Positions 1 to 64,000 of a stretch of DNA of 64,000 nucleotides are shown here, piece by piece (positions within the stretch are counted from its first letter, which is position 1; every line of letters begins with the position of its first letter). A model generated the notes under the pieces. The model did no database searches. It saw nothing but the letters and a program-made list of their open reading frames with translations, and had not been told where the DNA came from. Both the position numbers and the translations under genes were made by a program. Source of the stretch: a virus; the IMG/VR virus record IMGVR_UViG_3300030422_000020. One strand, 5' to 3'.

Positions 1-723
1 AATTGCAAGCGTAGCCCATGTATGACGCATATTAGTCATAGATACATATGGCACACCCATCTTCTTGCACTGTGATTTGATGGCGCGAGCTGCCTTATCG
101 GGAGAGACATCGCCGATAAGAAGCCCATGTCCTTTAATCTGCTTTAGGCGCTGACGTGCAAACTTAGGTAGATAGCAAGACCTAGTAGACTTCTCTGTCT
201 TAGTTTTTACTGTGATGATTTGACCGTTCACATATTGACGCGACTTGCTGATACGCACCTCGCCAGTCTTAAGATTGATATCAGACCATTCGAGAGCACA
301 AGCTTCACCACGGCGCAAACCAAGAGTTACAGCACAGATAGTTACGGCTTCAGCCCAATGACCCCACATGCCGCGAAGCATATCTGATACCTCTTGTGCG
401 TCTAAAACATCTGGACGATAAGGTTTAGGATGGTTTACTTCTATGTATGCGGTTGGATCGATAATATGTAGGCGCTTCTTGCGAATCCACCAACGGATAA
501 TTTGGCGAATACATTTAAACGCCTTTTCTCCTGCACCAGCCCTTTCAAATGAGTCTACCCACTCCTGCAAATCATCAGGGCAGATATCTTCAATCTCACA
601 TTCGCCCCATCGCGGAAGTACATGAAGGCGCATTGATGAGTCGTATCCAGCTACAGTAGATGCCGCCCTCTTCTGTGTTTTCTCGGGTAGATAATGCTGT
701 TCATAGATGTCGATAAGTTTCAT
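1..723 (-). CDS. int: tyrosine recombinase/integrase, N-terminal 241 codons (gene continues beyond window start)
   Basis: I translated the minus strand from the ATG at 721-723 down to position 1 with no stop codon: MKLIDIYEQHYLPEK...GLRRGEACALEWSDINLKTGEVRISKS...MRHTWATLAI. GLRRGE..L.W.DI (box I Arg) and RHTWAT (H-x-x-R box) are tyrosine-recombinase catalytic-domain motifs. The ORF is absent from the track because it runs off the window edge. Confidence 0.75.
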   Translation of the reverse strand, partial: MKLIDIYEQHYLPEKTQKRAASTVAGYDSSMRLHVLPRWGECEIEDICPDDLQEWVDSFERAGAGEKAFKCIRQIIRWWIRKKRLHIIDPTAYIEVNHPKPYRPDVLDAQEVSDMLRGMWGHWAEAVTICAVTLGLRRGEACALEWSDINLKTGEVRISKSRQYVNGQIITVKTKTEKSTRSCYLPKFARQRLKQIKGHGLLIGDVSPDKAARAIKSQCKKMGVPYVSMTNMRHTWATLAI

Positions 724-741
724 TTTTTAAATCCTTTCATT

Positions 742-800
742 GAAAAAATCCCACGCAATTTAACTCGAAATGAGTATATAACTTGCGTGGGATTTTTTCA
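742..800. promoter_or_regulatory. perfect 16-bp inverted repeat (GAAAAAATCCCACGCAA / TTGCGTGGGATTTTTTC) with a 24-nt spacer, in the divergent region between int (723) and the tail-fibre operon
   Basis: Read directly from the sequence. It is flanked by A/T runs. The ACGCAA core recurs in 5 direct copies at 5081-5160. Confidence 0.5.
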
Positions 801-917
801 ATGGTGCATATAAATTTATTTATATATAAATTAAAAGTTCTACAATTTTGAATATTAGAAAACACATTTTATGTTACAATATTAACCATATTTATAAACT
901 CTAACGACCAAGGAGGT

Positions 918-1634
918 ATGTCTATGTACGAAGTGCCTTGTTTAGACCTTAACGGAGACACAGTTAATAAATTTTATCAATGGGACATAGACCAGAAGAT
1001 AGTCATTAATCTTGAAGGTTGTGATGAAAACTATCTCAAGAATGCACCAGAGGTACACTTTTGCAATACAAGTAGAACAGAAGCCTTAGTCGTTCGCTCT
1101 ACGGTGTCAAACAACGATACTATAACTGTTGATGTCCCAAATATTTTGTTACAAGAAGCATATCCTTTGCTTGTATATGTATATCTGACAGATGCCAACG
1201 ATTCGTCTTCGCAAAAGACAATTCTATATAGCGAGATTCCTGTTCGCAAACGTGCCATGCCAAGTGATTATCTATATGTCGAAAACATCACTCGCATTAC
1301 CGCCGAGATGATTAAGAAAGAAATTGAGCGAAGCACACAAGACGCCAGAACAAATGCTATCAACGCTATCACATCGACAAAAAATAATGACTGTAAAGCC
1401 GTTGATGATAAAAAGAATAGCTTTATTACAACTGGCGAAGGCCTTGTGCGTACTGCCACGGATATCAAAAACAATACTCAAACTACATATAATAACGCCG
1501 TCAGCGTTGCCAACAAAACACAGGCAACAATTGAAACCGATATGAATAACCTTATGTTAAAAAACGGCCTTAATTTAAAAACCGTAAACGATGGAAGCGG
1601 CAACGTCAATTTAGCTATTGTCATTAAGTCATAA
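918..1634 (+). CDS. hypothetical virion/tail-fibre-associated protein
   Basis: First ORF of the plus-strand operon. A strong RBS (AAGGAGG) lies 6 nt upstream. The C-terminus NDGSGNVNLAIVIKS is shared with the next ORF. Thr/Asn-rich composition is typical of fibre proteins. Confidence 0.35.
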   Translation: MSMYEVPCLDLNGDTVNKFYQWDIDQKIVINLEGCDENYLKNAPEVHFCNTSRTEALVVRSTVSNNDTITVDVPNILLQEAYPLLVYVYLTDANDSSSQKTILYSEIPVRKRAMPSDYLYVENITRITAEMIKKEIERSTQDARTNAINAITSTKNNDCKAVDDKKNSFITTGEGLVRTATDIKNNTQTTYNNAVSVANKTQATIETDMNNLMLKNGLNLKTVNDGSGNVNLAIVIKS

Positions 1635-1640
1635 TAGGAG

Positions 1641-2033
1641 GTGTGCTTATATATGTCAACTGCTTATCATGTTGAAACAATCGAGCGCATCACAGAACAA
1701 ATGTTGGTTGAAGAAGTTCTTGATGAAACAGAGAATATTAAAACAGATACTATAGAGCAAGTAGATAAAATAAAAGACGCTGCTATTGATTATATCACAA
1801 AACAACAGCGCGATCTAATTAATAAACTTGCTGAAACTGGCATAAGAAAAGAATTAAGACAAATAGATAGCGATACTACGGCAATCTATAATAATCTACA
1901 GAAAATTGTGCCGAACACTGATGCCAAGATAGAGAATACCATCAGAAATAAGATTGTAAGTAATGGATACTCTATTTCACTTAATAATGATGGTAGCGGA
2001 AATGTTACCGTTATCTTAGGGAGGATTGCTTAG
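1641..2033 (+). CDS. hypothetical protein sharing a C-terminal motif with the upstream ORF
   Basis: An RBS (TAGGAGG) lies upstream. The C-terminus NNDGSGNVTVILGRIA parallels the end of ORF 918-1634. Confidence 0.35.
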   Translation: MCLYMSTAYHVETIERITEQMLVEEVLDETENIKTDTIEQVDKIKDAAIDYITKQQRDLINKLAETGIRKELRQIDSDTTAIYNNLQKIVPNTDAKIENTIRNKIVSNGYSISLNNDGSGNVTVILGRIA

Positions 2034-2035
2034 AT

Positions 2036-2860
2036 ATGAATGGAAATAAAATAATGAAATCTCTTGGCGGTATGGAAGTATATGACGAAGCCGTCAGAAA
2101 ATATGTAAATGGAATTACTACTGCTGGGACTGGTGCTGCATATACCGCTACCGTGAAGGCGATTGATACTCTTGTCGTTGGCGCTAACTTTGTCATGGTG
2201 CCACATGTCACTAGTACTACTACCGCGCCAACTCTTAATGTGAACGGTCTTGGAGTTAAGAATATCAGGATGCGAATATCTACAGCTCCACAATCGACAA
2301 TTCAGCTTACTAATGCTGGTTTTCTTGTTGCAAATAAACCAGTAAGGCTCGTATATGACGGTCAATATTGGATTGTAGATGATATGGTTCAGCCTAATGC
2401 CAATGGCCTATATGGTACTGTTCCTGTGGCTTCTGGTGGCACTGGTGGCACAACTGTTGAAGAAGCCAGAAACAACTTGGGTCTTGGAAATACAAGCGGC
2501 GCTCTGCCTATTGCCAATGGCGGTACTGGTGCAACTAGCGCCACTGCCGCCAGAAAAGCTCTTGGTCTTGCAAGGGATGATACTGGCACTATTGATATTT
2601 CTGTCGGTGGCACTGGCGCTACCACTGCTGCTGATGCTAGAACGAAGCTTGGTATTACTCCTGCCAACATCGGAGCTGCTGCAAGTTCTCATAAGCATAG
2701 CGCTTCAGATATTACAAGTGGCGCTCTATCAATTGAGCATGGTGGTACTGGTGCAACAAATGCGAAAGCTGCCTTGAATAATCTCGGTATTAAATGGGGA
2801 AGTACGGCGGCTCCCGAGAAGGGTGACCCAAATACAATCTATATCCAGTTGCTTTCTTAG
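2036..2860 (+). CDS. tail fibre protein with tandem GGTGAT repeats
   Basis: Four copies of a ~22-aa repeat: PVASGGTGGTTVEEARNNLGLG, LPIANGGTGATSATAARKALGLA, IDISVGGTGATTAADARTKLGIT and SIEHGGTGATNAKAALNNLGIK. This is the phage tail-fibre repeat pattern. Confidence 0.7.
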   Translation: MNGNKIMKSLGGMEVYDEAVRKYVNGITTAGTGAAYTATVKAIDTLVVGANFVMVPHVTSTTTAPTLNVNGLGVKNIRMRISTAPQSTIQLTNAGFLVANKPVRLVYDGQYWIVDDMVQPNANGLYGTVPVASGGTGGTTVEEARNNLGLGNTSGALPIANGGTGATSATAARKALGLARDDTGTIDISVGGTGATTAADARTKLGITPANIGAAASSHKHSASDITSGALSIEHGGTGATNAKAALNNLGIKWGSTAAPEKGDPNTIYIQLLS

Positions 2861-2872
2861 GTGGTGATGTAG

Positions 2873-3718
2873 ATGGGTTTAACTAATCCTACTAAAAATG
2901 CTTACCCAAGTGCATATGACGTTGTTACTACAACATGTGGTGCTTCTGTAAAAAAAACTAGTGAAACAGTTGCAACTGTGACGATTAGTATTGATTGTCA
3001 TGGCACAGCTGGCTCAGGAGGTGGCCCTGCTCAATACGGCATAGTCGGACAGGTTGGCTATACATGTAATAATAAATCTAATTGGGCAGAGGTCGGCAGA
3101 GGTGTTGCGAATTATGGCGCAACAATTGTCAATGGCTCAAAATCATGGGATATCGAAAGAACAAATGTTGACCAATATTGTGAATGCTGGGCTAAAATTT
3201 GGGGTGAAACGGTTAACGGATATGGCGCGTGGGGTGCCAGCAACGGAGATGGCGCGAGAGTCGGTGTTACGATTCCAGCTCGCCCATATCATGCACATGG
3301 AAATCCAACTTTATCAACTATAAAAACAACTGCACACTACGGTGAAGTCTTAACGTTGTCTTTTGCCAAGAGTGGAACACAGGGCAATGCTAACTTTGAC
3401 CACTTTGAATTGTATCAGGGGGACACTCAGCTATATAAGGGTACTGATACAAGCTATGCAGTAACACCTTCTGATGTTACTGGTGCTAATGGCGGTACTG
3501 TAACATATACTCTTAAAGAAGTGCATGAATGGTATGGTGGATATAAAACAACCACTACTTCTATCTCTATTAAGGTACAGTCTGGTGTTGTCACTATATA
3601 CGATGAAAACAGGGTAAAGCACGTTGGTCTTGTCACAATGTATGATGAGCAGCGTGTCAAGCACTATGTATTGATTACCGCATATGACAAAGATAGTAAT
3701 GCTCATAATGTGGTATAA
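2873..3718 (+). CDS. putative tail fibre / receptor-binding protein
   Basis: In-operon ORF, Gly/Thr/Tyr-rich, sitting between two recognisable fibre proteins. Confidence 0.4.
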   Translation: MGLTNPTKNAYPSAYDVVTTTCGASVKKTSETVATVTISIDCHGTAGSGGGPAQYGIVGQVGYTCNNKSNWAEVGRGVANYGATIVNGSKSWDIERTNVDQYCECWAKIWGETVNGYGAWGASNGDGARVGVTIPARPYHAHGNPTLSTIKTTAHYGEVLTLSFAKSGTQGNANFDHFELYQGDTQLYKGTDTSYAVTPSDVTGANGGTVTYTLKEVHEWYGGYKTTTTSISIKVQSGVVTIYDENRVKHVGLVTMYDEQRVKHYVLITAYDKDSNAHNVV

Positions 3719-3787
3719 TATAGGCAACATAAGTTAGGCTGCGTTCTAAGGAGAACATTATGTCTGAAACATCAGAGCAATCTTTTA

Positions 3788-4573
3788 TTGGCACAATATC
3801 AACCAATGAGATTTGGAGGGGGTAATGATACAAGTCGGTGTCTAACTGACGATCTAAATGCTATGGACACAATTCATGAATCTTTGTCAAGCACTTATGC
3901 CGCGAAGAATCATACGCACTCTGGATATGCTGCTAAAAACCACACTCACAGTTATCTGCCTTTAAGCGGTGGCACACTCACAGGAAATGTCACAACAAGC
4001 AAAGACATTAATATGGGTGTAGAAGCTGCTATACAAGGCAAGACATCAGACGGAACTTTAAAGAATGTATTCGTCCCCGTGTCTGCTGCTGGCAATACGG
4101 CAATTGGATATGATAACTATCAAAAGTCTAACGGAACAACCAATCTATACGGTAACTCTGTTCGTATTTGGAGTAAGACTGGCGGTCTTACTGGTTCTAA
4201 TTATGGAGAAAATAAGGTGTTATGGAGCGGTGCTTTATACGTAAAAGAGGACGCTACTATTACCCTTTCTGGCAATGTGTCTGCACAACCTCATGGCATT
4301 TCTCTAATATTCAGTGCATATGACGTTGCCAATACATCTCCTGTTAATTCTAGCTGGAACTCTTTCTTTATTCCTAAATACGCCGTAGCAAATGATAACG
4401 GCGGTGGGTTCTCATTCATACTTGAGCGTGGTGGAAAGTTCTACAAGAAGTATCTTTATATTAATAATAATGAGATAAAGGGTAATGCTGTAAATAACAA
4501 CTCAGCCCTTTCTCTTCATGGTCAAACAGTTGACAACAGAAACATGGTTCTTCGTTACGTAATCGGTGTTTAA
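3788..4573 (+). CDS. tail fibre protein with tandem A-A-K-N-H-T-H-S motif (two consecutive copies)
   Basis: YAAKNHTHSGYAAKNHTHSYLPLSGGTLTGNV is the His-containing short repeat typical of phage long-tail-fibre shafts. It is the last ORF before a strong terminator. Confidence 0.6.
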   Translation: MAQYQPMRFGGGNDTSRCLTDDLNAMDTIHESLSSTYAAKNHTHSGYAAKNHTHSYLPLSGGTLTGNVTTSKDINMGVEAAIQGKTSDGTLKNVFVPVSAAGNTAIGYDNYQKSNGTTNLYGNSVRIWSKTGGLTGSNYGENKVLWSGALYVKEDATITLSGNVSAQPHGISLIFSAYDVANTSPVNSSWNSFFIPKYAVANDNGGGFSFILERGGKFYKKYLYINNNEIKGNAVNNNSALSLHGQTVDNRNMVLRYVIGV

Positions 4574-4581
4574 ATAATTCA

Positions 4582-4615
4582 GGGAAACAGATTAACTTCT
4601 GTTTCCCTTTTTTTT
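4582..4615 (+). terminator. rho-independent terminator of the tail-fibre operon
   Basis: GGGAAACAG-attaacttc-CTGTTTCCC followed by T8. Confidence 0.75.
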
Positions 4616-4739
4616 ACGATTTTTGATTATCTTCTTTTTCAATAATGTATTTTAAATCACTGCGAATAGATTGTATTTCCTTTTGAACACTTTCTAATCT
4701 AGCCAGAATCTTTATTATTGAATCTTGTTGTAATGCCAT
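4614..4739 (-). CDS. small ORF (41 aa), MALQQDSIIKILARLESVQKEIQSIRSDLKYIIEKEDNQKS
   Basis: Hand translation. It is below the track's 60-aa cut-off. Predicted helical, uncertain. Confidence 0.2.
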   Translation of the reverse strand: MALQQDSIIKILARLESVQKEIQSIRSDLKYIIEKEDNQKS

Positions 4740-5080
4740 TGTGAACAACTCCTTTTAGATATTAATTATAGTATATAAAAAAGAGGTTCAATTAAGAACC
4801 TCAGTGAGTGTAAGGTATTGTATGTTTGAGCCTAGTTGCGTAGACTTAGCTGAAGGAAATGGACGATAGTGTTTAAGCAAATCCATAAGCAAATATGACT
4901 CAAATACATACAACATTAATATAAGGTATTGCTTAATTTAAGCAAATATAGGAAATCTTCAAACCCTTATCTATCAAGGAGTTATAATTACTTACTCGTT
5001 GTTATCTCCTAGAACTCCAAATGCAAAGCCATTATATATATTACTTTATTTATATGGCGTTTGCAAGCCTGTTTAGAAAT

Positions 5081-5160
5081 TTTACGCAAACGATACGCAA
5101 CTGATTTAAAACGTAAAAAATAAATTTGCTTAAATTTCTACGCAAATTGAATCTCTACGC
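5081..5160. repeat. five direct copies of ACGCAA(A) within 80 bp, immediately downstream of int 5197-6393
   Basis: ttACGCAAAcgatACGCAActg...tctACGCAAAttgaatctctACGCAAAtACGCAAAtaatg. The position (3' of int) is like lambda attP arm-type sites. Confidence 0.45.
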
Positions 5161-5196
5161 AAATACGCAAATAATGAATAAAAAAAAAGACTCCCA

Positions 5197-6393
5197 TTAT
5201 AATAGGAAGTCTTCTGCTTTTGCTACCTCTTCATTCAGTTTTGTCTCTAACAAGTGGGTATATTTCAAAGTGGTAGCATAACTAGTATGCCCCATGATTC
5301 TTTGTATAAACACTGGATCTAATTTCTTTTCAAAACACCTAGTAGCAAACGTATGTCTAAACGCATGTGGATAAATGTGTTCCATTTTTTCTGGCGCTCT
5401 GCCTTCTATTGCCGCATTATATTCTTCTTTTTCGTTGATGTTCTTCAATACCTTTTCAATGTTATGGGATAATGCATATCTTGTTACTGGCGAGCCAAGT
5501 GTTGTCGTAAAAACTAAATCGCCTAACTCTGGTCGCAATCTCCACCTACTTCCAAGCTTTGCTTTGTATTGGTCTTGTTTTACCTTCCAATCTTTAAATA
5601 GTTCTCCTACATTCCCGAAGAATGGAATAGTTCTGTAGCTATTGCTCGTCTTTGGTGTTGTGAGGTATTCCATTTTCTTACCGTCAACATAACCAATGCT
5701 CAGGCTTCTTTGTATTCTGATTGTTTTGTTTTGCCAGTTTATATCTTGCCATTGAAGACCGCTGAATTCGCCTATTCTCATGCCAGTAAGTAATAAGATT
5801 TGGTAAGCTTCATTATAATACTCATGTTCTATTTCATCTAAAAACATCTTCATTTCACGAGAACTCAAAACCCTACGTTCTTGAACAGCTTCATTCTCGT
5901 CTTTTATTGCTATATTAATACACGGATTAGACTTAATGATTTGATTCATAACCGCTATATCCAAACACTCTCTGAGTACGCCAAGTGCTTCTCTCAGCGT
6001 TCTTGCCTTGAATTTACTAAGTAATTCGTTTGTTGTATCTTGCATATTCATATGAGATATATTCTCTATCTTTTTATCTCCTATTGCAGCAATGTATGTG
6101 TTGGATACTTTTCTATGATATGCCCTTTTGGACACTTCCGACTTCAATGCTGGCTTTTTGTATTTTTCAAACCACTCTTCAAACCATTCAGACAGTGTAA
6201 GGTTTGGTCTAATATTCTTTTCGTCTCTTAGAATCTTAATTTTTTCTTCTTCAAAACGTTTCTTTAATGTTGGTAGATGCATATCATAAAGACACAGCTT
6301 AACACCGTTAATCATACACCGCGCTTCAAAACGTTTATCTTTTCGTTGACTGTATCCGCGCCCCAAGTCTTTGCCTTTAAGGTCTTTTCCCAT
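5197..6393 (-). CDS. int: tyrosine integrase/recombinase (398 aa)
   Basis: C-terminal catalytic motifs: LTGMRIGEFSGLQWQDI (box I), HAFRHTFATRC (H-x-x-R) and GHTSYATTLKYTHL (the catalytic Tyr region). Confidence 0.85.
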   Translation of the reverse strand: MGKDLKGKDLGRGYSQRKDKRFEARCMINGVKLCLYDMHLPTLKKRFEEEKIKILRDEKNIRPNLTLSEWFEEWFEKYKKPALKSEVSKRAYHRKVSNTYIAAIGDKKIENISHMNMQDTTNELLSKFKARTLREALGVLRECLDIAVMNQIIKSNPCINIAIKDENEAVQERRVLSSREMKMFLDEIEHEYYNEAYQILLLTGMRIGEFSGLQWQDINWQNKTIRIQRSLSIGYVDGKKMEYLTTPKTSNSYRTIPFFGNVGELFKDWKVKQDQYKAKLGSRWRLRPELGDLVFTTTLGSPVTRYALSHNIEKVLKNINEKEEYNAAIEGRAPEKMEHIYPHAFRHTFATRCFEKKLDPVFIQRIMGHTSYATTLKYTHLLETKLNEEVAKAEDFLL

Positions 6394-6492
6394 GATGTTA
6401 ACACACCTTTATAATATATTTTTACAACAATATTGTATCTTTGTTTTACGTAAATTACAAAAGATAAGTTCTATAAAGAATATTTGCACAAA

Positions 6493-6520
6493 AATGGGGC
6501 TATAACAAGCCCCATAACAT
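6493..6520 (-). terminator. hairpin GGGGCT-ATAACAA-GCCCC downstream of ORF 6527-7066
   Basis: Stem-loop with a flanking A/T run on the minus-strand side. Confidence 0.4.
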
Positions 6521-6526
6521 ATATAT

Positions 6527-7066
6527 TTAGTTGTTATTTAGATTATACTTCTTGTAAATCTCTTCTTTTATCTCAACGTCTGATTTCGAATCAAGATAAG
6601 CATACTCTTTCATATACCAATCAGACTTATCCATATCTTCTTTGCCGCCCTTATCAAATGCGCGCTTGCGATATTTATGTGCATTTAACTTACAGAAGAA
6701 CATCGTCTCCACAACGCCGTATAGAAGAATCATTTCATCAATACATTCAATACCATGCTCGTAATGAGCAGGATGGTTCACAGCATCATGCTCTTCGTCA
6801 TTCTCTTCGTTCACAAACACCTTTTTAATTGCGTTATTGCTGTTCATGCTGTTTACAAACGTAATAACCTTTGTAAGCTCAACTGCGTCACCGCTAATAA
6901 GGAGACTGCCCATGTCATTCTTATCATAACGAACTGTTGCCATATTACTCATCCTCTCCTGTAATAAGCTCTGAATGCGGAAGTGACTTAATCCAGTCGC
7001 AGAACGTATGCCACTCATCAAGTTTATGATTCTTACGAGACTTATACATATTTGCAAGAACCTCAT
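6527..7066 (-). CDS. DUF3310-like protein
   Basis: The HPAHYEHGIECIDEMILLYG motif matches my recollection of the DUF3310 signature (N-H-P-x-H-Y...I-E-x-I-D). This family is frequent in phage nucleotide-metabolism clusters. Confidence 0.4.
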   Translation of the reverse strand: MRFLQICISLVRIINLMSGIRSATGLSHFRIQSLLQERMSNMATVRYDKNDMGSLLISGDAVELTKVITFVNSMNSNNAIKKVFVNEENDEEHDAVNHPAHYEHGIECIDEMILLYGVVETMFFCKLNAHKYRKRAFDKGGKEDMDKSDWYMKEYAYLDSKSDVEIKEEIYKKYNLNNN

Positions 7067-7634
7067 AGTTTAGCATGACGGTACGCTTCTGGTTATATGA
7101 ACTAGGTAGAAGCTGAATCATGTACCACCAATACTTCTTGTCCTTGGTTTCGTTGTATAGTTCACGATAGACATTTAGATGACATACGATGAAGTCTAAT
7201 AAGTTCTCTGAACTCCTAGTCGTGTCAACCCAGCCTTCTTCGTGGATTGGCTCGCCATAGATTTCATTTGATAGATGTTCATGGCTGAAGTCATCAACGG
7301 TAAACTCTTTAGCTTGAATTTTATGCATGGTGCTACACGAATTGGCTACAGTGCCTACCTTGTATGTGTCGTATTCTTTGTACCAGTATAGCGGAGCAGT
7401 GATATCACAATACACGACAATCATACGGAGATATTTACGATGATCTATGCCAGCGTTGCGAAGACGCTTCATAAGTCCTAGGTCGTTATCGCCAATTTCA
7501 AATACGCCCTTATATGAATCTCCGCCATAATACTTATATTCGCTATCGCTCTTAGCCCAAGAGTTCATGGGGTTACGCATACCACGGATAGCGGGTTCTA
7601 ATCCACATATTTCGGTGTTTTCAATTTTTAGCAT
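6945..7634 (-). CDS. ThyX-fold (FAD-dependent thymidylate synthase-like) protein, divergent
   Basis: Hand alignment to T. maritima ThyX. The conserved APIF/APLY core and the C-terminal block (LPxxxYxxxTxxxNxxxLxN(F/M)xxxRxxxHxxxExxxxxxxW) align. The RHR...SxxRY dUMP-binding signature is not recognisable, so activity is uncertain. Confidence 0.35.
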   Translation of the reverse strand: MLKIENTEICGLEPAIRGMRNPMNSWAKSDSEYKYYGGDSYKGVFEIGDNDLGLMKRLRNAGIDHRKYLRMIVVYCDITAPLYWYKEYDTYKVGTVANSCSTMHKIQAKEFTVDDFSHEHLSNEIYGEPIHEEGWVDTTRSSENLLDFIVCHLNVYRELYNETKDKKYWWYMIQLLPSSYNQKRTVMLNYEVLANMYKSRKNHKLDEWHTFCDWIKSLPHSELITGEDE

Positions 7635-7710
7635 ACATCCTCCTACTTATATAAAGTGCCAAAAGACTAATATCTTTATATGTCTTTTGGCACCATTATA
7701 GCATATATAT

Positions 7711-8376
7711 TTATTTGTTTAGGTAGGTATCAATGGCAATCTCTAAAAATTTTAGATAGTCTTCCCAAAGACCTTTAGCATATACGTAAGCTTTTGTATC
7801 TCTAGAAAGACACATGGCTTTAGCATCACTAACATAATCAAACGGCTTGCGCTTTCCCTTTGGACGAAGCTTCTTGGCTAAAACTTCATTTAGGAAATTT
7901 TTATTCGCAGTTCTGATTACACTCATACCACTAGAGCCAAGCTTTGAAACTAGACTTTTATAACGAGCAAGCTCATTTTCGGGTATATCTACCTGCGCTT
8001 TTGGTAGGTTCTTTGACGAGAATGGGCTAGTTTTCGCACCACTGGTCTTAGGCTTCATTAAAGAAGCAACTTGATCCATATCAGAAGCGTTGAACTTAAA
8101 TACTACCTCTTCATCTGATTCATCGCAGTCAAAAACATTTACACCATTCTTCTTTAGGGCTTTGACCACATTATGACCACGTTGAACAGATGGGATGTAA
8201 GCAATTAGTTTAGACCTGCCATAATGCCAGATTCTTGAATTATAATAACATGGAATATATACGTTATCCTCATCAATCTTACCATTGCAATCATGGCAGA
8301 AATCATTTGTGGCATTATTGATAACAGGTAGAATGCGATACACATGCTTATAATGATTAACTAAATAACTACTCAC
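7711..8376 (-). CDS. hypothetical protein (221 aa)
   Basis: ORF co-directional with the gene array. The N-terminal half is Cys/His-rich. No recognisable catalytic motif. Confidence 0.4.
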   Translation of the reverse strand: MSSYLVNHYKHVYRILPVINNATNDFCHDCNGKIDEDNVYIPCYYNSRIWHYGRSKLIAYIPSVQRGHNVVKALKKNGVNVFDCDESDEEVVFKFNASDMDQVASLMKPKTSGAKTSPFSSKNLPKAQVDIPENELARYKSLVSKLGSSGMSVIRTANKNFLNEVLAKKLRPKGKRKPFDYVSDAKAMCLSRDTKAYVYAKGLWEDYLKFLEIAIDTYLNK

Positions 8377-8389
8377 TGAACCACCTCCA

Positions 8390-8920
8390 CTATTTAAACT
8401 TCACTTCATATTCAATAATTGGCTCAGCGACATAGCATGACAGAGCGCATGATACCTCGACAGCTTTCTTAGGAGAATGATTTAAATATAATGCTGCGTT
8501 TGCAAAATCCATCCCAGCGCCAATGGCTTCATAATTCTTAATGCGATAAACAAGCAGTCCGCTTATGTAAAATGCTTTTTCATCAAACACAAGAATATAC
8601 GCATTCTCAATATCGCCGTCTGCACCAAATGTTTTCTTCCACTTTGAGAACTCTGCGACAAAACCGAGAACGTCTTTCTCTGTTGCGCTCAATGGCTTAT
8701 GCGTTTCTGCATAGAGCCACATTAGACTGCCTTCGTCAGCATTGCCAACTGTGCCGATAATCATATCGTTTACTTTACAAAGCTTTGTAAAATTGCCATC
8801 TGTCTTCTTGGAAGAGCCGTAGCAGACAATGGAGTCTGCTGCGACTTTAATTTTATCATCATATACTTTTACCGCGACTACGCTCATATAAACACCTACA
8901 GATAATCCCCGATAGACCAA
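8390..8920 (-). CDS. HslV / proteasome-beta-like Ntn-hydrolase peptidase
   Basis: An internal start MSVVAVKVYDDKIKVAADSIVCYG parallels the HslV [23 protein letters not shown] block. The C-terminal EAIGAGMDFANAALYLNHSP...VSCALSCYVAEP parallels HslV AIGSGGPYAQAAARALL...ALDIAGDI. This rests on my recollection of the HslV sequence. Confidence 0.45.
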   Translation of the reverse strand: MVYRGLSVGVYMSVVAVKVYDDKIKVAADSIVCYGSSKKTDGNFTKLCKVNDMIIGTVGNADEGSLMWLYAETHKPLSATEKDVLGFVAEFSKWKKTFGADGDIENAYILVFDEKAFYISGLLVYRIKNYEAIGAGMDFANAALYLNHSPKKAVEVSCALSCYVAEPIIEYEVKFK

Positions 8921-9429
8921 CCACTTAGTACACCGTTGCCAATAAGATACATCATAAACATATCCACAGATTCTTTTACCTCAAGAGCAGGTGCAAACTT
9001 TGGGTTATGTTCAAGTATGCTCTGATAATCATATGGCTGAAGAAATTCTTCATCCAATACGTCAATTCTTAAATCTTCTGGATTGTCTTTTGGAATTATG
9101 ACGCTGAATGTTATTGTCGGATATTTATGTACGTGCTTACATAGACACCACGACCCCGTACCTAAGTCTGTGAAGCCAAGTCTATGCATTTCATCATCGG
9201 AAAGAATATGCGCTTTTACATTTGCATTCAATCCATGTTTATTAACAGGTACTTTACGAAACATGCAACGCGCCTTTCCAATTGGGCGAAAGCATTCACA
9301 TGCGTTTAAGTCTTTATCAATATCATCATACTTGACCTCACAAGGGATCGCCCAGTCATTCCAGCCAAGGTAGTGTTTACATACATTACATGTATACTTA
9401 CCTTGCATCTGTTGACCCCAGACCACCAT
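8896..9429 (-). CDS. hypothetical Cys-rich protein (177 aa)
   Basis: ORF in the array. Has CNVCKHY...CECF cysteines. No confident family assignment. Confidence 0.4.
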   Translation of the reverse strand: MVVWGQQMQGKYTCNVCKHYLGWNDWAIPCEVKYDDIDKDLNACECFRPIGKARCMFRKVPVNKHGLNANVKAHILSDDEMHRLGFTDLGTGSWCLCKHVHKYPTITFSVIIPKDNPEDLRIDVLDEEFLQPYDYQSILEHNPKFAPALEVKESVDMFMMYLIGNGVLSGWSIGDYL

Positions 9430-9940
9430 TGCGCACGGCAGTAGTATTATCGTCTAGAGTAACACCGAATGGAACAAATACGCCTTGCACAAAGCCGTCT
9501 CCTTTATTAACCCTAACGCTTTTTGTGCCGTTATTTTGTAACTTTACCATGATATGACCTTCGTTGTCAGCATCAAAATAATCGCTATCAATTACAGAAA
9601 CACTTGTAGGCATAGACAGCCCGTGTTTAAAACCTAGGCTACTACGAATAAACAACAACATAGTCCAGCCGTCATACATCTCACAGCGAATACCAGTCGG
9701 AATCTTAATGGAGTCGTTAGGCTCAAGAACAAAGCTCATAGGAGAAAAGAAATCATAACCTGCGCTCTGAGCTGTGGCACGCTTAGGAAGCTTAATACCA
9801 TTGTAGATATTGCGAAGATGCTTCTCAAGCTTGTCGTTATCAGTCTCGTCCTTTAGAGCATCAAAAGTGTCAAGCCAATCATCATGAAATCTGTTGAAAG
9901 ACACCTTAGAAAAATTTGCCATGCGCTGCATATAAATCAC
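9398..9940 (-). CDS. dut: dUTP diphosphatase (dUTPase)
   Basis: All five dUTPase motifs are present in order: SAGYDF, IPTGIRC, IRSSLGFKHGL, VIDSDYF and a Gly-rich C-terminal motif. Confidence 0.85.
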   Translation of the reverse strand: MIYMQRMANFSKVSFNRFHDDWLDTFDALKDETDNDKLEKHLRNIYNGIKLPKRATAQSAGYDFFSPMSFVLEPNDSIKIPTGIRCEMYDGWTMLLFIRSSLGFKHGLSMPTSVSVIDSDYFDADNEGHIMVKLQNNGTKSVRVNKGDGFVQGVFVPFGVTLDDNTTAVRNGGLGSTDAR

Positions 9941-9964
9941 CTTTCTTTGTTATCGCATATAACG

Positions 9965-10534
9965 TTAATTATTATACAATACAATCTTATTTGTTGCTAT
10001 AGTTTTTTGAACATTTATTACACGCTGATTTGAACTTCCACACCACTTTAAAGATATGTCGTTAAGCTCGTCAACGTATCTGCCATCGACAACTACATCA
10101 CACATAGAGACAATATTCTTTCGAGCTGTTTTAATTTTGACAGTCTTAAAGAAGTCCAATGGGTTTAAATCATTTAACATGGTTGGTTTAAAGATTTGCT
10201 CCCACGTAAATCCAGTATACAACCAGATTTTCTTATCTGGAAACTTGGCTTTAATATCTTTAATGAGAGAAAGAACATCATATACATTCTCAGGCTCAAG
10301 TGGTTCTCCACCAAGGATGGTTACTCTGGCAACAAACGGCTGCGCAACAAGCTTAAGAAACTCTTCTTTAGTCTGCTTAGTCCATTCTTTGCCACCAGTA
10401 AATCCCCATGTTTCACTGTTAAAACAGTTCTTACAATGGGCGCGGCACCCTTGTACAAAAAGAGAAACGCCGATGCCGCTGCCATTCGAAATATCCATTT
10501 TACGAATTAAAGAGTATCTTATCTTAATCACCAT
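9965..10534 (-). CDS. nrdG: anaerobic ribonucleotide reductase activating protein (radical SAM)
   Basis: DISNGSGIGVSLFVQGCRAHCKNCFNSETW (CxxxCxxC) and VVDGRYVDELNDISLKWCGSSNQ closely parallel E. coli NrdG (VDGKFVQDLKDPSLIWRGSSNQ). Confidence 0.85.
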   Translation of the reverse strand: MVIKIRYSLIRKMDISNGSGIGVSLFVQGCRAHCKNCFNSETWGFTGGKEWTKQTKEEFLKLVAQPFVARVTILGGEPLEPENVYDVLSLIKDIKAKFPDKKIWLYTGFTWEQIFKPTMLNDLNPLDFFKTVKIKTARKNIVSMCDVVVDGRYVDELNDISLKWCGSSNQRVINVQKTIATNKIVLYNN

Positions 10535-10618
10535 CTTCCACTGGCATATCGTCTACATGAAGAACGCGCTCTTTAATTTCCTGAGTTCTGCCAGCGTTCC
10601 AAAAGTTACTTCCAATGT
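10524..10618 (-). CDS. nrdD: nrdD exon 2: last 31 codons plus stop, overlapping the nrdG start by 11 nt
   Basis: After the intron's terminal G, exon 2 begins AC|ATT GGA AGT AAC TTT TGG AAC GCT GGC... Joined to exon 1 (..TGT GGA T) this gives ..RRTCG-YIGSNFWNAGRTQEIKERVLHVDDMPVEDGD*. Compare E. coli NrdD RRVCG-YLGSPDARPFNAGKQEEVKRRVKH. Confidence 0.75.
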
Positions 10619-10883
10619 CCTTACTACCCTCGGTTTCCCGATATTTATTAGGGGAGTAGACTATACAATCTAATCGTTATAATGATTAGTCGGTATTATA
10701 GTCGTTGAAGGTTTCTCCTATTTAGGAGACTTCCCTGCGTTTGATTACCCAATTCTTAACGATGTTACCATACCAAGTCCGTTACTACTCGCCGCAATTA
10801 TATTACTATAATTGTTTGGTTGTTAAGACTCTAAGGGCTTCCCCGCAATTTAACCGATTTAACGTGGACTACATTTTACTTCA
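10619..10883 (-). ncRNA. group I self-splicing intron (265 nt, no ORF) interrupting nrdD
   Basis: P1: exon GUGGAU pairs with intron GUCCAC, with the U.G wobble at the 5' splice site. P10: intron AAUGU immediately 5' of the P1 guide pairs with the exon-2 start ACAUU. Core elements occur in canonical order: P (AAAUUGCGGGGAAGCCC), Q (AAUCAAACGCAGGGAAG), R (CUUCAACGACUAUAA) and S (AGAUUGUAUAGUCUAC). P7 is GACUA/UAGUC. The intron ends in G (..GUAGUAAGG). Confidence 0.8.
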
Positions 10884-13065
10884 ATCCACATGTTCTGCGT
10901 GCCACGCTCATTTTATCATGGTCACGGTTGCCGCAGTTGGGGCATTCCCAAACAAGCTCGCCAGTATCCTTATCCTCTACAATAAGGATCTCCTTGTCCC
11001 AACCGCATACCATGCAATAATCGCTCTTTGTATTCAGCTCAGCATACATAATATTGTCATAGATAAACTGAATAATCTGAATCACTGCATCGATATTGTT
11101 TGTTAGATTTGGCACCTCAACATAGCTAATGGCACCGCCCTGAGAAAGCTTCTGGAACTTAGACTCGATAGCAAGCTTGCTAAACGCATCAATGTGTTCG
11201 GTGACATTAACATGATAAGAGTTAGTAATATAATCCTTATCAGTAATGCCCTCGATTACACCAAAGCGCTTCTTCAAACACTTGGCAAACTTGTATGTGG
11301 TAGATTCAATTGGGCTACCATACGGACTGTAATCAATGTTTTCTGCTTCCTTCCATTGATTGCATTTGTCGGTAAGTGCCTGCATTACCTCAAGTCCAAA
11401 CTTCTCACCAATATCACCGTCTGTATGGCTATGACCAGTCATATATTTTACGCACTCATAAAGACCAGCATATCCAAGTGAAATTGTTGAGTATCCGTTG
11501 CAAAGAAGCTTATCAATCTTCTCACCCTTATCCAAGCGAGCGAAAGCGCCATGTTGCCAAAGGATAGGTGCTACATCAGATGGAGTACCCATGAGCCTAT
11601 TGTGACGCGCCTGTAGTGCCTTGTGGCAAAGTTCAGTGCGCTCATCAAAAAGCTTCCAGAAGTTATCAAAGTCGCCGCCAGACGATAGCGCAACATCAGG
11701 AAGGTTGATTGTCACAACACCTTGATTGAAGCGACCATAATACTTTGGTTTGCCGTCATAGTTCTTAGCCTTTGCAATGTTATCATATCCATTACCACTG
11801 CGGTCTGGGGTAAGGAAGCTTCGGCATCCCATGCAAGGATAGCAATCGCCATTGCCAACCTTTTCGCCTTTAGATAGCTTATATTCCTTCATCATCTTCT
11901 CAGAGATATAATCAGGAACCATACGCTTCGCAGTACACTTGGCGGCAAGCTTGGTGAGATAGAAATACTTATCGCCCTCATGTACGTTATCATCCTCAAG
12001 GACATAAAGCAGCTTCGGGAATGCAGGTGTTACCCATACACCCTTCTCATTCTTAACCCCCTGAATGCGCTGATTAAGAACCTCTTCGATGATTAGGGCA
12101 AGATCGTTCTTGGTCTGCTCATCTTTTGCTTCATTGAGATACATGTTCACGGAAAGGAACGGAGCCTGCCCATTGGTAGTCATAAGCGTTACGACCTGAT
12201 ACTGAATAGTCTGAACGCCACGCCTAATCTCGTCCTTTACCATAGACTCTACAATATCATTGTAATTGACAATCTCGTCATCTGTCTTAGGCTCATGTCC
12301 GACAAACTCGACATATGTATCCATTGCTTGCTTCTTAATCTTCTGTCGGCTCACGTCAACAAAAGGAGCAAGATGTGTAAGGCTAATAGTCTGACCACCA
12401 TACTGGCTTGATGCAACCTGAGCAATAATCTGGGTGGCGATATTGCAGGCGGTGGCAAAGCTATGTGGCTTCTCAATCATGACGTTAGAGATAACAGTGC
12501 CATTCTGAAGCATGTCCTCTAGGTTGATTAGACAGCAGTTATTAAGTGCATTCTGTCCAAAATAATCCATATCATGAAAATGAATGATGCCAGCTTCATG
12601 TGCTTCAACAACATCCTCTGGCAGCAAGAAGCGCTTGGAGATATCCTCACTTACAACGCCAGCCATATAATCACGTTGAGTTGTGACAAGACTTGCGTTC
12701 TTATTTGAATTCTCGTTATTCCAATAGTCGCTTTCTCCACTTAGCAGCTCCATAATTGTTTCATCTGTTGTATTGACCTCACGAATAATCTTGCGCTTAT
12801 AACGGTACTCAACGTAGTGAGAAGCCACATCCTTGCGAGAGGTTGCCATAAGCTTATTCACAACCATGTCTTGAATATCCTCAACGGACATTTTCTCTTT
12901 CTTGATATTTGCGATTTCATTTGAAATCTTACTTGCAATCTTATTTGCGTCTTCGGTAACATCGCCATCGACTTCAATAAATGCTTTCTTAATAGCGTTT
13001 GAAATCTTGTTCTTGTCAAAAGCGTCTTCTCGTCTATTTCGCTTAATAACAAACATCATACGCAT
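10884..13065 (-). CDS. nrdD: anaerobic ribonucleoside-triphosphate reductase, exon 1 (727 codons + 1 nt)
   Basis: N-terminal ATP cone (VIKRNRREDAFDKNKISNAIKKAF). Zn ribbon CMVC-x19-CPNC. Glycyl-radical motif RRTCG sits 16 residues after the last Cys, the same spacing I recall for T4 NrdD (C564 to G580). The track ORF reads on into the intron (..CG-LK*). Confidence 0.9.
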
Positions 13066-13150
13066 TACCTCCTAATTAAAGCATATAACTTTATTTGATA
13101 CAATTAAATATTATACAGCATTTAACCACTAATATACATAAGAATATAAA

Positions 13151-13855
13151 TTAATATTCAAAAATATTTCTGTTGTATACCTTGATAGTTTTAATTGGGC
13201 CATCCCAATCTTTTGAACAGTATGACATGTCACCGTGGAACTTAATATCCTCATTTAGAGCATCTGAATCAACGATAAATTCACTCATACATCCATTGTG
13301 TTTTGTGATAATATTGTCTGAATCAGTGTCTACATCAGCCTTTTGATCGCCCAAAATACACGGGATAACAGTACCATTTTCAAGTATGATATCAAAATAC
13401 TGACCAACATCAGATGTAAAATATGTACCGATAGCTACGATATATCTGCTATCAGCCATCCTAATACCGTATTCGCCAGTCTCGGCATAATGCTGTTGTA
13501 GCCTGTGCTGTTTAGAATCGGTATTAGTTATCGTCCTATAATCCATGAAAGATTTAAAGCCGCTGTTCTCAGGAGCATCATAAGTCTCATAGCTTACATA
13601 CTTTGCAGTTAGGTCAACATCCTCATCAACAGGCTCTTCTGTCTTCTCTTTGTCTTTAACAATGGCAACATCTATATCATCAACATCTTTGCCATCATTA
13701 TTACTATGAACTGGCTGAAACACGAAATACAAAATGCTAAACAAAAGAATTACAAATATACCCAACATACCAATAGACACTAGGATATCTTTATTCTTCA
13801 ATCCAATCACCTCTTTGCATATAACATTAGGAGTTTGCAGTATATATAATACCAC
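13151..13855 (-). CDS. membrane-anchored hypothetical protein (234 aa)
   Basis: N-terminal hydrophobic segment ILVSIGMLGIFVILLFSILYFVF followed by an acidic linker. Confidence 0.4.
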   Translation of the reverse strand: MVLYILQTPNVICKEVIGLKNKDILVSIGMLGIFVILLFSILYFVFQPVHSNNDGKDVDDIDVAIVKDKEKTEEPVDEDVDLTAKYVSYETYDAPENSGFKSFMDYRTITNTDSKQHRLQQHYAETGEYGIRMADSRYIVAIGTYFTSDVGQYFDIILENGTVIPCILGDQKADVDTDSDNIITKHNGCMSEFIVDSDALNEDIKFHGDMSYCSKDWDGPIKTIKVYNRNIFEY

Positions 13856-13891
13856 AAACTCCTATTAATATTATGCAGATTTTATGTCAAT

Positions 13892-16159
13892 CTATCCTTG
13901 CATATACTCCATTGACTTCATCAATTCCTGCATGAAAGTCTGCCTTGATAGATTTGCTTTCTTTTTAACCGCCATATTGACGGCATCAATAGAGCCTAGA
14001 TGATAACAGCGATTTTTTGTACGGCTTACACCAACATAGAGTAAGTTGCTATTGAGCATAAAGATATCACTCTTTGTCGTGCAAAGGATGACATTTTTGA
14101 TGCTACTGCCCTGTGACTTGTGAATTGTCATGGCATATGCAAGTCCCACCATAGTCATATCATACTTAGAATACTTAACAATGATACCATCAAAATCAAG
14201 CACAGCATATGTAGCGCATACGTATACAATACGCGCGGTTTCGCCATTTGCAACGAACGCCGTTCCCTCTTTTTCATTTATGGTTCCATGTTCATCACAT
14301 ATTAAGGCACTATAGTTGTTTTGCTTTTGGACAACTATGTCATCATCATAGTATTGTACATCTCCAACTTTCATATGCCTTTGAGCGCCATAATTTTTAT
14401 TAATGGCTCTTTGAATCCTGTTGTTAAGCTTTACCGTGCCGTACTCTCCTATATTCTTAGCAGTAAGAACCTGAATGTCCTCCATGTGTTCGCCATTTTT
14501 CAATAGCTTTTTGTATAGCGCAACTGCATTTTTAGGAACATCTTCTTTTGCAAGGTCGATGAACACATAGTCTTTCTTTGTCCCGAACCAAGTAGCCTTG
14601 TTTTTCATACTTGCATCAAGATATGTCTTGCAGAATCGCGTATCTGTCGCAACAGTGGATACGCCACCTTCGCCATAGCGAAATACTGTAGTCAATGTCG
14701 TTGTCGGGATAGCATCGCTCTGCATAAAATCATGAAATAAATTACCACATCCAACAGAGGGTAGCTGCGCATTATCTCCAATCAGCATCAGCTTTGTGCT
14801 ATTAAAGTCGACAGCGTCAACAAGATGCGCAAACAAACTAACATCAACCATCGAACATTCATCGACTATGACAACATCGCAACAAAGCTTGCAATCTTGA
14901 TTATAAGTCCAACCGACTCGTGGATTGTAGCCAAGACCCCTATGAATAGTAGAGGCTTTTCTTCCTGTGAATCCAGATAAGACCTTAGCTGCCTTACCAG
15001 TTGGTGAAAATAGCTCATACTTCTTTCCATTGTCTTCAAGCATCTTGATAACAGCTTGCGTTGAAAAGCTCTTACCAGTACCTCCTGCGCCATTGAGAAT
15101 ACTGATGTTGTATTTGCATAAGTATTCAACAGCCATCATCTGCTCATCAGATAGCTCGAACTCACCATCCTTGCTGTACTTCTCTACGTCAAAATCCCAA
15201 ACGTTATTTGGGTTAAATATATTGTTCATAATCATATATGCAATATGTTTTTCTTTCTTAAACGTACTTGAGAGAGCGATAGACATAGTGTACTTATCAT
15301 AGTAAATAGCATCATCCTGAATGGCGTTGACGAAATGGTCTGCACAAGATGGAACCATGTCATAGCATTGCTGGCGCAAGTCCGCAAGATTCATCTTCGT
15401 GTTGCCTTCATTCTCGTTCTCTTTAAGCAAATAGATAATGCAGGCAAGACACCTATCTTTACTAGTTTTTACATCATACCCAAAATCAATAACACCCTCT
15501 TTTTGCAGATTAAGGATGATGGAATCGGCAATCTTATAGCCCACACCGCTGACGCGAGTAAGCGTAGCATATGGCGCATCCTTAAGACGCTCCATTAATA
15601 CATCAACGTCATTGTATTTATCATAGATACGCTTAATCATACTAAGTGAAATAGCGCCTTTAAACTCAGACACAATGTCAACGAGCTTAAAGTTCTCGAT
15701 AATCTTTTCTTTGATTCTTTCAAATGTCTTTTCGCCAATGCCATAGAGCTTATCGACATCTACGATATCATCCTTACCCTCCATGACGATATCGATGATA
15801 TCAGGATAGTTCTCATAAAGAACTTCTGCCTGATTCATAGTAAGAATCTCTTGTAAAAATGCCTTAACATCTGACGTTTTTGTAGGCATATCCCTACGTA
15901 CATTTACACCACGATAGCTTATGCCATATTTTGTCTGCTCTTCTGTGGCGACAACATCATATTCAATACCGATAACAAGGTCTGACAAATCACCGATAAG
16001 AGAAACGTTGTCAAACTTATTGTGTTGGATATTAGGATATGAAACATCGTCTACATCAAGAGCATAAGTTTTGAAATTAGGAGAAGAGTAGACACATTTA
16101 ACAACAGTGCCTTTAAACTCTACCTGATTGCTATCCATTGTGTCTACCCTTTCATACAT
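13892..16159 (-). CDS. RecD/Dda-like SF1 DNA helicase
   Basis: Walker A LNGAGGTGKSFST, Walker B VIVDECSMVD and motif VI TIHKSQGSS (the RecD/TraA family T-x-H-K-S-Q-G signature). Confidence 0.8.
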   Translation of the reverse strand: MYERVDTMDSNQVEFKGTVVKCVYSSPNFKTYALDVDDVSYPNIQHNKFDNVSLIGDLSDLVIGIEYDVVATEEQTKYGISYRGVNVRRDMPTKTSDVKAFLQEILTMNQAEVLYENYPDIIDIVMEGKDDIVDVDKLYGIGEKTFERIKEKIIENFKLVDIVSEFKGAISLSMIKRIYDKYNDVDVLMERLKDAPYATLTRVSGVGYKIADSIILNLQKEGVIDFGYDVKTSKDRCLACIIYLLKENENEGNTKMNLADLRQQCYDMVPSCADHFVNAIQDDAIYYDKYTMSIALSSTFKKEKHIAYMIMNNIFNPNNVWDFDVEKYSKDGEFELSDEQMMAVEYLCKYNISILNGAGGTGKSFSTQAVIKMLEDNGKKYELFSPTGKAAKVLSGFTGRKASTIHRGLGYNPRVGWTYNQDCKLCCDVVIVDECSMVDVSLFAHLVDAVDFNSTKLMLIGDNAQLPSVGCGNLFHDFMQSDAIPTTTLTTVFRYGEGGVSTVATDTRFCKTYLDASMKNKATWFGTKKDYVFIDLAKEDVPKNAVALYKKLLKNGEHMEDIQVLTAKNIGEYGTVKLNNRIQRAINKNYGAQRHMKVGDVQYYDDDIVVQKQNNYSALICDEHGTINEKEGTAFVANGETARIVYVCATYAVLDFDGIIVKYSKYDMTMVGLAYAMTIHKSQGSSIKNVILCTTKSDIFMLNSNLLYVGVSRTKNRCYHLGSIDAVNMAVKKKANLSRQTFMQELMKSMEYMQG

Positions 16160-19100
16160 TCATAGCTTTCGAGTACAATCTCGCGCTCATCTGACTTTTG
16201 CCATTCGCCATTAATCTTCTTGCTCTTGAAGTCGTATGCAAATCCCTCAATCTTCAAGATAGAATACATGCCAAATGGACTTTCTTTGAACACCTTTGAC
16301 TGCTTAATTCTACACCCTAACTCTTCACCATCACAAATTCTACGCAAAACAAGATTAGGAGTACAGGGATTCTTGTATGTCACAAAGCCAGTAACAATAT
16401 AATAATCGTCTGCCATATTAGGATTAACATAATTCACATAGCCAAGATAATCCATCTCTGCCCTTACTTGTGAAACAATATCAAGAGATTTATCCTCAAG
16501 TCGATTGCAAAGTTCATTAATTAAGCCTTGGTTATCGAGCTGTCTCCACTGTGATTTCGTCTCCTTACCAGCATACTTCTGCATCAGATAATCAGATACA
16601 CCAAGCTCCTCCATCTTCTTTTTGGCAATAATTTTTGAGTTAGCAAACTTATCATAGATATCAACAACGTCTAACAGATACTTATTCTTACCAAAGTCCG
16701 AAAAGAAATTAAGACTGATAAGAATGGTTAGCTGCCTAGAGTTAATAGAGGTCTTATCTTTAATGTCCTTAAGCAGCTCAGTAAACGAATCATACTTGTT
16801 CTTAGATAGTTCAAGTAGTTCATCTGCAATTTGACGATTACAATGCTTCACACTGGCAATACCTTTGTATACACAGTTCTCCTTCTTATCCATTGTATAA
16901 TCAGCAGTTGACTTGCCAAACTTAATTGGCTTTAACTCAATGCCGTTTCTCTTTGCATATGCAATAATCTCCAAGCACTTGGCATCGTCTTCTGCATAAA
17001 TGTTTAAAGCTGTTGTAACTGTCTCAAGCTTGTAATAACAACGTAGATAACCAACAACATAGCCAAGGAAACTATATGGTACAGCGTGGTTATGTGAAAA
17101 CAGATATGAACTAGCATCAATAATTACCTTGATGAAGTTCTCAATAAGCTTATCTGCTTCCTCTTTTTCTACTCCATACTTTTCTTTCATTGTCTTGATA
17201 AATCCTTCCTTAATCTTAGGAATAAACTTATCAGTACCAGTCTTCTTAGCAAAGCCACGGCGAACAATGTCAGCTTCTCCCATTGTATAACCACAGAAAG
17301 AGTGCAAGAACTCGATAATCTGTTCCTGATATACCAAGTATCCTAGTGTTGGAGCCAAGAACTTATTCAGCGCTTCATGTCCATTATCACGATATTCGCC
17401 AACAGAAAGCTCCTCTCGATAACTTGCACCAGCGGGTCGAATTGCGCCGTTTGCCATTGACATCAGTTCGATATATGAAAAGTCTGGGTTCTTTTCTCTA
17501 ATCTTCGCAATCGTCTCATCGCTAAACAGCTGCTTGATATAGTCACCTGCATATGAAGATTCAAACTGAAAAATCATAGTGCAATCATCCCTAATCTCAT
17601 TCCATACTTTCACATCATCAAATGAGATATTATCAGGAGTAATTCTAGGAATGCCAGCTAAATCACAGGTTTCATTGATAAGACCAACGCAATCAAGACC
17701 AAGGACATCGAGTTTAACAAACTGTAAGCCATCAAGCTCTTTCATGTTGATTTGAGAAATCATATTGTCATTTGACTTAGTGCTACAAAGACCAAACCAC
17801 TCGTCAACAGGATAAGGAGAAACAACCAGACCAGATGGATGATTGCCAATTGATACGATTGTACCTTTTACAATATCAACATATTTAAATAGCTCTGGAT
17901 ATTTATCTGTATAGTAGGTATCAATGCAATCTTTCTTTTTATCATCTTGGTAAACAGCATCGCTAATAGTCTGAGTATCCTCAACGCTCATACCAAGCGC
18001 CCTGCCAACATCTTTAATAGCACCCTTCATGGCAATAGTGTTGAATGTAACAATATCGCAGCAATACAAACCATCCTTATTGAACATATAGTCTCTTACT
18101 TTATATCTGTCTTTCTTAGACCAGTCTGTATCAATATCAGCAAGTGACACACGCTCTTTATTCATAAAACGTTCAAAGTTAAGGTTGTATTTAATTGAAT
18201 CTACCTCTGTAATACCAAGAAGATACGCAATTACACTGCCACTTACCGACCCACGAGAATATCCATACGACACACCCTGTTTTTTAAGAGCAGCCTTATA
18301 GTCCTCGTCAAGTAGCAGAAAGTCAACAGCTCCATTATGCTTATATGTATCTAGCTCATATTGAATCTTCTTCTTGTACTCATCAAAGTTTGGATATTTA
18401 TTAACCCCCCTCTTCTTAATGCCATCAACAATCTTCTTTTTTAATGTGCCTTCAGAGTCAGCATACAGCTTGGGATACTTCTTTGAATAATCAAGCTCGA
18501 ACTCTTCAATAGAATCAGCCATAACATTTGTGTTATCAATTGCCTGCATATATACATTCTCTGGTAGCGAGTTCTGAGTCTTATATGCAGCAACAAGCTC
18601 GTCATAGGTCTTGAAAGTTAAATCCCAATCATCTTCATCAGAAAAGAACACGTTCTTGGCTTTTTGAAGAATCTTTCGCCCCTCAACATGCTCGTCATTA
18701 AGGCAGTGTGTATCTGTGCCAGCAATCAGAGGAATGCCAGTTTTCGTGCTAATAACATATAACATCTTATTATATGTAATTTGATCTACACAATTATGAT
18801 GTTGAATCTCAAGATAGCATCTATCCTTATTAGTAATAAGGAATTTCATAAATCTCTTCTTTGTATTATTGCCACCCTTGTTTAATACACCGCCAAGACA
18901 AGCAGTTGTAATAATGATATTGTCCGATGTTGCGAACAGCTCTTCAAAAGTAATGCGCGGCATATAGTAGAAGTGATAATCGTCTCGATGAAATGACTTA
19001 GACACCATCTTATTAAGCTCTTTAACGCCATCATAGTTTTTAGCAATCAAGACACAGTGATAGTTATCCCTATGCTTATCTTCTGTATCGCTGTCTTCTG

Positions 19101-19326
19101 TTAGGTATGCTTCTACAGCATGAATGTATTTCATACCAGCAGATTCAATCGCTTGCTTTTTATGAACCCATTCAAAGATGCAACCATGCTCACTAAACGC
19201 CATAGCCTTCATACCAAGAGAAGCTGCATAATCCACATACTCTGTATATTTTGTAACTGAATCCACATTAGTAACACCATTACTAAGATCACTATGTAAA
19301 TGATACACACAATAGTTACCCTGCAT
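16144..19326 (-). CDS. dnaE: DnaE-type DNA polymerase III alpha subunit (family C, PHP domain N-terminus)
   Basis: N-terminal YHLHSDLSNG..D is the PHP-domain signature of DnaE/PolC. Length is 1060 aa. The frame is continuous with no intein- or intron-like break. Confidence 0.8.
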   Translation of the reverse strand: MQGNYCVYHLHSDLSNGVTNVDSVTKYTEYVDYAASLGMKAMAFSEHGCIFEWVHKKQAIESAGMKYIHAVEAYLTEDSDTEDKHRDNYHCVLIAKNYDGVKELNKMVSKSFHRDDYHFYYMPRITFEELFATSDNIIITTACLGGVLNKGGNNTKKRFMKFLITNKDRCYLEIQHHNCVDQITYNKMLYVISTKTGIPLIAGTDTHCLNDEHVEGRKILQKAKNVFFSDEDDWDLTFKTYDELVAAYKTQNSLPENVYMQAIDNTNVMADSIEEFELDYSKKYPKLYADSEGTLKKKIVDGIKKRGVNKYPNFDEYKKKIQYELDTYKHNGAVDFLLLDEDYKAALKKQGVSYGYSRGSVSGSVIAYLLGITEVDSIKYNLNFERFMNKERVSLADIDTDWSKKDRYKVRDYMFNKDGLYCCDIVTFNTIAMKGAIKDVGRALGMSVEDTQTISDAVYQDDKKKDCIDTYYTDKYPELFKYVDIVKGTIVSIGNHPSGLVVSPYPVDEWFGLCSTKSNDNMISQINMKELDGLQFVKLDVLGLDCVGLINETCDLAGIPRITPDNISFDDVKVWNEIRDDCTMIFQFESSYAGDYIKQLFSDETIAKIREKNPDFSYIELMSMANGAIRPAGASYREELSVGEYRDNGHEALNKFLAPTLGYLVYQEQIIEFLHSFCGYTMGEADIVRRGFAKKTGTDKFIPKIKEGFIKTMKEKYGVEKEEADKLIENFIKVIIDASSYLFSHNHAVPYSFLGYVVGYLRCYYKLETVTTALNIYAEDDAKCLEIIAYAKRNGIELKPIKFGKSTADYTMDKKENCVYKGIASVKHCNRQIADELLELSKNKYDSFTELLKDIKDKTSINSRQLTILISLNFFSDFGKNKYLLDVVDIYDKFANSKIIAKKKMEELGVSDYLMQKYAGKETKSQWRQLDNQGLINELCNRLEDKSLDIVSQVRAEMDYLGYVNYVNPNMADDYYIVTGFVTYKNPCTPNLVLRRICDGEELGCRIKQSKVFKESPFGMYSILKIEGFAYDFKSKKINGEWQKSDEREIVLESYECMKG

Positions 19327-19413
19327 ATATGCACCCTCTCAATAAAAAAAATAGGGGAAACAAACGTCTCCCCTAAGTATAACATATATTCACTTTAATG
19401 CGCCTGTATTTTT

Positions 19414-19710
19414 TTATCGGTTTGAGATAAAAAATGCAATTGCAAACCCGATAAACATTATCAGTATGCCAGCAAAACCAGACAGCAAAATCTTAATAAT
19501 CGTTATGCCGACAATTGTTGCAGTCAAAGTGCCAGCATCAAAACACTGGCAGGCGTAAATAATAGGCTCAACTAGCATTACCCAAATGCTTACATAGAAG
19601 CCAATGATAATACTAATTGCATATACGATAGCGCCAAGCCAATCACGAATCTTATTAAACATATCCATACTATTACTCTTCATCATCATCAACAGTACGG
19701 CGCGGAACAA
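19414..19710 (-). CDS. small membrane protein (98 aa, 2-3 TM segments)
   Basis: Hydrophobic stretches AIVYAISIIIGFYVSIWVMLVEPII and ITIIKILLSGFAGILIMFIGFAIAFFI. Confidence 0.4.
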   Translation of the reverse strand: MFRAVLLMMMKSNSMDMFNKIRDWLGAIVYAISIIIGFYVSIWVMLVEPIIYACQCFDAGTLTATIVGITIIKILLSGFAGILIMFIGFAIAFFISNR

Positions 19711-19834
19711 AAACTATATCGTCCATTACGCCATTCTCATCATGTAGCACAACGCAATCAAGCTCATCGTTGATTGCAAGATACTCCATATCAACATCAA
19801 ACTCTACCATATCAACCACCTTAAAACAATAATT

Positions 19835-20146
19835 TTATATATCAGAACGCTTAAGCACGTATCGATTACCCTCTTCTACCACCCAATTAGTATCGAGAAT
19901 AGCCATATTATCACGATATTTAATCTTAACTTCTGACCCGTAACAAAGAACTGGGAAGTAGCTAAGCGGCGTGTTCAACAAAATGGCAAATGATTTATCC
20001 ATATTGTCATCTTGATATGCCCATACGTTTTCTGTTATACCATCTCTGCACTCGATTGAAACTCTAATTGTTCCACTATCAAACTCCTCTTTTTTAAGAG
20101 ACTTCAAGAACTCATATTTATTGCAAATCATCTTGTTGACCTTCAT
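19835..20146 (-). CDS. hypothetical protein (103 aa)
   Basis: ORF in a tightly packed co-directional array. Confidence 0.35.
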   Translation of the reverse strand: MKVNKMICNKYEFLKSLKKEEFDSGTIRVSIECRDGITENVWAYQDDNMDKSFAILLNTPLSYFPVLCYGSEVKIKYRDNMAILDTNWVVEEGNRYVLKRSDI

Positions 20147-20441
20147 ACTTTGCTTTTAGCCTAGCAAGCTCTGCAAGCTCCTTGTTTCTGAATTCTTCTT
20201 CCTCTTTTCTTTGCTTTGTCCTCTCAGCTTCATCAAGTTCTTTATTGAGCGCGTCATAATCAGTATTATCAAGCTCGTATTTTTCTAGGCTATACGCATC
20301 ACACATATACTCATAGTCGCTTGGCTGTGTTCTCATATGGTATTCCATACACTTCTCTGCGTCTTCTTCATTTGTAAAATAGCCAACGCTAAACTCACTA
20401 TCGTAATCACCAAAACGAACAATATAAATAGACATAATCAA
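20118..20441 (-). CDS. hypothetical protein with charged coiled-coil C-terminus (107 aa)
   Basis: ORF in the array; ..KQRKEEEEFRNKELAELARLKAKYEG. Confidence 0.35.
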   Translation of the reverse strand: MIMSIYIVRFGDYDSEFSVGYFTNEEDAEKCMEYHMRTQPSDYEYMCDAYSLEKYELDNTDYDALNKELDEAERTKQRKEEEEFRNKELAELARLKAKYEGQQDDLQ

Positions 20442-20447
20442 CCTTAT

Positions 20448-20687
20448 CTATTCAAGAAATATTACCACATTATTATCTTTAGTGCTAGTGCAGCCAATAT
20501 AATCTATGTATTGCATATCATATTCACCATATGGATGGTCGTATGTTGAAGCGGATATAGGCACACGCACAACAACATCGAGGTTTGGATATTTCAATAA
20601 CTCTTCTGCAAGCTCTTTCGACTTCATTATAACGCATTCTTTCTTTAAAACAGGTTGTAGAACAGGGCTGGTAGAGTTCTCTTCCAC
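20448..20687 (-). CDS. hypothetical protein (79 aa)
   Basis: ORF in the array. Confidence 0.3.
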   Translation of the reverse strand: MEENSTSPVLQPVLKKECVIMKSKELAEELLKYPNLDVVVRVPISASTYDHPYGEYDMQYIDYIGCTSTKDNNVVIFLE

Positions 20688-20853
20688 TTGCCGTTCTTAT
20701 ACTCATACCCATTCATATAAATCTTATCACCGATAATACTAACCGATGAACGCTTTGAGTTTGATGGGCATGTGGGAAGTTTTTTGCAATCGATGTATAC
20801 CTCGCCACCATCTTGAACGATACAATGCTCTGTGTTCATTAAACTAACACCAC

Positions 20854-21138
20854 CTATACTCTAAAGAAACCAAGCCAACAACGGCATCGTGTTCCCTCTT
20901 TAATAGTGCCACCATCAATCATCTCTTGGCTTACCATGTATCCCTCTTCGATACCGTCAATAGCCCAAGGATTAGTCTCATATACATAAACCACTTGACA
21001 ATAGAACCACTCAGAAGGATTCTTAGGCTTTCTAATCTTCTGTGTCTCTGTGTCTACGATGTAGATATCATTATTCTTAATGTCTTCACCAGCTATGTAA
21101 TCCTTTATGACTCCACCATGAGTAAGAATTGGCGGCAT
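20854..21138 (-). CDS. hypothetical protein (94 aa)
   Basis: ORF in the array. Confidence 0.35.
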   Translation of the reverse strand: MPPILTHGGVIKDYIAGEDIKNNDIYIVDTETQKIRKPKNPSEWFYCQVVYVYETNPWAIDGIEEGYMVSQEMIDGGTIKEGTRCRCWLGFFRV

Positions 21139-21153
21139 TTTATCTCCTTAAAA

Positions 21154-21351
21154 TCAAAAACGCTGTCGCAGATTTAATACAATTGTCTTTGTCTTATCGT
21201 CTGCATATCCATCTACAGGACAGAAGTGCAATGACTCTGGATGACCCAAATCATGACTACAATTGTCATAAAAATCATAATCCCAAATAAAGCTTGTGAT
21301 TTCGTAATCTGGGTATCCTATCATTAAGTTCATTAAATCTCTAGCAGTCAT
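21154..21351 (-). CDS. hypothetical protein (65 aa)
   Basis: ORF in the array, abutting the upstream gene. Confidence 0.3.
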   Translation of the reverse strand: MTARDLMNLMIGYPDYEITSFIWDYDFYDNCSHDLGHPESLHFCPVDGYADDKTKTIVLNLRQRF

Positions 21352-21959
21352 TACATTTTCTTTCTAAAGACTCTAAATTCAATTTCGTACTCTCGACCAG
21401 CTTTGCCCTTGTTAATAGCTTCGCCCTTAAACTTTAGCACGCCCTTGTCTTCACCAACATAAGTCACACGCTCTTGCATATCGGGATTTGGATATTGGTG
21501 CAGCACTTCTCCGTACTCGCTATTAAGGTCATGCCCCTTCTCATGGAACACAAAGTAAGAAGCGTCTTCGACACTCTTAAAATAAGACGTTTTCAGCTCA
21601 TCCTTTTTATATTCGCCGATAACATCAACGACATAGACATACTTCTCAAAGCTCTTGACAGTATCAACCATCTTGTTATCAATATAAAATGCAAGCTCTG
21701 TCTCTGGGTCTACGATACCGTTTTTCGTATCGTATTCAGGTGATGATAGCTCAACGTAGATGTTTGTGTTAGCTTGCGACAGCCACATTCTACCGCCATG
21801 ACACAAACACATCTCCCACGTAATAGACACTGGCAGACAACCAGCCTTGACTACGACCTTATAGGAGGATGCTTCCATAACAATAAATCCAGCTTCTTCT
21901 GCTTTCATTGCTATAGCCAACATGACTTTATCTTTTTTAACTAAATCAAGAGTAGTCAT
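21351..21959 (-). CDS. hypothetical protein (202 aa)
   Basis: ORF in the array. Confidence 0.4.
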   Translation of the reverse strand: MTTLDLVKKDKVMLAIAMKAEEAGFIVMEASSYKVVVKAGCLPVSITWEMCLCHGGRMWLSQANTNIYVELSSPEYDTKNGIVDPETELAFYIDNKMVDTVKSFEKYVYVVDVIGEYKKDELKTSYFKSVEDASYFVFHEKGHDLNSEYGEVLHQYPNPDMQERVTYVGEDKGVLKFKGEAINKGKAGREYEIEFRVFRKKM

Positions 21960-21968
21960 TATAATTCC

Positions 21969-22352
21969 TTAATCCTCGTCTGGAAGATACACGTCAATCG
22001 TATATCCAGTACCATAATAACCATTGCCATCCGTACCATATACATTAAGCAACTCTGTTGTCATGCCGTCTGCGATAACGAAAATCTTATAGTGTTCATA
22101 ATAACAATCATCCTCGAACTCTTCAACGAATTCAACGTTTGTAATTGCATTATTTACAGATGCAATATGCTCCAAATAATAATTACCAGACTCACAGCCG
22201 CCGCACCCGATGTTTGGATTAATCTGAAGCACTACGCCGTTATCGAGAACAAGATTGTCATAATCATCTACTGTAACTTTATGACCAAGCAGCAGCTCTT
22301 CAATTTCTTTCTCGTTGCATTCGCAAAGTGTTCTATCTTTATACATTGTCAC
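21969..22352 (-). CDS. small Cys-rich protein, paralog family member 1 (127 aa)
   Basis: N-terminus MTMYKDRTLCECNEKE is shared with ORF 22339-22578 (MDMSKDKTLCECNKKE). Confidence 0.4.
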   Translation of the reverse strand: MTMYKDRTLCECNEKEIEELLLGHKVTVDDYDNLVLDNGVVLQINPNIGCGGCESGNYYLEHIASVNNAITNVEFVEEFEDDCYYEHYKIFVIADGMTTELLNVYGTDGNGYYGTGYTIDVYLPDED

Positions 22353-22578
22353 TCCTTAAGGCGCTCAAATCCATGCCTAAAATCTTGCCAACCTCAAATG
22401 CCGCCATACAGGTTGCACATTTATACCCTTTACTAAAGCCGTCAATCGAGTTATCGCCTAGGCATCCACTACCGCATTCTTTTCCATAACGTCCTTTTAC
22501 CCAGTTTTCAAGATGTTTAATAACATCAGACTCTTTCTTATTGCATTCGCAAAGCGTTTTATCTTTAGACATATCCAT
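22339..22578 (-). CDS. small Cys-rich protein, paralog family member 2 (79 aa)
   Basis: Shares its N-terminus with 21969-22352 and its C-terminus (CATCMAAFEVGKILGMD) with 22984-23166 (CGTSLAAFEIGKILGMD). Confidence 0.4.
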   Translation of the reverse strand: MDMSKDKTLCECNKKESDVIKHLENWVKGRYGKECGSGCLGDNSIDGFSKGYKCATCMAAFEVGKILGMDLSALRSDNV

Positions 22579-22601
22579 TCCTTAAAACAGATTTTTATTA
22601 T

Positions 22602-22964
22602 CTAATCGCAGCTAATAGTTAAATTCCTTTTAGGCAAGGAATAATATGCTTCAATATCAACATATGGACTACAAGTACAAGCTACGACATTGCTATTAAA
22701 ATAATTATTTAGAGCCTTTTTAAGAATTCCATCAAGTGTAACCTCATCAACAAGAATATTGTCGTATTGTATTTTGCCAGTTACAATATCAGAAATTAAA
22801 ACTGGCTCTGGAATCTTGCATCCAAGTTTTGTAGCCGTACTTTTTATATTGTCAATCATTGTTTTATAAGCAACAACAATAGGATAACCAGTTGCTTCGC
22901 TAATATGAATTAATTGGGTTGTTTTACCCATGCCACGGTCTTTAATAATAAGTTTCATAATCAA
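22602..22964 (-). CDS. small P-loop NTPase (120 aa)
   Basis: Walker A DRGMGKTTQL near the N-terminus. Confidence 0.4.
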   Translation of the reverse strand: MIMKLIIKDRGMGKTTQLIHISEATGYPIVVAYKTMIDNIKSTATKLGCKIPEPVLISDIVTGKIQYDNILVDEVTLDGILKKALNNYFNSNVVACTCSPYVDIEAYYSLPKRNLTISCD

Positions 22965-22983
22965 TCCTTAAAATGTGTACTTA

Positions 22984-23166
22984 TTATTCGATGTCCATAC
23001 CTAGAATTTTACCAATCTCAAATGCTGCGAGACTTGTGCCACATTCGAACCCGTCTTCAAAACAATCATATGAGTTACCTTCTGAACGCTCATAAGTCCA
23101 CTCGCAGGCAGGTGCATTATAATTCTCTTTTACCCAGCTTTCAAGCTCCCAAATAACTTCTGGCAT
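22984..23166 (-). CDS. small Cys-rich protein, paralog family member 3 (60 aa)
   Basis: Shares ENWVK/ESWVK and AAFE(V/I)GKILGMD with 22339-22578. Confidence 0.35.
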   Translation of the reverse strand: MPEVIWELESWVKENYNAPACEWTYERSEGNSYDCFEDGFECGTSLAAFEIGKILGMDIE

Positions 23167-23199
23167 AATAGCTCCTTAGAATAAATATTTTAAAACTTA

Positions 23200-24288
23200 T
23201 TATTTATCAAAGTATAAAAACTTAGGACTGAATGGCGAACTTGTTCTGTCAAATCGTTTGTCGTAAAACTCTTGAACCGTAGTACATCCTTCTTGTCTAT
23301 TCGATGTGAATAGATTGTTACATTTGCAATCCGCACAGCCAGAACAGGCAAGAGCATTATCAAGTTGCTCTTTTGTATAATCAACGCCATAACGCATAAG
23401 CATCGTAGTATTGTTAAAGTCAGTATACTTCTTTACAAGCTTATCGCCACAGCAACACTCATTGGTTCCAAGATAATGCAAATCGTTGTCGGCAATACTA
23501 TATGGAATATTATTCTTCTCAAAGTATTCAATGAACGGTTTATACATTTCCAATCTAATCTCTGAACGAAGATTAAGTAGTCCCATCTGTTTGAATTCTG
23601 ACTTGTCTAGCCCAAGAGCATCAAGAAGAAATTCTTTATGCTCTTTATTTTGTGGAACAAGCTTCAATCCTTCGAGTGTAAATTGGTCTGCGTCCTTAAA
23701 CATTTCTACGACTTCTAATGTAGTAACATTCGGAACAAATGGCTGGATTCTAATACCAACCCTAAACCCATTATTCTTTAAGTCTCTATAGAATTTATAT
23801 CTCTTTTTAATATCAGGAACAGCAGGCTCAAGAAGTTTGTTCGAGTTCACATTCGTAACAGACAATTGAAACGTGTGCAAGTCTGGATTTAAATTTGCAC
23901 CATATGTTGTATCGCTTTTCGTGCTGAAAAGAATAGAAATGTTGTACTTATTACAAATATCAATCATCTGTTCTGTAATACGATACTTTTTTTCTACTGG
24001 TTGAAAAGGGTCTGACATGCCACCGCAATGCCATGTAGTACCATTTACGATAAGAGTCTCAAGAAAATTATTCTCCTTCACTTTATTCAAATCAAAGATT
24101 CTGTGTAACCTTTTTTCTAGAGAACTCAAATTAGCAACCTGTAAACTCTTTTCAAATTCACATATAACTCTGCTGTTTGAAAAACAATACTTACAACCAA
24201 AACTACAATTCTTATATGTATCAACTCGAATTGGCAAACCACAAATTGCAAACTTACTACTAACATTCAACGGGTTAAATGTTTTCAT
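23200..24288 (-). CDS. radical SAM protein, spore-photoproduct-lyase-like (COG1533-type N-terminal motif)
   Basis: NCSFGCKYCF (CxxxCxxC) at residue ~28, followed by further Cys clusters (CCCGDK, CSGCADCKC). Confidence 0.5.
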   Translation of the reverse strand: MKTFNPLNVSSKFAICGLPIRVDTYKNCSFGCKYCFSNSRVICEFEKSLQVANLSSLEKRLHRIFDLNKVKENNFLETLIVNGTTWHCGGMSDPFQPVEKKYRITEQMIDICNKYNISILFSTKSDTTYGANLNPDLHTFQLSVTNVNSNKLLEPAVPDIKKRYKFYRDLKNNGFRVGIRIQPFVPNVTTLEVVEMFKDADQFTLEGLKLVPQNKEHKEFLLDALGLDKSEFKQMGLLNLRSEIRLEMYKPFIEYFEKNNIPYSIADNDLHYLGTNECCCGDKLVKKYTDFNNTTMLMRYGVDYTKEQLDNALACSGCADCKCNNLFTSNRQEGCTTVQEFYDKRFDRTSSPFSPKFLYFDK

Positions 24289-24304
24289 TTGACTACAACC
24301 CCCA

Positions 24305-25510
24305 TTAGATATTATCTAGCCAAGACAAATCTACTTCATCAGTATTATTATTGCATATATCCTGACTAGTTACAACATCATTTTTAGAATCCCCGAGAAG
24401 ACCGCCGAACATATCTGCGCCATTCTTCTGTGCTTCTAGCTTATCTAGGTATTCCTTGTATGGCTTATGTAGGTTTGCAGAGTATCCCATTAATGTCGAG
24501 AAGTAATACGACTGCGCTTTAACATCTTCCTCAGAATCCCAAAACGCGGCATCGCTCTTAGTCTCTTCGTAGTCCTTCTCACGCATATTGATATCTTGAA
24601 TGGTAGATACAATCGTATCAGTCCACTTATCAATTAGCTCCTGTGTAAACGGAATGAATACATGGCAATCTGTAATCACATACTTATTGCGTACATCATC
24701 TGGTAACACGTCAAGACTATTGGTATCAATGAGGAGCTTCAGATAATCTTCAATCTCATCATCTGAATACCCGTCAGCTTTAAGCCACATCTTAACATTT
24801 GTCTTGAGACTATCGCCAAGCTTATAGCGCTCAACCTGTCGCTCTTTTACTGCGCCGTTCTTCTGATGATACTGTACGTTACAATACTTCAAGAAGTTAA
24901 AGCAAATCTTTACCTTATCAAGTGGAATACCAGCTTGCACTAAACCCAATCCGTATATGGTTAGCTGCCCTGAATGCTCTTCAAGCGTCTTACCCTTGTA
25001 CATAGAACTGGTCTTAAAGTCTATAATGTTATAACAACCATCATCGTCCTTGAACAATGCATCGATATAGCCGACAAATACATTATCGCCAACCTGTGCA
25101 ATTACAGGCTTCTCGATAAGCAGTTTATGCTCATACTTAATATGGTTTTTAAAGAAGATTTGCAGGTCTTCCTTATACTTAGCCTTGATACTGGCATCAT
25201 GCTCTTCATCATTACGGTCAAGCTTAAGGTCTGCAATATCAATAGCAGTAAGCCAACCGTCCTCGAACTGATTAATCATATCTTCATATGAAATCTGCCC
25301 CTCATAGAATGCGTCTAGAGTGTCGTGAGCGATGGAGCCAAGGGAAGTATAACCACAGTCTGTTCTGTCCTCTTTTACATGCTTAACATACTTAAGGTAA
25401 TACTCATAATGTGAAGTCATAAAAGTATTTACACGACTCCATGAAAAGATACGTGATACGCCGTACTTCTTTTTGATTTTATCAAGTTCTTCTTTTGATA
25501 AGCGTGCCAT
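24305..25510 (-). CDS. PD-(D/E)XK family nuclease (Cas4/RecB-like fold)
   Basis: GYIDALFKDDDGCYNIIDFKTS matches the motif II/III D...(D/E)xK arrangement. N-terminus SWSRVNTFMTSHYEYYLKY. Acidic C-terminus ..EVDLSWLDNI. Confidence 0.5.
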   Translation of the reverse strand: MARLSKEELDKIKKKYGVSRIFSWSRVNTFMTSHYEYYLKYVKHVKEDRTDCGYTSLGSIAHDTLDAFYEGQISYEDMINQFEDGWLTAIDIADLKLDRNDEEHDASIKAKYKEDLQIFFKNHIKYEHKLLIEKPVIAQVGDNVFVGYIDALFKDDDGCYNIIDFKTSSMYKGKTLEEHSGQLTIYGLGLVQAGIPLDKVKICFNFLKYCNVQYHQKNGAVKERQVERYKLGDSLKTNVKMWLKADGYSDDEIEDYLKLLIDTNSLDVLPDDVRNKYVITDCHVFIPFTQELIDKWTDTIVSTIQDINMREKDYEETKSDAAFWDSEEDVKAQSYYFSTLMGYSANLHKPYKEYLDKLEAQKNGADMFGGLLGDSKNDVVTSQDICNNNTDEVDLSWLDNI

Positions 25511-25731
25511 TAATACAACTCCTTTGTGATGTATTCAAACGGATAATTATTCTCTAGGCAAAACTTCTTAGCCTGTTTACGTTTGTTGAAATAATATTTC
25601 TTTTCTGGAACATAGGCTTGTGTTTCTTTTGGCTCAATGCCTAAGCACATGCCATACTTTTTTGTACTAAAAGAAATCTCTTTCTTTGTATGTTCTGGAA
25701 TCGTCACGACATAAAATGTATCTAGTTCCAT
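25510..25731 (-). CDS. hypothetical protein (73 aa)
   Basis: ORF in the array. Start codon overlaps the stop of the upstream gene. Confidence 0.35.
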   Translation of the reverse strand: MELDTFYVVTIPEHTKKEISFSTKKYGMCLGIEPKETQAYVPEKKYYFNKRKQAKKFCLENNYPFEYITKELY

Positions 25732-25925
25732 ACCGTCTCCCTATAAAGAAATAGCTGCTTAATACGCAGCTATTATTATATCACAATTATTCTTTTATAC
25801 TTCCAATATTTTTGTTACTTCCAATTGCTATTTGGAAGTAACATTTTTATTGGAATTGACCAAACTTTTAAAATCACGATTTTAAAGCTTTTTTCGTCAA
25901 CAAAACCGCAGGTCAGAGCGTTGTT

Positions 25926-26195
25926 TTATCGCACTTTCTTGTCAATTTCGTGCCATGCCGCAATATATCGGCCATCTGGCTCATTATACTGGATAGACTC
26001 GCTAAACTTATAAAGATATGCGTTAGTCGGGCTACCCATAGACACATATGCCGCTTCATTCCAGACTACACGGTCAACGAAATCAAGCGCATCCTCGGCA
26101 TGTGTGAAATAATATACTCGCTGCTCCTGCTCATACCAAGGAGTATCCTCGTCCTCGTCTGTCCACCAATCAAATACAACTTTATATATAGCCAT
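25926..26195 (-). CDS. hypothetical protein (89 aa)
   Basis: ORF in the array. Confidence 0.35.
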   Translation of the reverse strand: MAIYKVVFDWWTDEDEDTPWYEQEQRVYYFTHAEDALDFVDRVVWNEAAYVSMGSPTNAYLYKFSESIQYNEPDGRYIAAWHEIDKKVR

Positions 26196-26207
26196 ATCAA
26201 TTCCTTT

Positions 26208-26462
26208 CTATGAATCCTCTAACATCTTCAATGCGTTTGGCATCTCGGCAATGGTGTCTTCAATCACATTGCCAACCAAGCCTTCAAGCTTATTGTCAAC
26301 CATGTCCTTAAGCTTAAACTTAAACTTCTTCATCCAATAATTTTCAATTGCAGCTACGATTTGACTATACATAGTCCACTCTGGCTCATCGCAGCCTTCC
26401 ATGTGGTCAAGCGCCCAAGTGTAAATATCTTCAATGTCCTTTTCGCAACCAAGCTCCATCAT
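26208..26462 (-). CDS. hypothetical protein (84 aa)
   Basis: ORF in the array. Confidence 0.35.
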   Translation of the reverse strand: MMELGCEKDIEDIYTWALDHMEGCDEPEWTMYSQIVAAIENYWMKKFKFKLKDMVDNKLEGLVGNVIEDTIAEMPNALKMLEDS

Positions 26463-26465
26463 ATT

Positions 26466-26738
26466 CTACACCTCTTTCTTTAACCACTTACGGAACTCGC
26501 CTGAACAATCATCACATAAGTCAAGTCTATCTTCTATACTATCCCATAGGCAAAACCTATCAAACAATATACATGTATGATGATAAAACCTTTTACCTAC
26601 ATTGTATGGTACTTCCTTGCCACACCTATCGCAGATTATAGTGCTTTTCTTACTCATCATAACCATCTTCTTCATACCATTTATCCAAAACATCATTATG
26701 CTCTTCTGACATGAATGAATAAAAGGTACATGAATCAA
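26466..26738 (-). CDS. zinc-ribbon protein (probable start at the internal MMSKK, ~26660)
   Basis: CDRCGK...CDDCSGEF. Similar CxxCGK ribbon to the next ORF. Confidence 0.35.
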   Translation of the reverse strand: MIHVPFIHSCQKSIMMFWINGMKKMVMMSKKSTIICDRCGKEVPYNVGKRFYHHTCILFDRFCLWDSIEDRLDLCDDCSGEFRKWLKKEV

Positions 26739-26943
26739 GTCCGTCTAGGTCGTTATCAAAACCTATGCTCCACAGCTCATCGACATACGGTTTGCATCTA
26801 TCGCACTGATGAAACGTATACATCTCATTATAACAGACTAGATTCTGAGCTTCGTACTCTTCACCGATTTCAATCTTCTTGCCGCACATATCACACTTAT
26901 GCGGCTTGCGAGCCTTCACGCGGTCAATGCTTACAATTTCCAT
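26650..26943 (-). CDS. zinc-ribbon protein (97 aa)
   Basis: CDMCGKK...CDRCKPY. Confidence 0.35.
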   Translation of the reverse strand: MEIVSIDRVKARKPHKCDMCGKKIEIGEEYEAQNLVCYNEMYTFHQCDRCKPYVDELWSIGFDNDLDGLDSCTFYSFMSEEHNDVLDKWYEEDGYDE

Positions 26944-26959
26944 TATCGCACCGCTCTAT

Positions 26960-27169
26960 TTATTGCATATATTTCTTTCGGCACTCTATGATATCGTGCA
27001 TTTCTTTGTGCATTTTTCGAAACATACGCAGCTCATCGTCTCGAAACCCACCGTATGATGAAGCGTCTGAGATATCCATAAATTCATCTACAATGCCCAT
27101 CATATAATATGTCATTTCCATAAACTGCTGAATATCATCTTTAATATAACTACCAGTCATATACAACAT
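26960..27169 (-). CDS. hypothetical protein (69 aa)
   Basis: ORF in the array. Confidence 0.3.
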   Translation of the reverse strand: MLYMTGSYIKDDIQQFMEMTYYMMGIVDEFMDISDASSYGGFRDDELRMFRKMHKEMHDIIECRKKYMQ

Positions 27170-27171
27170 CC

Positions 27172-27477
27172 TTAATATAGTTCAAAAGAAGCACACGCAT
27201 CGTCTTCGCCACTAAAATAATCACAGCATTCAATGCAATATCCCATGTCGGTTGCACAGATATCATCTGGAATCTTTGCGAACATCGAACACTGCTTACA
27301 CTTCTTGTCGATGTAACCTTCATCGCTATTCCACGGTGCGTAGGGATCTTGTTCCCAAGTGTAGTCTGGATAGTTACTCATACTTATAATCCATTTCATT
27401 CCAATGATAGTAGTCAGCAAGGAAGTCATACAAATCATCAACGGTCTTGATGACATAGTGTTTAGCTTCATTACCAT
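27172..27477 (-). CDS. hypothetical Cys-rich protein (101 aa)
   Basis: ORF in the array. Confidence 0.3.
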   Translation of the reverse strand: MVMKLNTMSSRPLMICMTSLLTTIIGMKWIISMSNYPDYTWEQDPYAPWNSDEGYIDKKCKQCSMFAKIPDDICATDMGYCIECCDYFSGEDDACASFELY

Positions 27478-27685
27478 ACTCGCCGAAACTTACAGTGTTG
27501 TTCACTTCACCGTATCGAGTCGTATTGATATACCATGCAATCCACTCATATTTGTCGCCAACAGAATCAATAAGTGTTTGGATTAGCGAGTTCTTAACGT
27601 AGCACTTATGACCATACTGATGATAGAAGTTCTCAACTTCTTTAATTGAATTCACTGCGGAAACAAAATCTTTTTTCGTAATCAT
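27374..27685 (-). CDS. hypothetical protein (103 aa)
   Basis: ORF in the array. Confidence 0.35.
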   Translation of the reverse strand: MITKKDFVSAVNSIKEVENFYHQYGHKCYVKNSLIQTLIDSVGDKYEWIAWYINTTRYGEVNNTVSFGEYGNEAKHYVIKTVDDLYDFLADYYHWNEMDYKYE

Positions 27686-27903
27686 TTCTGCCCCTTATTA
27701 TCTGGATACAGCTTAAAGAATTCTACATGTGAGCCAACATCATATACCGTAGCACCATCATCGTCTTGCCAAACACGAGTATAATAAATGTGAAAGTCTC
27801 GTTCTCTACAGAATTTTTTAATTTCAGAATATGCATCGTCAGCCGTTGCAACATCTGCAATAGTTCGCTCATGCCCTCGGCTATTCTGAAATACGAGTTT
27901 CAT
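27682..27903 (-). CDS. hypothetical protein (73 aa)
   Basis: ORF in the array. Confidence 0.3.
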   Translation of the reverse strand: MKLVFQNSRGHERTIADVATADDAYSEIKKFCRERDFHIYYTRVWQDDDGATVYDVGSHVEFFKLYPDNKGQK

Positions 27904-27911
27904 TGTTTACC

Positions 27912-28988
27912 TCATTTCTTCTTAAGACCGTTTAAATACTTTTGATGTTCCGACTCATCATACTTAACTCGATGTTTAATAAGAAAATTATACACCTTAT
28001 TTTCCGCATCAGCGGGAGCATCTTTATCACCGAGTAAATTCCATCGATCCTTCACATATGATACATTTCTAATATGATAGAACTGCTCACATATGTGACG
28101 TACTTCTTCTATTGGAACATCATTATCAAGAGCAATAATAACTTCGTTTACATTCAGTCCAATGATAATACGTCTTTGCTCATCACTTAGCTTCTTACCT
28201 TGAAGTGCAACACAAGTACCATCATTACGCGAATATCTTTTAAGAACAGACTTTTCAGACTCGCAAATAACTACAGTTTTCTTATCCTCAATCTCTTCTC
28301 TGTTCTCCCAAAGGCCATAAAGATTAAGACTTTTTCTATATGAAGCAGTTAGAAAGTATTTACGAATTCCTAGTTCTTCATAATTCTCAACCGTAGTTCT
28401 TTGATTAAAGCCAACAAGCGTACCATCAAGCCAATATCTAATAGGAATAACTACGCGATGATATTTATATGAATAGGCTAGTCCAAACTTTTTAGCAGCC
28501 CAAGGCATGACACCTTCTCGCAACCAATCAATATAAAGCAAAGGAACATAATCGTTAATAGCTTCTTCTTTAATAGCCTGTATCTCCGCTACGTCTACTA
28601 TTGCCCTGTGTCTACTGATGACGTTCTTAAAGATAGCAAGAGGGTCTAACTTTTCTTTTTTTTCTTCTTTCTTATATGGCGTTAATTCAAGTCCGAGAAT
28701 ATTGTGAAGATATTTAACAGCGTCTACAAATGAACACTTCTTATTATATTGAACAAGAGAGATAATATCAGACACATCATTAAACTCACTCTCACGAGTC
28801 CAATTATGGATAAGAAGATACTTGGTATTATAGACATTAACAGCACCAGTATTATCGCCATTGTAATTAGTTGCTGAATAAAAATTTTTAGAGGAGTGAT
28901 ATTTAATTGACTTACAACCAATCTTATCTAGAACAAATTCAACTTTATTATTATTGAAGATATATTCTTTCAGAGAAGTTGTATCCAT
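27912..28988 (-). CDS. DNA primase (TOPRIM domain)
   Basis: VVICESEKSV (TOPRIM Glu) and IIALDNDVPIEE (DxD). It sits directly upstream of the DnaB-like helicase. Confidence 0.55.
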   Translation of the reverse strand: MDTTSLKEYIFNNNKVEFVLDKIGCKSIKYHSSKNFYSATNYNGDNTGAVNVYNTKYLLIHNWTRESEFNDVSDIISLVQYNKKCSFVDAVKYLHNILGLELTPYKKEEKKEKLDPLAIFKNVISRHRAIVDVAEIQAIKEEAINDYVPLLYIDWLREGVMPWAAKKFGLAYSYKYHRVVIPIRYWLDGTLVGFNQRTTVENYEELGIRKYFLTASYRKSLNLYGLWENREEIEDKKTVVICESEKSVLKRYSRNDGTCVALQGKKLSDEQRRIIIGLNVNEVIIALDNDVPIEEVRHICEQFYHIRNVSYVKDRWNLLGDKDAPADAENKVYNFLIKHRVKYDESEHQKYLNGLKKK

Positions 28989-29070
28989 CTAAATATCACT
29001 CCTTTCGCGCTTAGTCACTTATTAAAGTATAGCACAATCGCATATAACATTAATAGCAAAATTAAAAAAA

Positions 29071-29874
29071 CTAATCAGTAGTTTCTACATTATATTTCAT
29101 CATTGCTTCATAACATCCACTAGTGATATTACCATCATCAAATTCTTTTTGAGCAACTTGTTTGATGACGTTTTCTTTATACTCTTTATATGCTTCAAAT
29201 GCTTCATTTATAGTACTGAAATAACCACTAGGTCTACTAATATCTTCATGACCATTTCTATAATTTACAACATATTTATTTTTATTGGTTTTACTAACTC
29301 CTATTGGTAGTCCATTTCTAGACTTGTTGTTTTTAATAAATAAATTATTTACATGCATAGGGACAAGACAACATGTGTATGGACTATATATTTTATTACC
29401 TTTTTTAAGTATGTCTTTATCTAAGCACCATTTTTTATTATTCAACCATTTATCAAAATTATCTTGTTCATGTAACCACTCATAGAAATTTTCAAACAAC
29501 AACCACTCTTTACAACACGTAACATCCTTATATGTTGAAAAAATTTTTTTGTATTTTTTGTCAAAACATCTTCTTAGCATGTCATACCATGCTAAATATT
29601 CTTTCGTTGTTTCATTGCCGTACCTTGTTTTGTATTTACTTCCAGTTGCCGCAACGCCATAGATTTTTGGATGATATGGATTTCTAACGCTGCCATTTTT
29701 AAAACTTTTATAATCAGTATGTACTAAATAATGATATTCATCCTGAAATTCTACAATCAAATCATTATTACCGTTATACTCAATTATCTTCATAAGACAA
29801 CCACTTTTATTACAACGTTCTTCTCCAATTCTATCGTCATGTAAATTTACATTTTGAACGCTTTTTATTCCCAT
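29071..29874 (-). CDS. AP2-like DNA-binding domain protein, possible homing-endonuclease-like insertion
   Basis: C-terminal LPIGVSKTNKNKYVVNYRNGHEDISRPSGYFSTINEAFEAYKEYK resembles the AP2 domain of HNH-AP2 homing endonucleases. Located between primase and helicase. Confidence 0.35.
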   Translation of the reverse strand: MGIKSVQNVNLHDDRIGEERCNKSGCLMKIIEYNGNNDLIVEFQDEYHYLVHTDYKSFKNGSVRNPYHPKIYGVAATGSKYKTRYGNETTKEYLAWYDMLRRCFDKKYKKIFSTYKDVTCCKEWLLFENFYEWLHEQDNFDKWLNNKKWCLDKDILKKGNKIYSPYTCCLVPMHVNNLFIKNNKSRNGLPIGVSKTNKNKYVVNYRNGHEDISRPSGYFSTINEAFEAYKEYKENVIKQVAQKEFDDGNITSGCYEAMMKYNVETTD

Positions 29875-29886
29875 TATCTAATCCTA

Positions 29887-31374
29887 TTAGTAGTCTACTG
29901 CCACCGTTGCGTATCCAATATCCTCATATCTATTAATTGAAAAGTCTGCTTCGCTGACAATCTGAATATCACTTTGTCCAAAACGATTCTTGCTTAAGAA
30001 GGTAATCATATAATGTTCACCTTTCTCAAGTTTAAAAGGAATAGTTGTGGCCTTATTCTCAGTTGGTTTTTTCCAACAATATAGTTCTTCCTTTTCACCT
30101 TCAAACTCAGATGGTAGCGGTCTTCTAAAGAACATATTGACACTGAATACGTCAAGAATACCCTTTGACACACCAATGTCTGCATTGGTAAGGTATTTGC
30201 TTTTGTTTTTTACAAGCTGATATGTAATAATCATACATGTATCGGTGTGCTTAATACAATCATAAAAATCAACACAATCGGTCATTAACGATTTCCACGA
30301 TTCCTTATTGCGAGAATCGTAGCTCTCTTTCAATGTATCGAGAACTATAACATCAATGCCCATCCTTGTATATTTCTTAATAAGTTTGATTACTGTCCTT
30401 GCGGTATATTGCTCAAGAGGAACGATCGTAATGTTGTGGTTGTCTTTTTGACTTTCAAACCACTCAGACGCTTTATAAAGAGCTTCTTTTGTATCTTTAT
30501 CAAAACCGCCGTCACGAAGAACGCGCTTTTGTACTGGATGTTTTAATACATTTGTGCAGTACCATACAAGTGCTTCTTTCTTAAATTTATTTTGATCTTC
30601 CTCATTAATAATAAAAAGAGCTTTAAGGTTATGCTTTACCATAGACGGGAAAATATAATTAATACTTAAAGTACTCTTGCCAACGCCCGATGAAGCGCCC
30701 ATTCCAATAATGTTTCCACCAAGCATACCGCCAGTTTCATTGTTAAGAATTGAACAATTAGCAAATGGAATGCCAACGTTCATGCCTTCATCGAGTTCAT
30801 CAACAAGCTCTCGCATACCTTCAAAGCCATTATACGACTTAACATTATTATCAATATTAGCAAAGATATCATTGAGATATACAGTGTACTCGGCGTAAAT
30901 TTCATCGGCGGACATGTCGCATAGCTCACTAATACGTTTTTTATCACAAGGAAATCCACGCTTAATAAGTTTGATTACAACGTTCCATTTTCTGAGGTCA
31001 GTTACATAACCGTCAAAATTTTCAATATCAATGTACGCACCAGAATCTTCAATTGTCTGATAGCCACCATATTCATCATATTTTTTAGCAAGCTTAGGAT
31101 GCTTCTCAAGATAAAGACCAATTGTAACGTCTGTTAAAACAGTCTTTTTCTCATTGATAACCAAATCACGTGCAATCTCAAAATATACACGCGATGCATT
31201 ATTGTGAAATTCATTTAATTCTAGATTTGTTTGCGTTAGCAAATCTGGTTTCTTATAAAGCATCGACACAATAGATGCTTCTGCTCCAAGTTTATAATCT
31301 AGAACTTGCTCAGCCGCCTTCTTTTGCTGCTGCTCAAATGGAGTTAATTTAGTATTCTTTTCTGCCATACACAT
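29887..31374 (-). CDS. dnaB: replicative DNA helicase (DnaB-like)
   Basis: DnaB-type N-domain (AEQVLDYKLGAEASIVSMLY), Walker A GMGASSGVGKSTL, and an SF4 RecA-like C-domain. Confidence 0.8.
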   Translation of the reverse strand: MCMAEKNTKLTPFEQQQKKAAEQVLDYKLGAEASIVSMLYKKPDLLTQTNLELNEFHNNASRVYFEIARDLVINEKKTVLTDVTIGLYLEKHPKLAKKYDEYGGYQTIEDSGAYIDIENFDGYVTDLRKWNVVIKLIKRGFPCDKKRISELCDMSADEIYAEYTVYLNDIFANIDNNVKSYNGFEGMRELVDELDEGMNVGIPFANCSILNNETGGMLGGNIIGMGASSGVGKSTLSINYIFPSMVKHNLKALFIINEEDQNKFKKEALVWYCTNVLKHPVQKRVLRDGGFDKDTKEALYKASEWFESQKDNHNITIVPLEQYTARTVIKLIKKYTRMGIDVIVLDTLKESYDSRNKESWKSLMTDCVDFYDCIKHTDTCMIITYQLVKNKSKYLTNADIGVSKGILDVFSVNMFFRRPLPSEFEGEKEELYCWKKPTENKATTIPFKLEKGEHYMITFLSKNRFGQSDIQIVSEADFSINRYEDIGYATVAVDY

Positions 31375-31384
31375 ATCACCTTTA

Positions 31385-31855
31385 TTACCACAAATCAGAA
31401 AACTTATCTGCCTTTACAGTTTGTTTCTTAGGTTTATATTGTGCCTCTTTATATACTGATTCAACAGCAGAAGTTCTAATTGCTTCTTCTTTTGCTTTCT
31501 CTACATTTTTCATACGGATATATACCGTATTGATATTGTTCTCTACAATTCTCATAACATAGTTAAACTTTGCAGACTCATCTTTAAATGCAATGCGTTC
31601 AACTGCACGCCCAATATCAGGCATTGAATATTTAAATGTGTTTAAAATAACCTTGTAAGAATAGTGGGCTTTATCTTTAATCTTTTTATTTGCCACTGCT
31701 TTACCGTCAACAAGACCCTTTAAACGCAATACAATGTATGGTGTCAATGATTGGTTCTTATCGTAGCCCATTACTTTTGAACGCACATACTCATAAAGCT
31801 CGTCCCAATCTGCAAGCTCTTGCTCTGTCATTTTTTTCTTAGATGTCTTAGCCAC
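31385..31855 (-). CDS. hypothetical protein (156 aa)
   Basis: ORF between the helicase and downstream genes. Confidence 0.4.
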   Translation of the reverse strand: MAKTSKKKMTEQELADWDELYEYVRSKVMGYDKNQSLTPYIVLRLKGLVDGKAVANKKIKDKAHYSYKVILNTFKYSMPDIGRAVERIAFKDESAKFNYVMRIVENNINTVYIRMKNVEKAKEEAIRTSAVESVYKEAQYKPKKQTVKADKFSDLW

Positions 31856-31919
31856 GGCGGAACCTCCTTATACAAAACTGCCCACGACTGTTATGTCATG
31901 GGCAGAACATTCAAGTCAA

Positions 31920-32348
31920 TTAATTATCTAGCAAACTCAAGTCGATATACTTGTCTTTCCAATAAACAAAGTCTTTCCACTTTACATGCGGAATATTTTC
32001 GCCAGACCAGTTTGCAAAGCTCTGCCACTCTTTGTTGCTCTCATTATAAGTTAGGCCAATACAAAACCCAAATGTACCAACTCGAATATTTGGGAAAATC
32101 TTTGCAATCTCATCAGTTTCCTGAAAGCTGCTCAGCTTGCCACAAATAGGACAATAACTTACATAAGTATCACGCCATTTGCCAGCCACCTTATCATAAG
32201 ACTGAATAATTATATTCTTATATTCATGTTTATGATTAGACTTCTTAGGCTTCTGCTTCTTCGTTTTCTTTAGCGGCTCATTGGCAGCATCATCTGAAAT
32301 ATACTCATACTTGTTTTTCAGGAACTCTTGCTTAAAATCAGAAGACAT
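31920..32348 (-). CDS. zinc-finger protein (142 aa)
   Basis: CPICGK motif. Confidence 0.35.
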   Translation of the reverse strand: MSSDFKQEFLKNKYEYISDDAANEPLKKTKKQKPKKSNHKHEYKNIIIQSYDKVAGKWRDTYVSYCPICGKLSSFQETDEIAKIFPNIRVGTFGFCIGLTYNESNKEWQSFANWSGENIPHVKWKDFVYWKDKYIDLSLLDN

Positions 32349-32388
32349 ATAAACTCCTTTCGCTGAAGGAATATTCTATAAAGATATA

Positions 32389-32586
32389 CTAGGAAAGAAC
32401 AATGCCGTTCTTAGCCTTGTTAATCTTACGGCGTAGCTTGCGCATGATGCCGACATTCTCGGAGTTCTTGCCCTTACGGTTAAGTAGCATCTGATAGCGC
32501 TGCTCCATGACCTCAATAGACTGTGCCATAATCAAACCTTTCTTTAGTACGTACAACCATGCTGCATTTTTTATATCATGTAGCAT
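32389..32586 (-). CDS. small basic protein (65 aa)
   Basis: Lys/Arg-rich. Confidence 0.3.
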   Translation of the reverse strand: MLHDIKNAAWLYVLKKGLIMAQSIEVMEQRYQMLLNRKGKNSENVGIMRKLRRKINKAKNGIVLS

Positions 32587-32606
32587 GGTTGTACATTATA
32601 TCAGAA

Positions 32607-33764
32607 TTACTCAGAGATTAGAGCGAGAATCTTGTTTGCGTCCTCGACATTATCAATAGACTTGGGGTTATCATATCCAAGATTCTTGACAGCTGTAAGG
32701 ACTGGCTTAATCTTTGCAATGTCAGACTTGTTCTCGGTAAAGAAATCAACAATCTGAAAGACTACATCATCCACAGCAGCCTGAGACTTAGCCTGCTCTT
32801 CCTGCTCGGCAACGCGCTTCTCAAGCTCCTTCTCCTGCTTAGCCTGCTTCTTCTTGGCTGTATCAAATGACACGCCAGACTTAGATTGTTCAGACTTAAT
32901 TGCGTCTGTAAGAGCCTGAATAAATGCGTCTGCATTCATATCAATCTCTGGAATGATATTGGCGAAACGAGAACCAGAATCGACAGCGTAGTTATCGTCA
33001 CGGAACTTAATCTTGCGAGACTCCGATGCGACCTTGTTGACAACCTCGTCCTTCTTAGTCACAGCATTCTTACGACCAGTCTTCTCCTTGATAACATCAC
33101 GGTCAATATATGCTAGACCAAGGAAGTGCAGGTTCTTCTTGAGCGCGTTAAAATAATTCTGCTGCTGATCTGAAGTAAGAATCTGATAAGACTCACCAGA
33201 GACTACATCAGAAATCTCTTTCGTCTTAACATGCCCGATGATAATAGAAGCAACTCCAACATTACGAAGTCGAGCCATCATATCAAACATAATCTCAATG
33301 GCCTTTTTCTCACCGCGACCATAGCCAGACCACGCCTGATTAATGCTCTTTACACACTTCTCGGCATGTCCGCTATTGCGGCACTCCTTGTTCCACATAT
33401 CGATTGACTTCTGTTCCGCAATGTCAATCAGGTGGTCATATGTATCGAAAATTACCGCCTTAAGATTGGGATACTCGCTAGTCTTATTCTCGATAATATC
33501 CTCACAAACATCAGCTAGACCAGCGCTGTTTGTAAGCTCATCATAATCCATATCCCACTCAGGACAGTTAATATAGTTAATTCCCTGAATGGCATCGGCT
33601 CCTCGCTCAGTGCCACACTCTAGGAACAGATAGCCGTCATCGCCTGCAAGCTTCTCACAAACCTCTTTCATAAGGGTAGTCTTACCAACTTTAGACTCGC
33701 CAAGAAGACAAATGTTATATGCAAGAGGATCTAAACGCACATTATTTTTCTTACCAAATGCCAT
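32607..33764 (-). CDS. AAA_24/Sak4-like recombination-replication ATPase with coiled-coil C-terminal extension
   Basis: Walker A LLGESKVGKTTL, Walker B AVIFDTYDHL. The C-terminal region is KKQAKQEKELEKRVAEQEEQAK. Confidence 0.5.
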   Translation of the reverse strand: MAFGKKNNVRLDPLAYNICLLGESKVGKTTLMKEVCEKLAGDDGYLFLECGTERGADAIQGINYINCPEWDMDYDELTNSAGLADVCEDIIENKTSEYPNLKAVIFDTYDHLIDIAEQKSIDMWNKECRNSGHAEKCVKSINQAWSGYGRGEKKAIEIMFDMMARLRNVGVASIIIGHVKTKEISDVVSGESYQILTSDQQQNYFNALKKNLHFLGLAYIDRDVIKEKTGRKNAVTKKDEVVNKVASESRKIKFRDDNYAVDSGSRFANIIPEIDMNADAFIQALTDAIKSEQSKSGVSFDTAKKKQAKQEKELEKRVAEQEEQAKSQAAVDDVVFQIVDFFTENKSDIAKIKPVLTAVKNLGYDNPKSIDNVEDANKILALISE

Positions 33765-33850
33765 ATGTATTCACCTTTCTAAGATGTTAATTGAGAATGA
33801 GCGGGAGAGTTCAAACTTATCTCTCCCGCATATAACATTAATAATATGTA

Positions 33851-35002
33851 TTACTCAAGAGCGTCAAGCCAAGACATATCCGAGTCATCCGAAGACTTCT
33901 CATCGGTATCAAATGGTGCATCCTCGTCATCACCAACGTTGACTACAAGCTCATCCTCTTCATACTTATCATCGAAGATTTGGACAACGGGAGTCTTCTC
34001 ATCGCCAACAAGCTTAATCACTGGCTTCTGAAGAATCATACGGCGCTCACGAGAACCGCTTGCACTGCACTTGGCAAGTGCTTCCTCCTCAGAATAAAGA
34101 CCCATATCAATCAGTTCCTTGACATCATCGGGAACATCATCCATCGTTGCGGTAACGGTAGCGCCACCCTCAACGAAGATACCGTCAAACGTCACCTGAC
34201 GGACATTCTTCTTAACTTTGAAGAGCTTGTCATAAACCTTCTTGCAAAGCTCTGGCTTAGTGAAATCCATTGGGAACTCGAACTGCTCTGTGAACGGATA
34301 CTGACCATTAATCTCAGTACCGTTAAGCTCACTCACATAATCAAGAACACGAGCGTTCACATACATAACGCCCTTGTCCTTGTCAACATCCTTAAGGCTT
34401 GCAGAATCCCTATCAAGAAGAACGGACTGGGTGAATCGAGCATAATACTTAGAAGGCTCATCAGCGCTGCTTAGGACAATGCTCTGGATAGTCTTACGAA
34501 CCTGAACGGTATCGTTGTATGCGCTATACTGCAAACGACCCTTGACATTTACAACCATGCCGTCCTCAAGATGCTCCTGAGCATAGGCAATGGCATCATA
34601 CTCACTAAGGAAGTTCTTATAATAAGTCTTTCCATTCGTGGTCTTCTCAAGACCGACAACGATGAATGAAAGGTCGCCGACCTCATCTAGAATCGTATCG
34701 TCAAAGCGGTCTTCCCAAGCAACGGTCATCTGCTTAGAGAAATCATCATTACCGTTATCGTCCTTGCCGTGGGCATAGATAATGTTCTCGCGGTCTGGGG
34801 AATATCCGCCAAACATCTCAGCGCGTACAGTACCATACTTCTCACCGCAGTCAATGTTAAGGCTCATAGAATTATAAACCCAAGAACTACGCTCACTCTG
34901 CTTGTCGATAGTAAAGGTATAATCATTTACCTTTACAGCGCCAACTAGAACAAAGTTTGACTTCCAGTCAGTCTTCTTAATGCCACTCTTCTCATTTGCC
35001 AT
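33851..35002 (-). CDS. single-stranded DNA-binding protein-like (OB fold with acidic C-terminal tail)
   Basis: N-terminus WKSNFVLVGAVKVND. The C-terminal tail DDEDAPFDTDEKSSDDSDMSWLDALE is SSB-like and acidic. Confidence 0.45.
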   Translation of the reverse strand: MANEKSGIKKTDWKSNFVLVGAVKVNDYTFTIDKQSERSSWVYNSMSLNIDCGEKYGTVRAEMFGGYSPDRENIIYAHGKDDNGNDDFSKQMTVAWEDRFDDTILDEVGDLSFIVVGLEKTTNGKTYYKNFLSEYDAIAYAQEHLEDGMVVNVKGRLQYSAYNDTVQVRKTIQSIVLSSADEPSKYYARFTQSVLLDRDSASLKDVDKDKGVMYVNARVLDYVSELNGTEINGQYPFTEQFEFPMDFTKPELCKKVYDKLFKVKKNVRQVTFDGIFVEGGATVTATMDDVPDDVKELIDMGLYSEEEALAKCSASGSRERRMILQKPVIKLVGDEKTPVVQIFDDKYEEDELVVNVGDDEDAPFDTDEKSSDDSDMSWLDALE

Positions 35003-35126
35003 CTAAGATACCTCCGTATATTTATTAAGGCATATAACATTAGTTATTATATCATAAGTACAAACTAATCTAGCAGATAATCTAAAAAATTTTTACATTA
35101 GTCTACATTAGTTTTACATTAGTTTA

Positions 35127-35606
35127 TTACGCCATCAAATGCTGACATGCAACATAATCGATAAGCTCGTCAAATGTATCGCACATGCGCGTTGTACATT
35201 CAACCAGCCAAGGATGCAACTCAACGTTATCCTCGTTCAATCCAGCAACGGGAATACGATTCTCCTTGGCGATAGCGAGTTCCATAGCTGTGCCGATTGA
35301 CTCAGGCGCGTTAAAGTTCACAATAACCAAGTCAGACTTGCGAACATTATAAGTCTCAAGCTCAAATACCTCGCGCTCACTCTTATGAATTTCATCATCT
35401 ACAGTGTAGTGCATCAGTGGATTGAAGAACATAGGCATATAATCATACCCATAAAAATTAATGCTCTCAAGAATCTTATTGCGCACATCCTTGCGCCACT
35501 GCCACTGCTCATCGCGGCTTAAATTACTTATGCCACCTGCAAGATAAAGCAACTTACTTTCCATTGACACCATCCTTAATAACCTTAAACATATCGGCGA
35601 TATCAT
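35127..35606 (-). CDS. nucleoside 2-deoxyribosyltransferase-like / LOG-like Rossmann protein
   Basis: KLLYLAGGI and ESIGTAMELAIAKENRIPV match the N-deoxyribosyltransferase family pattern. Confidence 0.4.
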   Translation of the reverse strand: MISPICLRLLRMVSMESKLLYLAGGISNLSRDEQWQWRKDVRNKILESINFYGYDYMPMFFNPLMHYTVDDEIHKSEREVFELETYNVRKSDLVIVNFNAPESIGTAMELAIAKENRIPVAGLNEDNVELHPWLVECTTRMCDTFDELIDYVACQHLMA

Positions 35607-36459
35607 TCATCAAATCATAGCGCTCGGTAGAAACAGAACTCTTGGCAAACTGTCGATTGACTGCATCTACATACATAGTAAATGACCCATCGTCTCCCAT
35701 ATAAAAACTGGCGTAGTCTTTCTCGCTCATAAGACGCTTAGGCTCAAGCTGCTTAATTGCAAGGTTGTCAAAGCTAATGCACTTGAACCAACCATCGTTC
35801 ACAATCTTGGGTAGCATATCATAGAACTGGTATTTTAGAGAATCAATTTCTCTACCGCACTCATCATACAGAGCCTTGCCACGTCTAAACTCCTTGTATC
35901 CAAGGACGAGAATCTTCAAATCGTTATGGGCAAGCGCTTCTAGACTGTCCATATGTACGATGCCATTGATAACATGGACAACGGCATTGGGGAACTGCTT
36001 GATTGCGTCAATGCAATTCTTATGGCGACCACCGATATATGAAATACCAAGACCATAGATTAGCTTCTTGTCCGTAAGCTCTTTCAGTAGGTCGATATTA
36101 TGCATAAAGTGTACTTGATTTACAGTCATGCTTGCGATAATCTTGCGCTCTTTAAGACCCTCAAGGAACTCAATCAAGTCTGGGTGTGTCAGAGGATTGC
36201 CGCCACCGATTGCAATTTCACTATATGGAAACATGGTTTCGATAAACGGAAGGTTGAGAATGTCGCCATGCTTCCCATCAGGCGTTGAATTCTCGTGGCA
36301 CATACCACATTCCATATTGCACATGTTAGTAATCTTAAGGTCGATTGACTCAGGCTTGATTGGGTTAAATGAGTCCTTGTCATTCCACCTTATTTTAGTT
36401 CCGTCTGAGAACATAGTACAGGTATAATCATTGTTCTTATAACTGCCAAGAATCTTCAT
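35554..36459 (-). CDS. radical SAM enzyme
   Basis: ITNMCNMECGMCHEN (CxxxCxxC) and IAIGGGNPLTHPD (GGE/NPL SAM-binding-type motif). Confidence 0.55.
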   Translation of the reverse strand: MKILGSYKNNDYTCTMFSDGTKIRWNDKDSFNPIKPESIDLKITNMCNMECGMCHENSTPDGKHGDILNLPFIETMFPYSEIAIGGGNPLTHPDLIEFLEGLKERKIIASMTVNQVHFMHNIDLLKELTDKKLIYGLGISYIGGRHKNCIDAIKQFPNAVVHVINGIVHMDSLEALAHNDLKILVLGYKEFRRGKALYDECGREIDSLKYQFYDMLPKIVNDGWFKCISFDNLAIKQLEPKRLMSEKDYASFYMGDDGSFTMYVDAVNRQFAKSSVSTERYDLMNDIADMFKVIKDGVNGK

Positions 36460-36467
36460 TACTTCTC

Positions 36468-37061
36468 CTAGCGATAGCCATATGCTCCGAATACAATCAT
36501 ATCATCACCAGACGGAGTTGTAAATGGTGTCTCATACTGCTCTAGTTCATCATTATATCTACACCAATCATCATATGTATAGATACCCAAGTCCCACAGT
36601 CTTGAATCTTCGCGCCTAGACTCAACCTCGTCATCATCGCTATGCTCTAGCATATCAACATCAACAGGAGTATACCACTGCTCATCTTTGTATTTCTCTT
36701 CATACTCCTGTGCGTACTTTTCGATAGCCTGCTTTACTGTTTCTTTATCATAGATTCCGCTTCCAACACCATCAGCAAAACAATGATTGAAAGAATAGCC
36801 ATATCCATCACCATCAACAAAATAATATTCGCCATTATGACTAGAAACCCATTTATTAAAATCGTCTTGTGTCATAATACATAGCGAATGTGTTGAGCTT
36901 GAATTAGTTTCGAACACACCAGCACGAATCTGAATCATTGTACAGCACCTAGTTTCCCTTATAGAAGTATTCGTACTTCTCTTCATCGTGATTTGGGTTT
37001 GGCTCTTCCCAGCTATTGTGCCAATCAGAATCCCACTTCCAGATAGTAGGCTCTGCGGCAT
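36468..37061 (-). CDS. hypothetical protein, tandem paralog A (true start probably the internal MIQIRAGVFETNSSSTHS, ~36938)
   Basis: N-terminal motif IQIR(A/N)GVFETNSSSTHS(L/I)CI is shared with 36949-37530. Confidence 0.4.
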   Translation of the reverse strand: MPQSLLSGSGILIGTIAGKSQTQITMKRSTNTSIRETRCCTMIQIRAGVFETNSSSTHSLCIMTQDDFNKWVSSHNGEYYFVDGDGYGYSFNHCFADGVGSGIYDKETVKQAIEKYAQEYEEKYKDEQWYTPVDVDMLEHSDDDEVESRREDSRLWDLGIYTYDDWCRYNDELEQYETPFTTPSGDDMIVFGAYGYR

Positions 37062-37530
37062 TGCACATCATGCCACCCTCGTCATTGTCATTGCCAGTAT
37101 ACACATGACTATCGCTAAAGAGATAGCGAATCAGCATATCGTCATTGTCAAGCACTGCATGTACGAACTCATATGTATCATATCCGTGGTCGATATAGCC
37201 AACATCAAGCTCGTCCCATTCATTTCCATCACCATAATCATAGTGAACTGTCTTGGGCTTTTCAAACGTATAGGTGATACCATGAGCATCGAGAATATCC
37301 TTTAGCTTATCGAGAAGCCCGTCTTTGCCACTACGGTCAAGCTCATAGATTGCCGTGTATAGATAATCCGCTACATCGGCATCTCCATTCTCCCAGCCAA
37401 ACTCTCCAAAATGAAAGTCAACATGGCAACCATCTGCATCAACAGGTTTCTTGGAGATACAAATGCTGTGCGTACTTGAGCTATTAGTCTCAAATACTCC
37501 ATTGCGAATCTGAATCATATCAATCACCAC
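36949..37530 (-). CDS. hypothetical protein, tandem paralog B
   Basis: N-terminus MVIDMIQIRNGVFETNSSSTHSICI. Acidic, Asp/Tyr/Trp-rich body. Confidence 0.4.
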   Translation of the reverse strand: MVIDMIQIRNGVFETNSSSTHSICISKKPVDADGCHVDFHFGEFGWENGDADVADYLYTAIYELDRSGKDGLLDKLKDILDAHGITYTFEKPKTVHYDYGDGNEWDELDVGYIDHGYDTYEFVHAVLDNDDMLIRYLFSDSHVYTGNDNDEGGMMCNAAEPTIWKWDSDWHNSWEEPNPNHDEEKYEYFYKGN

Positions 37531-37648
37531 TCATCCCAAATACCATAGTCTTCATTCCCATACCTACGAAGTTCATCTTCCTTGTGGGAAATCTTACAGC
37601 ACGTATATGATACCACAATTACCGCCACCATAACGATTGCAATTACTA

Positions 37649-38065
37649 TCATGCTGCACCCACCTCATTTTTCCAATCAAAATCATCAAATACATTGCCA
37701 ATGACCTCAATGATTAGATTAATGTCTTCGCCAAAGCTATAATACTTAGAATGCTCCCAGTCAAACATGAAATAAGAAGCACGCTCTTCGACATATGCAA
37801 TTTCGACAGTAATCGTATTGCCATCCTCATGTCCTTCTTCCATGTCAACTGTACAGATATCGCCTTCATATAGCTCGACACCATGTTTATCCACAATTCC
37901 TAGGCTTTTGTGGAATAAGTACCTATCTTCAGGCAATTCCTTCAATTTTTGCCATCCGAACACAGCGTTTCCGCAGGTCAGAAGCTTGTTTTCTCCGCAT
38001 GAAATTAGAATTTTATCGGGATCTGCCCATTCACGATTTTTTAGATCGAAAACCCTATATGACAT
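37649..38065 (-). CDS. YopX-like phage protein
   Basis: GIVDKHGVELYEGDIC matches the YopX family core (TGLKDKNGKEIYEGDIV). Confidence 0.45.
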   Translation of the reverse strand: MSYRVFDLKNREWADPDKILISCGENKLLTCGNAVFGWQKLKELPEDRYLFHKSLGIVDKHGVELYEGDICTVDMEEGHEDGNTITVEIAYVEERASYFMFDWEHSKYYSFGEDINLIIEVIGNVFDDFDWKNEVGAA

Positions 38066-38077
38066 ATAAAAACTCCT

Positions 38078-39520
38078 TTAGTGTGCGGCCTTATCTGCTT
38101 CATGTAGAATCATAACACATTGCATGAAATAATCGCCCCACAATTTTAGATATTTATTATACATTTTTTCGTTGTTGTCTCTCTCCCATACGTATGGCTT
38201 CATATGATTTGAGATAAGGGCTGAAACAAATAATGCGTTAATACCAACAGGATAATCAAAGAATAAACTGTCATACGCTCCAACATGTTCGTGCGAATAA
38301 TATCTACAACGATCAATTGGTAATATTGGCGATATTTTTTTCTTAAAAACTTTATTCTCTGTAATATACGCCTTATTGTTTATTATTCTTGATACCGTTG
38401 CCGCATCTACACCAAACATATCTCCAATCTTTTTATTGGTATAACATGCATGTTCTTTAACAAATTTAATTGACTCAACTTCACCAAATGAAAGTTTACT
38501 TTGCCATTTATCAAAACCAGAAACGTTTCTATTTGGATTTGTTTGAAATGCATGATTTTGATTTTGGCTTCTTGTACACCACTCTAAGTTTTTATAAAAA
38601 TTATTTGATTTATTTGAATCAATATGATTAACATCAAGTTTCTTATATTTTTTTAAACACTCTGGTATGTCCAAAAAATGTTCTGCTACAAGTCTGTGTA
38701 TATAACAGCGCTTCTTTCTTGTTTCGCTCCCCAATGTAACGCTTAGATACCCATGTCCATTATCTCTGCCCTTTAATACCTTATTTGTTTTAATATTTTT
38801 TACATTGCCATAATTTGATATAGCATATAAATCCTCAAAATCATGTATTGGAACATAAATCTCTACGTCTTTTTCCATCCTTGTATATGGCTTTCCAACA
38901 TCGTGCAATAGTCCAGCATAATAAAGGGTATCGTTATCTTTAAGTTTGTTAGCAACAGAAACACAATGCTCACCAAGAGTTAATGTATGATGTGGATTAT
39001 CTTGGTCGTAATCCATATAACTATTAATCCACTCGTCAATATCTTTTCTTTTATCGTTCCAGTGATGAATCTCAATGTCATCCCAACCTTCAAACCAATA
39101 AGGAGTTTCCCATTGTTTATACATGCGCTCAATGACATAATCTGGTACGTACCTGTCTCTATTCGCATTATTCCTTAGACATTGCTCATATGGAGTAGCG
39201 GCAATGATACATTCTTTACGACAAGGGATGCGGTTTAGCTCTTGTAGGAAAGCAACGCGCCTTTTAGAGCTTAAATTGCAAGCATCATAGATAACATTAT
39301 TACCTTCTTTTAATGCCGTCTTGATACGCTTATGCAATTCCACAAACAGCTCATGGTTATGAGTTTGGTCGTTGATATCTAGATAAAGTTCTTCTCTTAA
39401 TGCATCTGAGCTGAATACAATATAATTATTTTCCATTGCTAGATTATAAGCAATGGTGGATTTACCACTTGCGGGTAAACCCACCATACACACTAGCACT
39501 GGCTTTGTGCTAGTGTCCAT
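38078..39520 (-). CDS. polynucleotide kinase (P-loop) + HD phosphohydrolase with an in-frame HNH endonuclease and HTH module
   Basis: Walker A GLPASGKSTIA. HD motifs NPHHTLTLGEH and LLHDVGKP, with later YSHEHVGAY and ILHEADK. Between them sit a NUMOD4-like block (ISNYGNVKNIKTNKVL), an HNH block (IHRLVAEHF...VNHIDSNKSNNFYKNLEWCTRSQNQNHA) and an HTH (KKIGDMFGVDAATVSRIINNKAY). Confidence 0.65.
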   Translation of the reverse strand: MDTSTKPVLVCMVGLPASGKSTIAYNLAMENNYIVFSSDALREELYLDINDQTHNHELFVELHKRIKTALKEGNNVIYDACNLSSKRRVAFLQELNRIPCRKECIIAATPYEQCLRNNANRDRYVPDYVIERMYKQWETPYWFEGWDDIEIHHWNDKRKDIDEWINSYMDYDQDNPHHTLTLGEHCVSVANKLKDNDTLYYAGLLHDVGKPYTRMEKDVEIYVPIHDFEDLYAISNYGNVKNIKTNKVLKGRDNGHGYLSVTLGSETRKKRCYIHRLVAEHFLDIPECLKKYKKLDVNHIDSNKSNNFYKNLEWCTRSQNQNHAFQTNPNRNVSGFDKWQSKLSFGEVESIKFVKEHACYTNKKIGDMFGVDAATVSRIINNKAYITENKVFKKKISPILPIDRCRYYSHEHVGAYDSLFFDYPVGINALFVSALISNHMKPYVWERDNNEKMYNKYLKLWGDYFMQCVMILHEADKAAH

Positions 39521-40729
39521 TTATTCACCAGCTTTAAGCAAGAATTTGCGGGAAACGTTCTTGAAACTGCGCTGTCCATCCTGACTACGATACACAAAGC
39601 CCTCGCGTAGACACTTCTTATTGATTACACTCTTGCCATCAGCAGACTGCTTGAACTCCTCAAAGTCATCAGCATCGGGCAAGATATAGTTATCATCAAT
39701 AATAGGCACGAATGGAATATCGTACTCGGCTAGAATCTTCTTTGCTTCGACAGAACCAAGGCGCTCTCCGTCAAAGATTAAATTGAAGGCGGCAAATCGG
39801 CGCTCATCAAGCTTGTACTTGTTGCCCTGTACGGACTCACCATACGTCTCACCCTGTAGTACAACATGCTTATGGTTGCGCTTCTTTGCAATGTCCTTAA
39901 GAGCATCCTCGACATTGTATTTGAATGCCATTTCCCAGTAAACGTTTCCGATGCCAGACATATCAGAAACAAAGTTCTTCTGATCTGCATCCATCTGGCG
40001 AACATTACGTGAACACACACCGAAATCAGGCTTACGACCAGTCAAATCAAGGAAGAATGTAGTCGAAGTGCCATCAATCTTCTCGGTCACGACATAAGGA
40101 TTCTTATCCTCAAGCATGAACATGACATTCTCAATGCGGTCTTCATCCGTCTTCTTAATCCACACAGGCCAGTTCTTAGGATTATCCTTCTTGCGACCAA
40201 AGAAAACGAACAGCAACTTGCGACCCCATGCACGCTTCATCAGCCACTTCCACCACTTCTTCTTTGCGAGCTTGGTATTACGTGCGCACATATTATTGTA
40301 CTTGGCATTGGGATTAGAATTAGCCTTACGAGCATTATCCTCGGCTACATAATACTTAATACCAAGCAGATTTGTCACGTCCTCGTGGATAGCATACTCC
40401 TTATTATCTGGAAGAATGCTCATCGGAAGAAGCAAACCCTGCGAAACTACATTAAACTTTCCGAGCTTATAGGTCTTTACCTTAAACTTCTTTGGGCGCA
40501 AAAACTCAGACCACTCTGTCTCTGGTAGCAAAGAATCAATCTCAAAGAAGACAGCCATGTCGCCAGCATTAAACTCATGCTTGCGAATAATTACGTTCCA
40601 ACCTCCAACATGAGCAAGCTCAATGTTATCAGCCTTTTCAATTGGCGTGATACTATCAACTGTTACAGTATATGCAAGCATACGCTCGCCGTTTTTGTCT
40701 AGCATATCGAACCTTTCTACTATGCTCAA
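39521..40729 (-). CDS. putative ATP-dependent RNA ligase
   Basis: Nucleotidyltransferase motif I VVTEKIDGTSTTFF (KxDG), a later VVLQGETYGESVQG block, and adjacency to the Pnk/HD gene. Confidence 0.5.
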   Translation of the reverse strand: MSIVERFDMLDKNGERMLAYTVTVDSITPIEKADNIELAHVGGWNVIIRKHEFNAGDMAVFFEIDSLLPETEWSEFLRPKKFKVKTYKLGKFNVVSQGLLLPMSILPDNKEYAIHEDVTNLLGIKYYVAEDNARKANSNPNAKYNNMCARNTKLAKKKWWKWLMKRAWGRKLLFVFFGRKKDNPKNWPVWIKKTDEDRIENVMFMLEDKNPYVVTEKIDGTSTTFFLDLTGRKPDFGVCSRNVRQMDADQKNFVSDMSGIGNVYWEMAFKYNVEDALKDIAKKRNHKHVVLQGETYGESVQGNKYKLDERRFAAFNLIFDGERLGSVEAKKILAEYDIPFVPIIDDNYILPDADDFEEFKQSADGKSVINKKCLREGFVYRSQDGQRSFKNVSRKFLLKAGE

Positions 40730-40787
40730 CCTGTTACCGTTATATTATAGCAACTGTTTTAGTTTCAAACACGTCAAAGCAACGGAT

Positions 40788-41963
40788 TTAGTTGCTATTC
40801 CTTATAATCTTCATAATCTTTACTACTTTTTCAACAACATAATCAATGGCTTCATATGTAATATCAGAAGAAATCGTAAATCGAACAGACATTGCCGCTT
40901 CTTCATCCGTCAATCCAAGAGCCTTGAGTACATATGATGGCTTCTTAGAATGACTATTGCAGGCAGAACCAGCACTGCACTGAATATCATCTAGGTCAAG
41001 CATATATAGAAGTTCTTCCGAGCCAATACCTTCAGGCAACATTACATTAATGTTATTTGGCAGTCTATGAACAGAAGCGCCATTTAGCTTGCAGCCATTT
41101 CTCGTAAGCTCGTTAATAAAATAATCACGCTTTACAGATAACGCCAGCTTGTCTTCCATTTCCTCAGATGCGAGTTCAACGGCTTTCGCAAAGCCGACAA
41201 TACCAGCAACATTTTCAGTGCCGCCGCGTAATCCAGCGTTCTGGCTACCGTAGATAATGGGCTGAATCTCAATGTCTTTTTTCTTGTATAATAACCCAAC
41301 TCCTTTAAACCCTCCTTCCAATTTATGCGCCGATGCACTTAACATATCAATTCCCATAGCCTTAACATCAATGGGAATCTGTCCAAAGGCTTGCGTTGCA
41401 TCCACATGAAGCACGCCACCATACTTATGGATAACATCCGAGATAGCTTTAATGTTTTGAATAGTGCCAACCTCATTATTTGCCAACTGAATTGACACAA
41501 AGATATCATAATAATCAGGCTCTTCGCGGTCTTTAAATACAGACTCAAGCTGCTCCATATTAACAAAGCCATCTTTGTCAACATCAAGATATGTTACGTC
41601 ACAATAATAAGTTGCATTACCAAAACGTTCCATAGCATCAACACATTCCATGATTGACTTATGTTCAATCTTGGTCGTGACAATTGAAGTAGTAGAAATA
41701 TCCATAACGCCAGCAAGCAAATAGCCCTGAATAGCCCAGCAATTTGATTCACTTGACCCTGATGTAAAGAAGATTTCATCTGTATCAGCGTTGATAAAAC
41801 CAGCAATAGACTCACGAGCATTATCAATTGCACGTCTAACTTTAACGCCATTGCTATAGATTGAAGACGGATTATAGAAGTTGTCAGTTAAATACGGCAT
41901 GACAGCTTCAAGAACTTCCTTATTCGGCTTAGCTGTTGCTGCTGAATCAAGATATAATTGCAT
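40788..41963 (-). CDS. cysteine desulfurase (IscS/NifS family, PLP-dependent)
   Basis: Hand alignment to E. coli IscS. Blocks IFFTSGSSESNCWAIQGY (FTSGATESDNLAIKG), SAHKLEGGFKGVGLLY (SGHKIYGPKGIGALY) and CSAGSACNSHSKKPSYVLKALGL ([22 protein letters not shown]) carry the PLP-Lys and catalytic Cys. Confidence 0.85.
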   Translation of the reverse strand: MQLYLDSAATAKPNKEVLEAVMPYLTDNFYNPSSIYSNGVKVRRAIDNARESIAGFINADTDEIFFTSGSSESNCWAIQGYLLAGVMDISTTSIVTTKIEHKSIMECVDAMERFGNATYYCDVTYLDVDKDGFVNMEQLESVFKDREEPDYYDIFVSIQLANNEVGTIQNIKAISDVIHKYGGVLHVDATQAFGQIPIDVKAMGIDMLSASAHKLEGGFKGVGLLYKKKDIEIQPIIYGSQNAGLRGGTENVAGIVGFAKAVELASEEMEDKLALSVKRDYFINELTRNGCKLNGASVHRLPNNINVMLPEGIGSEELLYMLDLDDIQCSAGSACNSHSKKPSYVLKALGLTDEEAAMSVRFTISSDITYEAIDYVVEKVVKIMKIIRNSN

Positions 41964-42065
41964 ACATTAACTCCTTAGCAATATGGAGAATAGCTCCGAC
42001 TAGTATTCTATCAGAATACATATTATCAAAGCCATTCTCCATATAATCTATATGTATTCTATTGT

Positions 42066-42629
42066 TTAGCACCAAACATTATTGAGATAGTCATTGCGAT
42101 AAGGGCTGTGACCACGATGATGGCGCTTGTAGTGTGCCAAGTCATCGAGATAATCATCAATATAATCTAGATAATCATTGTAAGTCTGAATGAGCTTATC
42201 CCAATACTCGTCATCCTCATACTTCTTATCCGTGTGCTTTGGCTTATCGCCCTTCTCTTCCTCAGCGTCATCATCATCGCCGTCAAACAGGTCGCAATTC
42301 TCGCAATCGCCATCACACTCTAGGTCATCTGTGTTATCAGCCTTATCATCATCAAATGAAACACCATCATGATACAGCTTATTCTGTAGCAGATAACCCT
42401 CAAGCTCCCAAAGCTTCTTCTCGATATTCTTCATACAAATATCGACACCCATATCCTCGTCATAGTTGGCAGGGTCAACACAAGAAGAAGACTCAACAAT
42501 TACAAATCCATTGGGCAGCTTACATGCTACAATAGTACACTTGTCAAATGCGGTAGTGACAGCGATATCACAACTCTCCATAAGTTCATCTACAACGGCC
42601 TGAGTTACAGTATTCTTTGTACGTGCCAT
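42066..42629 (-). CDS. highly acidic hypothetical protein (187 aa)
   Basis: Poly-D/E stretches (DGDDDDAEEEKGDK). Confidence 0.4.
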   Translation of the reverse strand: MARTKNTVTQAVVDELMESCDIAVTTAFDKCTIVACKLPNGFVIVESSSCVDPANYDEDMGVDICMKNIEKKLWELEGYLLQNKLYHDGVSFDDDKADNTDDLECDGDCENCDLFDGDDDDAEEEKGDKPKHTDKKYEDDEYWDKLIQTYNDYLDYIDDYLDDLAHYKRHHRGHSPYRNDYLNNVWC

Positions 42630-42659
42630 AATAAATCACCTTTCTATTGGCATATAACC

Positions 42660-43034
42660 TTAATTATAAGACAGAAAATCAATAGCTTTCGTGCCGAGTC
42701 TTTCCACAGTCCTAGTGACATTCTGTCTTGTACAATCCATTGTATCACTAATCTCTTGATGTGTCATCCCATTTAATAGACATGATAGGATATATTTTTC
42801 ATTGTCGCTTAAACTTCTGACAAACTTACTCACCATCATGTTACCGAGAACTCGTTCATCAAAATCATAATCAATTAAAGCGTCTGGCAAATTGTCATCG
42901 AAATCTTCCAACGAACAATCACCAACATGATCGCACTCATAATCCGCATCTGATATCTCAATATCAAGACAACCATAAAAACCATAGTAGCGATCATCGC
43001 TCTCTACTGTCTGTTCCTTAAATGGCATTTCCAT
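42660..43034 (-). CDS. small HTH protein resembling sigma-70 region 4 / LuxR-type
   Basis: C-terminal LSDNEKYILSCLLNGMTHQEISDTMDCTRQNVTRTVERLGTKAIDFL. Confidence 0.45.
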   Translation of the reverse strand: MEMPFKEQTVESDDRYYGFYGCLDIEISDADYECDHVGDCSLEDFDDNLPDALIDYDFDERVLGNMMVSKFVRSLSDNEKYILSCLLNGMTHQEISDTMDCTRQNVTRTVERLGTKAIDFLSYN

Positions 43035-43160
43035 ATATCATATTCCAACTTTCTTTTAATCTATTTACATCACAAAGAATCTTCCATCAGAAAATTCTGT
43101 TTTATTCTTATGATATTATATCAGAAAAGTAACACAAATGGAACTCTCTTCACAAAATAA

Positions 43161-43601
43161 TTACACATCAAGTTGGAGATAGGCATAACCATTACTATCA
43201 GTATAATATATATGCCTAATACCAAGGCTTTTTATCGCGTTCATACAAGCAGGACATGGCTTTGCACACGCCATTTTAGTGTCGTTCATCGGTCTATAGA
43301 TATAGATACTAGCCTTATCCCATCTCACATTTATTCCGACAGTATACGAGATTGAACATATTGCAGAAATCTCCGCGTGTAATTTATCTGGGGAATATAC
43401 ATCTGCATTGTTGTAATCCCTATATCTGTTGAACTCCTTTTGCAAAGGATGGGTTTTATTACTGTTACATCCTCTACCTATGATATGCCCCTTATATGTT
43501 ATGACTGCACCGACATGTTGCGAGCGTCTTTTATACGTGCTTTTCATTGCTTCTTTATGCGCTTCATTGAACATTCGCATATCGAACTTCGAGAACTTCA
43601 C
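43161..43601 (-). CDS. dCMP/cytidine deaminase-like zinc enzyme
   Basis: HAEISAI plus PCPACMNAI (the H-A-E ... P-C-x-x-C zinc-binding signature). Confidence 0.75.
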   Translation of the reverse strand: MKFSKFDMRMFNEAHKEAMKSTYKRRSQHVGAVITYKGHIIGRGCNSNKTHPLQKEFNRYRDYNNADVYSPDKLHAEISAICSISYTVGINVRWDKASIYIYRPMNDTKMACAKPCPACMNAIKSLGIRHIYYTDSNGYAYLQLDV

Positions 43602-43609
43602 TTTAACCC

Positions 43610-44002
43610 TTAATCATATAGCCTATGTTCATTTCTTGCTTTTGCATATTCATCCTGCGGATTATATCCGTCAGAATAATTGTGTGTTAAATGCCATCGC
43701 TTACATATCTTACACTTATATGGCATCAATATGTTTCCAGAACTATTAAATATCTTCCTTGCTGCACACAAAGCATCGTATCTACACGAGTATACCTTCT
43801 TTGATTTACAGGTGTTGATATTCTTTCCGCGCACATGTATAAAGTTTGGACAAAGAAATGACTTATCATACAATTTAGTTGTGTCCTCAATCATATCATG
43901 AGACGTGTTATCATAGCCACAAAGAACAGAACTTCCGTGTTCTTTAATTCTGTTTTGACATACCGTGCATATGAACGTAGGCATATATATTCTCCAATAC
44001 AT
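43610..44002 (-). CDS. Cys-rich hypothetical protein (130 aa)
   Basis: Multiple CxxC pairs (CTVCQ, CKICKRWH). Confidence 0.35.
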   Translation of the reverse strand: MYWRIYMPTFICTVCQNRIKEHGSSVLCGYDNTSHDMIEDTTKLYDKSFLCPNFIHVRGKNINTCKSKKVYSCRYDALCAARKIFNSSGNILMPYKCKICKRWHLTHNYSDGYNPQDEYAKARNEHRLYD

Positions 44003-44190
44003 TTGCTTTACGTATATATTATATCATCTCGACATAAAAAAAGAGGGTGTATCCAAAAGGACACACCCTCTCTACATATATTAAACACAATTGCTTTCGC
44101 GTTAAGATTTCAACGACATGTCGTTTACTCTCACATAGCCGAAACTATCCGTCTTTCATGGTCAACCCTAAAGTTTCCAAGGCATGTACA

Positions 44191-45213
44191 TTACTTGCCA
44201 GTGTTAATCATTGGAGTTGAGCCATTGGGAACCACGACAAGATTGCCTTCCTTGCCAATATCCTTTAGCGCTTCGATATAATGCTGCTGCAACACCTGCT
44301 CATTAAGGCTCTGTGCAAGAACGGCGTTTGCATCTGCTTCACCCTGAGCTTCAATCTTCTTAGTCTCAGCCTGAACCTTGGCAGTCTCCTGCTCATTCTG
44401 CGCCTTCTGCTTTGCCACCTCAGCTGCCTGAGCCTGTGAATAGCTATCGGTAATAGACTCAGGATAGCGTACATCCTGTACGCTTACCTGCTCAACAGTA
44501 AGGCCAATCTTATTCCACTTCTTAGTCAGCGCATCCTGAACAGCCTTGGTAAACTGCGAGCGATCAGTCAGCATGGTAACAGTATCAAACTTACCAGAAA
44601 CCTCACGGGTAACAGCGCGAACATCATTGGAAATATACTTCTCAACAAAGCTTTCCTGCGTGCCATACTCAGAATAAAGGCTAAGCGCTGAATCTGGATT
44701 CAAGCTATAGTTGACCTGAATATCCACGTTGGCACTGGCACCAGACTTATCATTGATTGATACCTGCTTACCCTCATATGAGCCACCATCAACCTTGTAA
44801 TCGGTATCGCCATAGAAATTGATAAGATTGTTGCGTACATCATACGTAATAACATCTTGCCAAGGCATCTTGATATGGAAACCAGCTTCAGAAGTTGAAT
44901 CGGCAAGAGAACCACCGAGATTACGAATTACGCAAACCTCACCAGTGTCCTGTGTATAGATGCAAGAACCACCGATAAATGCAAAGGCAAAGACAATACA
45001 TACTACTGCAACGCCACGAGCGCAAGTGTGCGCAAATTTTACAGTCTTAATATCCGTCTCGTTTTTAATATATGACTTCCCAAGAATATTGGTGTCCTCG
45101 ACAGGTTCGGGAATCTTTGTGCGAATATCAAAGACAATGAATGGAATTGCAATAAGCAATGCAATAATTCCGACAACAAACGTTATCATACCAACCCTTT
45201 CTACGTACAACAT
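44191..45213 (-). CDS. SPFH/band-7 (HflK/C-stomatin-like) membrane protein
   Basis: N-terminal TM (FVVGIIALLIAIPFIVF). The SPFH core is followed by a coiled-coil (AQAAEVAKQKAQNEQETAKVQAETKKIEAQGEADANAVLAQ). Confidence 0.7.
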   Translation of the reverse strand: MLYVERVGMITFVVGIIALLIAIPFIVFDIRTKIPEPVEDTNILGKSYIKNETDIKTVKFAHTCARGVAVVCIVFAFAFIGGSCIYTQDTGEVCVIRNLGGSLADSTSEAGFHIKMPWQDVITYDVRNNLINFYGDTDYKVDGGSYEGKQVSINDKSGASANVDIQVNYSLNPDSALSLYSEYGTQESFVEKYISNDVRAVTREVSGKFDTVTMLTDRSQFTKAVQDALTKKWNKIGLTVEQVSVQDVRYPESITDSYSQAQAAEVAKQKAQNEQETAKVQAETKKIEAQGEADANAVLAQSLNEQVLQQHYIEALKDIGKEGNLVVVPNGSTPMINTGK

Positions 45214-45360
45214 TCAAACAAAAAACAGGATGCGTATTCACGGCACATCCAGAGGATCTGTTTTTACGGTGTTTCAGCTCACCAATTACTCCGTGAAAGC
45301 ACTTGCTTATCTCCTAGCAAGAAGGCTTGCTATCCTCTCGAATAGCGTGCGGCGTTGCCT

Positions 45361-45395
45361 ATTCTACCGCAAAAGATTTTTTTCGGGAAAATCTT
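45361..45395 (-). terminator. hairpin AAGATTTT-tttcggg-AAAATCTT distal to the tRNA array
   Basis: Palindrome downstream (on the minus strand) of the last tRNA. Confidence 0.3.
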
Positions 45396-45427
45396 AAAAA
45401 CCACTGCCAATAGGGGCAGGTATTATA

Positions 45428-45519
45428 TGGCGGGGCAACTGGCATTCGAAGCCAATACTTGATGAACAAGTACGTTCTGATTAGCAGTCAGACCTAACTC
45501 CCCGTTAGTTGTCTGCCCC
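45428..45519 (-). tRNA. tRNA-Ser(GCU), type II with long variable arm
   Basis: Acceptor GGGGCAG/TTGCCCC with an encoded CCA. Anticodon arm TCTGA-CTGCTAA-TCAGA. Variable hairpin ACTTG-TTCAT-CAAGT. T arm TTGGC-TTCGAAT-GCCAG. Confidence 0.6.
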
Positions 45520-45731
45520 GAAGGTGGGGTGCGTTACCAACTACACCACATGTCTTTTGTAAAATAACATAATCATAAGTACATGGCTACTTATTTTCCG
45601 TCTATACTGAGACACGTCTGGATTCGAACCAGAGACAGTTTCGCCATTATCATCCATGAGAATCTGGCTTTATCGTGATTATATCCACGCCCCCATTGTT
45701 ATATAATGTCAACTATGACAAGAAAAAATCA

Positions 45732-45807
45732 TGGAGCCGATGACAGGACTTGAACCTGCAACAGACTGATTACAAATCAGTTACTCTTCCAATTGAGTCA
45801 CATCGGC
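45732..45807 (-). tRNA. tRNA-Thr(UGU)
   Basis: GCCGATG tg ACTC aattggaa GAGT a ACTGA-TTTGTAA-TCAGT ctgtt GCAGG-TTCAAGT-CCTGT CATCGGC t CCA. Confidence 0.8.
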
Positions 45808-45826
45808 AATTGTACAATTGATTGTG

Positions 45827-45900
45827 TGCGCCATGTAGGATTCGAACCTACGGCCTACAGATTAGAAGTCTGTTACTCTATCCAGCTGAGTTAATGGCGC
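45827..45900 (-). tRNA. tRNA-Arg(UCU)
   Basis: GCGCCAT / ATGGCGC acceptor. Anticodon arm ACAGA-CTTCTAA-TCTGT. T arm GTAGG-TTCGAAT-CCTAC. Confidence 0.8.
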
Positions 45901-45951
45901 ACACAATCAATTGTTATATATAAAAGATATTATACCATATCTTGATATATC

Positions 45952-46036
45952 TGGTAGGGAAGAAGGGATTCGAACCCTCACGCTCTATGAGCAAGAGATT
46001 TTAAGTCTCCGATGTCTGCCATTCCATCACTTCCCC
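45952..46036 (-). tRNA. tRNA-Leu(UAA), type II
   Basis: Acceptor GGGGAAG/CTTCCCT + A + CCA. Anticodon arm GGAGA-CTTAAAA-TCTCT. Long variable arm. T arm GAGGG-TTCGAAT-CCCTT. Confidence 0.7.
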
Positions 46037-46042
46037 GAGTTT

Positions 46043-46117
46043 TGGTATCGGCTACGGGAATCGAACCCGTGTTTCCACCTTGAAAGGGTGATGTCCTAAC
46101 CGTTAGACGAAGCCGAC
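46043..46117 (-). tRNA. tRNA-Glu(UUC)
   Basis: Acceptor GTCGGCT/AGCCGAT + A + CCA. Anticodon arm TCACC-CTTTCAA-GGTGG. T arm ACGGG-TTCGATT-CCCGT. Confidence 0.75.
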
Positions 46118-46208
46118 ATTTGGTGCCGCATCTAGGTAACGCTCCTAGCCAGTCATAGACATTGGATTTACAGTCCAACCCTCGTCTTTAAAGGATTACT
46201 GCGGCAAT

Positions 46209-46285
46209 TGGTGGACACAGTAGGATTTGAACCTACGACCTTATGCGTGTAAAGCATCTGCGCTAACCAGCTGCGCCATGCGTCC
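46209..46285 (-). tRNA. tRNA-Val(UAC)
   Basis: Acceptor GGACGCA/TGTGTCC + A + CCA. D arm GCGC-agctggtta-GCGC. Anticodon loop TTTACAC. T arm GTAGG-TTCAAAT-CCTAC. Confidence 0.75.
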
Positions 46286-46286
46286 G

Positions 46287-46362
46287 TGGTGGAGTCGGTG
46301 AGAATCGAACCCACGACCTTGGGATTAAAAGTCCCCTGCTCTTCCGACTGAGCTACGACTCC
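46287..46362 (-). tRNA. tRNA-Lys(UUU)
   Basis: Acceptor GGAGTCG/CGACTCC + A + CCA. D arm GCTC-agtcggaa-GAGC. Anticodon loop CTTTTAA. T arm GTGGG-TTCGATT-CTCAC. Confidence 0.8.
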
Positions 46363-46366
46363 ATTA

Positions 46367-46441
46367 TGGTGGGGGATGAGTGAGTTGAACACTCTTCTAG
46401 AGCTTATAAGGCCCTTGCCCTAACCGTTGTGCGAATCCCCC
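46367..46441 (-). tRNA. tRNA-Ile(UAU) (AUA reader)
   Basis: Acceptor GGGGGAT/ATCCCCC + A + CCA. Anticodon arm AGGGC-CTTATAA-GCTCT. T arm GAGTG-TTCAACT-CACTC. One D-stem mismatch. Confidence 0.6.
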
Positions 46442-46472
46442 ATAGCCATTATAATAGACGGTAACGTTCCAT

Positions 46473-46553
46473 TGGCAGTGGCAAGATTTGAACTTGCATA
46501 CAGGAGCTACCTGTTTTGCCCATTAAAGCATAGCGTATACCGATTTCGCCACA
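46473..46553 (-). pseudogene. tRNA-like element (type II architecture) with a disrupted anticodon arm
   Basis: Good acceptor (GGCGGTG/CACTGCC), T arm GCAAG-TTCAAAT-CTTGC and variable-arm hairpin CAGG-TAGCT-CCTG. No 5-bp anticodon stem can be drawn in ATGCTTTAATGGGCAAAA. Confidence 0.3.
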
Positions 46554-46559
46554 CCGCCA

Positions 46560-47950
46560 AGTCACATTACCGTCTATGGAATATATACTTTTCAAGCATG
46601 GTCTATATGCTCTTATCGAGTACGATGACATCTCAAAAGAAGAGCAAATTGAACGACTACTCGACTCTGGCCTGCCCATTCTGTCGATGACAGATTCTGG
46701 AAATAAATCTGTTCATACCATACAACAACACGCAATGATAATATATACTCCATAGACGGTGGTAGCTTACTAAAGTCCTCACCAGCTACCAGAGGGGTCA
46801 CTTATTTTAAATACCGTCCGCGCTGGCAGACCTTCCAACGCTACCGATTTTACGCAACGGTGTACGCTTAACAGTCCGCTTCCTCCGTTAAGACAAGGGG
46901 TAACATTACGCCGTTACCATGCGCCCAAGACTTGTCAGGTAGCTATCTCCATCGTAAACCTTGGGACTGAGCGTTGACGGAAAATGAAAACGTAAGTCAA
47001 ATAACTCACACGCAAGGAACAACCGTTAAACCAAAACAGAAAGGAGTCAAAACATTTTCCGTCTACGGAATCGTACCGTACCATCTGCGTTAGTGAAATC
47101 AACCAAAAGACTAACACAGAATCGAACCTCGCTTTGTCGGTCAAGCAAACCAACGCGAAAGATTGTCTCAGGCCTTCGCCTTACCTTCATAAAACGTAGT
47201 GGTAATTCGGTAACATAGGAAATGGAGCTGAGACACAGGGAGCGACCCCATATCTTTCCATCCCGACTTTACGTCAATCTATGGCTGGATTGGCTACCAA
47301 CAACTTTCACCCACCATTCAGCATATTAATCTTCTAATACAATCCAACTTTGGGCTACTCGTACTCGCGTCTGGTCTTATAGCTGATTACCAGCATCAAT
47401 TGGACAACTATCTTATGGCACTCCAAGCGATTGGCATAGCTGCCACACTACCCTCTACTTGGTTCAATGGAATATATTCCATATCTATTGCGATAGCAAC
47501 CAGTTAGCGATACCATTTTCTTGCGTTTCATCACAGCGCCGTGTCTGCTCGGTTGAGATTTTCCACCTCTTCTACCAGAAGCCAGTTACCTACATCTGGC
47601 AAAGCCTACCTATGGGGTATCCTCCATAGTGGGACTCCTCGAACACGCCCATGACCACGTGGAGTCGTGAATACACATGGTTGAAACAATCCTTCGCGTT
47701 GATTTCTCAACGCTGATACTCTATGTAAATATCAAGGTGCAACTGGAAACTTCCGTTTCTCTGTGTCAGATATTATAGCATCTAACTTTATCAGTTGCAA
47801 GAACTTTTTTGAACTTTTTCCATCTTCTTTTCTCAAGGTGCTCATCAGATTGATCTGCGATTTGTCCGCGTCTCTTTCTGACATCAACTATATTACATGG
47901 TGCCTATATCTATGTCAACAACTTTTTAGAAAATTTTGAAAACTTTTTTC
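46560..47950. ncRNA. candidate large structured non-coding RNA region (~1.4 kb, ORF-free, GC-elevated) adjacent to the tRNA array
   Basis: No ORF over 72 aa on either strand. Composition is visibly more G+C-rich than the flanks. Long-range complementary segments are present (ACCGTCTATGGA 46569-46580 pairs with TCCATAGACGGT 46749-46760), along with tRNA-T-arm-like GAATCGAACC at 47120. Confidence 0.3.
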
Positions 47951-47987
47951 GTAGCAGTCCGCATTGCATCAGCGGACTAAATATGTA

Positions 47988-48329
47988 TCAACAAACATAA
48001 GCAATGATATTATAGCAGATATTTGCAATGGTAAAAAATATAGAACACCTAAAATCTTCCGTCAATTTAAACTGCACATCACAAACGCTGTCAAAAGAGA
48101 AATTTGAAATAGTAGTTTTAAAGCGATCATTCCGTCTGATTATCACTCTATCGTCCTCTAGAGAAGCTGTGACATTTTTTTCAGAAGACCTTAAAATAAA
48201 TGTATATGGTCTTGCTATATATGTATCTATACTTACCGATTCAAACTCTATCTTGTCTTCGAGAACACGTTTAAGCTCGGTCTTATCGCCATTGGAAAAT
48301 CCGTATTTACTATAGTCGAACATATGCAA
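47988..48329 (-). CDS. hypothetical protein (113 aa)
   Basis: ORF followed by the hairpin CAGTCCGC..GCGGACT at 47940-47975. Confidence 0.4.
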   Translation of the reverse strand: MHMFDYSKYGFSNGDKTELKRVLEDKIEFESVSIDTYIARPYTFILRSSEKNVTASLEDDRVIIRRNDRFKTTISNFSFDSVCDVQFKLTEDFRCSIFFTIANICYNIIAYVC

Positions 48330-48438
48330 ATGCTCCTCTCAAGAAGTGTGTTGTGAAATATTTAGAATATAGCAATACTTCACAACACTAAGATATTAGC
48401 ACCAAACCATATCATTTGCATCATATAAAATATTCCAT

Positions 48439-49380
48439 CTAAGAAGAGAAAATATCTATATGCCCTTTGACCATTTCCCTAAAGTTCCGCACTGGCGTAT
48501 CGCACATGCTGCGCTTCAATTCATCTGAAATTATTCCATTCACTTTTCTATCCTTGTTATTGTCCGCAAAGGCATCTTTGATATTTATTCCACACTTGTC
48601 TAATTCCAATGTTATCCTATGCATTATTCCACTCACATATATCTGTAGCGGCAACAGATTATATCCAACATAGTTCTTAGATATATTCCGCAACAGCCTG
48701 TAGTAGCTGAACCTATAAGAATATTCCGAACTGCCTTTGCGATTCTCCACCTTGAAACAGCTGTCTTCATGCAATCCGACTATTGGTATCTTGCATGTCC
48801 CATACCTGTTCCGTCTTTCCCATATATCAATTTCGCTCAGCTTAATCAAATCATCGGCTAATTTTTCCGATATAGATATATCATACGGCTCACCATTATC
48901 GGGCTTTAACGTTGCTCCATCCCACCATATATTTTCCGCTCTAAGGTTCTTCACAACGCTCATATCATCGTTATAGATACCTTCATATAGGCTTCTAAAT
49001 AGTGTCTGTATATAGAATCCGTTATAGTCCTCATACATTCCTATATCATGGTATATCTTTTCAAACTGCGCATTGGAAATAAATTTCTTAGAAGCATTTG
49101 GTTTGGCTAATGACCAAAGAATATTCCGATCCAAGTCATTCAACATATATTCCATATCTTTATTGTCAAGATATTTGGCATACAAACCAAGGATATATAT
49201 AATAGTCGTTATAGCCTTTGGGCTATTAGGATTCATTCCTAATATAATATTTTGCAAATCAACAGGTGTGCAATTTGAATAATCATATTCGCCTATAACA
49301 CATAATGATTTAGCCACCTTTGCCGTGTTATCGGAATCAAATGTCTGTATAAAGTCATCAAAATTTTTCCGCAAAGACAA
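48439..49380 (-). CDS. hypothetical protein (313 aa)
   Basis: Long ORF. No recognisable motif. Confidence 0.45.
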   Translation of the reverse strand: MSLRKNFDDFIQTFDSDNTAKVAKSLCVIGEYDYSNCTPVDLQNIILGMNPNSPKAITTIIYILGLYAKYLDNKDMEYMLNDLDRNILWSLAKPNASKKFISNAQFEKIYHDIGMYEDYNGFYIQTLFRSLYEGIYNDDMSVVKNLRAENIWWDGATLKPDNGEPYDISISEKLADDLIKLSEIDIWERRNRYGTCKIPIVGLHEDSCFKVENRKGSSEYSYRFSYYRLLRNISKNYVGYNLLPLQIYVSGIMHRITLELDKCGINIKDAFADNNKDRKVNGIISDELKRSMCDTPVRNFREMVKGHIDIFSS

Positions 49381-49482
49381 GCGCTCCCTTCTCTTAGTTT
49401 TGTTTTACCACTCCAACACTCTTCAATATCTAAGATTATAATAAACAAAGGCGACTGTCAAAAAACAACCGCCTTATATCAA

Positions 49483-49677
49483 TTACTTTGCGTATGCCGC
49501 TACTGAAATTTTTCCGTATAACTGTTCAGCCTTGCTCACATAGTAATCAAGATTTTCCATCTTCTTGACTATAGTTTTATTATCAACGCCACTCTCAATA
49601 TCTTTCCAGTACAAATCCCAGTCAAATACCATGTTGGTAATGTCTTTTTTCCGACCAAACAGACCCATGATACTCAC
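49483..49677 (-). CDS. hypothetical protein (64 aa)
   Basis: Small ORF directly downstream of the recombinase gene. Confidence 0.3.
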   Translation of the reverse strand: MSIMGLFGRKKDITNMVFDWDLYWKDIESGVDNKTIVKKMENLDYYVSKAEQLYGKISVAAYAK

Positions 49678-49683
49678 CTTTCA

Positions 49684-50493
49684 TTAAATAAAATCATAAC
49701 CAAGCTCAAGACTGTCGAACACGTCTTTGATTTCATCATCCATAATGCCGATGTATTTTCGTGTAGTAGCTACGCTGCTATGATTGAACACATAGCTTAG
49801 AATGACAAGCGCCTTATCCTTATCTTCCGCATCGTGCCATGCCCTAAAGCCGAATGATTTCCTCAAGGAATGGCTACCGATATTCTGGTTAATCCCAGCT
49901 TCCTTAGCTGCGTTCTTGATAATACGCCAAAGAGTAGTAGCTGCAATAGCGCCGTCACCCTCACGGGATTTAAACATATACTCGTTTAAATTATCCGCAG
50001 GGAACTCATTAAGGTGCTCTACAATAACTTTCTTCACGGTGTTATTAAAGAACAACTTGACAAACTTCTTCTGCTTACGTGTTTTTTTAGGTTGCAAAGT
50101 ATAGAAGTCCTTAAACTTATACTCCCCGTCCTCAACACCGTCCAAGAAGAAACTCCATTTAAGCGTAATCAAATCGCTTGCACGCAGACCGACATTGATA
50201 CCAATAACGAACAGCAGCTTGTTCCGACTGGCAAGCTGACGATGGTGTTCATCGGTAGCTTCATTGATATGCTTGTCAAACACATCAATCATAGACTTAA
50301 TCTCTTCATCGGTACGGAAAGCATACACCTCAGAAGATACACCAGCAGGCTTTAATCCACCGCTATTATCACGAGCCTTCGGACTTTTAGGCTTAACATC
50401 TTTAGTGCCAATGATAACACTAAACGGAATGATATTGTTCTGCTGCTTTTCTTCCACAACAACTGGCGCAAATGCTGGACTAGCCATTATCAA
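49684..50493 (-). CDS. small tyrosine recombinase (catalytic domain only, 269 aa)
   Basis: GINVGLRASDLITLKW (box I Arg), GSHSLRKSFGF (H-x-x-R) and HSSVATTRKYIG (the catalytic Tyr region). Confidence 0.7.
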   Translation of the reverse strand: MIMASPAFAPVVVEEKQQNNIIPFSVIIGTKDVKPKSPKARDNSGGLKPAGVSSEVYAFRTDEEIKSMIDVFDKHINEATDEHHRQLASRNKLLFVIGINVGLRASDLITLKWSFFLDGVEDGEYKFKDFYTLQPKKTRKQKKFVKLFFNNTVKKVIVEHLNEFPADNLNEYMFKSREGDGAIAATTLWRIIKNAAKEAGINQNIGSHSLRKSFGFRAWHDAEDKDKALVILSYVFNHSSVATTRKYIGIMDDEIKDVFDSLELGYDFI

Positions 50494-50585
50494 TCCCTTC
50501 CTCTCGTCTTTCTTTACTATATTCTACCTTATATCAATGTAGTTATCAAGTAGTTAGCTCATATTTTTGCAGTCAATTTTGAAAA

Positions 50586-50616
50586 TAAAAAAGGGTGGAA
50601 CTATAAATGTTCCACC
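50586..50616 (-). terminator. rho-independent terminator
   Basis: GGGTGGAAC-tataaat-GTTCCACCC with a flanking A-run (a T-run on the minus strand). Confidence 0.6.
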
Positions 50617-50643
50617 CGTCTATTATAACCTATATACAAGGTA

Positions 50644-50862
50644 TTATTCTTCTAAATCAAGATCCAACTTATTCTTTTCAAACTTAATACGAAACTCACC
50701 ATTCGCAAATTGTCGCATAAGAATCTCTAGCACCGTATTCATAGAGAAACCAACCTGTTTGCAATAGGCACTGAAAGCGTCTTTAACATCCTTGTCGATG
50801 GTTGTATTGAGTACAACCTTATTGTTTTCCACCATGCTAATCCCAGTCCTCGTCACGTACAC
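50644..50862 (-). CDS. ribbon-helix-helix (CopG/Arc-like) DNA-binding protein
   Basis: VVLNTTIDKDVKDAFSAYCKQVGFSMNTVLEILMRQF shows the beta-alpha-alpha pattern. It is a paralog of 51592-51801. Confidence 0.5.
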   Translation of the reverse strand: MYVTRTGISMVENNKVVLNTTIDKDVKDAFSAYCKQVGFSMNTVLEILMRQFANGEFRIKFEKNKLDLDLEE

Positions 50863-51049
50863 GGGTCGATTTCACAGCTACAAAATCATCGCACCACGAA
50901 TCATCATCCAAGTATACAATCTCCCACTCATGCGCCTTGCAATAGCCTGCTTCATCGTCCTGCACCTCAAAGCCATTATCAAACGGCTCGCAATTACGAC
51001 AGTTAGCGCAGCAGCGTGGATGAATCTTAGACATTTTTTCTCCTAACAA
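50837..51049 (-). CDS. hypothetical Cys-rich protein (70 aa)
   Basis: CCANCRNC...CKAHEW. Confidence 0.3.
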   Translation of the reverse strand: MLGEKMSKIHPRCCANCRNCEPFDNGFEVQDDEAGYCKAHEWEIVYLDDDSWCDDFVAVKSTRVRDEDWD

Positions 51050-51391
51050 TTAGTACAAATCAAACTCACGAATGAAATAACATGAATTATTATATGGATA
51101 TTCCTCGTCATATGGCACATGCCACTCTATATATTCTCCACCATATCCGTTCTCGACCTGCTTTATATAGCCGCAATCATCAAGATATTTAGCGGCATCA
51201 TCATAGCTGGAAAAGATTCTATCTATGTCTTGATAGTTATCATCATACTCTTCTCCATTATCATACCATACAACATATACCTTGTCTTTAACTGTTTGCG
51301 CCATCTTGGCAAACACATCGTCAACCTTTTCCGTTACCTCTTGTGGAATAGCAGTCGGCTCTTCCATGGTAACAAACCCAACGTTACTCAT
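51050..51391 (-). CDS. acidic hypothetical protein (113 aa)
   Basis: ORF in the array. Confidence 0.35.
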   Translation of the reverse strand: MSNVGFVTMEEPTAIPQEVTEKVDDVFAKMAQTVKDKVYVVWYDNGEEYDDNYQDIDRIFSSYDDAAKYLDDCGYIKQVENGYGGEYIEWHVPYDEEYPYNNSCYFIREFDLY

Positions 51392-51591
51392 AATTTTCCA
51401 ACCTAACTATATATATGGATAAACTCTAAAACAAGCAATGTCGTACAAAAAATAAAACAAAAGATTATAATTTTCCAGTCATCGCTATTCATACCCACGG
51501 TCTATCCTTTCTTCCGACTATCAACATACATGATACTACTTATCATATAGTTGTCAAGTAGATATTTCAAACAAAAAAGACTAGCTAAATG

Positions 51592-51801
51592 CTAGTCTTT
51601 AATATCAATCTTATTGCTCTTGCCTATCTTTAACACAAACTCGCCTGATACAAACTGTACCATGAACGTCTCCAATACCGTGTTCATAGGCATCCCAGCG
51701 CTTTTACAATGGGCTTTAAAGCTATCTAAAACGTCTTTGTTTATTGTCGTATTAAGCATGGCGCGTTCATTTTTCTGGACATTTACTTTCATACTTGACA
51801 T
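51592..51801 (-). CDS. ribbon-helix-helix DNA-binding protein (paralog of 50644-50862)
   Basis: AMLNTTINKDVLDSFKAHCKSAGMPMNTVLETFMVQF. Confidence 0.5.
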   Translation of the reverse strand: MSSMKVNVQKNERAMLNTTINKDVLDSFKAHCKSAGMPMNTVLETFMVQFVSGEFVLKIGKSNKIDIKD

Positions 51802-51941
51802 ACATAAGCACTCCTTTATATGTTACATTAGTCTAACTATATTGTATTGCATATAAAAGTAGTTATCAAGTAGATAAGAAAGCAGGGCTTAAACAGCCCT
51901 GCTAAAACGTTTTACTTTTCCGTATAAGACACGATTAAAAA

Positions 51942-52355
51942 CTAATCGTCATACTCACCATACTTGCCATTAAGCCAGTCATTAGTGGTCTTTAGCATCT
52001 GTCCAAACGTCCAATAATAAGCGCCCTCGACATATTTATTCGTGAGAACGTTGTTAATAATATCGTTCTTAGTGATAGCAAAATCGACCAGCTCGTCAAA
52101 TGAACCGTTACCATCATAGACATAGTAAGTAACCACAAACAATTCATCATCAGACAACATCATTTCATTTGTCTGTAAAGAATCAGTATACCAATCATTA
52201 CCCTTTGGATCAAGGGCAGAAGCCACGCACTCATGCTCGCCAGCACAATGCTCACTGTCAGCTACATAGACAATATCCTCAAGAACATCCTCAATCGTAT
52301 CGTCATAAGCCCAATAATCAGCATCTTCCATACTCTTGCAAATCGCAGTCAGCAT
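51942..52355 (-). CDS. acidic hypothetical protein (137 aa)
   Basis: ORF in the array. Confidence 0.35.
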   Translation of the reverse strand: MLTAICKSMEDADYWAYDDTIEDVLEDIVYVADSEHCAGEHECVASALDPKGNDWYTDSLQTNEMMLSDDELFVVTYYVYDGNGSFDELVDFAITKNDIINNVLTNKYVEGAYYWTFGQMLKTTNDWLNGKYGEYDD

Positions 52356-52527
52356 ATTATACTCCTTTTATGCGGACACTAATAAACCTGCGATAGATTA
52401 TTGCACATATTGAGCAGCGCGTCAAGGTGCCTTTGTATATCTTCTTTGAGCTTTTCTAAATCGGACTCATTCTTAATAACAAAGGCACCTTGTTTATTAT
52501 TCCAAGTGCAATACGCCGTATCACCCA

Positions 52528-53478
52528 TTAGCACTCATGCTCGGGAATATCGGGAGTAATACAAGGCTCACTGTGCATATGGTAAAGCATTGTATCATCA
52601 TCCAACACACGCTCAACATCACCATACTGAAATGCTGCAAACGCACTACGGTTGAACTCATTGTATTCGTCTGAAATCTGCTCATGCTTAATCACATTAC
52701 CGTCAGCATCAAGCAGATAGCAATTGAAAAGCTCGCCGTCCTCGTCATAGTCACTGAATACAGCGACAACCATTCCATTCTCATACTTCACAGCATAGTC
52801 ATAAGGCGTGAAATCTTCTGAAATAGTCTGTACACAATTATCAATAAAGCCATACTGATAACTGTTGTCGCCTACAAAATTGTAGTTATCATCAATATTA
52901 ACGCAAGAAAGCATGATAAGCATGAAATAAATCAGCGCGGATACGCAACGAAAATCATCTTTGATATATCCATCATACCAATCGTCCCAGTTGTTAGGCG
53001 TGAACGACACATAACCATCGTGAGAAGTATACTTCTTCTCAAGAAACTCCTCAAAGTTATCACGGTTCATGGCGGCATAGCCAAGCATATACTCACACAA
53101 TTTATCCGTATATGCAAAATCAAACAGGGTCGAATCAGTCTCAAAATTATACCACTTCGGATGATACGTACCAGTATACGTCACTTCAAAATCATCATCA
53201 TAATCAGACGGGAAAACATCCGTCCAAAGGGCATCGTTGATATAATCCACAGCGCACTTACCGATTTCATCATCAGCCTTGTCGCGCATGTCATACGGGA
53301 TACCTCCCCAAAGCTCTCCAAGATAAGTCTCGTAAAGCCCAGTGCAGATAAAGTTTCCAATGCAAGTAGTGGAAGTATGAATCGTATGGGTCATAGTCTC
53401 TTTCATCGTAGTACCTTTCTCTAAGGTTCTTTCTCTTTCATTGACTAATAGTATATATAGTTGGTAACTACATGTCAA
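52528..53478 (-). CDS. ArdA-like antirestriction (DNA-mimic) protein with C-terminal extension
   Basis: GNFICTGLYETYLGELWGGIPYD parallels Tn916 ArdA ANLGKYNEGELVGAWFTFP. YMLGYAAMNRD..GYVSFTPNN parallels YIDYQAYGRDL..GTFISTNHG. Very acidic, Asp/Tyr-rich. This rests on my recollection of the ArdA sequence. Confidence 0.4.
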   Translation of the reverse strand: MTCSYQLYILLVNERERTLEKGTTMKETMTHTIHTSTTCIGNFICTGLYETYLGELWGGIPYDMRDKADDEIGKCAVDYINDALWTDVFPSDYDDDFEVTYTGTYHPKWYNFETDSTLFDFAYTDKLCEYMLGYAAMNRDNFEEFLEKKYTSHDGYVSFTPNNWDDWYDGYIKDDFRCVSALIYFMLIMLSCVNIDDNYNFVGDNSYQYGFIDNCVQTISEDFTPYDYAVKYENGMVVAVFSDYDEDGELFNCYLLDADGNVIKHEQISDEYNEFNRSAFAAFQYGDVERVLDDDTMLYHMHSEPCITPDIPEHEC

Positions 53479-53621
53479 CTATATTTCAAGTTCATATTTC
53501 CTCCACAAAAAATATCACGCCTTATAGACGGCAACACAATGAAAGGAAAGAAAGTGAGAAAAGGCGTGGGATAGTGTTGCCGCCTATGAGACGTGATATT
53601 ATATATTCCAACATGGCAAGG

Positions 53622-53849
53622 CTATAGGTTGCACCAAAAGTCATCTTCGGTAAACTCTGTACCTTGGTAAAGATTATACATCAGCCAATCTGGAATATCC
53701 GTAGGGTATGTCGCGCTTGCCAAAACATTACGTTCAGTAGCAATCATCGGCGGCAATGCGTCTTGATTGTAATAAAAATCAGTATATAGCTTGTCTTTAA
53801 GCTCATACATTTCATCATCACTAAGCTGCTCAATCTTCATGGCAACCAC
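53622..53849 (-). CDS. hypothetical protein (75 aa)
   Basis: ORF in the array. Confidence 0.3.
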   Translation of the reverse strand: MVAMKIEQLSDDEMYELKDKLYTDFYYNQDALPPMIATERNVLASATYPTDIPDWLMYNLYQGTEFTEDDFWCNL

Positions 53850-53883
53850 CTTTCTAAGCTATTGTAATACGATTTAAGACACG

Positions 53884-54246
53884 CTAATCCCAAGCGCGTG
53901 TACCGAACTCAACCTTATCCCAGCCACCCATTAAAAAGGCGTACATCCATCCATCAACGATAAAACACGCCTTCATCGGGTTGCTCTTATGGTCTTTCGC
54001 TTCATCCTCGTAATAAACATTTACGATATTCACGATACCCATACTTTGCAAATGCAACAGTGCCTTGCGTACATTGCTGCATAGCTTTTCATCGCCAATA
54101 GCTTTTGCAAGCTCGCTATACGTACCCTCGAAAACATCCATCTTCATAAGGTAATCCATGATACGTACTTCTTGTTTGGTCAACTCACGAAACTTACGCA
54201 TAAGGGTATAAGTCTCGTCATAGTTAAAGCCCATAGTATCAGCCAA
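53884..54246 (-). CDS. putative winged-helix DNA-binding protein (120 aa)
   Basis: TYSELAKAIGDEKLCSNVRKALLHLQSMGIV is HTH-like. Confidence 0.35.
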   Translation of the reverse strand: MADTMGFNYDETYTLMRKFRELTKQEVRIMDYLMKMDVFEGTYSELAKAIGDEKLCSNVRKALLHLQSMGIVNIVNVYYEDEAKDHKSNPMKACFIVDGWMYAFLMGGWDKVEFGTRAWD

Positions 54247-54271
54247 TGTTATATTCTTTCAATTAGAGTTA

Positions 54272-54688
54272 CTAGAACTCACGGTTGCGTTTGCCTTTAA
54301 GAAAATCAATCTGCTTATTATTCAAGCCATCAAACTTAGATTCATCCAAATGATAATTTGGATGCTGATAAACGACAACCTTGTCAATGGTAATCTTCAC
54401 AATATTTCCATCAAGAATACTAGGGCCGCCAATGGAGCGACTGTTATTAATCAACAAAGGAATCTTAAAGTTGCCACAACTGCGGCTAACGTAACCAATA
54501 GTATCAAAGAACTCGCACCAGTCGCGTCCAGTTTCAGTATCTCCATAGAAAACACGAATACGCTCATGGTTCTTCATTGCGCCATCAAGAATCTGAATGA
54601 CCCTATCGGGCGTATCAAACCAATACCAAGTATCATTGTAGACCTTGTAACGCTTACCATCACATTCTTTAACCTGAATGTCCATCAC
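54272..54688 (-). CDS. hypothetical protein (138 aa)
   Basis: ORF in the array. Confidence 0.35.
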   Translation of the reverse strand: MMDIQVKECDGKRYKVYNDTWYWFDTPDRVIQILDGAMKNHERIRVFYGDTETGRDWCEFFDTIGYVSRSCGNFKIPLLINNSRSIGGPSILDGNIVKITIDKVVVYQHPNYHLDESKFDGLNNKQIDFLKGKRNREF

Positions 54689-54828
54689 AGTTCCTTTCTC
54701 GTCTGCTCTTTCCTTGTCTATATAATATCAAAGATTTATTCCATATAGACGAGAACCTTTACCTTCACAACATCAACACAATTAACTACGTGTTTCAATT
54801 GTCTGATTTTTTCCGACAACCGAAACAA

Positions 54829-54856
54829 AAAAGCGCCCCATAACAGGGGCGCTTAG
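54829..54856 (-). terminator. rho-independent terminator
   Basis: GCGCCCC-ataaca-GGGGCGC with a flanking A-run. Confidence 0.6.
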
Positions 54857-54862
54857 ATTGAG

Positions 54863-55606
54863 CTATCGTCTAACTGGCATAACCATTCCGAAACAGCTAC
54901 GCTCATTCTTATAATCGCTTGTCATAAACTCCATAGCGCGTCCCTCAAGACCCATCATAATCTGAATAGGCGTGCTTTTTCCGTATGCAAGTTTCACAGC
55001 AGCGCAAATATCAGCCATATAATCAGCGTTTACCCATGCGCTATATCCTTGATGAACGGTTCCGTCATTATCGCGTTGCGATTCAATGATGCGTTTATAG
55101 TCGATATACTCCCATCCAAACTTAGATAGATTATCAAACCCGACAACATCACGCAACCAATTATCAGACTTTTTCTGTTGATAGATATGCGCTGTTAAAT
55201 TATCTGCATCACCATCATAGTCAATAGTCACGCAACTATCAGTTGACTTTACATACTTCTTTACATCTTCAACATAGAGAAGGAAATCGGCGTTATGCTT
55301 TTCTGAAACATCGGCGGCATCGTAATTAACCTTATGCTCAAACTCGATCAGCTTATACCCATCACTGCCGACAATCGTATATTTGTCGTAGCGAACTTTG
55401 ATAAGCAGACACTTGCACCAGCTACGAATCTGGTCTTTATCATAGGCAAGACGAGCAGCTGCCAAAAGTTCTTTTGCATCCAAAGTAACGAGCATTGCAA
55501 TTCCTTCCGTCTGGTTTGCTCCATGGTTTAATAGTATCACGATTATGGCTACAACATATTTTCTCCATATAGTTTTCCACAAAAGAAAAGGGGAGCACAT
55601 ATGCAC
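54863..55606 (-). CDS. hypothetical protein (likely start at MLVTLDAKE ~55498)
   Basis: The ORF's first 36 codons look non-genuine. AGACGGAAGGAATTGCA precedes the internal ATG. Confidence 0.4.
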   Translation of the reverse strand: MHMCSPFLLWKTIWRKYVVAIIVILLNHGANQTEGIAMLVTLDAKELLAAARLAYDKDQIRSWCKCLLIKVRYDKYTIVGSDGYKLIEFEHKVNYDAADVSEKHNADFLLYVEDVKKYVKSTDSCVTIDYDGDADNLTAHIYQQKKSDNWLRDVVGFDNLSKFGWEYIDYKRIIESQRDNDGTVHQGYSAWVNADYMADICAAVKLAYGKSTPIQIMMGLEGRAMEFMTSDYKNERSCFGMVMPVRR

Positions 55607-55783
55607 TCCCCTAATCCGCCTGAAAGAACCACCAATCAGACACCAACCACATTCATACCAACACCAAACAAAAGGCGGTATGCAACATAAAAGCTAGTTC
55701 GTTTTTGTTCCGTATCATTTATGTTGTACCAACATTGTAATAAGCTGATGCGTAGCTGTCAAGTAGTTTTCAAAACTTTTCCG

Positions 55784-56284
55784 CTAATTTTTAGCGCCGA
55801 TATACCCAAGGTTGACAAGCGTATTGTGCATACTACGGTAGCGATGCACATTTACGTAGCTCGACACAGCACCATAAGGACTAAGCCCCTTGTATTGATT
55901 TTTTTGAGGGAAATATTCCACCACGGTATCACGCTTGTACACGATAGTCTTTTTACGATTGATTGTCATACCATAGGGATGGAACACAAACGTGTTATTA
56001 TCTTCCGTGTGAACAATCACGTTAGTTCTCAACAAATCAAACACATCTTTAATACGATGCTCCGTAATATAGAGATACCCAGCGATACTATCATCCGTTG
56101 ACTTAAAGCGATACCACGTCTTTTGATTCTTCACAATAGGTACGTCGTACTCAACATCACCGATGAACCTGTATCCCTGCTTGCACTTTTTCCGAATCTC
56201 GTCAACATCAGAATAGTCAGCGACCCAAATGTTACCATCGACAAACATATGAAACCTTTCCGTCTCGTGGTTTTCTTTATCCAA
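55784..56284 (-). CDS. hypothetical protein (166 aa)
   Basis: ORF downstream of the triple operator. Confidence 0.4.
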   Translation of the reverse strand: MDKENHETERFHMFVDGNIWVADYSDVDEIRKKCKQGYRFIGDVEYDVPIVKNQKTWYRFKSTDDSIAGYLYITEHRIKDVFDLLRTNVIVHTEDNNTFVFHPYGMTINRKKTIVYKRDTVVEYFPQKNQYKGLSPYGAVSSYVNVHRYRSMHNTLVNLGYIGAKN

Positions 56285-56416
56285 AGTATATCACATGCGT
56301 TTAAAGGCATCGAAATCGACCCCTTTAAATCTAGCAATCCACTTTATCTCCATAATTATATATTCCATCTTGCTAGATATTCCACAAATGATAACAAAGT
56401 GTGTAGTATCTTTAGG

Positions 56417-56523
56417 TTGTCCACATTTTCCGTGGACAAGTTGCAAAACTCTCCTACTTGTCCACACTTTTCGTGGACAAGTATCATAAATAGGGTATAG
56501 TTGTCCACGTTTTTTGTGGAAAA
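56417..56523. promoter_or_regulatory. three tandem palindromic operators TTGTCCAC-N7-GTGGACAA (56417-56439, 56458-56480, 56501-56523)
   Basis: Sites 1 and 2 are perfect 8-bp inverted repeats with a 7-nt spacer. Site 3 has one degenerate half-site (GTGGAAAA). Centre-to-centre spacing is 41 and 43 bp. They lie upstream of gene 55784-56284. Confidence 0.55.
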
Positions 56524-56643
56524 ATGAACATTCCTAACAAAAGAGATATATACAAAATAGATAAAGATGCTTCGCAAGATTTTTTCCATATGATACAGAC
56601 AAGAAAATAAAAGGGCGAATAGATTATCCGCCCAGTCTTATTC

Positions 56644-56802
56644 CTAATCTTCCGTATCTTCAATCTTTACGATTCTAAAGCTATCACCAATCTCAAAGGG
56701 ATAATCCGTATCGTATGAATCGGGAAACCTCCAATAGCTTCCATCGTAAACAAGCTCACAGCAAATCTCACCGTGCTTATTTTCCATTACGACCTTACCC
56801 AT
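56644..56802 (-). CDS. small ORF (53 aa), MGKVVMENKHGEICCELVYDGSYWRFPDSYDTDYPFEIGDSFRIVKIEDTED
   Basis: Hand translation. It is preceded by the recurring upstream motif (ggttatatagtaccaaag) and followed by the hairpin GGGCG..GCCC. Confidence 0.3.
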   Translation of the reverse strand: MGKVVMENKHGEICCELVYDGSYWRFPDSYDTDYPFEIGDSFRIVKIEDTED

Positions 56803-57179
56803 GTTCTCACCTTTCGTCTGGTGCTTTACCTTGGTTATATAGTACCAAAGATTTTCCGTGTGTAATTGAGAATATCCGTCTCCACAGTTTCTCCATACAA
56901 TGATAGTCGGTCTGTATGGTGTAATTTTCCGCGTTGTCTTTGGTCGTGTATTTTGACGTTGTGTACCCCATTCTCAAAAGGGTCGTTTTATAGGCTTAGA
57001 GCGTCTTATTTGACCCTATTTGCCCCGATAAGCACTCGACCCTAGCAAGTACCCATAGAGAAAATATCGGGGGTAAATAGGCGCTATATCGCGTATAAAA
57101 TGCAATGCCATATATTCCAAAGACTAGACAAAAAAATAGGGACTAGATACCCAGTCCCTATAATGTTTACGTTGATTAA

Positions 57180-57761
57180 CTATCCCCTAAAGTAGTTGCC
57201 CCACTCATACACATTGTAACTATTCAAATCATATCGACTGTAAATGCTAGATGGAATCTTAGAACCAATCTCTTTAAGCGTCTCTACCGCCTTATTATAT
57301 TCCGCTTTCAATGCGTCAAAATTATTGAGCGCTTCAATAGTCTCATTATAATTATCGATTGCCTGATTCTTTGCGTTGGTTATCTGATTGATAAGATTGT
57401 TGGCATCAAGGCAATAAACATCATCGACAAACGCCATGATAATATGATACTTGTTGCTATCGGTGCGTAGGTAAGCCCATTCATCGTTGCTATCGTTGCG
57501 CCAGATGCGACCATCAAAGTCATACCATCCAATATAGATATAACCCCTATCGCCATTGCCTTTTTTCACGTCAAAGCTAATGTTGTTGTTGACCTTCTTG
57601 AGCGCCGTTGCGATACGCTTAGTAGCCTGCTTGCCGTCATACCTTGCAATGACCTCGCAAATCTCGTCAAAGTATTTCGTCCATGCAAAGTCATACTCTG
57701 CCTGCGCACGCAAATACTTAATCTGCGATTCTTTATTGCTGCCAATTCCCGCCGTTGCCAT
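57180..57761 (-). CDS. hypothetical protein (193 aa)
   Basis: ORF with its own upstream motif. Confidence 0.4.
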   Translation of the reverse strand: MATAGIGSNKESQIKYLRAQAEYDFAWTKYFDEICEVIARYDGKQATKRIATALKKVNNNISFDVKKGNGDRGYIYIGWYDFDGRIWRNDSNDEWAYLRTDSNKYHIIMAFVDDVYCLDANNLINQITNAKNQAIDNYNETIEALNNFDALKAEYNKAVETLKEIGSKIPSSIYSRYDLNSYNVYEWGNYFRG

Positions 57762-57886
57762 TAGACTATCCCTTCTGTTGGCGTTCTCTTTCCTTGTCTA
57801 TAGAATACCATAATATGTTGTCGTTCACATTATCTTCACATATTATATTGAATCAATAAAGACGGTATTGCTATAGCATTGATTGT

Positions 57887-58105
57887 TTACAAGTCAACAA
57901 TCAAATTGTGTTCTTTGATAAGCCGCCTTGCAATGCAAGGGTTAATATGCTTCTTTTTCGCCAGCACGATAGTACCGCTGCCGTCCTCGCGCTTATAGAT
58001 ACAGTGGTCGCCAGTACACCGCACATAGGCATACCCATTGCGCTTGACAATCTTAGTCATCTCTAGGTAGGTGTACTGCCGCATTTTCGCCATTGCTTTT
58101 CCCAA
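57887..58105 (-). CDS. HicA-family toxin-like protein (72 aa)
   Basis: YTYLEMTKIVKRNGYAYVRCTGDHCIYKREDGSGTIVLAKKKHINPCIARRLIKEHNL matches the HicA pattern (..GfelvrqkGSHhvy.hpdg...tvP.H...dl..g.lrkIlkq). Confidence 0.55.
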   Translation of the reverse strand: MGKAMAKMRQYTYLEMTKIVKRNGYAYVRCTGDHCIYKREDGSGTIVLAKKKHINPCIARRLIKEHNLIVDL

Positions 58106-58195
58106 TCTCTAGTGGTCTTTGACTTGATATAAATATATCATATACTGTTGTATATAGTGGTAATTCATATAATCTACACATATATATTGACAAAG

Positions 58196-58218
58196 AAAAA
58201 GGCGGTATCACTACCGCC
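58196..58218 (-). terminator. rho-independent terminator
   Basis: GGCGGTA-tcac-TACCGCC with an A-run. Confidence 0.55.
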
Positions 58219-58510
58219 TTAATCTCTGCTAGGCTACCATGATAATATCGAATTGCTCAATACCATCAAGAAGATACCAATCACATGCGTCATATAAAGC
58301 CTTCACGTCCTCGGGTGCATCGCCCCAAGTGCCACTATAGACCTCCTTGCCGCTCACGTAGGCAATAACCTTCTGCTCGTCTTGAATATCCATCTTCTTA
58401 CCTTTCTGCTGTTATCAACCCATCGGGCTTATCCCCTTTGGTTGATATTATTATTGCACTGATAGAGTCTATGAGTATCGAGAATCTTTAACTTCACAAA
58501 GTCTACACAT

Positions 58511-58540
58511 ATCAATGGTCAAAAAAAAGACCGCCTAAAT
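58511..58540 (-). terminator. rho-independent terminator
   Basis: A8 followed by GACCGCC-taaatata-GGCGGTC. Confidence 0.65.
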
Positions 58541-58555
58541 ATAGGCGGTCTAGTC

Positions 58556-58798
58556 TTAGCAAAAGTCATATAGGGTAAACATAAACGCCGCTGCTTCTCT
58601 GTCGCTAGAGATAACATCGCCACGATACTTCACGAACTCGCACACAAAATCTCTATGCTCCTTCAAAAAATCATCAAATGCGTCTGTAGCTTCTCGCTGT
58701 CCCGCCACTTCGCTACCGTTCCTGCTTGCATCATAGAGAAAATCGTAGTTATCATCAAACCTCTTGAGAAAATCGTCAATGTTAAAATTGAAAACCAT
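58556..58798 (-). CDS. hypothetical protein (80 aa)
   Basis: Bounded by a promoter motif and a terminator. Confidence 0.4.
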   Translation of the reverse strand: MVFNFNIDDFLKRFDDNYDFLYDASRNGSEVAGQREATDAFDDFLKEHRDFVCEFVKYRGDVISSDREAAAFMFTLYDFC

Positions 58799-58873
58799 TG
58801 TTCAGCCTTTCTTCTGGTTTCCTTTGTTGATTAAAGGATACCATAGTTTTGCCGTGTTCACGTTATCTTCACA

Positions 58874-58904
58874 TATATACACGCAAAAATAAAGCCCACC
58901 TTTT
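58874..58904 (-). terminator. rho-independent terminator
   Basis: AGCCCACC-ttttgc-GGTGGGCT with an A-run. Confidence 0.6.
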
Positions 58905-58919
58905 GCGGTGGGCTTGTCG

Positions 58920-59168
58920 CTATCCCCTATAGTCTAACTTGACAACGCAACTTGAGTGACCATCACGTTGCACATATGCGTCAGGCTCAATAGCGCGTAC
59001 CTCACAATTGTCAAGCCACGGGCGCTTTTGCACCATATCAAACGGGTAGTCCTCAATCGTGAGCGGCGCTTTATCTATGGCATAGACAATTACGTTGACC
59101 ATGCCGCCCCAAACACTCCGCAAATCTTTGAATAACATTTGTACCACCTTTCGTTTGGTTTCTTTCAT
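58920..59168 (-). CDS. hypothetical protein (82 aa)
   Basis: Bounded by a promoter motif and a terminator. Copy 1 of the 110-bp element lies upstream. Confidence 0.4.
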   Translation of the reverse strand: MKETKRKVVQMLFKDLRSVWGGMVNVIVYAIDKAPLTIEDYPFDMVQKRPWLDNCEVRAIEPDAYVQRDGHSSCVVKLDYRG

Positions 59169-59228
59169 TGATTAAATAGTACCACGGTTTACTCGTCTCC
59201 ATAGTATCTTCACATAACTATATCTAGA

Positions 59229-59340
59229 CAAAAGTTTCTAGTAGCTAACTTTAAAATAGGCATAACTGTAGCTCAATAAATAAGTCATTATGAGTGGCGT
59301 ATGTTGGTCGCTTTGTCCTCCCGACTAGTTATATAATACC
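59229..59340. repeat. 110-bp conserved intergenic element, copy 1
   Basis: About 75% identical to 61057-61170 (aaaagtt..tagctaactttaaaa..aactgtag..taagtcat.at..gtgg..tatgtt.g...ctttgtcc.cccgact..tta.at). Confidence 0.5.
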
Positions 59341-59439
59341 ATAGTTTTAGGTTGTGAGATTGTGATTCCCAGATTCATAAGTTCTTCACAAATGAATACA
59401 CAAAAGAAAAGCGCCCACCTTTTCAGTGAGCGCCAGAAT

Positions 59440-59700
59440 CTAAAAGCCGAAACTCTTTTTCGTGCGCGTTTCCATAATAGGACGCTTCTCCTTGTAACTA
59501 TAGGGCATAAAGTCGTAGCCGAAAATATAGGCGCGTTGAATAGCCATACGCGCGTCCCAACCGTACACCTCGACCAAGTGCCGTGCATAACGCTTACGCG
59601 CCTTAGAACAAAGCTCCCACGTCTTCACAAGCTCCGTGCCGTCCTTCCTTCCTTCTGCTACCGCGTGTAAATACTTGCCAGTTCGCGTGATGGTTTTCAT
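59440..59700 (-). CDS. hypothetical basic protein (86 aa)
   Basis: Preferred over the overlapping W-rich ORF 59325-59588. Confidence 0.4.
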   Translation of the reverse strand: MKTITRTGKYLHAVAEGRKDGTELVKTWELCSKARKRYARHLVEVYGWDARMAIQRAYIFGYDFMPYSYKEKRPIMETRTKKSFGF

Positions 59701-60045
59701 TTTGTGCCGCCCTTCTCGCGTGCTTTTCTTGTTGGTTAGATAGTACCACGATTCAAGCGCCTACATACTTTCTTCATATATTGTTTTTTATGCTGTCCAG
59801 CTTTTGTTGCTTAGGTTGTCCGTTAAATGCGCTAGGGTAGTCCAGCCGCATTTGCCGCTACAAGCCCGCCAGATTCGATTTAAGGGCTGTTAAATGATTG
59901 TCGGGTATAAGTTATCCAGCCAGAAAATATAAGGGCTTAAAACGGCTTACAGTGCTTTATATTCTGTTGTCGATATTGATACTGAATTAGTAGCATTTAA
60001 AGACAAGAAAATAGGGGAACGTTACCGCTCCCCTTTGGTAGTCGC

Positions 60046-60561
60046 TTAATTAAAAAGCGCTTGAATAATCTTCAAATCGTCCTCGGGAATATCCCAGTAA
60101 AGCCAACCGCTACCATAGGTGTAAGGCTTGCCGTTATGTTCAACCTCATAAAGTCCAACGCTTTTAAGGTACTCGCAAGCGCTAGTATAATCGTAGCGAT
60201 TCCCCTTCGACTCCCAGTCCTTAATCGCTTCTTCCTGCTCGATAGTGCCAGCGTGCATATCGTTTAGGTGGTACAGTTTCCACAGACGGCAAATCTCCAT
60301 GAACTGTTTGTTCTTAGTGCGCTTTGCGATTGAATCTAGGCATTGACCGCCAGCAACGGTATCGGTTTTTGACTGATTGTAAACCATGCCCATAGCAGAA
60401 AAGCAGGGCTTGCCGTCCTTTACCGTCAACTCAACCTCGACGGTGACGGGGTTAATCTTACGACCACGACCATAGTAGTCAATCTTGCCAAAATCAAAAG
60501 TCTTAGTAGCCAACGTTCTTTCCTTTCCTTGTGGTTGGTTTCTGTACTTATAATTTATCAC
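60046..60561 (-). CDS. hypothetical protein (171 aa)
   Basis: ORF with an upstream motif. Confidence 0.4.
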   Translation of the reverse strand: MINYKYRNQPQGKERTLATKTFDFGKIDYYGRGRKINPVTVEVELTVKDGKPCFSAMGMVYNQSKTDTVAGGQCLDSIAKRTKNKQFMEICRLWKLYHLNDMHAGTIEQEEAIKDWESKGNRYDYTSACEYLKSVGLYEVEHNGKPYTYGSGWLYWDIPEDDLKIIQALFN

Positions 60562-60615
60562 TTATTGAATCGAGATTGTCGAGAATCTTTTCCATCACAG
60601 TATCAACACAATTAA

Positions 60616-60645
60616 ACATAGATAAAAAAAGAGCGGCTAAAAGCC
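60616..60645 (-). terminator. rho-independent terminator
   Basis: A7 followed by GAGCGGC-taaa-AGCCGCTC. Confidence 0.5.
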
Positions 60646-61011
60646 GCTCGGGGTGTCAAAGATTTTGCCGTTCTCATCACTAGGATAGTTGTCCTGCATT
60701 AGTTCCGTCCAGCTCGGTTCGCCCTCGTCACTGTAAGTATAATCTTCTTCCTCGTCCTCGTAATTGCTCACATGGACAAGTCCAGTGTTATCCTCGGTAA
60801 ACTCCATGTTCCAGTTATCGGCGATGGTGTTGAGCGTATCTCCAAGCTCCTTATCGTTGAGTTCATAGGCAAACTCGATAGCCAAGAGCTTGTATCCCAG
60901 CTCATTCACAAGTGCCGAAAACTTCCGCGTGTTCGTCTCGTTCATGGCTCGTCCTTTCGATTGGTGCCTTTCGTTAGTTATATATTGCCATAGTTCCACG
61001 CCAGATAGCAC
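60637..61011 (-). CDS. acidic hypothetical protein (124 aa)
   Basis: ORF. Copy 2 of the 110-bp element lies upstream. Confidence 0.4.
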   Translation of the reverse strand: MLSGVELWQYITNERHQSKGRAMNETNTRKFSALVNELGYKLLAIEFAYELNDKELGDTLNTIADNWNMEFTEDNTGLVHVSNYEDEEEDYTYSDEGEPSWTELMQDNYPSDENGKIFDTPSGF

Positions 61012-61056
61012 GACAATACATACCTACATATTTTCTCCATACAATCATACACAACT

Positions 61057-61170
61057 AAAAGTTCCACCTAGCTAACTTTAAAAAGTACAGAACTGTAGAG
61101 AACGTGTAAGTCATAATAGGTGGGCTATGTTCGGTGCCTTTGTCCCTCCGACTGATTACATATTATCATT
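61057..61170. repeat. 110-bp conserved intergenic element, copy 2
   Basis: Aligned by hand to 59229-59340. Confidence 0.5.
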
Positions 61171-61199
61171 TATCCGTGGCGTGTGCGATTCTATCCAGC

Positions 61200-61740
61200 A
61201 AAGCGCTATCTTTTCCGTAGCATTTTCCGCAAAAAAAAGAGCAGATATTTAATCCGCTCCATTTTTCCTAACCGAAAATGTTCCAAATATCCGCAGGGTA
61301 TCCAGTCGCCAAGCACACCAAAAAGCAGAAGAGTCTTACCGCAAAGATTCCAACAGCTCCACAAATAATTCCAGTTAGAACCTCCCTACCGTCTTTGGTA
61401 TTCGCCCAGTCTACGATTTTCCGAAACATTTTTCCGCCCTTCCAGTTGGTTTCGCGTACTACTCCATTTTAGCGCGTTTCGGTATTTTCCAGTCTGTAAT
61501 TTTCCAGTGTGTTAGTTTTCCACAGTTTCTCCATATCCCAGTCTAGTATTTATCCATGAAACTTCCATCAAATCTCCATAGCTTTTCCATCAGATGCACA
61601 TAAAATCTCCATCAAAGCTCCACATACTCTCCACATTTTCTCCATAACTATGGATCGCACACAAAATCTCCACATTTTCTCCACGAAAAAATTATAGAAT
61701 CTCCATAACTTTTTCCATAAAAAAAGGGGAACTCGGGATA
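61200..61740. repeat. dense array of more than 20 short TTTTCC(A/G) and (A/C)TCTCCA(T/C)A repeats
   Basis: Examples: cttttccgtag, cattttccgc, gattttccgaaac, tttttccgccc, tattttccagtc, aattttccagtg, gttttccacag, then aatctccatagcttttccatcag..aatctccatcaaagctccacatactctccacattttctccataac..aatctccacattttctccacg..aatctccataactttttccat. Confidence 0.6.
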
Positions 61741-61750
61741 GAGTTCCCCT
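61721..61750 (-). terminator. rho-independent terminator
   Basis: A6 followed by GGGGAACTC-gggata-GAGTTCCCC. Confidence 0.6.
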
Positions 61751-61758
61751 AATTCTAG

Positions 61759-62253
61759 TTAGTATTCGGGACTTTCCCAATACCAGTAGTGTATGGTCGC
61801 TTCGTTCATAATAGCACATGCAACATCGGTTGCCGAAAAATCGCTATTGTCGTCAATGTCGGTGTGCTCGTATATGTCTTTTGCGATATGCTCCACAACG
61901 TCAAGATATTTGCCGCTATCGTCCTCGATAGTTTCGTTATCGCGGACAAAATCGAGCATATGCCCATATGCAACGCCACTACCAGCGTTATACCAGTCGC
62001 GTTTAATGCACATGTTCATGATGCTTTTTGGTGACGTATTCCAGCAGTAGTGGCGCAGCGCGTTACGTGTATCGTTCATGATTGTACCCTTCTTTTTGGT
62101 TGGTTGGTTGGTTGGTGTGAGCGTGCATAGTTTCGCACGCTCACACCTTGCCGCTATCTGATATAGCGGTATCCCAGTTCGGGCGCGTGTACGGCAGGCG
62201 AAAAATCGCTCATACCGTTTGCGTACAGTGCGCATTGTATGGCAGTGTAGCAC
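61759..62253 (-). CDS. hypothetical protein (probable start at the internal MNDTRNALRH, ~62082)
   Basis: The N-terminal 57 codons of the track ORF are low-complexity and overlap the next gene. Confidence 0.4.
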   Translation of the reverse strand: MLHCHTMRTVRKRYERFFACRTRARTGIPLYQIAARCERAKLCTLTPTNQPTKKKGTIMNDTRNALRHYCWNTSPKSIMNMCIKRDWYNAGSGVAYGHMLDFVRDNETIEDDSGKYLDVVEHIAKDIYEHTDIDDNSDFSATDVACAIMNEATIHYWYWESPEY

Positions 62254-62417
62254 ATCTCACCGTACCCGTCCAAAACCGCCTTCCGCTCACGCACGAACTG
62301 ATAGCGGGTCTGGTTGGGCATATCGTTGCGCCAACGGGCTAGAATGCGCCCGTTGCGGCGATTAAGGCGGATGCAAACGCGCCCTTCACTGTCCAGTGTC
62401 TCATAGAACTTTACCAT
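62154..62417 (-). CDS. hypothetical protein (87 aa)
   Basis: ORF in the array. Confidence 0.35.
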   Translation of the reverse strand: MVKFYETLDSEGRVCIRLNRRNGRILARWRNDMPNQTRYQFVRERKAVLDGYGEMCYTAIQCALYANGMSDFSPAVHAPELGYRYIR

Positions 62418-62488
62418 AATCTTTCCCCTCCTGGCTGATTGCTATCTGATAGGTTTCAATTGTAGGCTATCCCCATAGCTGATAGTAG

Positions 62489-62869
62489 TTATGCAATAGG
62501 CGAGCAATAGTTATAGGTAGGCGTGATATATGCAAACGTGAGTTCATCGGTTGCGGGGTCGCGGAACATGAAACCACACGTAAACATAAATGTGTTGTAG
62601 CTGATGATACGGAAATCGTAGCCGTCATACTTTAGCATGAGGTTGCGGCAATACGCATATGCGCGCGCTTTCTTGTCGCTATAGCGTCCATACACGTCTA
62701 TGAGTTGCGTATCATCGCTACGAGTGTACCGCTGATACATATCATCGAGCTTGTGGGCGCGGACGCAGGTGAAATCTTGCACGAAATCGATAGTTAGGTT
62801 AGGCATGGTATCCCCTTTCGTTTTGGGGATAGCCCACGATTGAAACCTATCGGGCAGGACGCAACACAT
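62489..62869 (-). CDS. hypothetical protein (126 aa)
   Basis: ORF in the array. Confidence 0.4.
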   Translation of the reverse strand: MCCVLPDRFQSWAIPKTKGDTMPNLTIDFVQDFTCVRAHKLDDMYQRYTRSDDTQLIDVYGRYSDKKARAYAYCRNLMLKYDGYDFRIISYNTFMFTCGFMFRDPATDELTFAYITPTYNYCSPIA

Positions 62870-62895
62870 GCGGCGCTCACGCCTACGGATGGATA

Positions 62896-63396
62896 TTATA
62901 GGTTGGCGAGTTTGTCGAGGTCGAGCTTTACGTATTCGGTGAACCTATACGTATCGCCCTCCTTTACGACAACGTAGCGAATAATCGGCGTGGTGAACAT
63001 ATCGGGCTGATGGGTGGCATATGCCATGATAGGCATAAACCACGTGCCAGTGGCGCGGATAGACCACATATAGCCGCCTTTATCGTTCATGTGGTGCAAC
63101 ATGCTCTTATAGTCGAGTAGGACATCGCTCTGATAGTGGATACCGCCACACCGCTTAATGGTATCTGCAATGAAAATGTGAAGTTCATCGGCGGTAACGG
63201 TATAGTTCGTCATAGTGGTATCGGCAACGGTAACGGTGTGCTTAACGTACATAGTAAACTCCTTAAATAGTGGTTTTAGGTGGTTGACGTGTAGGCATAA
63301 GCGCCGTTTGTGTTGCGTCCTATATTTTAATATGCGGTTCTCAAGGTTCGAGATAGCTTCCCTATAGTCTTGCAATGGCTTATCAGTTTGACCCAC
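62896..63396 (-). CDS. hypothetical protein (166 aa)
   Basis: ORF in the array. Confidence 0.4.
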   Translation of the reverse strand: MGQTDKPLQDYREAISNLENRILKYRTQHKRRLCLHVNHLKPLFKEFTMYVKHTVTVADTTMTNYTVTADELHIFIADTIKRCGGIHYQSDVLLDYKSMLHHMNDKGGYMWSIRATGTWFMPIMAYATHQPDMFTTPIIRYVVVKEGDTYRFTEYVKLDLDKLANL

Positions 63397-63649
63397 ATCA
63401 CCACGCGCAATAGGTACACTACGCCGCCTATAGACGGCACACCCATATAGATAACAGGTGCCTATATGTGTTTGGGTTGCTAGCCCGCTGTTTGCTTTCG
63501 TCCTTTCGTTTGGGTTCCTGTTTGACGGCTCAAACTATACAGTGCATAAAGTGGCTTGTGCGGTAATACACATTCTCAACACATTTACAATAAAACAGCA
63601 GATAAACAGCTATGCCATAACGATGAAAACTACAATATGCTACTAGCGC

Positions 63650-64000
63650 ATAGCTATATTAAATGCATAAAACAGGTCGATATATACAAAAACGCGCATA
63701 CTTAAGGTTCAAGTTTAGGTTTAAGGTTTTGGGGTCGATATGCAAAAAAACGCATAAAACAGGGCTGTTTTAACGAAAATTTGCATAAATTGCAGTTTGT
63801 TTCTAGTATTAGGTTTGTTGAAAACTTTGTTGTACAACTTTTTTTGTTGAAAACTCTGTTGAAAAGTCATGGATCTGTTGAAAAGTTGTTGAAAACTCTG
63901 TTGAAAACTATTTAATGGTATTAGATATGTTGAAAACCTGTTGAAAACTCTGTTGAAAACTATTTAATGGTATTAGATATGTTGAAAACCTGTTGAAAAC
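63650..64000. repeat. repeat-rich non-coding region: GCATAAAACAGG and TCGATAT direct repeats, then tandem 52-bp units built from GTTGAAAAC 9-mers, running off the window edge
   Basis: ctgttgaaaac-tctgttgaaaac-tatttaatggtattagatat-gttgaaaac occurs twice consecutively (63889-64000). At least 10 GTTGAAAA(C/G) copies lie in 63820-64000. Confidence 0.6.

Follow-up and report, generated by a model that had tools for sequence, protein, structure and literature searches.

The nrdD gene of phage T4 (sunY) carries an intron of 1033 nt with a gene for a GIY-YIG endonuclease (I-TevII). The 3' splice site of this intron lies 348-433 codons before the stop, far from Gly580. In Lactococcus phage 949 an ORF-less 'non-coding intron' splits nrdD beside nrdG (PMC3653736): a gap of 314 nt follows the first 417 codons, and the glycyl-radical part is continuous up to nrdG. 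Small group I introns (about 206 nt on average) also fragment nrdD in the Jug jumbo phages of the human gut, where the splicing of some is backed by metatranscriptome reads (PMC12880540). The curators of RNRdb count more than 100 introns in reductase genes, with the sites not listed (PMC2795772). We found no intron described at the NrdD glycyl-radical codon in the open-access literature, which does not prove that the site is unpublished.

Here we analyse a window of 64,000 nucleotides from a gut phage (IMG/VR record IMGVR_UViG_3300030422_000020). The gap between nrdD and nrdG in this window is very probably a compact, ORF-less group I intron. It would split the codon for the Tyr directly after the glycyl-radical Gly727 in the phage class III (anaerobic) ribonucleotide reductase. 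Unlike the T4 intron, it is only 265 nt long, lacks an ORF and begins one base past the Gly codon. It resembles the phage 949 intron in being ORF-less and in splitting an nrdD that neighbours nrdG, but separates the glycyl-radical glycine from the C-terminus. The published T4 and phage 949 introns were rejected as occupants of the same site because both lie elsewhere in the gene. Similarity searches reported no DNA similarity between the window intron and T4-like phages.

Gene layout and uninterrupted alleles

All nrdD, intron and nrdG coordinates refer to the minus strand of the window. The annotated nrdD ORF (13065..10876) encodes 729 aa and ends ..VARRTCGLK*, and 340 nt separate it from nrdG. 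We place exon 1 at 10884..13065 (2182 nt) on the basis of the ORF list, profile matches and alignments. Its 3' end, TGT GGA T, holds the Gly727 codon and the first base of a Tyr codon. Exon 2 would occupy 10524..10618 (95 nt including the TAA at 10526-10524) and code for (Y)IGSNFWNAGRTQEIKERVLHVDDMPVEDGD, as judged by translation and by alignment to solved NrdD C-termini. The activase gene nrdG (9965..10534, ATG at 10534-10532) matches TIGR02491 with 166.7 bits. Its start overlaps the end of exon 2, such that the nrdD TAA shares bases with nrdG codons 3-4.

Joining 10884 to 10618 gives a translated product of 758 aa with the C-terminus ..RRTCGYIGSNFWNAGRTQEIKERVLHVDDMPVEDGD*. Exon 2 thereby restores the reading ..RRTCG-YIGSNFWNAGRTQEIKERVLH.. 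The predicted ligated sequence is ..ACAUGUGGAU|ACAUUGGAAG.., and the predicted junction peptide is TCGYIGSNFWNAGR, compared to ..TCGLK from the unspliced frame. In profile searches the spliced protein scores 894.8 bits against NF006732 (cut-off 657; model positions 2-707 of 712) and 427.5 bits against TIGR02487 (model 1-581/581). Only the spliced protein yields a full-length NrdD equivalog match that includes the C-terminal RxCGY glycyl-radical motif. With T4 NrdD 1h78 and the structure 9d3x as alignment references, Gly727 falls opposite residue 580 of T4 NrdD and the alignment reaches the T4 NrdD end. RRTCG-Y aligns with RRTCA-Y, residues 576-581 of the solved chain 1h78. We therefore predict that the true NrdD of this phage has 758 aa, not 729.

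Relatives without the intron locate the junction. Seven IMG/VR contigs (L009-L015) are uninterrupted and 98-100% identical over the C-terminal 102-aa query segment of NrdD. Six of the seven read ..RRTCG|YIGSNFWNAGRTQEIKERVLHVDDMPVEDG, bar one or two substitutions; the C-terminal end of L011 differs. At the nucleotide level the L009-type site is ..CGCACCTGCGGATATATTGGAAG.. Exon 2 differs from L009 at 13 nucleotides, which amount to 12 synonymous and 0 non-synonymous codon changes. The Enterocloster phages CB457P2 and PMBT24 are uninterrupted as well, and CB457P1 carries a 293-nt homologue of the intron at the same nucleotide. Overall, the site is uninterrupted in 73 of 80 related IMG/VR loci and interrupted in the other 7. 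Relatives with 98-100% identity over the 102-aa segment include intron-less alleles, alleles with the intron plus an HNH gene, and alleles with another intron. The flanks diverge more strongly up to about 50 nt from the insertion site. From these sequences, removal of the intron is predicted to restore the continuous host gene exactly, at the predicted junction.

The initial annotation had proposed much of this layout, and the proposal holds. The annotated ORF does stop two residues past the glycyl-radical glycine (..RRTCGLK*, according to the ORF list), and the insertion lies one base after that codon, given the alignment of Gly727 with T4 position 580. The suggested junction TGT GGA T|AC ATT is the one found by comparison with L009-L015, and again by comparing CB457P2 with CB457P1. 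A search for intron-less alleles in related phages and an alignment of the 758-aa product to NrdD profiles had been suggested as checks; such alleles exist, and the product gives full-length matches. Exon 2 does end within the nrdG start region, as had been stated.

Fold and predicted splicing of the intron

The intron extends over 10619..10883, as delimited by the match to the Rfam group I model RF00028, the intron-less alleles, covariation and identity to the intron of a sibling phage (L006). The RF00028 alignment is full-length (model 1-253, 10887..10636), with E=2e-8 when the region is searched and 3.7e-7 when the whole window is; the window has no second RF00028 match. This Rfam search had been proposed in the initial annotation, and the match scores 41.4 bits, below the gathering score of 50. 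Same-site relatives score 26-44 bits. Two intron-bearing relatives (L001 and L003) gave no RF00028 match at E<=0.01 in a pooled search of L001-L003, which we take as a sensitivity limit of the general model and not as counter-evidence.

Covariation also supports the fold. Across 20 distinct ORF-less family members, 97.9% of cells are paired, compared to 33-42% when the partners are slid. Eighteen pairs are changed on both sides in the real alignment versus 0-3 in the slid controls, and none of 500 shuffles reached the observed covariation score. The helices backed in this way are P1, P10, P3, P5, P6, P7 and P9. They include the P3/P7 pseudoknot, a typical feature of group I introns. RNAalifold independently recovers P1, P6a, P7, P9.0 and P9. 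The minimum free energy z-score is only -1.98.

The 5' splice site lies within P1. Its 5' strand (10883..10889) consists of the exon bases GUGGAU (10889-10884) and intron U+1, with the splice site after U10884, and is 100% paired in the 20 sequences. The 3' strand is the internal guide A-GUCCAC (10864..10870; GUCCAC is 10869-10864), and RNAalifold also recovers this helix. The U.G pair at the splice site, U10884.G10869, is invariant in 20/20 sequences. In eight sequences an A-to-G change in the exon, at the third base of the Gly codon, is offset by a U-to-C change in the guide; in L091 the helix reads UGCGGCU/GGCCGC. Between the P1 and P10 guides sits A10870, which pairs with intron U+1. The P10 guide AAUGU (10871..10875) pairs with ACAUU of exon 2 (10618-10614). 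This helix is 92.9% paired, with 3/5 pairs changed on both sides and variants such as CCGAUAU/AUAUCGG in L003 and CAAUAU/AUAUUG in L101. An in-frame UAA (10876..10878) lies 8 nt into the intron and would end translation of unspliced RNA ahead of the catalytic core. Homologous introns likewise show early in-frame stops.

The core helices P3-P9 follow in canonical order with the P3/P7 pseudoknot. P3 pairs UCGGU (10853..10857) with ACCGA (10694-10690), is 100% paired and covaries at 5/5 pairs. P4 pairs the 'P' element UGCGGG (10842..10847) with the 'Q' element UC-AAA-CGCA (10744-10736). P4 also appears in the minimum free energy fold, and its 3' strand has an AAA bulge relative to the canonical Q element of L001. 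P5 (CCC/GGG) with its P5a/P5b extension spans 10748..10837, is 100% paired with 2/3 pairs covarying, and is again part of the minimum free energy fold. P6 (GG/CC) and the P6a hairpin span 10710..10734, where RNAalifold pairs 218-221/244-247 with compensatory changes. P7, the guanosine-binding helix and pseudoknot partner of P3, pairs GACUAUA (10697..10703, 'R' element region) with UAUAGUC (10665-10659, 'S' element). It is 98.6% paired, and in two adjacent pairs out of seven both partners have been substituted (GAACAUA/UAUGUUC in the L003 group, GAUCAU/AUGAUC in L089). The P8 hairpin, CUAAUC-AUUAUAAC-GAUUAG (10670..10689), marks the position of the endonuclease insert of sibling phages. P9.0-type closing pairs (CCC/GGG) surround P9, UCGG-GAAA-CCGA (10627..10654), which has a GNRA loop. 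All of these pairs are 100% paired, with the variant CUAG-GAAA-CUAG in L001/L085. The last intron base is the terminal (omega) G10619, and a G also ends 33/33 extracted same-site introns.

These results uphold the initial reading of the gap as a group I intron, through the RF00028 match and through covariation of the core helices and the P3/P7 pseudoknot. The complementarity proposed for P1 (GUGGAU/GUCCAC with U.G) and P10 (AAUGU/ACAUU) is present and covaries in the 20 homologues. The P, Q, R and S-type elements occur in the correct order, with a G as the last base, as had been described. There is also no endonuclease ORF, as claimed: the nrdD-nrdG gap lacks a sense-strand ORF, and stops are found throughout all three frames of 10883..10619.

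We infer that the intron is active in splicing. Sequence and covariation provide the pairings; the chemistry follows what is established for group I introns, whose reaction has a guanosine nucleotide as cofactor. In the nrdD-nrdG pre-mRNA, the last six bases of exon 1, GUGGAU, would pair with the guide GUCCAC to form P1, which has the U.G pair at the splice site. The attack after U10884 would then come from a free guanosine nucleotide bound by P7. Next, AAUGU would align exon 2 via P10, and the terminal G10619 would move into the G site. Ligation of the exons would produce TAC (Tyr) and the 31-residue C-terminus required for a working glycyl-radical domain. On unspliced RNA, ribosomes would halt at the UAA 8 nt inside the intron. 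Since the stop of spliced nrdD overlaps the start of nrdG, translation of nrdG is probably coupled to the spliced message.

Intron family, mobility and alternative readings

The intron appears to belong to a mobile family. Homologous introns occupy the identical nucleotide in more than 25 diverse nrdD genes, and 27 of 30 core-motif matches in IMG/VR fall at that point of nrdD. A U precedes every one of the 33 extracted introns, and the exon resumes AY-ATH/YTN-GGN after their last base. Three sibling phages (L006, L007 and L008) contain the same intron with a 424-nt insert in P8 (425 nt in L007). The ORF of this insert has a match to HNH_3 (E=1.8e-10) and a weaker one to NUMOD4 that stays below the Pfam cut-off. 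The first 204 and the last 57 nt of the window intron (261 of 265 nt) recur unchanged in the L006 intron. According to the ORF list and translation, 10883-10619 contains no homing-endonuclease ORF; the window has just one related HNH, 28 kb off and within another gene. Hence the window copy is the ORF-less form of the family intron. As there are siblings with the HNH-bearing intron and siblings without any intron, it would represent the endonuclease-free stage of the homing cycle. Its own mobility is conjecture because it has no endonuclease. The copy may be inherited vertically, or it may be mobilised in trans during co-infection.

Bacterial chromosomes use the same site. The nrdD genes of Clostridium species are occupied there; the gene of Clostridium paraputrificum (NCTC11833) keeps the same architecture and is interrupted likewise. 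A scan of 596 Gb of bacterial genomes with an 18-position core-motif pattern returned 92 loci, seven of which (six distinct) are nrdD introns; the others look like chance matches. In one sibling phage a different intron lies one base upstream. Among relatives the introns carry HNH genes or, in a single case, a LAGLIDADG-like gene. No fewer than two different group I introns, with HNH or LAGLIDADG-like endonucleases, lie one base apart.

A different reading takes the gap as ordinary intergenic DNA, with an NrdD that truly ends in ..CGLK and a YIGSNFWNAGR frame that is coincidental or a separate peptide. The public annotation of the CB457P1 homologue does stop at the same place. Yet exon 2 lacks its own start codon upstream of ..HVDDM, the two parts are exactly continuous in uninterrupted alleles, the C-terminal segment is needed for an end-to-end NrdD profile alignment, and the structural covariation is strong. 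We consider the chance of this explanation negligible. Alternatively, the intron could be a decayed, splicing-dead relic, leaving nrdD as a pseudogene or as the source of only a truncated, inactive NrdD ending in CGLK. Such decay would fit the absent endonuclease ORF, the RF00028 score under the gathering threshold and the AAA bulge in P4. It is very unlikely, however, given that the core pairings are all intact and that the ribozyme is base-identical to the endonuclease-carrying L006 copy over 261 of 265 nt. Furthermore, exon 2 and nrdG are intact, exon 2 diverges from the intron-less allele by synonymous changes only, the architecture is kept in the chromosomal nrdD of C. paraputrificum, and loss of nrdD would be costly for an anaerobe.

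A real intron might also need particular conditions for efficient splicing (ongoing translation, a supply of guanosine nucleotide or a helper protein) and so gate radical-competent NrdD together with translationally coupled NrdG. The stop codon 8 nt inside the intron, the nrdD/nrdG overlap and the established role of a guanosine nucleotide as cofactor would suit such a gate. T4 intron splicing is reported to depend on translation and growth state (Sandegren & Sjoberg 2007, in the reference list of PMC3653736). Nevertheless, the sequence contains nothing that demands regulation, close phage relatives are intron-less, and a neutral parasite fits better than a regulator. Insertion into conserved motifs is favoured by homing endonucleases (PMC2814812). 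We regard gating as rather unlikely. In a wider reading, the Gly|Tyr junction of NrdD would be a homing hot spot common to phages and bacterial chromosomes, and splicing would make the supply of active anaerobic reductase depend on translation and on nucleotide status. We find this improbable. If it were true, the intron would not be a mere passenger. Spliced RNA would be the only source of the radical-bearing C-terminus and of the nrdG start that overlaps it, and the reaction, which uses up a guanosine nucleotide, could provide a link to nucleotide status. From unspliced RNA the product would be truncated two residues past the glycyl-radical glycine. Oxygen has been reported to cleave the activated enzyme at this same glycine.

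On balance, we consider the window element a genuine and previously unannotated group I intron. The annotation error is also public: nrdD of CB457P1 is annotated as truncated, and the C. paraputrificum NCTC11833 gene is a further such record. The word intron is absent from the sole paper we found that mentions CB457P1. Automatic pipelines miss introns of this family because its members score below the Rfam gathering threshold. In one small gut-phage population, the steps of the homing cycle are seen side by side at one site: unoccupied, with endonuclease, without endonuclease, and with a second intron one base away. Together with the use of the same site in bacterial chromosomes, this provides a small natural system in which to study how introns are gained, how endonucleases are lost and how phage and host exchange them.

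Comparison with known phage introns

The window intron shares sequence with Herelleviridae-type introns. In its 3' core it matches introns from phages of Staphylococcus, Listeria, Enterococcus and Bacillus over about 45-65 nt, for the most part with 90-99% identity (a few with 87%). In Staphylococcus Twort/K-like, Listeria, Enterococcus and Bacillus SPO1-like phages the matching part is the P8'-P7'-P9 segment, and identity is about 70% over 150-190 nt. Like the window intron, these introns are small and interrupt essential genes of the phage; an HNH endonuclease gene often accompanies them. They differ in their host genes (lysin, DNA polymerase, terminase, class Ib nrdE/nrdF) and in their guide sequences.

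In the Michel & Westhof-type classification, IA2 introns have extra P7.1/P7.2 hairpins between P7 and P3' as well as a P2 hairpin, features that are also found in the Twort introns. The window intron lacks them, and we rejected a placement in the IA2 (T4/Twort type) subgroup. The 5' strand of P7 (10703-10697) and P3' (10694-10690) lie just 2 nt apart, and there is no room for P2 because P1 and P3 are only 6 nt apart.

The Jug phages differ as well: their hosts are Bacteroides/Phocaeicola, they belong to another phage lineage and they have several insertion sites per gene. The Twort nrdE intron, as cited in PMC3653736, inserts beside catalytically important ribonucleotide reductase residues, as does the window intron. 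Introns have long been known in phage nrdD; the window intron adds an example and not a new kind of element or mechanism. It is a further case for the old observation that reductase genes draw introns at their most conserved catalytic codons.

The nrdD-nrdG locus and its predicted splice product

The truncated nrdD ORF of the window (13065-10876, minus strand, 729 aa) ends in ..SVARRTCGLK*. It is followed on the same strand by nrdG (10534-9965, 189 aa; TIGR02491, 166.7 bits), and the 340-nt gap between the two holds no sense-strand ORF. The interruption of nrdD (10883-10619, 265 nt) is an authentic group I intron, absent from the annotation and of the type usual in phages. There is no open frame across it, with stops in all three frames, which bears out the earlier claim that it lacks a homing-endonuclease ORF.

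When 10884 is joined to 10618, the product is a 758-aa protein with the C-terminus ..RRTCGYIGSNFWNAGRTQEIKERVLHVDDMPVEDGD*. Its TAA (10526-10524) overlaps nrdG codons 3-4, and both length and overlap are as the initial annotation had them. The spliced protein matches the NCBIfam equivalog NF006732 with 894.8 bits (cut-off 657; model positions 2-707 of 712) and the entire TIGR02487 model (1-581). It aligns to the final residues of the solved structure 9d3x (E=4.7e-116) and of T4 NrdD 1h78 (E=2.5e-104). Opposite RRTCG-YIGS of the window, T4 NrdD has RRTCA-YLGN (residues 576-584), so Gly727 is the equivalent of T4 residue 580, the radical glycine, present as Ala in the crystal form 1h78. By these matches the predicted product is a proper NrdD.

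The pairings expected at the splice sites can be read directly in the sequence. For P1, the claimed exon GUGGAU (10889-10884) is complementary to the guide GUCCAC (10869-10864), with U.G at the junction. For P10, ACAUU of exon 2 (10618-10614) is complementary to AAUGU (10875-10871). AAUGU had been placed directly 5' of the P1 guide; the pairing holds, but the position is right only to within one base, because A10870 separates the two guides and pairs with intron base 1. The base immediately preceding exon-2 ACAUU is G10619, the terminal intron G that had been claimed. The minimum free energy fold of the intron, whose z-score is a modest -1.98, contains P4, P5/P5a/P5b, P6a, P7, P8 and P9.

The Rfam group I intron model (RF00028) aligns over its full length (1-253) at 10887-10636, with 41.4 bits and E=2e-8 in a search of the region. 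In the whole 64-kb window it is the sole intron match (E=3.7e-7). The initial annotation had proposed this check; the match is full-length, though its score does not reach the curated gathering threshold of 50, and by Rfam's own rule it is suggestive, not sufficient.

Occupied and empty sites across the intron family

Related genomes show the join that had been predicted. We searched phage genomes by tblastn with the spliced protein. The match extends through residue 751 in the Enterocloster bolteae phages CB457P2, CB473P2 and PMBT24, and ends at residue 727 in CB457P1, CB473P1, CB473P3 and the human-faecal contig MT835556. CB457P2 reads TGT GGG TAT ATA GGA ACT and CB457P1 reads TGT GGG T[293 nt]AT ATA GGA ACT, an interruption at the identical nucleotide position to that of the window intron. 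The public record of CB457P1 annotates nrdD as ending there, without an intron.

We also retrieved 80 IMG/VR loci whose products are related to the C-terminus of NrdD exon 1; nrdD is uninterrupted in 73 and interrupted in 7. Seven intron-less contigs (L009-L015) are 98-100% identical to the window over the C-terminal 102-aa NrdD query segment. In six, the sequence is ..RRTCG|YIGSNFWNAGRTQEIKERVLHVDDMPVEDG, which is the predicted product give or take 1-2 substitutions. The C-terminus of the seventh (L011, IMG/VR 3300045988_106228) is unlike the other six and ends in ..DDMPYNG*. Just 3' of nrdD this contig has an ORF (~1900-2500) with GIY-YIG-like motifs by eye (..GKKYIGK..YFGSGKLI..), where the window has nrdG directly. 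Between the window and L009, exon 2 differs at 13 nt, and all 12 affected codons are synonymous, so the frame that the proposed junction makes is under purifying selection.

Scanning IMG/VR with the core motif GTTAAAYYNNNNAAAYTGCGGG (J1/3-P3-J3/4-P4), common to the first relatives, gave 30 loci, 27 of them immediately 3' of RR(T/S)CG in nrdD. Family lengths range from 265 to 1201 nt, with ORFs in the long members. In all 33 introns with a locatable 3' end the preceding exon base is U, the last intron base is G and exon 2 starts AY-ATH/YTN-GGN. Three members, L088, L095 and L111, lie in other genes. Two exons reading GUGGAU (..IIYDVVD and ..AIIVVD) and one reading GCGGAU (Toprim-like ..ICTDAD) precede them, and both sequences fit the guide; L088 has three RF00028 matches within 13.5 kb.

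The covariation alignment comprised 20 distinct ORF-less members, each with 9 nt of exon on either side, and was scored against a structure drawn up from the sequence of the window. Standard pairs occupy 97.9% of 820 cells, compared with 33-42% after shifting the 3' partners by 1-3 columns. Both sides change at 18 of 42 pairs (0-3 in the shifted controls), and none of 500 shuffles reached the observed covariation score. P3 covaries at all five pairs (UCGGU/ACCGA, CCAUC/GGUGG, UUGCU/AGCAA, UUAAU/AUUAA and others). In P7 two neighbouring pairs change jointly (GACUAUA/UAUAGUC vs GAACAUA/UAUGUUC). P3 and P7 interleave as a pseudoknot, which is characteristic of group I introns. RNAalifold, whose predictions leave pseudoknots aside, independently finds P1, P6a, P7, P9.0 and a GNRA-capped P9 hairpin. 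The exon pairings follow the exons: in P1 the guide has U or C to match an A or G as third base of the Gly codon, and the guide GGCCGC of L091 matches exon UGCGGCU; P10 tracks synonymous choices in exon 2 (AAUGU/ACAUU, CAAUAU/AUAUUG, CCGAUAU/AUAUCGG). These data and the covariance-model match jointly settle the identity of the element as a group I intron. It is part of an informative polymorphic family. The window intron is predicted to self-splice, and it might conceivably have a regulatory role.

Occupation of the site is rare in sequenced phage isolates. An 81-aa junction-spanning query matches 2462 deposited phage-genome records, and 2449 are contiguous across the junction; the T4-like phages listed among deposited phage genomes have no intron there. 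We scanned bacteria with the same core motif, one genome per species. Same-position introns of 275-282 nt, or 1080 nt with an ORF, occur in Clostridium paraputrificum NCTC11833, a Clostridiaceae isolate, two more Clostridium genomes and Clostridia MAGs. In C. paraputrificum (L185, NZ_UAWH01000014.1, 3272-6195) a 278-nt homologous intron sits at the same nucleotide and the ORF ends in ..RRTCGLTI*; L151, L191, L130/L195 and L172 resemble this locus. Its nrdD-nrdG lies on a 1.38-Mb contig, where the flanking genes are of membrane-protein and phosphoesterase-like types rather than phage genes, so the site is occupied in cellular nrdD too.

Endonucleases and mobility

The window intron recurs at the same position in three sibling contigs (L006-L008). 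In L006 the first 204 and last 57 nt are identical to the window intron, and the P8 loop holds 424 extra nt. The 131-aa product of the insert matches HNH_3 (E=1.8e-10); a weaker match to NUMOD4 (E=5e-4) stays under the Pfam cut-off. Since siblings have this intron with an HNH ORF, the window copy is the endonuclease-free form of a mobile intron, its endonuclease gene having been either lost or never gained. It could also be mobilised in trans. Other long ORF-bearing versions occur in L071/L086, L100 and L091/L093, and the 1080-nt version of L172, a Clostridia MAG, has an ORF that is LAGLIDADG-like by eye.

Near the site, identity between the window and the intron-less L009 is 87% across the final 30 nt of exon 1 and 84% across the first 50 nt of exon 2, compared with 96-100% slightly farther out; L006 and the window are 100% identical there. 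This dip fits co-conversion of the flanks during homing, and would equally fit divergence of the target site.

In the L003/L020 lineage the intron has no ORF and an HNH_3 ORF lies just 3' of exon 2 (92 aa, 5540-5818 in L003, MT835556, before nrdG). It looks like a decaying free-standing endonuclease because stop codons break the frame upstream. The nrdD of L003 (2001-5003) also has an in-frame, intein-like insertion of ~280 aa after ..HFHDADYFAQHMHNC.

The exon-1 C-terminal segment of the sibling phage L005 (IMG/VR 3300045988_107970, 1807-2785) encodes protein 100% identical to that of the window. Its group I-like intron is different and lies one base upstream, right after the Gly codon GGT, with its own guide (UUGUGGU/GCUACAA), different P3/P4 sequences and a 248-aa HNH_3 ORF. 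The 3' end is almost identical to the P9 region of the window intron, which suggests recombination between the two types.

Elsewhere in the window, a 480-aa ORF (38078-39520, minus strand) with a P-loop kinase-like N-terminus and HD-type motifs by eye has an in-frame inserted HNH segment that shares 34-38% identity with the HNH proteins of the nrdD introns (tblastn E=2e-11). Rfam gives no intron match at this ORF, and its neighbour (39521-40729, minus strand) looks like an RNA ligase. Other structured RNAs on the minus strand are eight clustered tRNA genes (45735-46558 and 46897-47083; Rfam) and, just upstream of them, a full-length ROOL RNA (RF03087, 47151-47704; 293.3 bits, gathering score 99.1). 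A RAGATH-36-like match adjoining the tRNA cluster is weak and sub-threshold (35.7 bits, gathering score 70). CB457P2 (L002) has a skipping-rope RNA (RF02924) downstream of nrdG (4596-4675, minus strand; 65.5 bits, gathering score 36.7).

Comparison with known introns

That phage genes for nucleotide metabolism, and especially nrdD, can carry group I introns has been established since the T4 studies. The window intron is no surprise to a specialist; its value lies in annotation and as an example of the homing cycle. Among the reductase genes of phages, nrdD came out of one survey as the most frequently split (PMC3653736). In jumbo gut phages small group I introns fragment nrdD in 95 of 104 genomes, and splicing is seen in metatranscriptomes (PMC12880540). 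The RNRdb curators count >100 introns in reductase genes, sites not given (PMC2795772). The literature searched, itself incomplete, held no paper on an intron at the NrdD glycyl-radical codon, and the one paper found discussing CB457P1 makes no mention of 'intron'. As far as could be seen, the insertion site is previously undescribed. The tape-measure gene of CB457P1 (OP172753) is reported as split in two ORFs by an unrelated 157-aa ORF (PMC11035940), which may represent a further mobile insertion in this genome.

The known nrdD interruptions lie elsewhere. The T4 intron has 1033 nt, and the position of its I-TevII ORF (44836-45612) puts the 3' splice site 348-433 codons before the stop, unlike the window site. 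In Lactococcus phage 949 the gap comes after codon 417, and the remainder of nrdD continues unbroken to nrdG, again not the window site. We do not file the window intron under subgroup IA2, since it has no room for P2 or P7.1/P7.2. Over ~45-65 nt its 3' core is similar to introns from phages of Staphylococcus, Listeria, Enterococcus and Bacillus (mostly 90-99% identity, a few 87%), and these matches place it in that broad pool of phage introns.

Follow-up and report, generated by a model that had tools for sequence, protein, structure and literature searches.

Homing endonucleases are usually thought to enter conserved coding sequence only within a self-splicing intron or an intein; otherwise they land between genes. 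I-HmuI, the nicking HNH enzyme of Bacillus phage SPO1, is encoded by a separate ORF in a self-splicing group I intron of the DNA polymerase gene, and is reported to act on uninterrupted and insert-bearing alleles alike. Free-standing phage endonucleases, such as the T4-like seg and mob enzymes, are separate genes that lie between host genes or split one gene into two polypeptides, as mobE splits nrdA in phage Aeh1 (PMC3045599). Arsenault, Gosselin and Gogarten (2025, PMC11855218) have described the ShiLan domain and a "lone LAGLIDADG" insertion in actinobacteriophage DNA methylases, in which the host frame is open and intein or intron features are absent. Among enzymes that heal RNA ends, the phage RM378 PNK/3'-phosphatase, Deinococcus DRB0098 and Runella HD-Pnk combine a P-loop kinase with an HD phosphoesterase and have a DraRnl-type ligase as neighbour, and no endonuclease insertion was reported in the literature examined on these three enzymes.

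Here, we analysed a viral DNA stretch of 64,000 nt (the window; IMG/VR record IMGVR_UViG_3300030422_000020), which carries an enzyme of this type with an endonuclease inside it (Table 1). The earlier note on this DNA had proposed that an HNH homing endonuclease and an HTH module are nested in-frame in a Pnk/HD gene. Pfam domains and the continuous 480-aa frame bear this out, and all of the motifs that it quoted were found (HHT, LLHDVGKP, HRLVAEHF, NHIDSNKSNNFYKNLEW, QNQNHA, YSHEHVGAY and ILHEADK). Its placement of the block between HD motif II and the YYxHE motif agrees with the alignment to insert-free homologues; the block itself stands, but the size of about 200 aa does not, as the alignment gives 186 aa.

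Table 1. Positions of the features in the window, with the basis of each assignment.
Feature	Position	Strand	Basis
Whole ORF, 480 aa; predicted kinase and HD phosphoesterase with nested endonuclease	38078..39520	-	ORF list, Pfam, homologues
Predicted P-loop polynucleotide 5'-kinase domain, aa 9-138	39107..39496	-	Pfam AAA_33, E 2.7e-21
HD domain, N-terminal half, aa 172-216; H178, H206-D207, GKP	38873..39007	-	Pfam HD, HDIG
In-frame mobile insert, aa 217-402 (558 nt, 186 aa)	38315..38872	-	No counterpart in insert-free alleles L001/L002
NUMOD4 beta-sheet DNA-binding module (predicted), aa 220-263	38732..38863	-	Pfam NUMOD4, E 1.2e-10
HNH catalytic module (predicted), aa 273-325 (HRLVA...DVNHID.NK.NN.YKNLEW..RS.N..HAF)	38546..38704	-	Pfam HNH_3
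C-terminal helix-turn-helix DNA-binding module (predicted), aa 341-383	38372..38500	-	Weak HTH Pfam matches, aa 341-390
Return linker, aa 384-402, NKAYITENKVFKKKISPILP, ends in PILP	38315..38371	-	Extends beyond the C-termini of free-standing homologues
HD domain, C-terminal half, aa 403-480; YYSHE, H439, D476, plus stop codon	38078..38314	-	Alignment to insert-free proteins
Replaced patch: insert and co-converted flanks	38181..39115	-	L001 and L083 comparisons
RNA ligase gene, DraRnl/DRB0094 type (predicted), upstream adjacent	39521..40729	-	Pfam PHA02142 OB domain and RNA_ligase; phrog_968

The ORF is a single ATG-started frame, and its protein has 1996 homologues at E ≤ 0.001. The kinase domain matches the Clostridium thermocellum Pnkp kinase (4gp6/4gp7) and mammalian PNKP in both sequence and fold, and K20, D39, R42, R88 and R121 are retained in all homologues that cover them. 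The Pfam HD profile was matched at aa 178-238 (E = 1.3 × 10−7, 32.4 bits against a cut-off of 22), but only over profile positions 4-49 of 116, which means that the domain is interrupted. H178, H206 and D207 show no variation across 20 insert-bearing and 101 insert-free proteins. H410 and D476 are also invariant, and H439 is retained in 19 of the 20 insert-bearing proteins. Every insert-bearing protein covering them keeps the Walker A residues together with D39, R42, H178, H206-D207, H410 and D476. Both the HD ligand pattern H...HD...H...H...D and the catalytic Asp and Arg residues of Pnk/HD enzymes are present. By these domains and ligands, the host part of the ORF is an RM378 PNK-like kinase/HD end-healing enzyme. 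The order of its domains, kinase first, differs from that in DRB0098, where the HD phosphatase comes first and the kinase second. The adjacent RNA ligase has an N-terminal OB fold and a nucleotidyltransferase domain, and its match to the NCBIfam model RNA_lig_DRB0094 (E = 2.8 × 10−32) scores 112 bits against a curated cut-off of 151 bits. It is the predicted sealing partner of the end-healing enzyme.

The boundaries of the insert were set by alignment to insert-free homologues and by the junction codons. It lies between HD motif II (HDxGKP) and the metal-ligand motif HYYxHE, at the tip of a beta-hairpin, and replaces the 6-7 residues of that tip (NGKGEVT). The G+C content is 29% in the insert and 37% in the remainder of the gene. 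The insert aligns end to end with free-standing HNH proteins of 160-190 aa, the HTH module aligning with their C-terminal part. The scores of NUMOD4 and HNH_3 (aa 273-321, E = 3 × 10−7) both exceed the curated Pfam cut-offs, and the HNH core DVNH.D.NK.NN..KNLE..RS.N..H is invariant in 20 of 20 insert-bearing proteins. I-HmuI (1u3e) is the sole significant PDB fold match of the insert (fold E = 7 × 10−9 over 179 columns; sequence E = 5 × 10−10), and the alignment of the NUMOD4 module starts at I-HmuI residue 6. On this domain composition, the insert is a complete I-HmuI-type homing endonuclease with NUMOD4, HNH and HTH modules. Most of the return linker (ITENKVFKKKISPILP) has no counterpart in the free-standing relatives, and its substitutions are biased toward third codon positions. 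No second endonuclease copy was found elsewhere in the window.

The insert has no start codon of its own at the expected place, the codon aligned to Met1 of the free-standing proteins being GTA, GAA or GTC. No stop codon was found at its 3' end, here or in any of 20 homologues. Three other routes to a separate product were considered. An ATG at M214 is preceded by AAGG, but no start codon is conserved in the homologues, and an internal start was rejected as a general mechanism. Frameshifting at the slippery A-runs by the 3' junction (AAGAAAAAAATA) was rejected because these runs are missing from P0050 and P0040. An ORF hidden in another frame of the insert, as in ShiLan, was rejected because the five other frames are closed by 8-24 stops.

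We then considered whether the insert might be removed after transcription or translation. Such removal, by a divergent or novel protein-splicing element, a self-cleaving module or an unrecognised RNA excision, would leave the mature enzyme insert-free. It would fit the rule that the well-characterised homing endonucleases in essential coding regions all depend on splicing (PMC3943268). The PILP at the C-terminal junction, in which both Pro and the Ile are conserved in 20 of 20 proteins and the Leu in at least 16 of 20, has no counterpart in the free-standing relatives and could mark a processing site. Against this, a Pfam search of the insert and 16 aa on either side gave no match to Hint, Intein_splicing or Hom_end_hint at E ≤ 10. 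The earlier note's observation that intein junction residues are missing extends to the whole set, as no junction Cys/Ser/Thr or C-terminal His-Asn is conserved across the 20 insert-bearing sequences. The first residues of the insert (D-V/E/T/K/I-E) vary at the 5' junction; the 3' junction side varies as well (C/A/S), and so do the residues after PILP (ID, VE, QK, DL and others). Because the NUMOD4, HNH and HTH modules and the short linker fill all 186 residues, a Hint fold of about 130 aa could not be accommodated. The note's further point, that group I core elements are absent, is in agreement with Rfam, which gave no match to group I or group II introns at E ≤ 10 over 37900-39700, although its models miss some introns. 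The frame is unbroken through both junctions in all 20 insert-bearing homologues, and the third-position substitution bias expected of coding sequence reaches both ends of the insert. We therefore consider removal unlikely. By these searches, the insert has no detectable splicing element.

To place the insert among relatives, we compared 121 proteins (the 120 best homologues and the window protein). The insert is present in 20 of them, always at the same position, and absent from the other 101, in which the HD..YYxH spacing is fixed at 27 residues. The suggestion of the earlier note that an endonuclease was inserted, at the domain level, into an RNA-repair enzyme is supported by the domains, the continuous frame, the position and the lack of splicing signatures. 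The note had also asked whether homologues share the contiguous architecture as an established family. At least 20 protein clusters, with identity down to 42%, share the nested architecture, yet the insert-bearing state is, from these counts, a minority, polymorphic state within a mostly insert-free family and not a fixed one. All of the compared insert-bearing sequences are metagenomic contigs, and the continuous frame might in principle be an artefact of assembly or sequencing in which a Pnk/HD gene was joined to a free-standing HNH gene. However, samples and assemblers that are independent of one another (ENA, Logan, JGI) give the same junctions, and P0001 by itself is a cluster of 127 member sequences, which makes an artefact extremely improbable.

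The nested architecture was absent from 50,697 GenBank phage records. In a tblastn search of the protein against GenBank phages, no record was covered to 80% or more, so the architecture is not in cultured phages; a megablast search with the locus gave no match in the same set. In two Bacillus phage matches labelled both "polynucleotide kinase" and "homing endonuclease", the endonuclease proved to be a free-standing gene, with an insert-free gene downstream of it. The best 80 loci from IMG/VR contained insert-free relatives only. We also looked for the endonuclease clade in other hosts. Among its 150 best representatives, the internal full-length matches inspected were only Pnk/HD proteins or tandem multi-HNH proteins: P0242 is an N-terminally truncated Pnk/HD protein, P0241, P0292, P0311 and P0317 are tandem multi-HNH proteins, and P0002 and P0019 were already known as Pnk/HD members.

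Recent movement of the insert was explored by comparing alleles. The window is identical to the insert-free allele L001 over 39520-39152 and has one mismatch to it over 38180-38078, while about 30-40% of positions differ in the stretches directly beside the insert (39115-38873 and 38315-38181). The comparison with L083, an insert-bearing allele whose backbone is about 91.6% identical, gave the reversed pattern: 4 mismatches per 850 nt across the patch and 60 per 593 nt outside it (Fisher's test, p = 1 × 10−19). For this pair, dS is 0.5 in the kinase domain and 0 in the insert. The flanks that differ from L001 are a co-conversion tract, with about 243 nt on the 5' side and about 134 nt on the 3' side.

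The same disagreement between insert and host was found in other pairs. The P0050 and P0040 genes are about 60% identical in nucleotides and lie in differing genome contexts, and their inserts are 90-98% identical. Between P0040 and P0078 the insert is 99% identical and the host part 61-80%; between P0050 and P0078 the values are 93% and 49-57%. The distal parts of the insert-bearing proteins are closest to insert-free ones, and the kinase domain of P0003 is 95% identical to that of the insert-free P0116. Polymorphism at a fixed site, disagreement between insert and host, and co-converted flanks are together the signatures of a mobile selfish element. The alleles show recent movement of the insert between related phages, and by its behaviour it is a mobile homing element.

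The insert dN/dS is 0.08-0.11, which indicates that, read in the host frame, the insert is under purifying selection. This strong selection and the occurrence of the architecture in at least 20 clusters would also fit a domesticated HNH/HTH domain, used for example in nucleic-acid targeting or nicking, which would be a stable architectural variant and not a selfish element. However, the presence or absence of the insert differs among near-identical alleles, the insert is much more similar than the host genes, and co-conversion tracts surround it. Domestication in place of selfish mobility thus appears very unlikely; as roles of one domain, the two are compatible with each other. The endonuclease looks functional, in that it is complete, with an invariant HNH motif and a low dN/dS.

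The host gene could be an expression platform only, with a dead HD phosphoesterase, a tolerated loss of 3'-end healing and a kinase that may still work. RNA-repair cassettes are accessory in phages, and the insertion is about 10 residues from an HD metal-binding motif. The copy in the L089/L090 relative stops within the insert, with no HD C-terminal half, which shows that such an arrangement can lead to the host gene being lost. However, the frame at the 3' junction and the ligands H410, H439 and D476 are retained down to 42% identity, which is not expected if the HD C-terminal half is useless, and this half has a dN/dS of 0.17-0.27 in the measurable pairs. We regard a dead HD domain as improbable.

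In the full-length AlphaFold model, both HD halves are confident (pLDDT 81-96 in the C-terminal half), and the insert is bordered by beta-strands 214-218 and 403-407. In this model, pLDDT is below 50 over the HNH core (aa 293-343), which reaches confidence only in a prediction of the isolated insert; there the HTH module forms three helices with high pLDDT. The return linker also has pLDDT < 50. A Foldseek search with the full-length model returned kinase-domain matches only. In its DNA-bound crystal structure, I-HmuI is elongated, with its termini far apart. Since both ends of the insert are tethered to one hairpin, DNA binding may be constrained if the linker of about 16-19 residues does not make up for this.

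The best explanation, to which we assign a probability of roughly 0.75, is a homing endonuclease gene that is independent of splicing and is expressed as one domain within the host protein. An I-HmuI-type endonuclease gene would have lost its own start and stop codons, and the signals of the host gene would drive transcription and translation of the element as part of one 480-aa polypeptide, with neither intron nor intein. We infer that the mature protein retains the insert. The endonuclease module would be tethered to the HD domain by the flexible linker ending in PILP. The interrupted HD enzyme probably still works, and the host protein would act as 5'-kinase and HD 2',3'-phosphoesterase together with the adjacent RNA ligase. 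The fused nuclease is presumably active, with its target site on the uninterrupted allele. In a cell shared with a related phage that has this allele, the tethered endonuclease would nick or cut it near the conserved sequence coding for the HD motif, and recombinational repair off the insert-bearing allele would copy the insert and a few hundred flanking bases. We lean towards regarding an endonuclease of this kind, permanently retained as an active domain in a surface hairpin and homing without splicing, as a distinct lifestyle.

This insert appears to escape the splicing requirement by using a permissive hairpin by an active-site motif, where it would be made by host ribosomes within the host protein. 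The evidence for ongoing homing is unusually clear, with co-conversion tracts resolved to the nucleotide in three alleles. If the case is general, selfish nucleases would have a splicing-free route to become new cellular or viral protein domains, and surveys of introns and inteins would systematically overlook a class of mobile elements. The source annotation of the homologues is "predicted kinase"; annotation pipelines call such genes "kinase" or "HNH endonuclease", labels that leave no trace of the nested element. The locus is also a tractable test system, consisting of a 480-aa ORF with two assayable host activities and a known uninterrupted target allele. It could be used to study the insertion tolerance of enzyme folds, site finding by a doubly tethered nuclease, and how selfish nucleases become permanent domains.

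The insert shares with I-HmuI the domain order NUMOD4, HNH, HTH, the conserved catalytic motif and a similar size (about 170 aa before the linker, against 174 aa). It differs in its setting, being an internal segment of the host polypeptide with no intron. HNH-containing inteins (Dalgaard et al. 1997, cited in bioRxiv 10.1101/2025.01.02.630785) are in-frame, located beside catalytic motifs and mobile, as the insert is. Inteins have a Hint domain, an N-terminal Cys or Ser, a C-terminal His-Asn and a +1 nucleophile, whereas none of these was detected in the insert. Like the seg and mob enzymes, the insert appears to home without an intron and with co-conversion of flanks, but its host gene is one ORF. 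In Bacillus phages PJN02 and FADO, a free-standing endonuclease gene lies between the RNA ligase and Pnk/HD genes; the same RNA-repair cassette is targeted in these cultured phages.

The ShiLan domain is the nearest precedent. It resembles the insert in its disjunct distribution, which indicates homing, and in its predicted retention in the host protein (PMC11855218). The host gene and the endonuclease family of ShiLan and of the lone LAGLIDADG differ from those of the insert. The lone LAGLIDADG insertion was reported as apparently vertically inherited (PMC11855218), whereas the insert shows recent transfer. The HNH of ShiLan lies in a different frame from its host, and in-frame translation there gives an unrecognisable loop; in the locus described here, the HNH is in the frame of the host.

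An HNH and helix-turn-helix block in one frame within a Pnk-type kinase/HD phosphoesterase gene, as described in an earlier note, was indeed present at 38078-39520, since the ORF, the Pfam domains and a dip in G+C were all found there (see the table). The G+C content was ~29% in the inserted block versus 37% in the rest of the gene and ~41% nearby.

Coordinates of the features discussed in the text (aa, residues of the 480-aa ORF)
Feature	Position	Strand	Basis or context
Uninterrupted Pnk/HD ORF, 480 aa	38078-39520	-	ORF list
AAA_33 P-loop kinase	aa 9-138		Pfam, E 2.7e-21
HD domain, match ending at profile position 49 of 116	aa 178-238		Pfam
NUMOD4	aa 220-263		Pfam
HNH_3	aa 273-321		Pfam
Helix-turn-helix, weak matches	aa 341-390		Pfam
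Insert, 186 aa / 558 nt	aa 217-402 = 38315-38872	-	Alignment A1, junction codons
Replaced patch: insert, ~243 nt foreign 5' flank, ~134 nt foreign 3' flank	38181-39115		L001 comparison
RNA ligase, DraRnl/DRB0094 type, N-terminal OB fold	39521-40729		Upstream of Pnk/HD gene
YopX protein gene			Downstream neighbour of Pnk/HD gene
Tyrosine integrase	5197-6393	-
8 tRNA genes: Thr-tgt, Arg-tct, Leu-taa, Glu-ttc, Val-tac, Lys-ttt, Ile-tat and one more	45732-47704 (including ROOL)	-
tRNA-like gene, 88 nt, ambiguous ARAGORN anticodon call ('aa' at position 36)	46472-46559	-	Rfam tRNA, 40.5 bits
Full-length ROOL RNA, adjoining tRNA array	47151-47704	-	RF03087, 293 bits, E 2.6e-66

Our database search showed that Pnk/HD relatives come in long (473-497 aa) and short (~300-314 aa) forms. 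Alignment to insert-free homologues (A1), the step proposed in the earlier note, defined the insert boundaries together with a codon-level view of the junctions. The short proteins read ...HDCGKPFCKTFK-NGKGEVT-DIAHYYGHE... and the window protein reads ...HDVGKPYTRMEK-[D217 VEIYVP ... SPILP402]-IDRCRYYSHE...; a hairpin tip of 6-7 residues is replaced by the insert, and the PILP motif is conserved at its return junction. The HD-to-YYxH spacing was exactly 27 residues in 67 of 70 insert-free loci; the insertion site is thus a short loop, and the coding sequence on either side of it is among the best conserved in the gene. In an AlphaFold model of the full protein, both HD halves were modelled with confidence (pLDDT mostly >90) and beta-strands 214-218 and 403-407 flank the insert.

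Free-standing NUMOD4/HNH proteins (160-190 aa) aligned with the insert over its full length (A2). Their N-terminus, Met-Glu-Ile-Trp, matches Val-Glu-Ile-Tyr of the insert, and their C-terminus, ...RIINNKxW-KHI-stop, matches ...RIINNKAY, after which 16 extra residues (ITENKVFKKKISPILP) lead into host sequence again. The nearest solved relative by sequence was I-HmuI (1u3e, E 5e-10), which was also the sole significant PDB fold match (E 7e-9, 179 columns) when the insert was modelled by itself with confidence (pLDDT 87.7). The return linker had a pLDDT <50 in both models. Judging from the full-length alignment and the I-HmuI matches, the insert is a complete homing-endonuclease gene that misses only its start and stop codons. 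The endonuclease is a member of the I-HmuI/NUMOD4-HNH_3 family, and no second copy was found within the 64-kb window.

Many of the best database matches to the insert were long proteins in which one ORF encodes 2-6 NUMOD4-HNH modules in tandem (P0241, P0292, P0311, P0317), such as P0241 with five copies in 966 aa. This tandem architecture appears unusual.

In both sequence and fold, the kinase domain resembles polynucleotide kinases of bacteria and mammals. A kinase plus HD protein beside an RNA ligase is the arrangement of the end-healing enzyme of phage RM378 type and of its Deinococcus and Runella relatives. The Walker A GKS, D39, R42, R88, R121, H178, H206-D207, H410 and D476 were kept in all insert-bearing proteins covering them, and H439 in 19 of 20; the same catalytic residues are conserved in 101 insert-free proteins. 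Their retention and the preserved 3' frame argue that the interrupted enzyme, whose activity is putative, is still under selection. In one relative (L089, 3001-4450, and L090; protein P0083), the insert-bearing gene stops inside the endonuclease (273 aa), and neither the HNH remainder nor the C-terminal half of HD was detectable downstream. This copy looks decayed or rearranged, which is how such an element would be expected to decay. Among the genes around it are those for a Thg1-like protein, an RNA ligase and TnpB.

The ORFs 36468-37061 and 36949-37530 (-) are adjacent, overlapping paralogues with an N-terminal 'IQIRxGVFETNSSSTHS'. In P0113 (490 aa, another phage), a homologue of them is fused C-terminally to an insert-free Pnk/HD, which hints at a functional link between this family and the repair enzyme.

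The absence of intein junction residues and of a group I core, also claimed earlier, was borne out. Hint and intein families gave no match even at E<=10, and neither did group I or II introns in Rfam; the junction residues vary, with no conserved Cys/Ser/Thr or His-Asn. The endonuclease modules fill the whole insert and therefore leave no remainder for a splicing domain. Both junctions were read through without a stop in all 20 insert-bearing homologues, substitutions clustered at third codon positions along the entire insert, including its first 34 and last 19 codons, and its dN/dS was 0.08-0.11. A hidden ORF of the kind known from the ShiLan domain was ruled out because the other five frames hold 8-24 stops. 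The codon at the start position of the free-standing proteins is GTA, GAA or GTC, and no conserved internal start codon was found. Most simply read, these results mean that the endonuclease is made solely as part of the host polypeptide. From sequence we infer its retention in the mature protein, its nuclease activity and target site, and the activity of the host enzyme.

Three independent comparisons show that the insert is mobile. The insert-free locus L001 did not differ from the window anywhere in 39520-39152 and had one mismatch at 39151 and one across 38180-38078, whereas ~30-40% of positions differed in the insert-adjacent flanks (39115-38873 and 38315-38181). Thus, the window carries a replaced patch, a classical co-conversion signature. 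The insert-bearing locus L083, whose backbone is ~91.6% identical to the window, showed the opposite pattern, with 46 mismatches at 39490-39104 and only four at 39092-38243 (4/850 in the patch versus 60/593 outside, Fisher p = 1e-19). Synonymous divergence was 0.5 for the kinase domain but 0 for the insert. L083 and the window have slightly different tract ends, so the present ends do not derive from a single shared event. Finally, the P0050 and P0040 genes lie in different genome neighbourhoods; their host parts are ~60% identical in nucleotides versus 90-98% for the insert, and identity changes sharply near aa 205 and aa 410. In the 20 insert-bearing clusters, insert-free proteins were usually the nearest to the kinase domain and extreme C-terminus, and other insert-bearing proteins to the insert-proximal flanks.

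Identity of the ligase N-terminus (40415-40729, -) to L001 falls from ~92% to ~55-60% upstream of ~40415, in the OB-fold part, which indicates another recombination breakpoint in the cassette. The tRNA array, ~6 kb from this cassette, has anticodons reading A/U-ending codons. The anaerobic ribonucleotide reductase NrdD is a single 729-aa ORF in the window (10876-13065); in the phage with P0004 (L087 8917-11339) it is called as two ORFs (397 and 306 aa) ~300 nt apart, and Rfam detected no intron in this gap at E<=1. The integrase, together with the sizeable set of replication genes (Pol III alpha, RecD2, NrdD, DnaB-like), suggests that the phage is temperate. A relative of the Pnk/HD gene without the insert (L094, 56% identity) lies on a 190-kb Roseburia sp. 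1XD42-69 scaffold, which points to Lachnospiraceae hosts.

The segment is thus best described as a probable endonuclease gene of the I-HmuI type that homes actively, does not depend on splicing and lies in frame within the gene for a phage Pnk/HD end-healing enzyme; the in-frame, domain-level insertion proposed earlier is supported and extended by the boundaries, the mobility and the lack of splicing features. I-HmuI itself is intron-encoded. An I-HmuI-like enzyme is elongated, and having both termini anchored to a single hairpin, as here, may constrain its DNA binding. Free-standing homing endonucleases lie between genes or split them; in the cultured Bacillus phages PJN02 and FADO, one separates the gene for the same RNA ligase from a Pnk/HD gene that lacks the insert. 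In the close relative L002, the ligase (3730-6000, 756 aa) is interrupted by an intein that carries a LAGLIDADG endonuclease (PF14890 and PF03161); the window ligase (402 aa) has no intein. The RNA-repair cassette thus attracts mobile endonucleases of at least three kinds and is a hot spot for them.

The nested architecture was found in none of 50,697 GenBank phage records, and the internal full-length matches inspected among the 150 best representatives from 1.84 billion proteins were Pnk/HD or tandem multi-HNH proteins. HNH inteins (bioRxiv 10.1101/2025.01.02.630785) have Hint domains, whereas none was detected in our insert. In the open-access literature searched, the nearest precedent was the HNH-linked ShiLan domain in methylases of actinobacteriophages, along with a 'lone LAGLIDADG' insertion from the same paper; both keep the frame open, show features of neither inteins nor introns and are predicted to remain in the protein (PMC11855218). 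In contrast to these, the window HNH is complete and in the host frame, the host is an RNA-repair enzyme, and the evidence of ongoing homing is direct.

Follow-up and report, generated by a model that had tools for sequence, protein, structure and literature searches.

RAGATH-36 (RF03104) is a candidate sRNA from the RAGATH series, a set delineated by its closeness to genes that accompany twister and hammerhead ribozymes; we found no mention of RAGATH-36 itself in the literature searched. Only ROOL (RF03087) and one other natural RNA are known to build closed protein-free cages. For the ROOL family (Weinberg et al. 2017, PMC5737381; cryo-EM by Kretsch et al. 2025, PMC12286853) both the phage and tRNA-island context and the nanocage are documented, and ROOL env-120 forms a D4 homo-octameric nanocage (PMC12286853). 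Here we describe a phage locus in which a full-length ROOL RNA is directly followed by a second structured RNA related to RAGATH-36.

The window analysed is a 64,000-nt stretch of viral DNA (IMG/VR record IMGVR_UViG_3300030422_000020). An earlier, sequence-only reading had singled out positions 46560–47950 as a GC-elevated stretch next to tRNA genes, the only one above 1 kb without a credible ORF, and had proposed a large ornate RNA of the GOLLD or ROOL type. With ORFs of at least 80 codons the statement on ORFs stands, as the only gaps exceeding 1 kb are 46691–47987 and the adjoining tRNA array (45398–46426). At a threshold of at least 100 codons these two fuse into a 2,590-nt gap, the largest of the window, with 25511–26714 and 57762–59361 then also longer than 1 kb. 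The GC elevation is clear for the two structured RNAs (0.46, about 2 s.d. over the mean), modest for the region as a whole (0.432 versus a window mean of 0.393, with 14% of equal-sized windows equally high) and absent from the promoter part (0.36). The long-range complementary segments that had been noticed are real (inverted repeats I1, 47147–47170/47682–47705; I3, 46569–46587/46742–46760; and I4, 46972–46986/47053–47067), and the region does adjoin tRNA genes, eight on the minus strand at 45732–46559. The proposed large RNA is there, as a full-length ROOL, yet it occupies only ∼550 of the 1,400 nt: rather than forming one RNA gene, the region combines promoters, ROOL, a second structured RNA of 410 nt and a long hairpin.

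A distant-mode blastn search of 46440–48000 against GenBank phages returned no match. The source is an uncultured human-gut phage and, as judged from its sequence, one without a close cultured relative. None of the three genome_contigs matches to the 19-mer GATGGAGATAGCTACCTGA (L223–L225, one of them on a Firmicutes MAG contig) was matched by the profile, so that they did not point to a host; two viral matches to the same 19-mer (L221 and L222) were chance occurrences in GC-rich coding DNA.

A cmsearch with the RF03087 model, a check that had been suggested for the region, returned a full-length ROOL match at 47151–47704 on the minus strand, which is also the strand of the tRNAs. The match scores 293.3 bits against a gathering score of 99.1 (E = 2.6e-66), covers model positions 1–574 of 574 and is not truncated. 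Its cmscan alignment tracks the consensus structure line with few non-canonical pairs, in keeping with the multi-junction architecture, and its closing stem corresponds to the inverted repeat I1 (24 nt, 88% complementary). The models for GOLLD, HEARO, group II introns and RNase P, proposed alongside, gave no match at E ≤ 1 in 46100–48400. The genomic setting is that of other ROOL RNAs: eight same-strand tRNAs lie downstream, phage-type genes flank the locus on both sides and the relatives are IMG/VR viral contigs. We conclude that 47151–47704 is a ROOL RNA. By analogy with the structure in PMC12286853, we infer that it would fold and self-assemble into a D4 octameric RNA-only nanocage ∼280 Å across.

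Within the family this copy is unexceptional. It matches the full-length model at ∼554 nt (family mean 581), is phage-encoded upstream of a same-strand tRNA island and has the long closing stem; its internal variable linker is short, and we see no real difference in the ROOL RNA itself. The context does differ. Here the 3′ end is fused to the 410-nt RAGATH-36-like RNA, which is absent from 102 of the 113 other ROOL loci sampled, and in several of the loci without this element a tRNA begins 15–50 nt past the ROOL 3′ end. Nine viral-contig relatives, with ROOL scores of 199–314 bits, share the order ROOL, RAGATH-36-like motif, unusual tRNA and tRNA array.

The companion RNA (46741–47150, minus strand) is supported by an Rfam RAGATH-36 match, an nhmmer profile, conservation and covariation. 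Reading 5′ to 3′, it has a first T-loop-like motif, GGUUCGAUU (47128–47120), followed by the P0 hairpin (47120–47111/47093–47084), the T-arm-like P1 hairpin (47080–47064) and P2 (47063–47053/46986–46976), which encloses a conserved insert carrying CUCCUUUCU at 47046–47038. The linker AACGCUCAG (46975–46967) leads to P3 (46965–46956/46933–46924) and P4 (46918–46899); three further hairpins (46892–46867, 46861–46843 and 46841–46820) and a 3′ helix (46791–46784/46767–46760) complete the structure. Two motifs pointed out by the sequence-only reading find their place here. The T-arm-like GAATCGAACC at 47119–47128 is the reverse complement of the T-loop-like motif GGUUCGAUUC, which every relative and the canonical RAGATH-36 loci retain, and the CCGTCTA(C/T)GGAAT repeats lie at 46570 and 47059, with one more copy, inverted, at 46750. 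Allowing one mismatch at most, CCGTCTAYGG has 8 occurrences in the window where 2.5±1.5 are expected (none of 100 shuffles reached 8), and three exact copies fall within one 500-nt part of the region. Both motifs belong to the companion RNA and the long hairpin, not to ROOL. In total the companion conserves two T-loop motifs of the U-N-C-G-A type, UUCGA and UACGA, ∼45 nt apart.

The companion recurs at 31 loci, which amount to 24 distinct sequences from human-gut phages, and invariably begins at the 3′ end of ROOL. One of these, the locus L244/L009 on the 71-kb contig ERZ779866 NODE-166, matches the window without a difference across the 410 nt. The 591-nt spacer between ROOL and the tRNA side folds better than shuffled sequences (z = −3.9). 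Since RNAalifold on an 11-sequence alignment mis-predicted the 3′ half, missing hairpins with three compensatory pairs, the structure was instead derived by unbiased helix enumeration and curation. In the curated structure 98.4% of cells are paired, and 18 pairs show double-sided changes, compared with 7.1±1.4 in shuffles (0 of 500 reach 18) and 1–4 in slid controls; part of the structure had been worked out on some of the sequences aligned here, and both the percentage of paired cells and the slid control are inflated as a result. Within the clade of the window the double-sided changes include six pairs in P0, three in P3 and one in P4, and P1 covaries from ACGG/CCGU to GCGG/CCGC in three sequences. 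Several other helices never vary, as the relatives are 79–100% identical.

Rfam's RAGATH-36 model matched the companion at 46897–47083 with 35.7 bits and a 75-nt insertion (E = 4.9e-5 when 2.3 kb were searched, 1.3e-5 for 606 nt), below the gathering score of 70 bits; canonical loci score 103–151 bits. Other families, including GOLLD, HEARO, group II introns, RNase P and tmRNA, gave nothing at E ≤ 10 in 46555–47160. An nhmmer profile built from canonical RAGATH-36 loci matched 47139–46959 with E = 5.6e-13. The 5′ hairpin UGGYACGGUACGAUUCCGU, the P2 stem and the AACGCUYAG linker align with maximal posterior probabilities (cmscan), and P3 and the terminal P4 hairpin are both present and covarying, P3 aligning poorly to the Rfam model.

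The likeness extends beyond the boundaries of that model. Upstream of it, the 5′ GCGAGGUUCGAU motif and the P0 hairpin occur in the window and in all canonical lineages examined. Downstream, canonical loci share a 3′ domain comprising AGUG-N3-CCU, a helix, UGGAG ... GGUNAA and the complementary helix strand, a region that matches no other Rfam family. Its helix covaries across lineages (GGAAGU/ACUUCC, GGGGGAU/AUCCCUC, UGCAGA/UCUGCA and GAGGU/ACCUC, with UGGUAGC/GCUACCA in the window) between conserved flanks; equivalence of the helices was judged partly by eye rather than by a calibrated model. The 15-mer ACGGTACGATTCCGT occurs at 115 loci in viral contigs; sorting by flanks assigned about half of these to an unrelated coding gene or to chance matches. 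A MAFFT/RNAalifold analysis of the canonical extended elements was blurred by variable inserts and recovered 25 pairs only.

Companion and canonical elements thus have in common a near-identical 5′ hairpin (UGGUACGGUACGAUUCCGU), P2 followed by the AACGCUYAG linker, P3 with internal loops and the P4 hairpin, together with GCGAGGUUCGAU, P0 and the 3′ domain outside the Rfam model. The companion differs by its conserved 66–75-nt P2 insert including CUCCUUUCU, and its three hairpins at 46892–46820, in the middle of the 3′ half, have no clear counterpart in canonical loci. It is also fused directly to ROOL, whereas canonical loci lie near RAGATH-4 and RAGATH-16, small ORFs or tRNAs, and not ROOL. 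By these sequence and model matches, the companion is a diverged, expanded relative of RAGATH-36. The comparison shows that RAGATH-36 belongs to a larger RNA of 300–400 nt, uncatalogued beyond the 128-nt Rfam model and often found beside phage tRNAs; this extended superfamily is defined in the present analysis and not in Rfam, whose model covers only about one-third of the recurring RNA; the whole extended element amounts to about 320 consensus positions.

The direct abutment of the two RNAs raises the question of whether they separate. They might stay covalently joined, forming a ∼960-nt composite in which the cage protomer carries a tethered accessory domain, instead of two released RNAs. 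No spacer intervenes, as the ROOL closing stem ends at 47147–47151 and the first pairing of the companion starts from 47149; the junction sequence is invariant in all relatives, with neither tRNA nor terminator between the two, and in GOLLD tRNAs can lie inside the RNA itself (PMC12286853). Against this, the 102 of 113 sampled ROOL loci that lack the companion indicate that ROOL does not need it, and canonical RAGATH-36-type elements exist without ROOL. As both occur apart, each is an autonomous module. On balance we regard a permanently joined molecule as possible, if rather doubtful.

Beyond the companion lies a long hairpin (46569–46760, minus strand), formed by the inverted repeat I3 (95% complementary). 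The invariant 19-bp stem, ACCGUCUAUGGAGUAUAUA/UAUAUAUUCCAUAGACGGU, carries a tip of 154 nt here and of ∼30–70 nt in most relatives, variable in both length and sequence, and the predicted fold of 46569–46760 is one long hairpin. Next to it, at 46472–46559 on the minus strand, ARAGORN and Rfam identify a conserved type-II tRNA with an aberrant anticodon arm (a 6- or 8-nt loop with a UUAAUG core), the first gene of the tRNA array. ARAGORN reports it as ‘tRNA-?(Leu|Ile)(aa)’ and the Rfam tRNA model scores it at 40.5 bits; its acceptor, T and anticodon stems covary across relatives and the loop is invariant. It is not a recent copy of the phage tRNA-Leu(UAA), with which it is identical at 48 of 88 positions, no better than with other tRNAs. 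Seven canonical tRNA genes follow on the minus strand (45732–46441; Ile-UAU, Lys, Val, Glu, Leu-UAA, Arg and Thr), and a cryptic tRNA-like element is located at 46118–46208. Plus-strand ‘Plastid-ycf2’ Rfam matches are the antisense of tRNAs.

This arrangement could also be read as one in which 46569–47150 is not a trans-acting RNA but a structured precursor spacer or cis-element that controls how the downstream tRNAs are processed or how stable they are, for instance by offering RNase III or RNase P a point of entry, or by alternative pairings that expose or hide the unusual tRNA. Such a switch can be drawn: the arm at 46569–46587 pairs either with 46742–46760 or, over 46564–46577, with 46454–46467 (inverted repeat I5), which brackets the unusual tRNA in most relatives; I5 is, however, absent in one of them (L049). 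The 19-bp perfect stem would be a plausible RNase III substrate, and at 6 of the 36 canonical RAGATH-36-type loci, from about five lineages, a tRNA on the same strand begins right where the element ends. Many other canonical loci, by contrast, are 1.8–3 kb from any tRNA or precede a protein gene, and ∼400 nt with more than ten helices and many invariant unpaired nucleotides is far beyond what known processing signals need. We consider a purely cis-acting role unlikely.

Upstream of ROOL, the promoter region (47705–47990) contains a terminator-like hairpin and two conserved tandem sigma-70-type promoters, all on the minus strand. The hairpin (47955–47978), read from the sequence as AGUCCGC-loop-GCGGACU without a U-tract, sits just past the stop codon of the upstream ORF (47988–48329); it is kept in five of seven relatives, with its loop altered in L049. 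A consensus scan placed the upstream promoter at 47890–47918 (TTGACA, 17-nt spacer, TAATAT) and the proximal one at 47772–47800 (TTGCAA, 17-nt spacer, TGcTATAAT, an extended −10), each preceded by the same AAAAAAGTT A-tract, with a ∼60-nt leader between the proximal promoter and the start of ROOL. Promoter-like sites are no more frequent here than expected by chance (7 versus 7.4), and the case for these two therefore comes from position and conservation. The upstream hexamers are invariant in all seven aligned relatives, including L018 and L083, which are diverged further upstream; the proximal −10 is invariant and its −35 differs at one base, in L083 only; and the A-tracts are essentially invariant in the seven. 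This conservation lends indirect support to ROOL being expressed. No convincing intrinsic terminator was found between ROOL and the tRNAs. A separate promoter for the tRNA array inside the long hairpin was also considered and rejected, scanning and inspection having yielded no convincing −35/−10 pair.

The same repeats might act on DNA, as part of a replication origin or a packaging or recombination site. The AACTTTTT-family A-tract repeats at 47802–47948, the inverted repeats, a duplication in L083 anchored at the GTCTATGGAGTATATAT repeat and the tyrosine recombinase gene at 49684–50493 would fit such an element. We hold it to be very improbable: cumulative GC skew has no turning point in the region, the A-tracts lie immediately upstream of two conserved −35 boxes, as UP-like elements would, and RNA families with covariation account for most of the region.

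The idea of a pseudogene, or of small unannotated genes, in this region, which the mechanical ORFs of 59–87 codons might suggest, deserves almost no credence, given that substitutions are compensatory in base pairing rather than concentrated at third codon positions, indels are not multiples of three, there is no Pfam match and two Rfam RNA families do match. One such ORF, of 59 codons at 46576–46755 on the plus strand, falls antisense within the long hairpin and is probably spurious; it has no Pfam match, its frame is not conserved and an indel in the hairpin tip relative to L115, not a multiple of three, breaks it.

We are confident that the gap is the front end of a minus-strand non-coding transcription unit comprising promoters, leader, ROOL, companion, hairpin and tRNAs. 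The strand and order of these parts are common to all relatives; co-transcription, transcript ends and processing sites are deduced from the arrangement. The tandem promoters (47918–47890 and 47800–47772) would drive a transcript beginning with the ∼60-nt leader and continuing into full-length ROOL (47704–47151). The companion (47150–46741), the diverged and expanded member of the extended RAGATH-36 family, would follow without a spacer, then the variable-tip hairpin (46760–46569), the non-canonical tRNA and the seven ordinary tRNAs. The tRNA-processing enzymes RNase P and RNase Z would then cut this single precursor apart, perhaps with RNase III acting on the long perfect stem.

If we had to guess its role, we would assign the module to tRNA supply for the phage or to translation during infection, given the constant physical coupling to tRNA genes, the two T-loop-type motifs of the companion and the RNA-repair-type genes 6–8 kb away. 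A P-loop kinase/HD protein and an RNA ligase are encoded nearby, the latter at most 31% identical to anything in GenBank phages. A bolder scheme, which we put forward as a long shot, would have the ROOL cage protomer of this clade made with a tethered or co-produced 410-nt accessory RNA, whose T-loops would form a dock for the tRNA elbow and whose invariant CUCCUUUCU loop would mimic the anti-Shine–Dalgarno tail of 16S rRNA. The module could then recruit or hold phage tRNAs, two of them non-canonical, or else partners such as mRNA or ribosomal components, on the nanocage or within it. If true, this would be the first concrete, testable handle on the contents of ROOL cages. In a more modest version, RAGATH-36 would be the core of a third class of large (300–400 nt) RNAs of phage tRNA arrays, beside ROOL and GOLLD.

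A further ROOL copy beside phage tRNAs is expected and adds little; the companion is modestly novel. The context may be useful: across a coherent clade of human-gut phages, ROOL directly adjoins another RNA that is backed by covariation and bears tRNA-like T-loop motifs, and the conserved promoters ahead of both also precede an unusual tRNA and a tRNA array. Nature has here tied a candidate cargo or adaptor to the cage at the genetic level, which offers experimenters a ready-made construct.

Three other known systems invite comparison. Like ROOL RNAs, GOLLD (RF01998) is a large ornate phage or prophage RNA beside tRNA arrays that forms an RNA-only nanocage (PMC12286853); it has a different fold, assembles as a 14-mer and shows no sequence or structure match here at E ≤ 1. 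The interdigitated double T-loop modules of T-box Stem I, the RNase P specificity domain and the ribosomal L1 stalk use paired T-loops for docking the tRNA elbow (reviewed in PMC4810234); the companion, itself located among tRNA genes, has two T-loop motifs as well. This likeness is one of sequence motifs only, and the known cases have other loop sequence contexts. In the MALAT1–mascRNA system, a tRNA-like structure is cut by RNase P, releasing the upstream long ncRNA. The first true tRNA here lies ∼590 nt downstream of ROOL, unlike in that system and in the ROOL loci with a tRNA at 15–50 nt; in both cases, though, tRNA or tRNA-like structures lie behind a large ncRNA, at the present locus on the same predicted transcript, and RNase P cleavage could likewise set its 3′ end.

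When the whole window was scanned against Rfam 15 at curated thresholds, the one strong match besides tRNAs was a ROOL RNA (RF03087) on the minus strand at 47151-47704, which scored 293.3 bits where the gathering score is 99.1 (E 2.6e-66). The match covers model positions 1-574 of 574 without truncation, and its closing stem, a 24-nt inverted repeat (47147-47170/47682-47705), accounts for the long-range complementary segments seen earlier. ARAGORN placed eight tRNA genes at 45732-46559, on the same minus strand as ROOL. This confirms the sequence-only reading, which had proposed a large ROOL-type RNA abutting tRNA genes and an Rfam search to find it. GOLLD, HEARO, group II intron and RNase P gave no Rfam match even at E ≤ 1. 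ROOL RNAs occur in phages and prophages, often close to tRNA islands, and can equal 16S rRNA in abundance (PMC12286853; PMC5737381); their flat protomers assemble into a protein-free D4 octameric cage ∼280 Å wide, the interior of which holds a disordered linker (PMC12286853). The present gene is a new member of this known and recently prominent family in exactly the expected context, and alone it is ordinary.

The 1.4 kb at 46560-47950 had been taken for one large ncRNA; ROOL provides ∼550 nt of it, but the remainder is made up of other elements. At a cut-off of at least 80 codons only 46691-47987 and the adjoining tRNA array are ORF-free stretches of >1 kb window-wide, and at a cut-off of at least 100 codons both gaps fuse into 2,590 nt, the largest in the window. 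The GC elevation is seen in the two RNA genes (0.46) but is only modest overall (0.432 versus 0.393), with 14% of equal-sized windows having a GC content as high as the region. CCGTCTAYGG repeats are enriched, at 8 matches versus 2.5 ± 1.5 expected, a count that none of 100 shuffles attained. Three of the copies, all exact, are located within 46570-47068, and the T-arm-like GAATCGAACC lies at 47119-47128.

The 591 nt from ROOL to the first tRNA fold better than shuffled sequences (−190 kcal/mol, z = −3.9). A sub-threshold RAGATH-36 (RF03104) match at 46897-47083, scoring 35.7 bits where 70 are required (E 1.3e-5), includes a near-perfect counterpart of the RAGATH-36 5′ hairpin UGGUACGGUACGAUUCCGU and the AACGCUYAG linker, its second stem being interrupted by a 75-nt insertion. 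For the 410-nt companion RNA located here (46741-47150, minus) we curated a structure of 11 helices and 82 pairs over an alignment of 23 sequences. In the curated structure 98.4% of cells were paired, compared with 96.2% in 500 shuffles and 35-46% when the partner was slid by 1-3 columns, a measure biased in favour of the structure because it was picked with a subset of the aligned sequences. The less affected double-sided counts gave 18 pairs changed on both sides, against 7.1 ± 1.4 in shuffles (0 of 500 reach 18) and 1-4 after sliding. Helix P0 contributed six covarying pairs, and P3 and the hairpin 46841-46820 three each. The T-arm-like P1 (ACGG/CCGU to GCGG/CCGC) and P4 (GGUAAC/GUUACC to GGUGGC/GUCACC) also covary, and several helices are invariant throughout the alignment. 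The third CCGTCTAYGG copy (47059-47071) forms the P1/P2 junction.

A conserved extra insert in P2 carries CUCCUUUCU (47038-47046, minus), which is almost invariant (a few of the 23 distinct sequences differ) and has the same sequence as the anti-Shine-Dalgarno tail at the 3′ end of 16S rRNA of the Firmicute type. Its plus-strand complement GAAAGGAG is not followed by a start codon and so does not serve a hidden gene as its ribosome-binding site. Possible pairing partners of CUCCUUUCU are GGAGG at 46885-46881 or, in trans, Shine-Dalgarno sequences. The companion RNA also keeps two T-loop-type motifs, UUCGA and UACGA. T-box leaders, RNase P and the L1 stalk all use paired T-loops to dock the elbow of tRNA (PMC4810234), which makes it a reasonable guess that the companion RNA may bind tRNA.

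Conservation in canonical RAGATH-36 loci reaches well past the 128-nt Rfam model. Upstream lie AAGCGAGGUUCGAU and then a covarying hairpin, and downstream follow ∼200 nt with AAGUGGAGGAAAUGCUGCC and AAAGUGCAUCCUUGGAAGNUGGAG...GGUAAAACUUCCYCCC. A profile built from canonical loci alone matches the window at 47139-46959 (E 5.6e-13), which places the T-arm-like GGUUCGAUUC within a common 5′ extension. At the 3′ end, the window's AGUGACCCCUC-[UGGUAGC]-UGGUGAGG...AGUAA-[GCUACCA]-CCGUCUA aligns to canonical AGUGCAUCCUU-[helix]-UGGAG...GGUNAA-[helix′]. This helix covaries freely between lineages (GGAAGU/ACUUCC, GGGGGAU/AUCCCUC, UGCAGA/UCUGCA, GAGGU/ACCUC), the CCGUCU tail is common to the window and loci L069 and L036, and the 3′ extension matched no other Rfam family. 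From the 5′ profile match and the 3′ helix alignment, the window has a full-length but diverged member of a larger RAGATH-36 superfamily that is uncatalogued. Six of 36 canonical loci, from about five lineages, directly abut a same-strand tRNA at their end, and ∼16 more have a tRNA array 1.8-3.1 kb downstream. One large canonical subclade (L007, L008, L012, L020, L034, L046, L059, L064 with its start cut off, L068 and L114) has, in the ∼110 nt that precede the RAGATH-36 hairpin, a conserved ∼38-codon ORF (for example MVWHFGIHGIFEIRRYGFGGVYLIIGETWFTLKRGSMP*) that terminates within the 5′ motif GCGAGGUUCGAUGCCGUAA; these loci have RAGATH-4 and RAGATH-16 1.8-2.6 kb upstream. Other canonical lineages keep the GCGAGGUUCGAUGCCGUAA RNA motif without the ORF.

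Scanning IMG/VR with a hairpin 15-mer retrieved 115 loci, cleanly separable by their flanks: ∼36 canonical RAGATH-36 loci (103-151 bits in the four scanned with Rfam), an unrelated coding gene, and ten window-like loci, nine of them distinct. All nine share one layout: ROOL (199-314 bits), a RAGATH-36-like motif ∼70 nt on, 400-600 nt, an odd tRNA of 86-88 nt, and ordinary tRNAs. A profile of the post-ROOL stretch found the full companion element in 14 viral-collection sequences, and one metagenome scan brought the total to 31 loci, comprising 24 distinct versions with 79-100% identity to the window; metagenome matches with a recorded source were human-gut assemblies. In every one of the 31 loci the companion starts exactly at the ROOL 3′ end. 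Among 113 loci retrieved by a ROOL-specific pattern, 11 had the RAGATH-36-type core, ∼240 nt downstream of the pattern, and all 11 belong to this clade, making the fusion clade-specific; several of the other ROOL loci have a tRNA on the same strand that begins 15-50 nt past the ROOL 3′ end. Searches including blastn of 46440-48000 against GenBank phages found no close cultured relative. On this sampling of sequences, the ROOL-companion fusion is restricted to a single clade of uncultured human-gut phages. The lack of a spacer and the invariant junction would suit one covalent 960-nt RNA, a possible arrangement; however, ROOL and RAGATH-36-type modules each occur alone elsewhere, so such an RNA is not required.

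Upstream, 47705-47990 is conserved (88% mean column identity across seven relatives) and contains, on the minus strand, a hairpin at 47978-47955 that follows the upstream ORF, and two sigma-70-type promoters, TTGACA-17-TAATAT at 47918-47890 and the proximal TTGCAA-17-TGcTATAAT at 47800-47772, both preceded by near-identical AAAAAAGTT A-tracts. As promoter-like sites in the region are not above chance in number, the promoter evidence is position and conservation: the hexamers are essentially invariant (one −35 base differs, in L083) and are kept even in relatives L018 and L083 despite unrelated DNA further upstream. At 47769-47780 the extended −10 box of the proximal promoter gives the 12-mer GATATTATAGCA (TGCTATAATATC on the minus strand), which repeats exactly at 48006-48017, inside the 3′ end of upstream ORF 47988-48329; this copy may be a third promoter or a promoter-duplication remnant. 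Between ROOL and the tRNAs the only terminator-like matches were structural hairpins of the companion, not above chance in number.

Beyond the companion, a long hairpin (46569-46760, minus) has a 19-bp stem (46760-46742/46587-46569), 95% complementary and invariant in all relatives, and a tip of ∼30 to 154 nt, longest in the window and L009. An antisense 59-codon ORF in the tip had no Pfam match, and its frame is disrupted in L115 by a 73-column gap. The 3′ arm can alternatively pair with 46467-46454, enclosing the odd tRNA; this second arm is absent in L049, so only the 19-bp stem pairing is universal. Locus L083 (10369-11151) has a tandem duplication of the variable hairpin and the odd tRNA 5′ half, joined at GTCTATGGAGTATATAT, which suggests that CCGTCTATGG repeats are recombination-prone.

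The odd tRNA (46472-46559, minus), a conserved type-II tRNA given as 'tRNA-?(Leu|Ile)(aa)' by ARAGORN, has a 16-nt anticodon arm, one short of standard, with a loop of 6 nt (UUAAUG) or 8 nt (UUUAAUGG). Across the relatives, covariation is seen in its acceptor, T and anticodon stems (for example UGCU/GGCA versus CGGA/UCCG in L049), whereas the loop does not vary. Recent copying from the phage tRNA-Leu(UAA) is not supported, the two being 48/88 identical, no better than against other tRNAs. The odd tRNA may shift the frame or read quadruplet codons, or it may be a tRNA-like processing signal with no decoding function. Within the array, the 91-nt tRNA-Glu/tRNA-Val spacer (46118-46208, minus) contains an 85-nt tRNA-like element (GCCGCAG...UGCGGC-ACCA) undetected by both ARAGORN and Rfam. 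It has a Tyr-type (GUA) anticodon arm UUGGA-CUGUAAA-UCCAA and a T-arm CUAGG-AGCGUUA-CCUAG, without canonical D-loop GG or T-loop sequences, and is nearly invariant across ∼20 related loci with differing flanks.

Promoters, ROOL, companion RNA, hairpin, odd tRNA and seven tRNAs thus form a conserved gap-free same-strand series. The promoters would drive one precursor transcript spanning ROOL through the tRNAs, to be matured by the tRNA-processing RNase P and RNase Z, with RNase III perhaps cutting at the long stem. Taking the series together with the ROOL literature, we consider that ROOL here acts as a cage-forming RNA presumably co-produced with the phage tRNAs. The companion could possibly be no more than a spacer acting in cis on tRNA processing, but signals of that kind call for a far less elaborate element. 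A pseudogene or DNA-level element is effectively excluded by compensatory substitutions, non-triplet indels, matches to RNA families and a GC skew without a turning point here.

Elsewhere in the window, a 480-aa P-loop kinase (AAA_33)/HD phosphohydrolase protein adjoins an RNA ligase (PF09414) at 38078-39520 and 39521-40729 (minus), the HD domain apparently split in frame by a NUMOD4 and HNH homing-endonuclease module. Such pairings are known from phage tRNA repair, and the two proteins here resemble a pair for RNA (tRNA) repair. The phage may be temperate, since a tyrosine recombinase (49684-50493, minus; Phage_integrase E 2.4e-14) is encoded 2 kb from the RNA module on its upstream side; one genome-collection scan found no prophage copy. 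Three further stretches, 4574-5196 (no ORF of at least 60 codons, coinciding with a coding-strand switch and GC-skew sign change), 57814-58555 (none of at least 80) and 25511-26714 (none of at least 100), had no Rfam family at threshold.

A more ambitious reading, drawn from motif resemblance and gene order, is that the companion might be a tethered tRNA-docking adaptor for the ROOL cage; the fusion is a natural construct for probing what ROOL cages interact with. We found no mention of RAGATH-36 in the literature searched, and the companion RNA adds a new variant to this barely described family, which is about three times the size of the Rfam model and linked to tRNA arrays. Falling below the Rfam threshold, the window element is called a relative, not a member, of RF03104. 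It differs from canonical RAGATH-36 in its extra P2 insert and in a partly different middle section.
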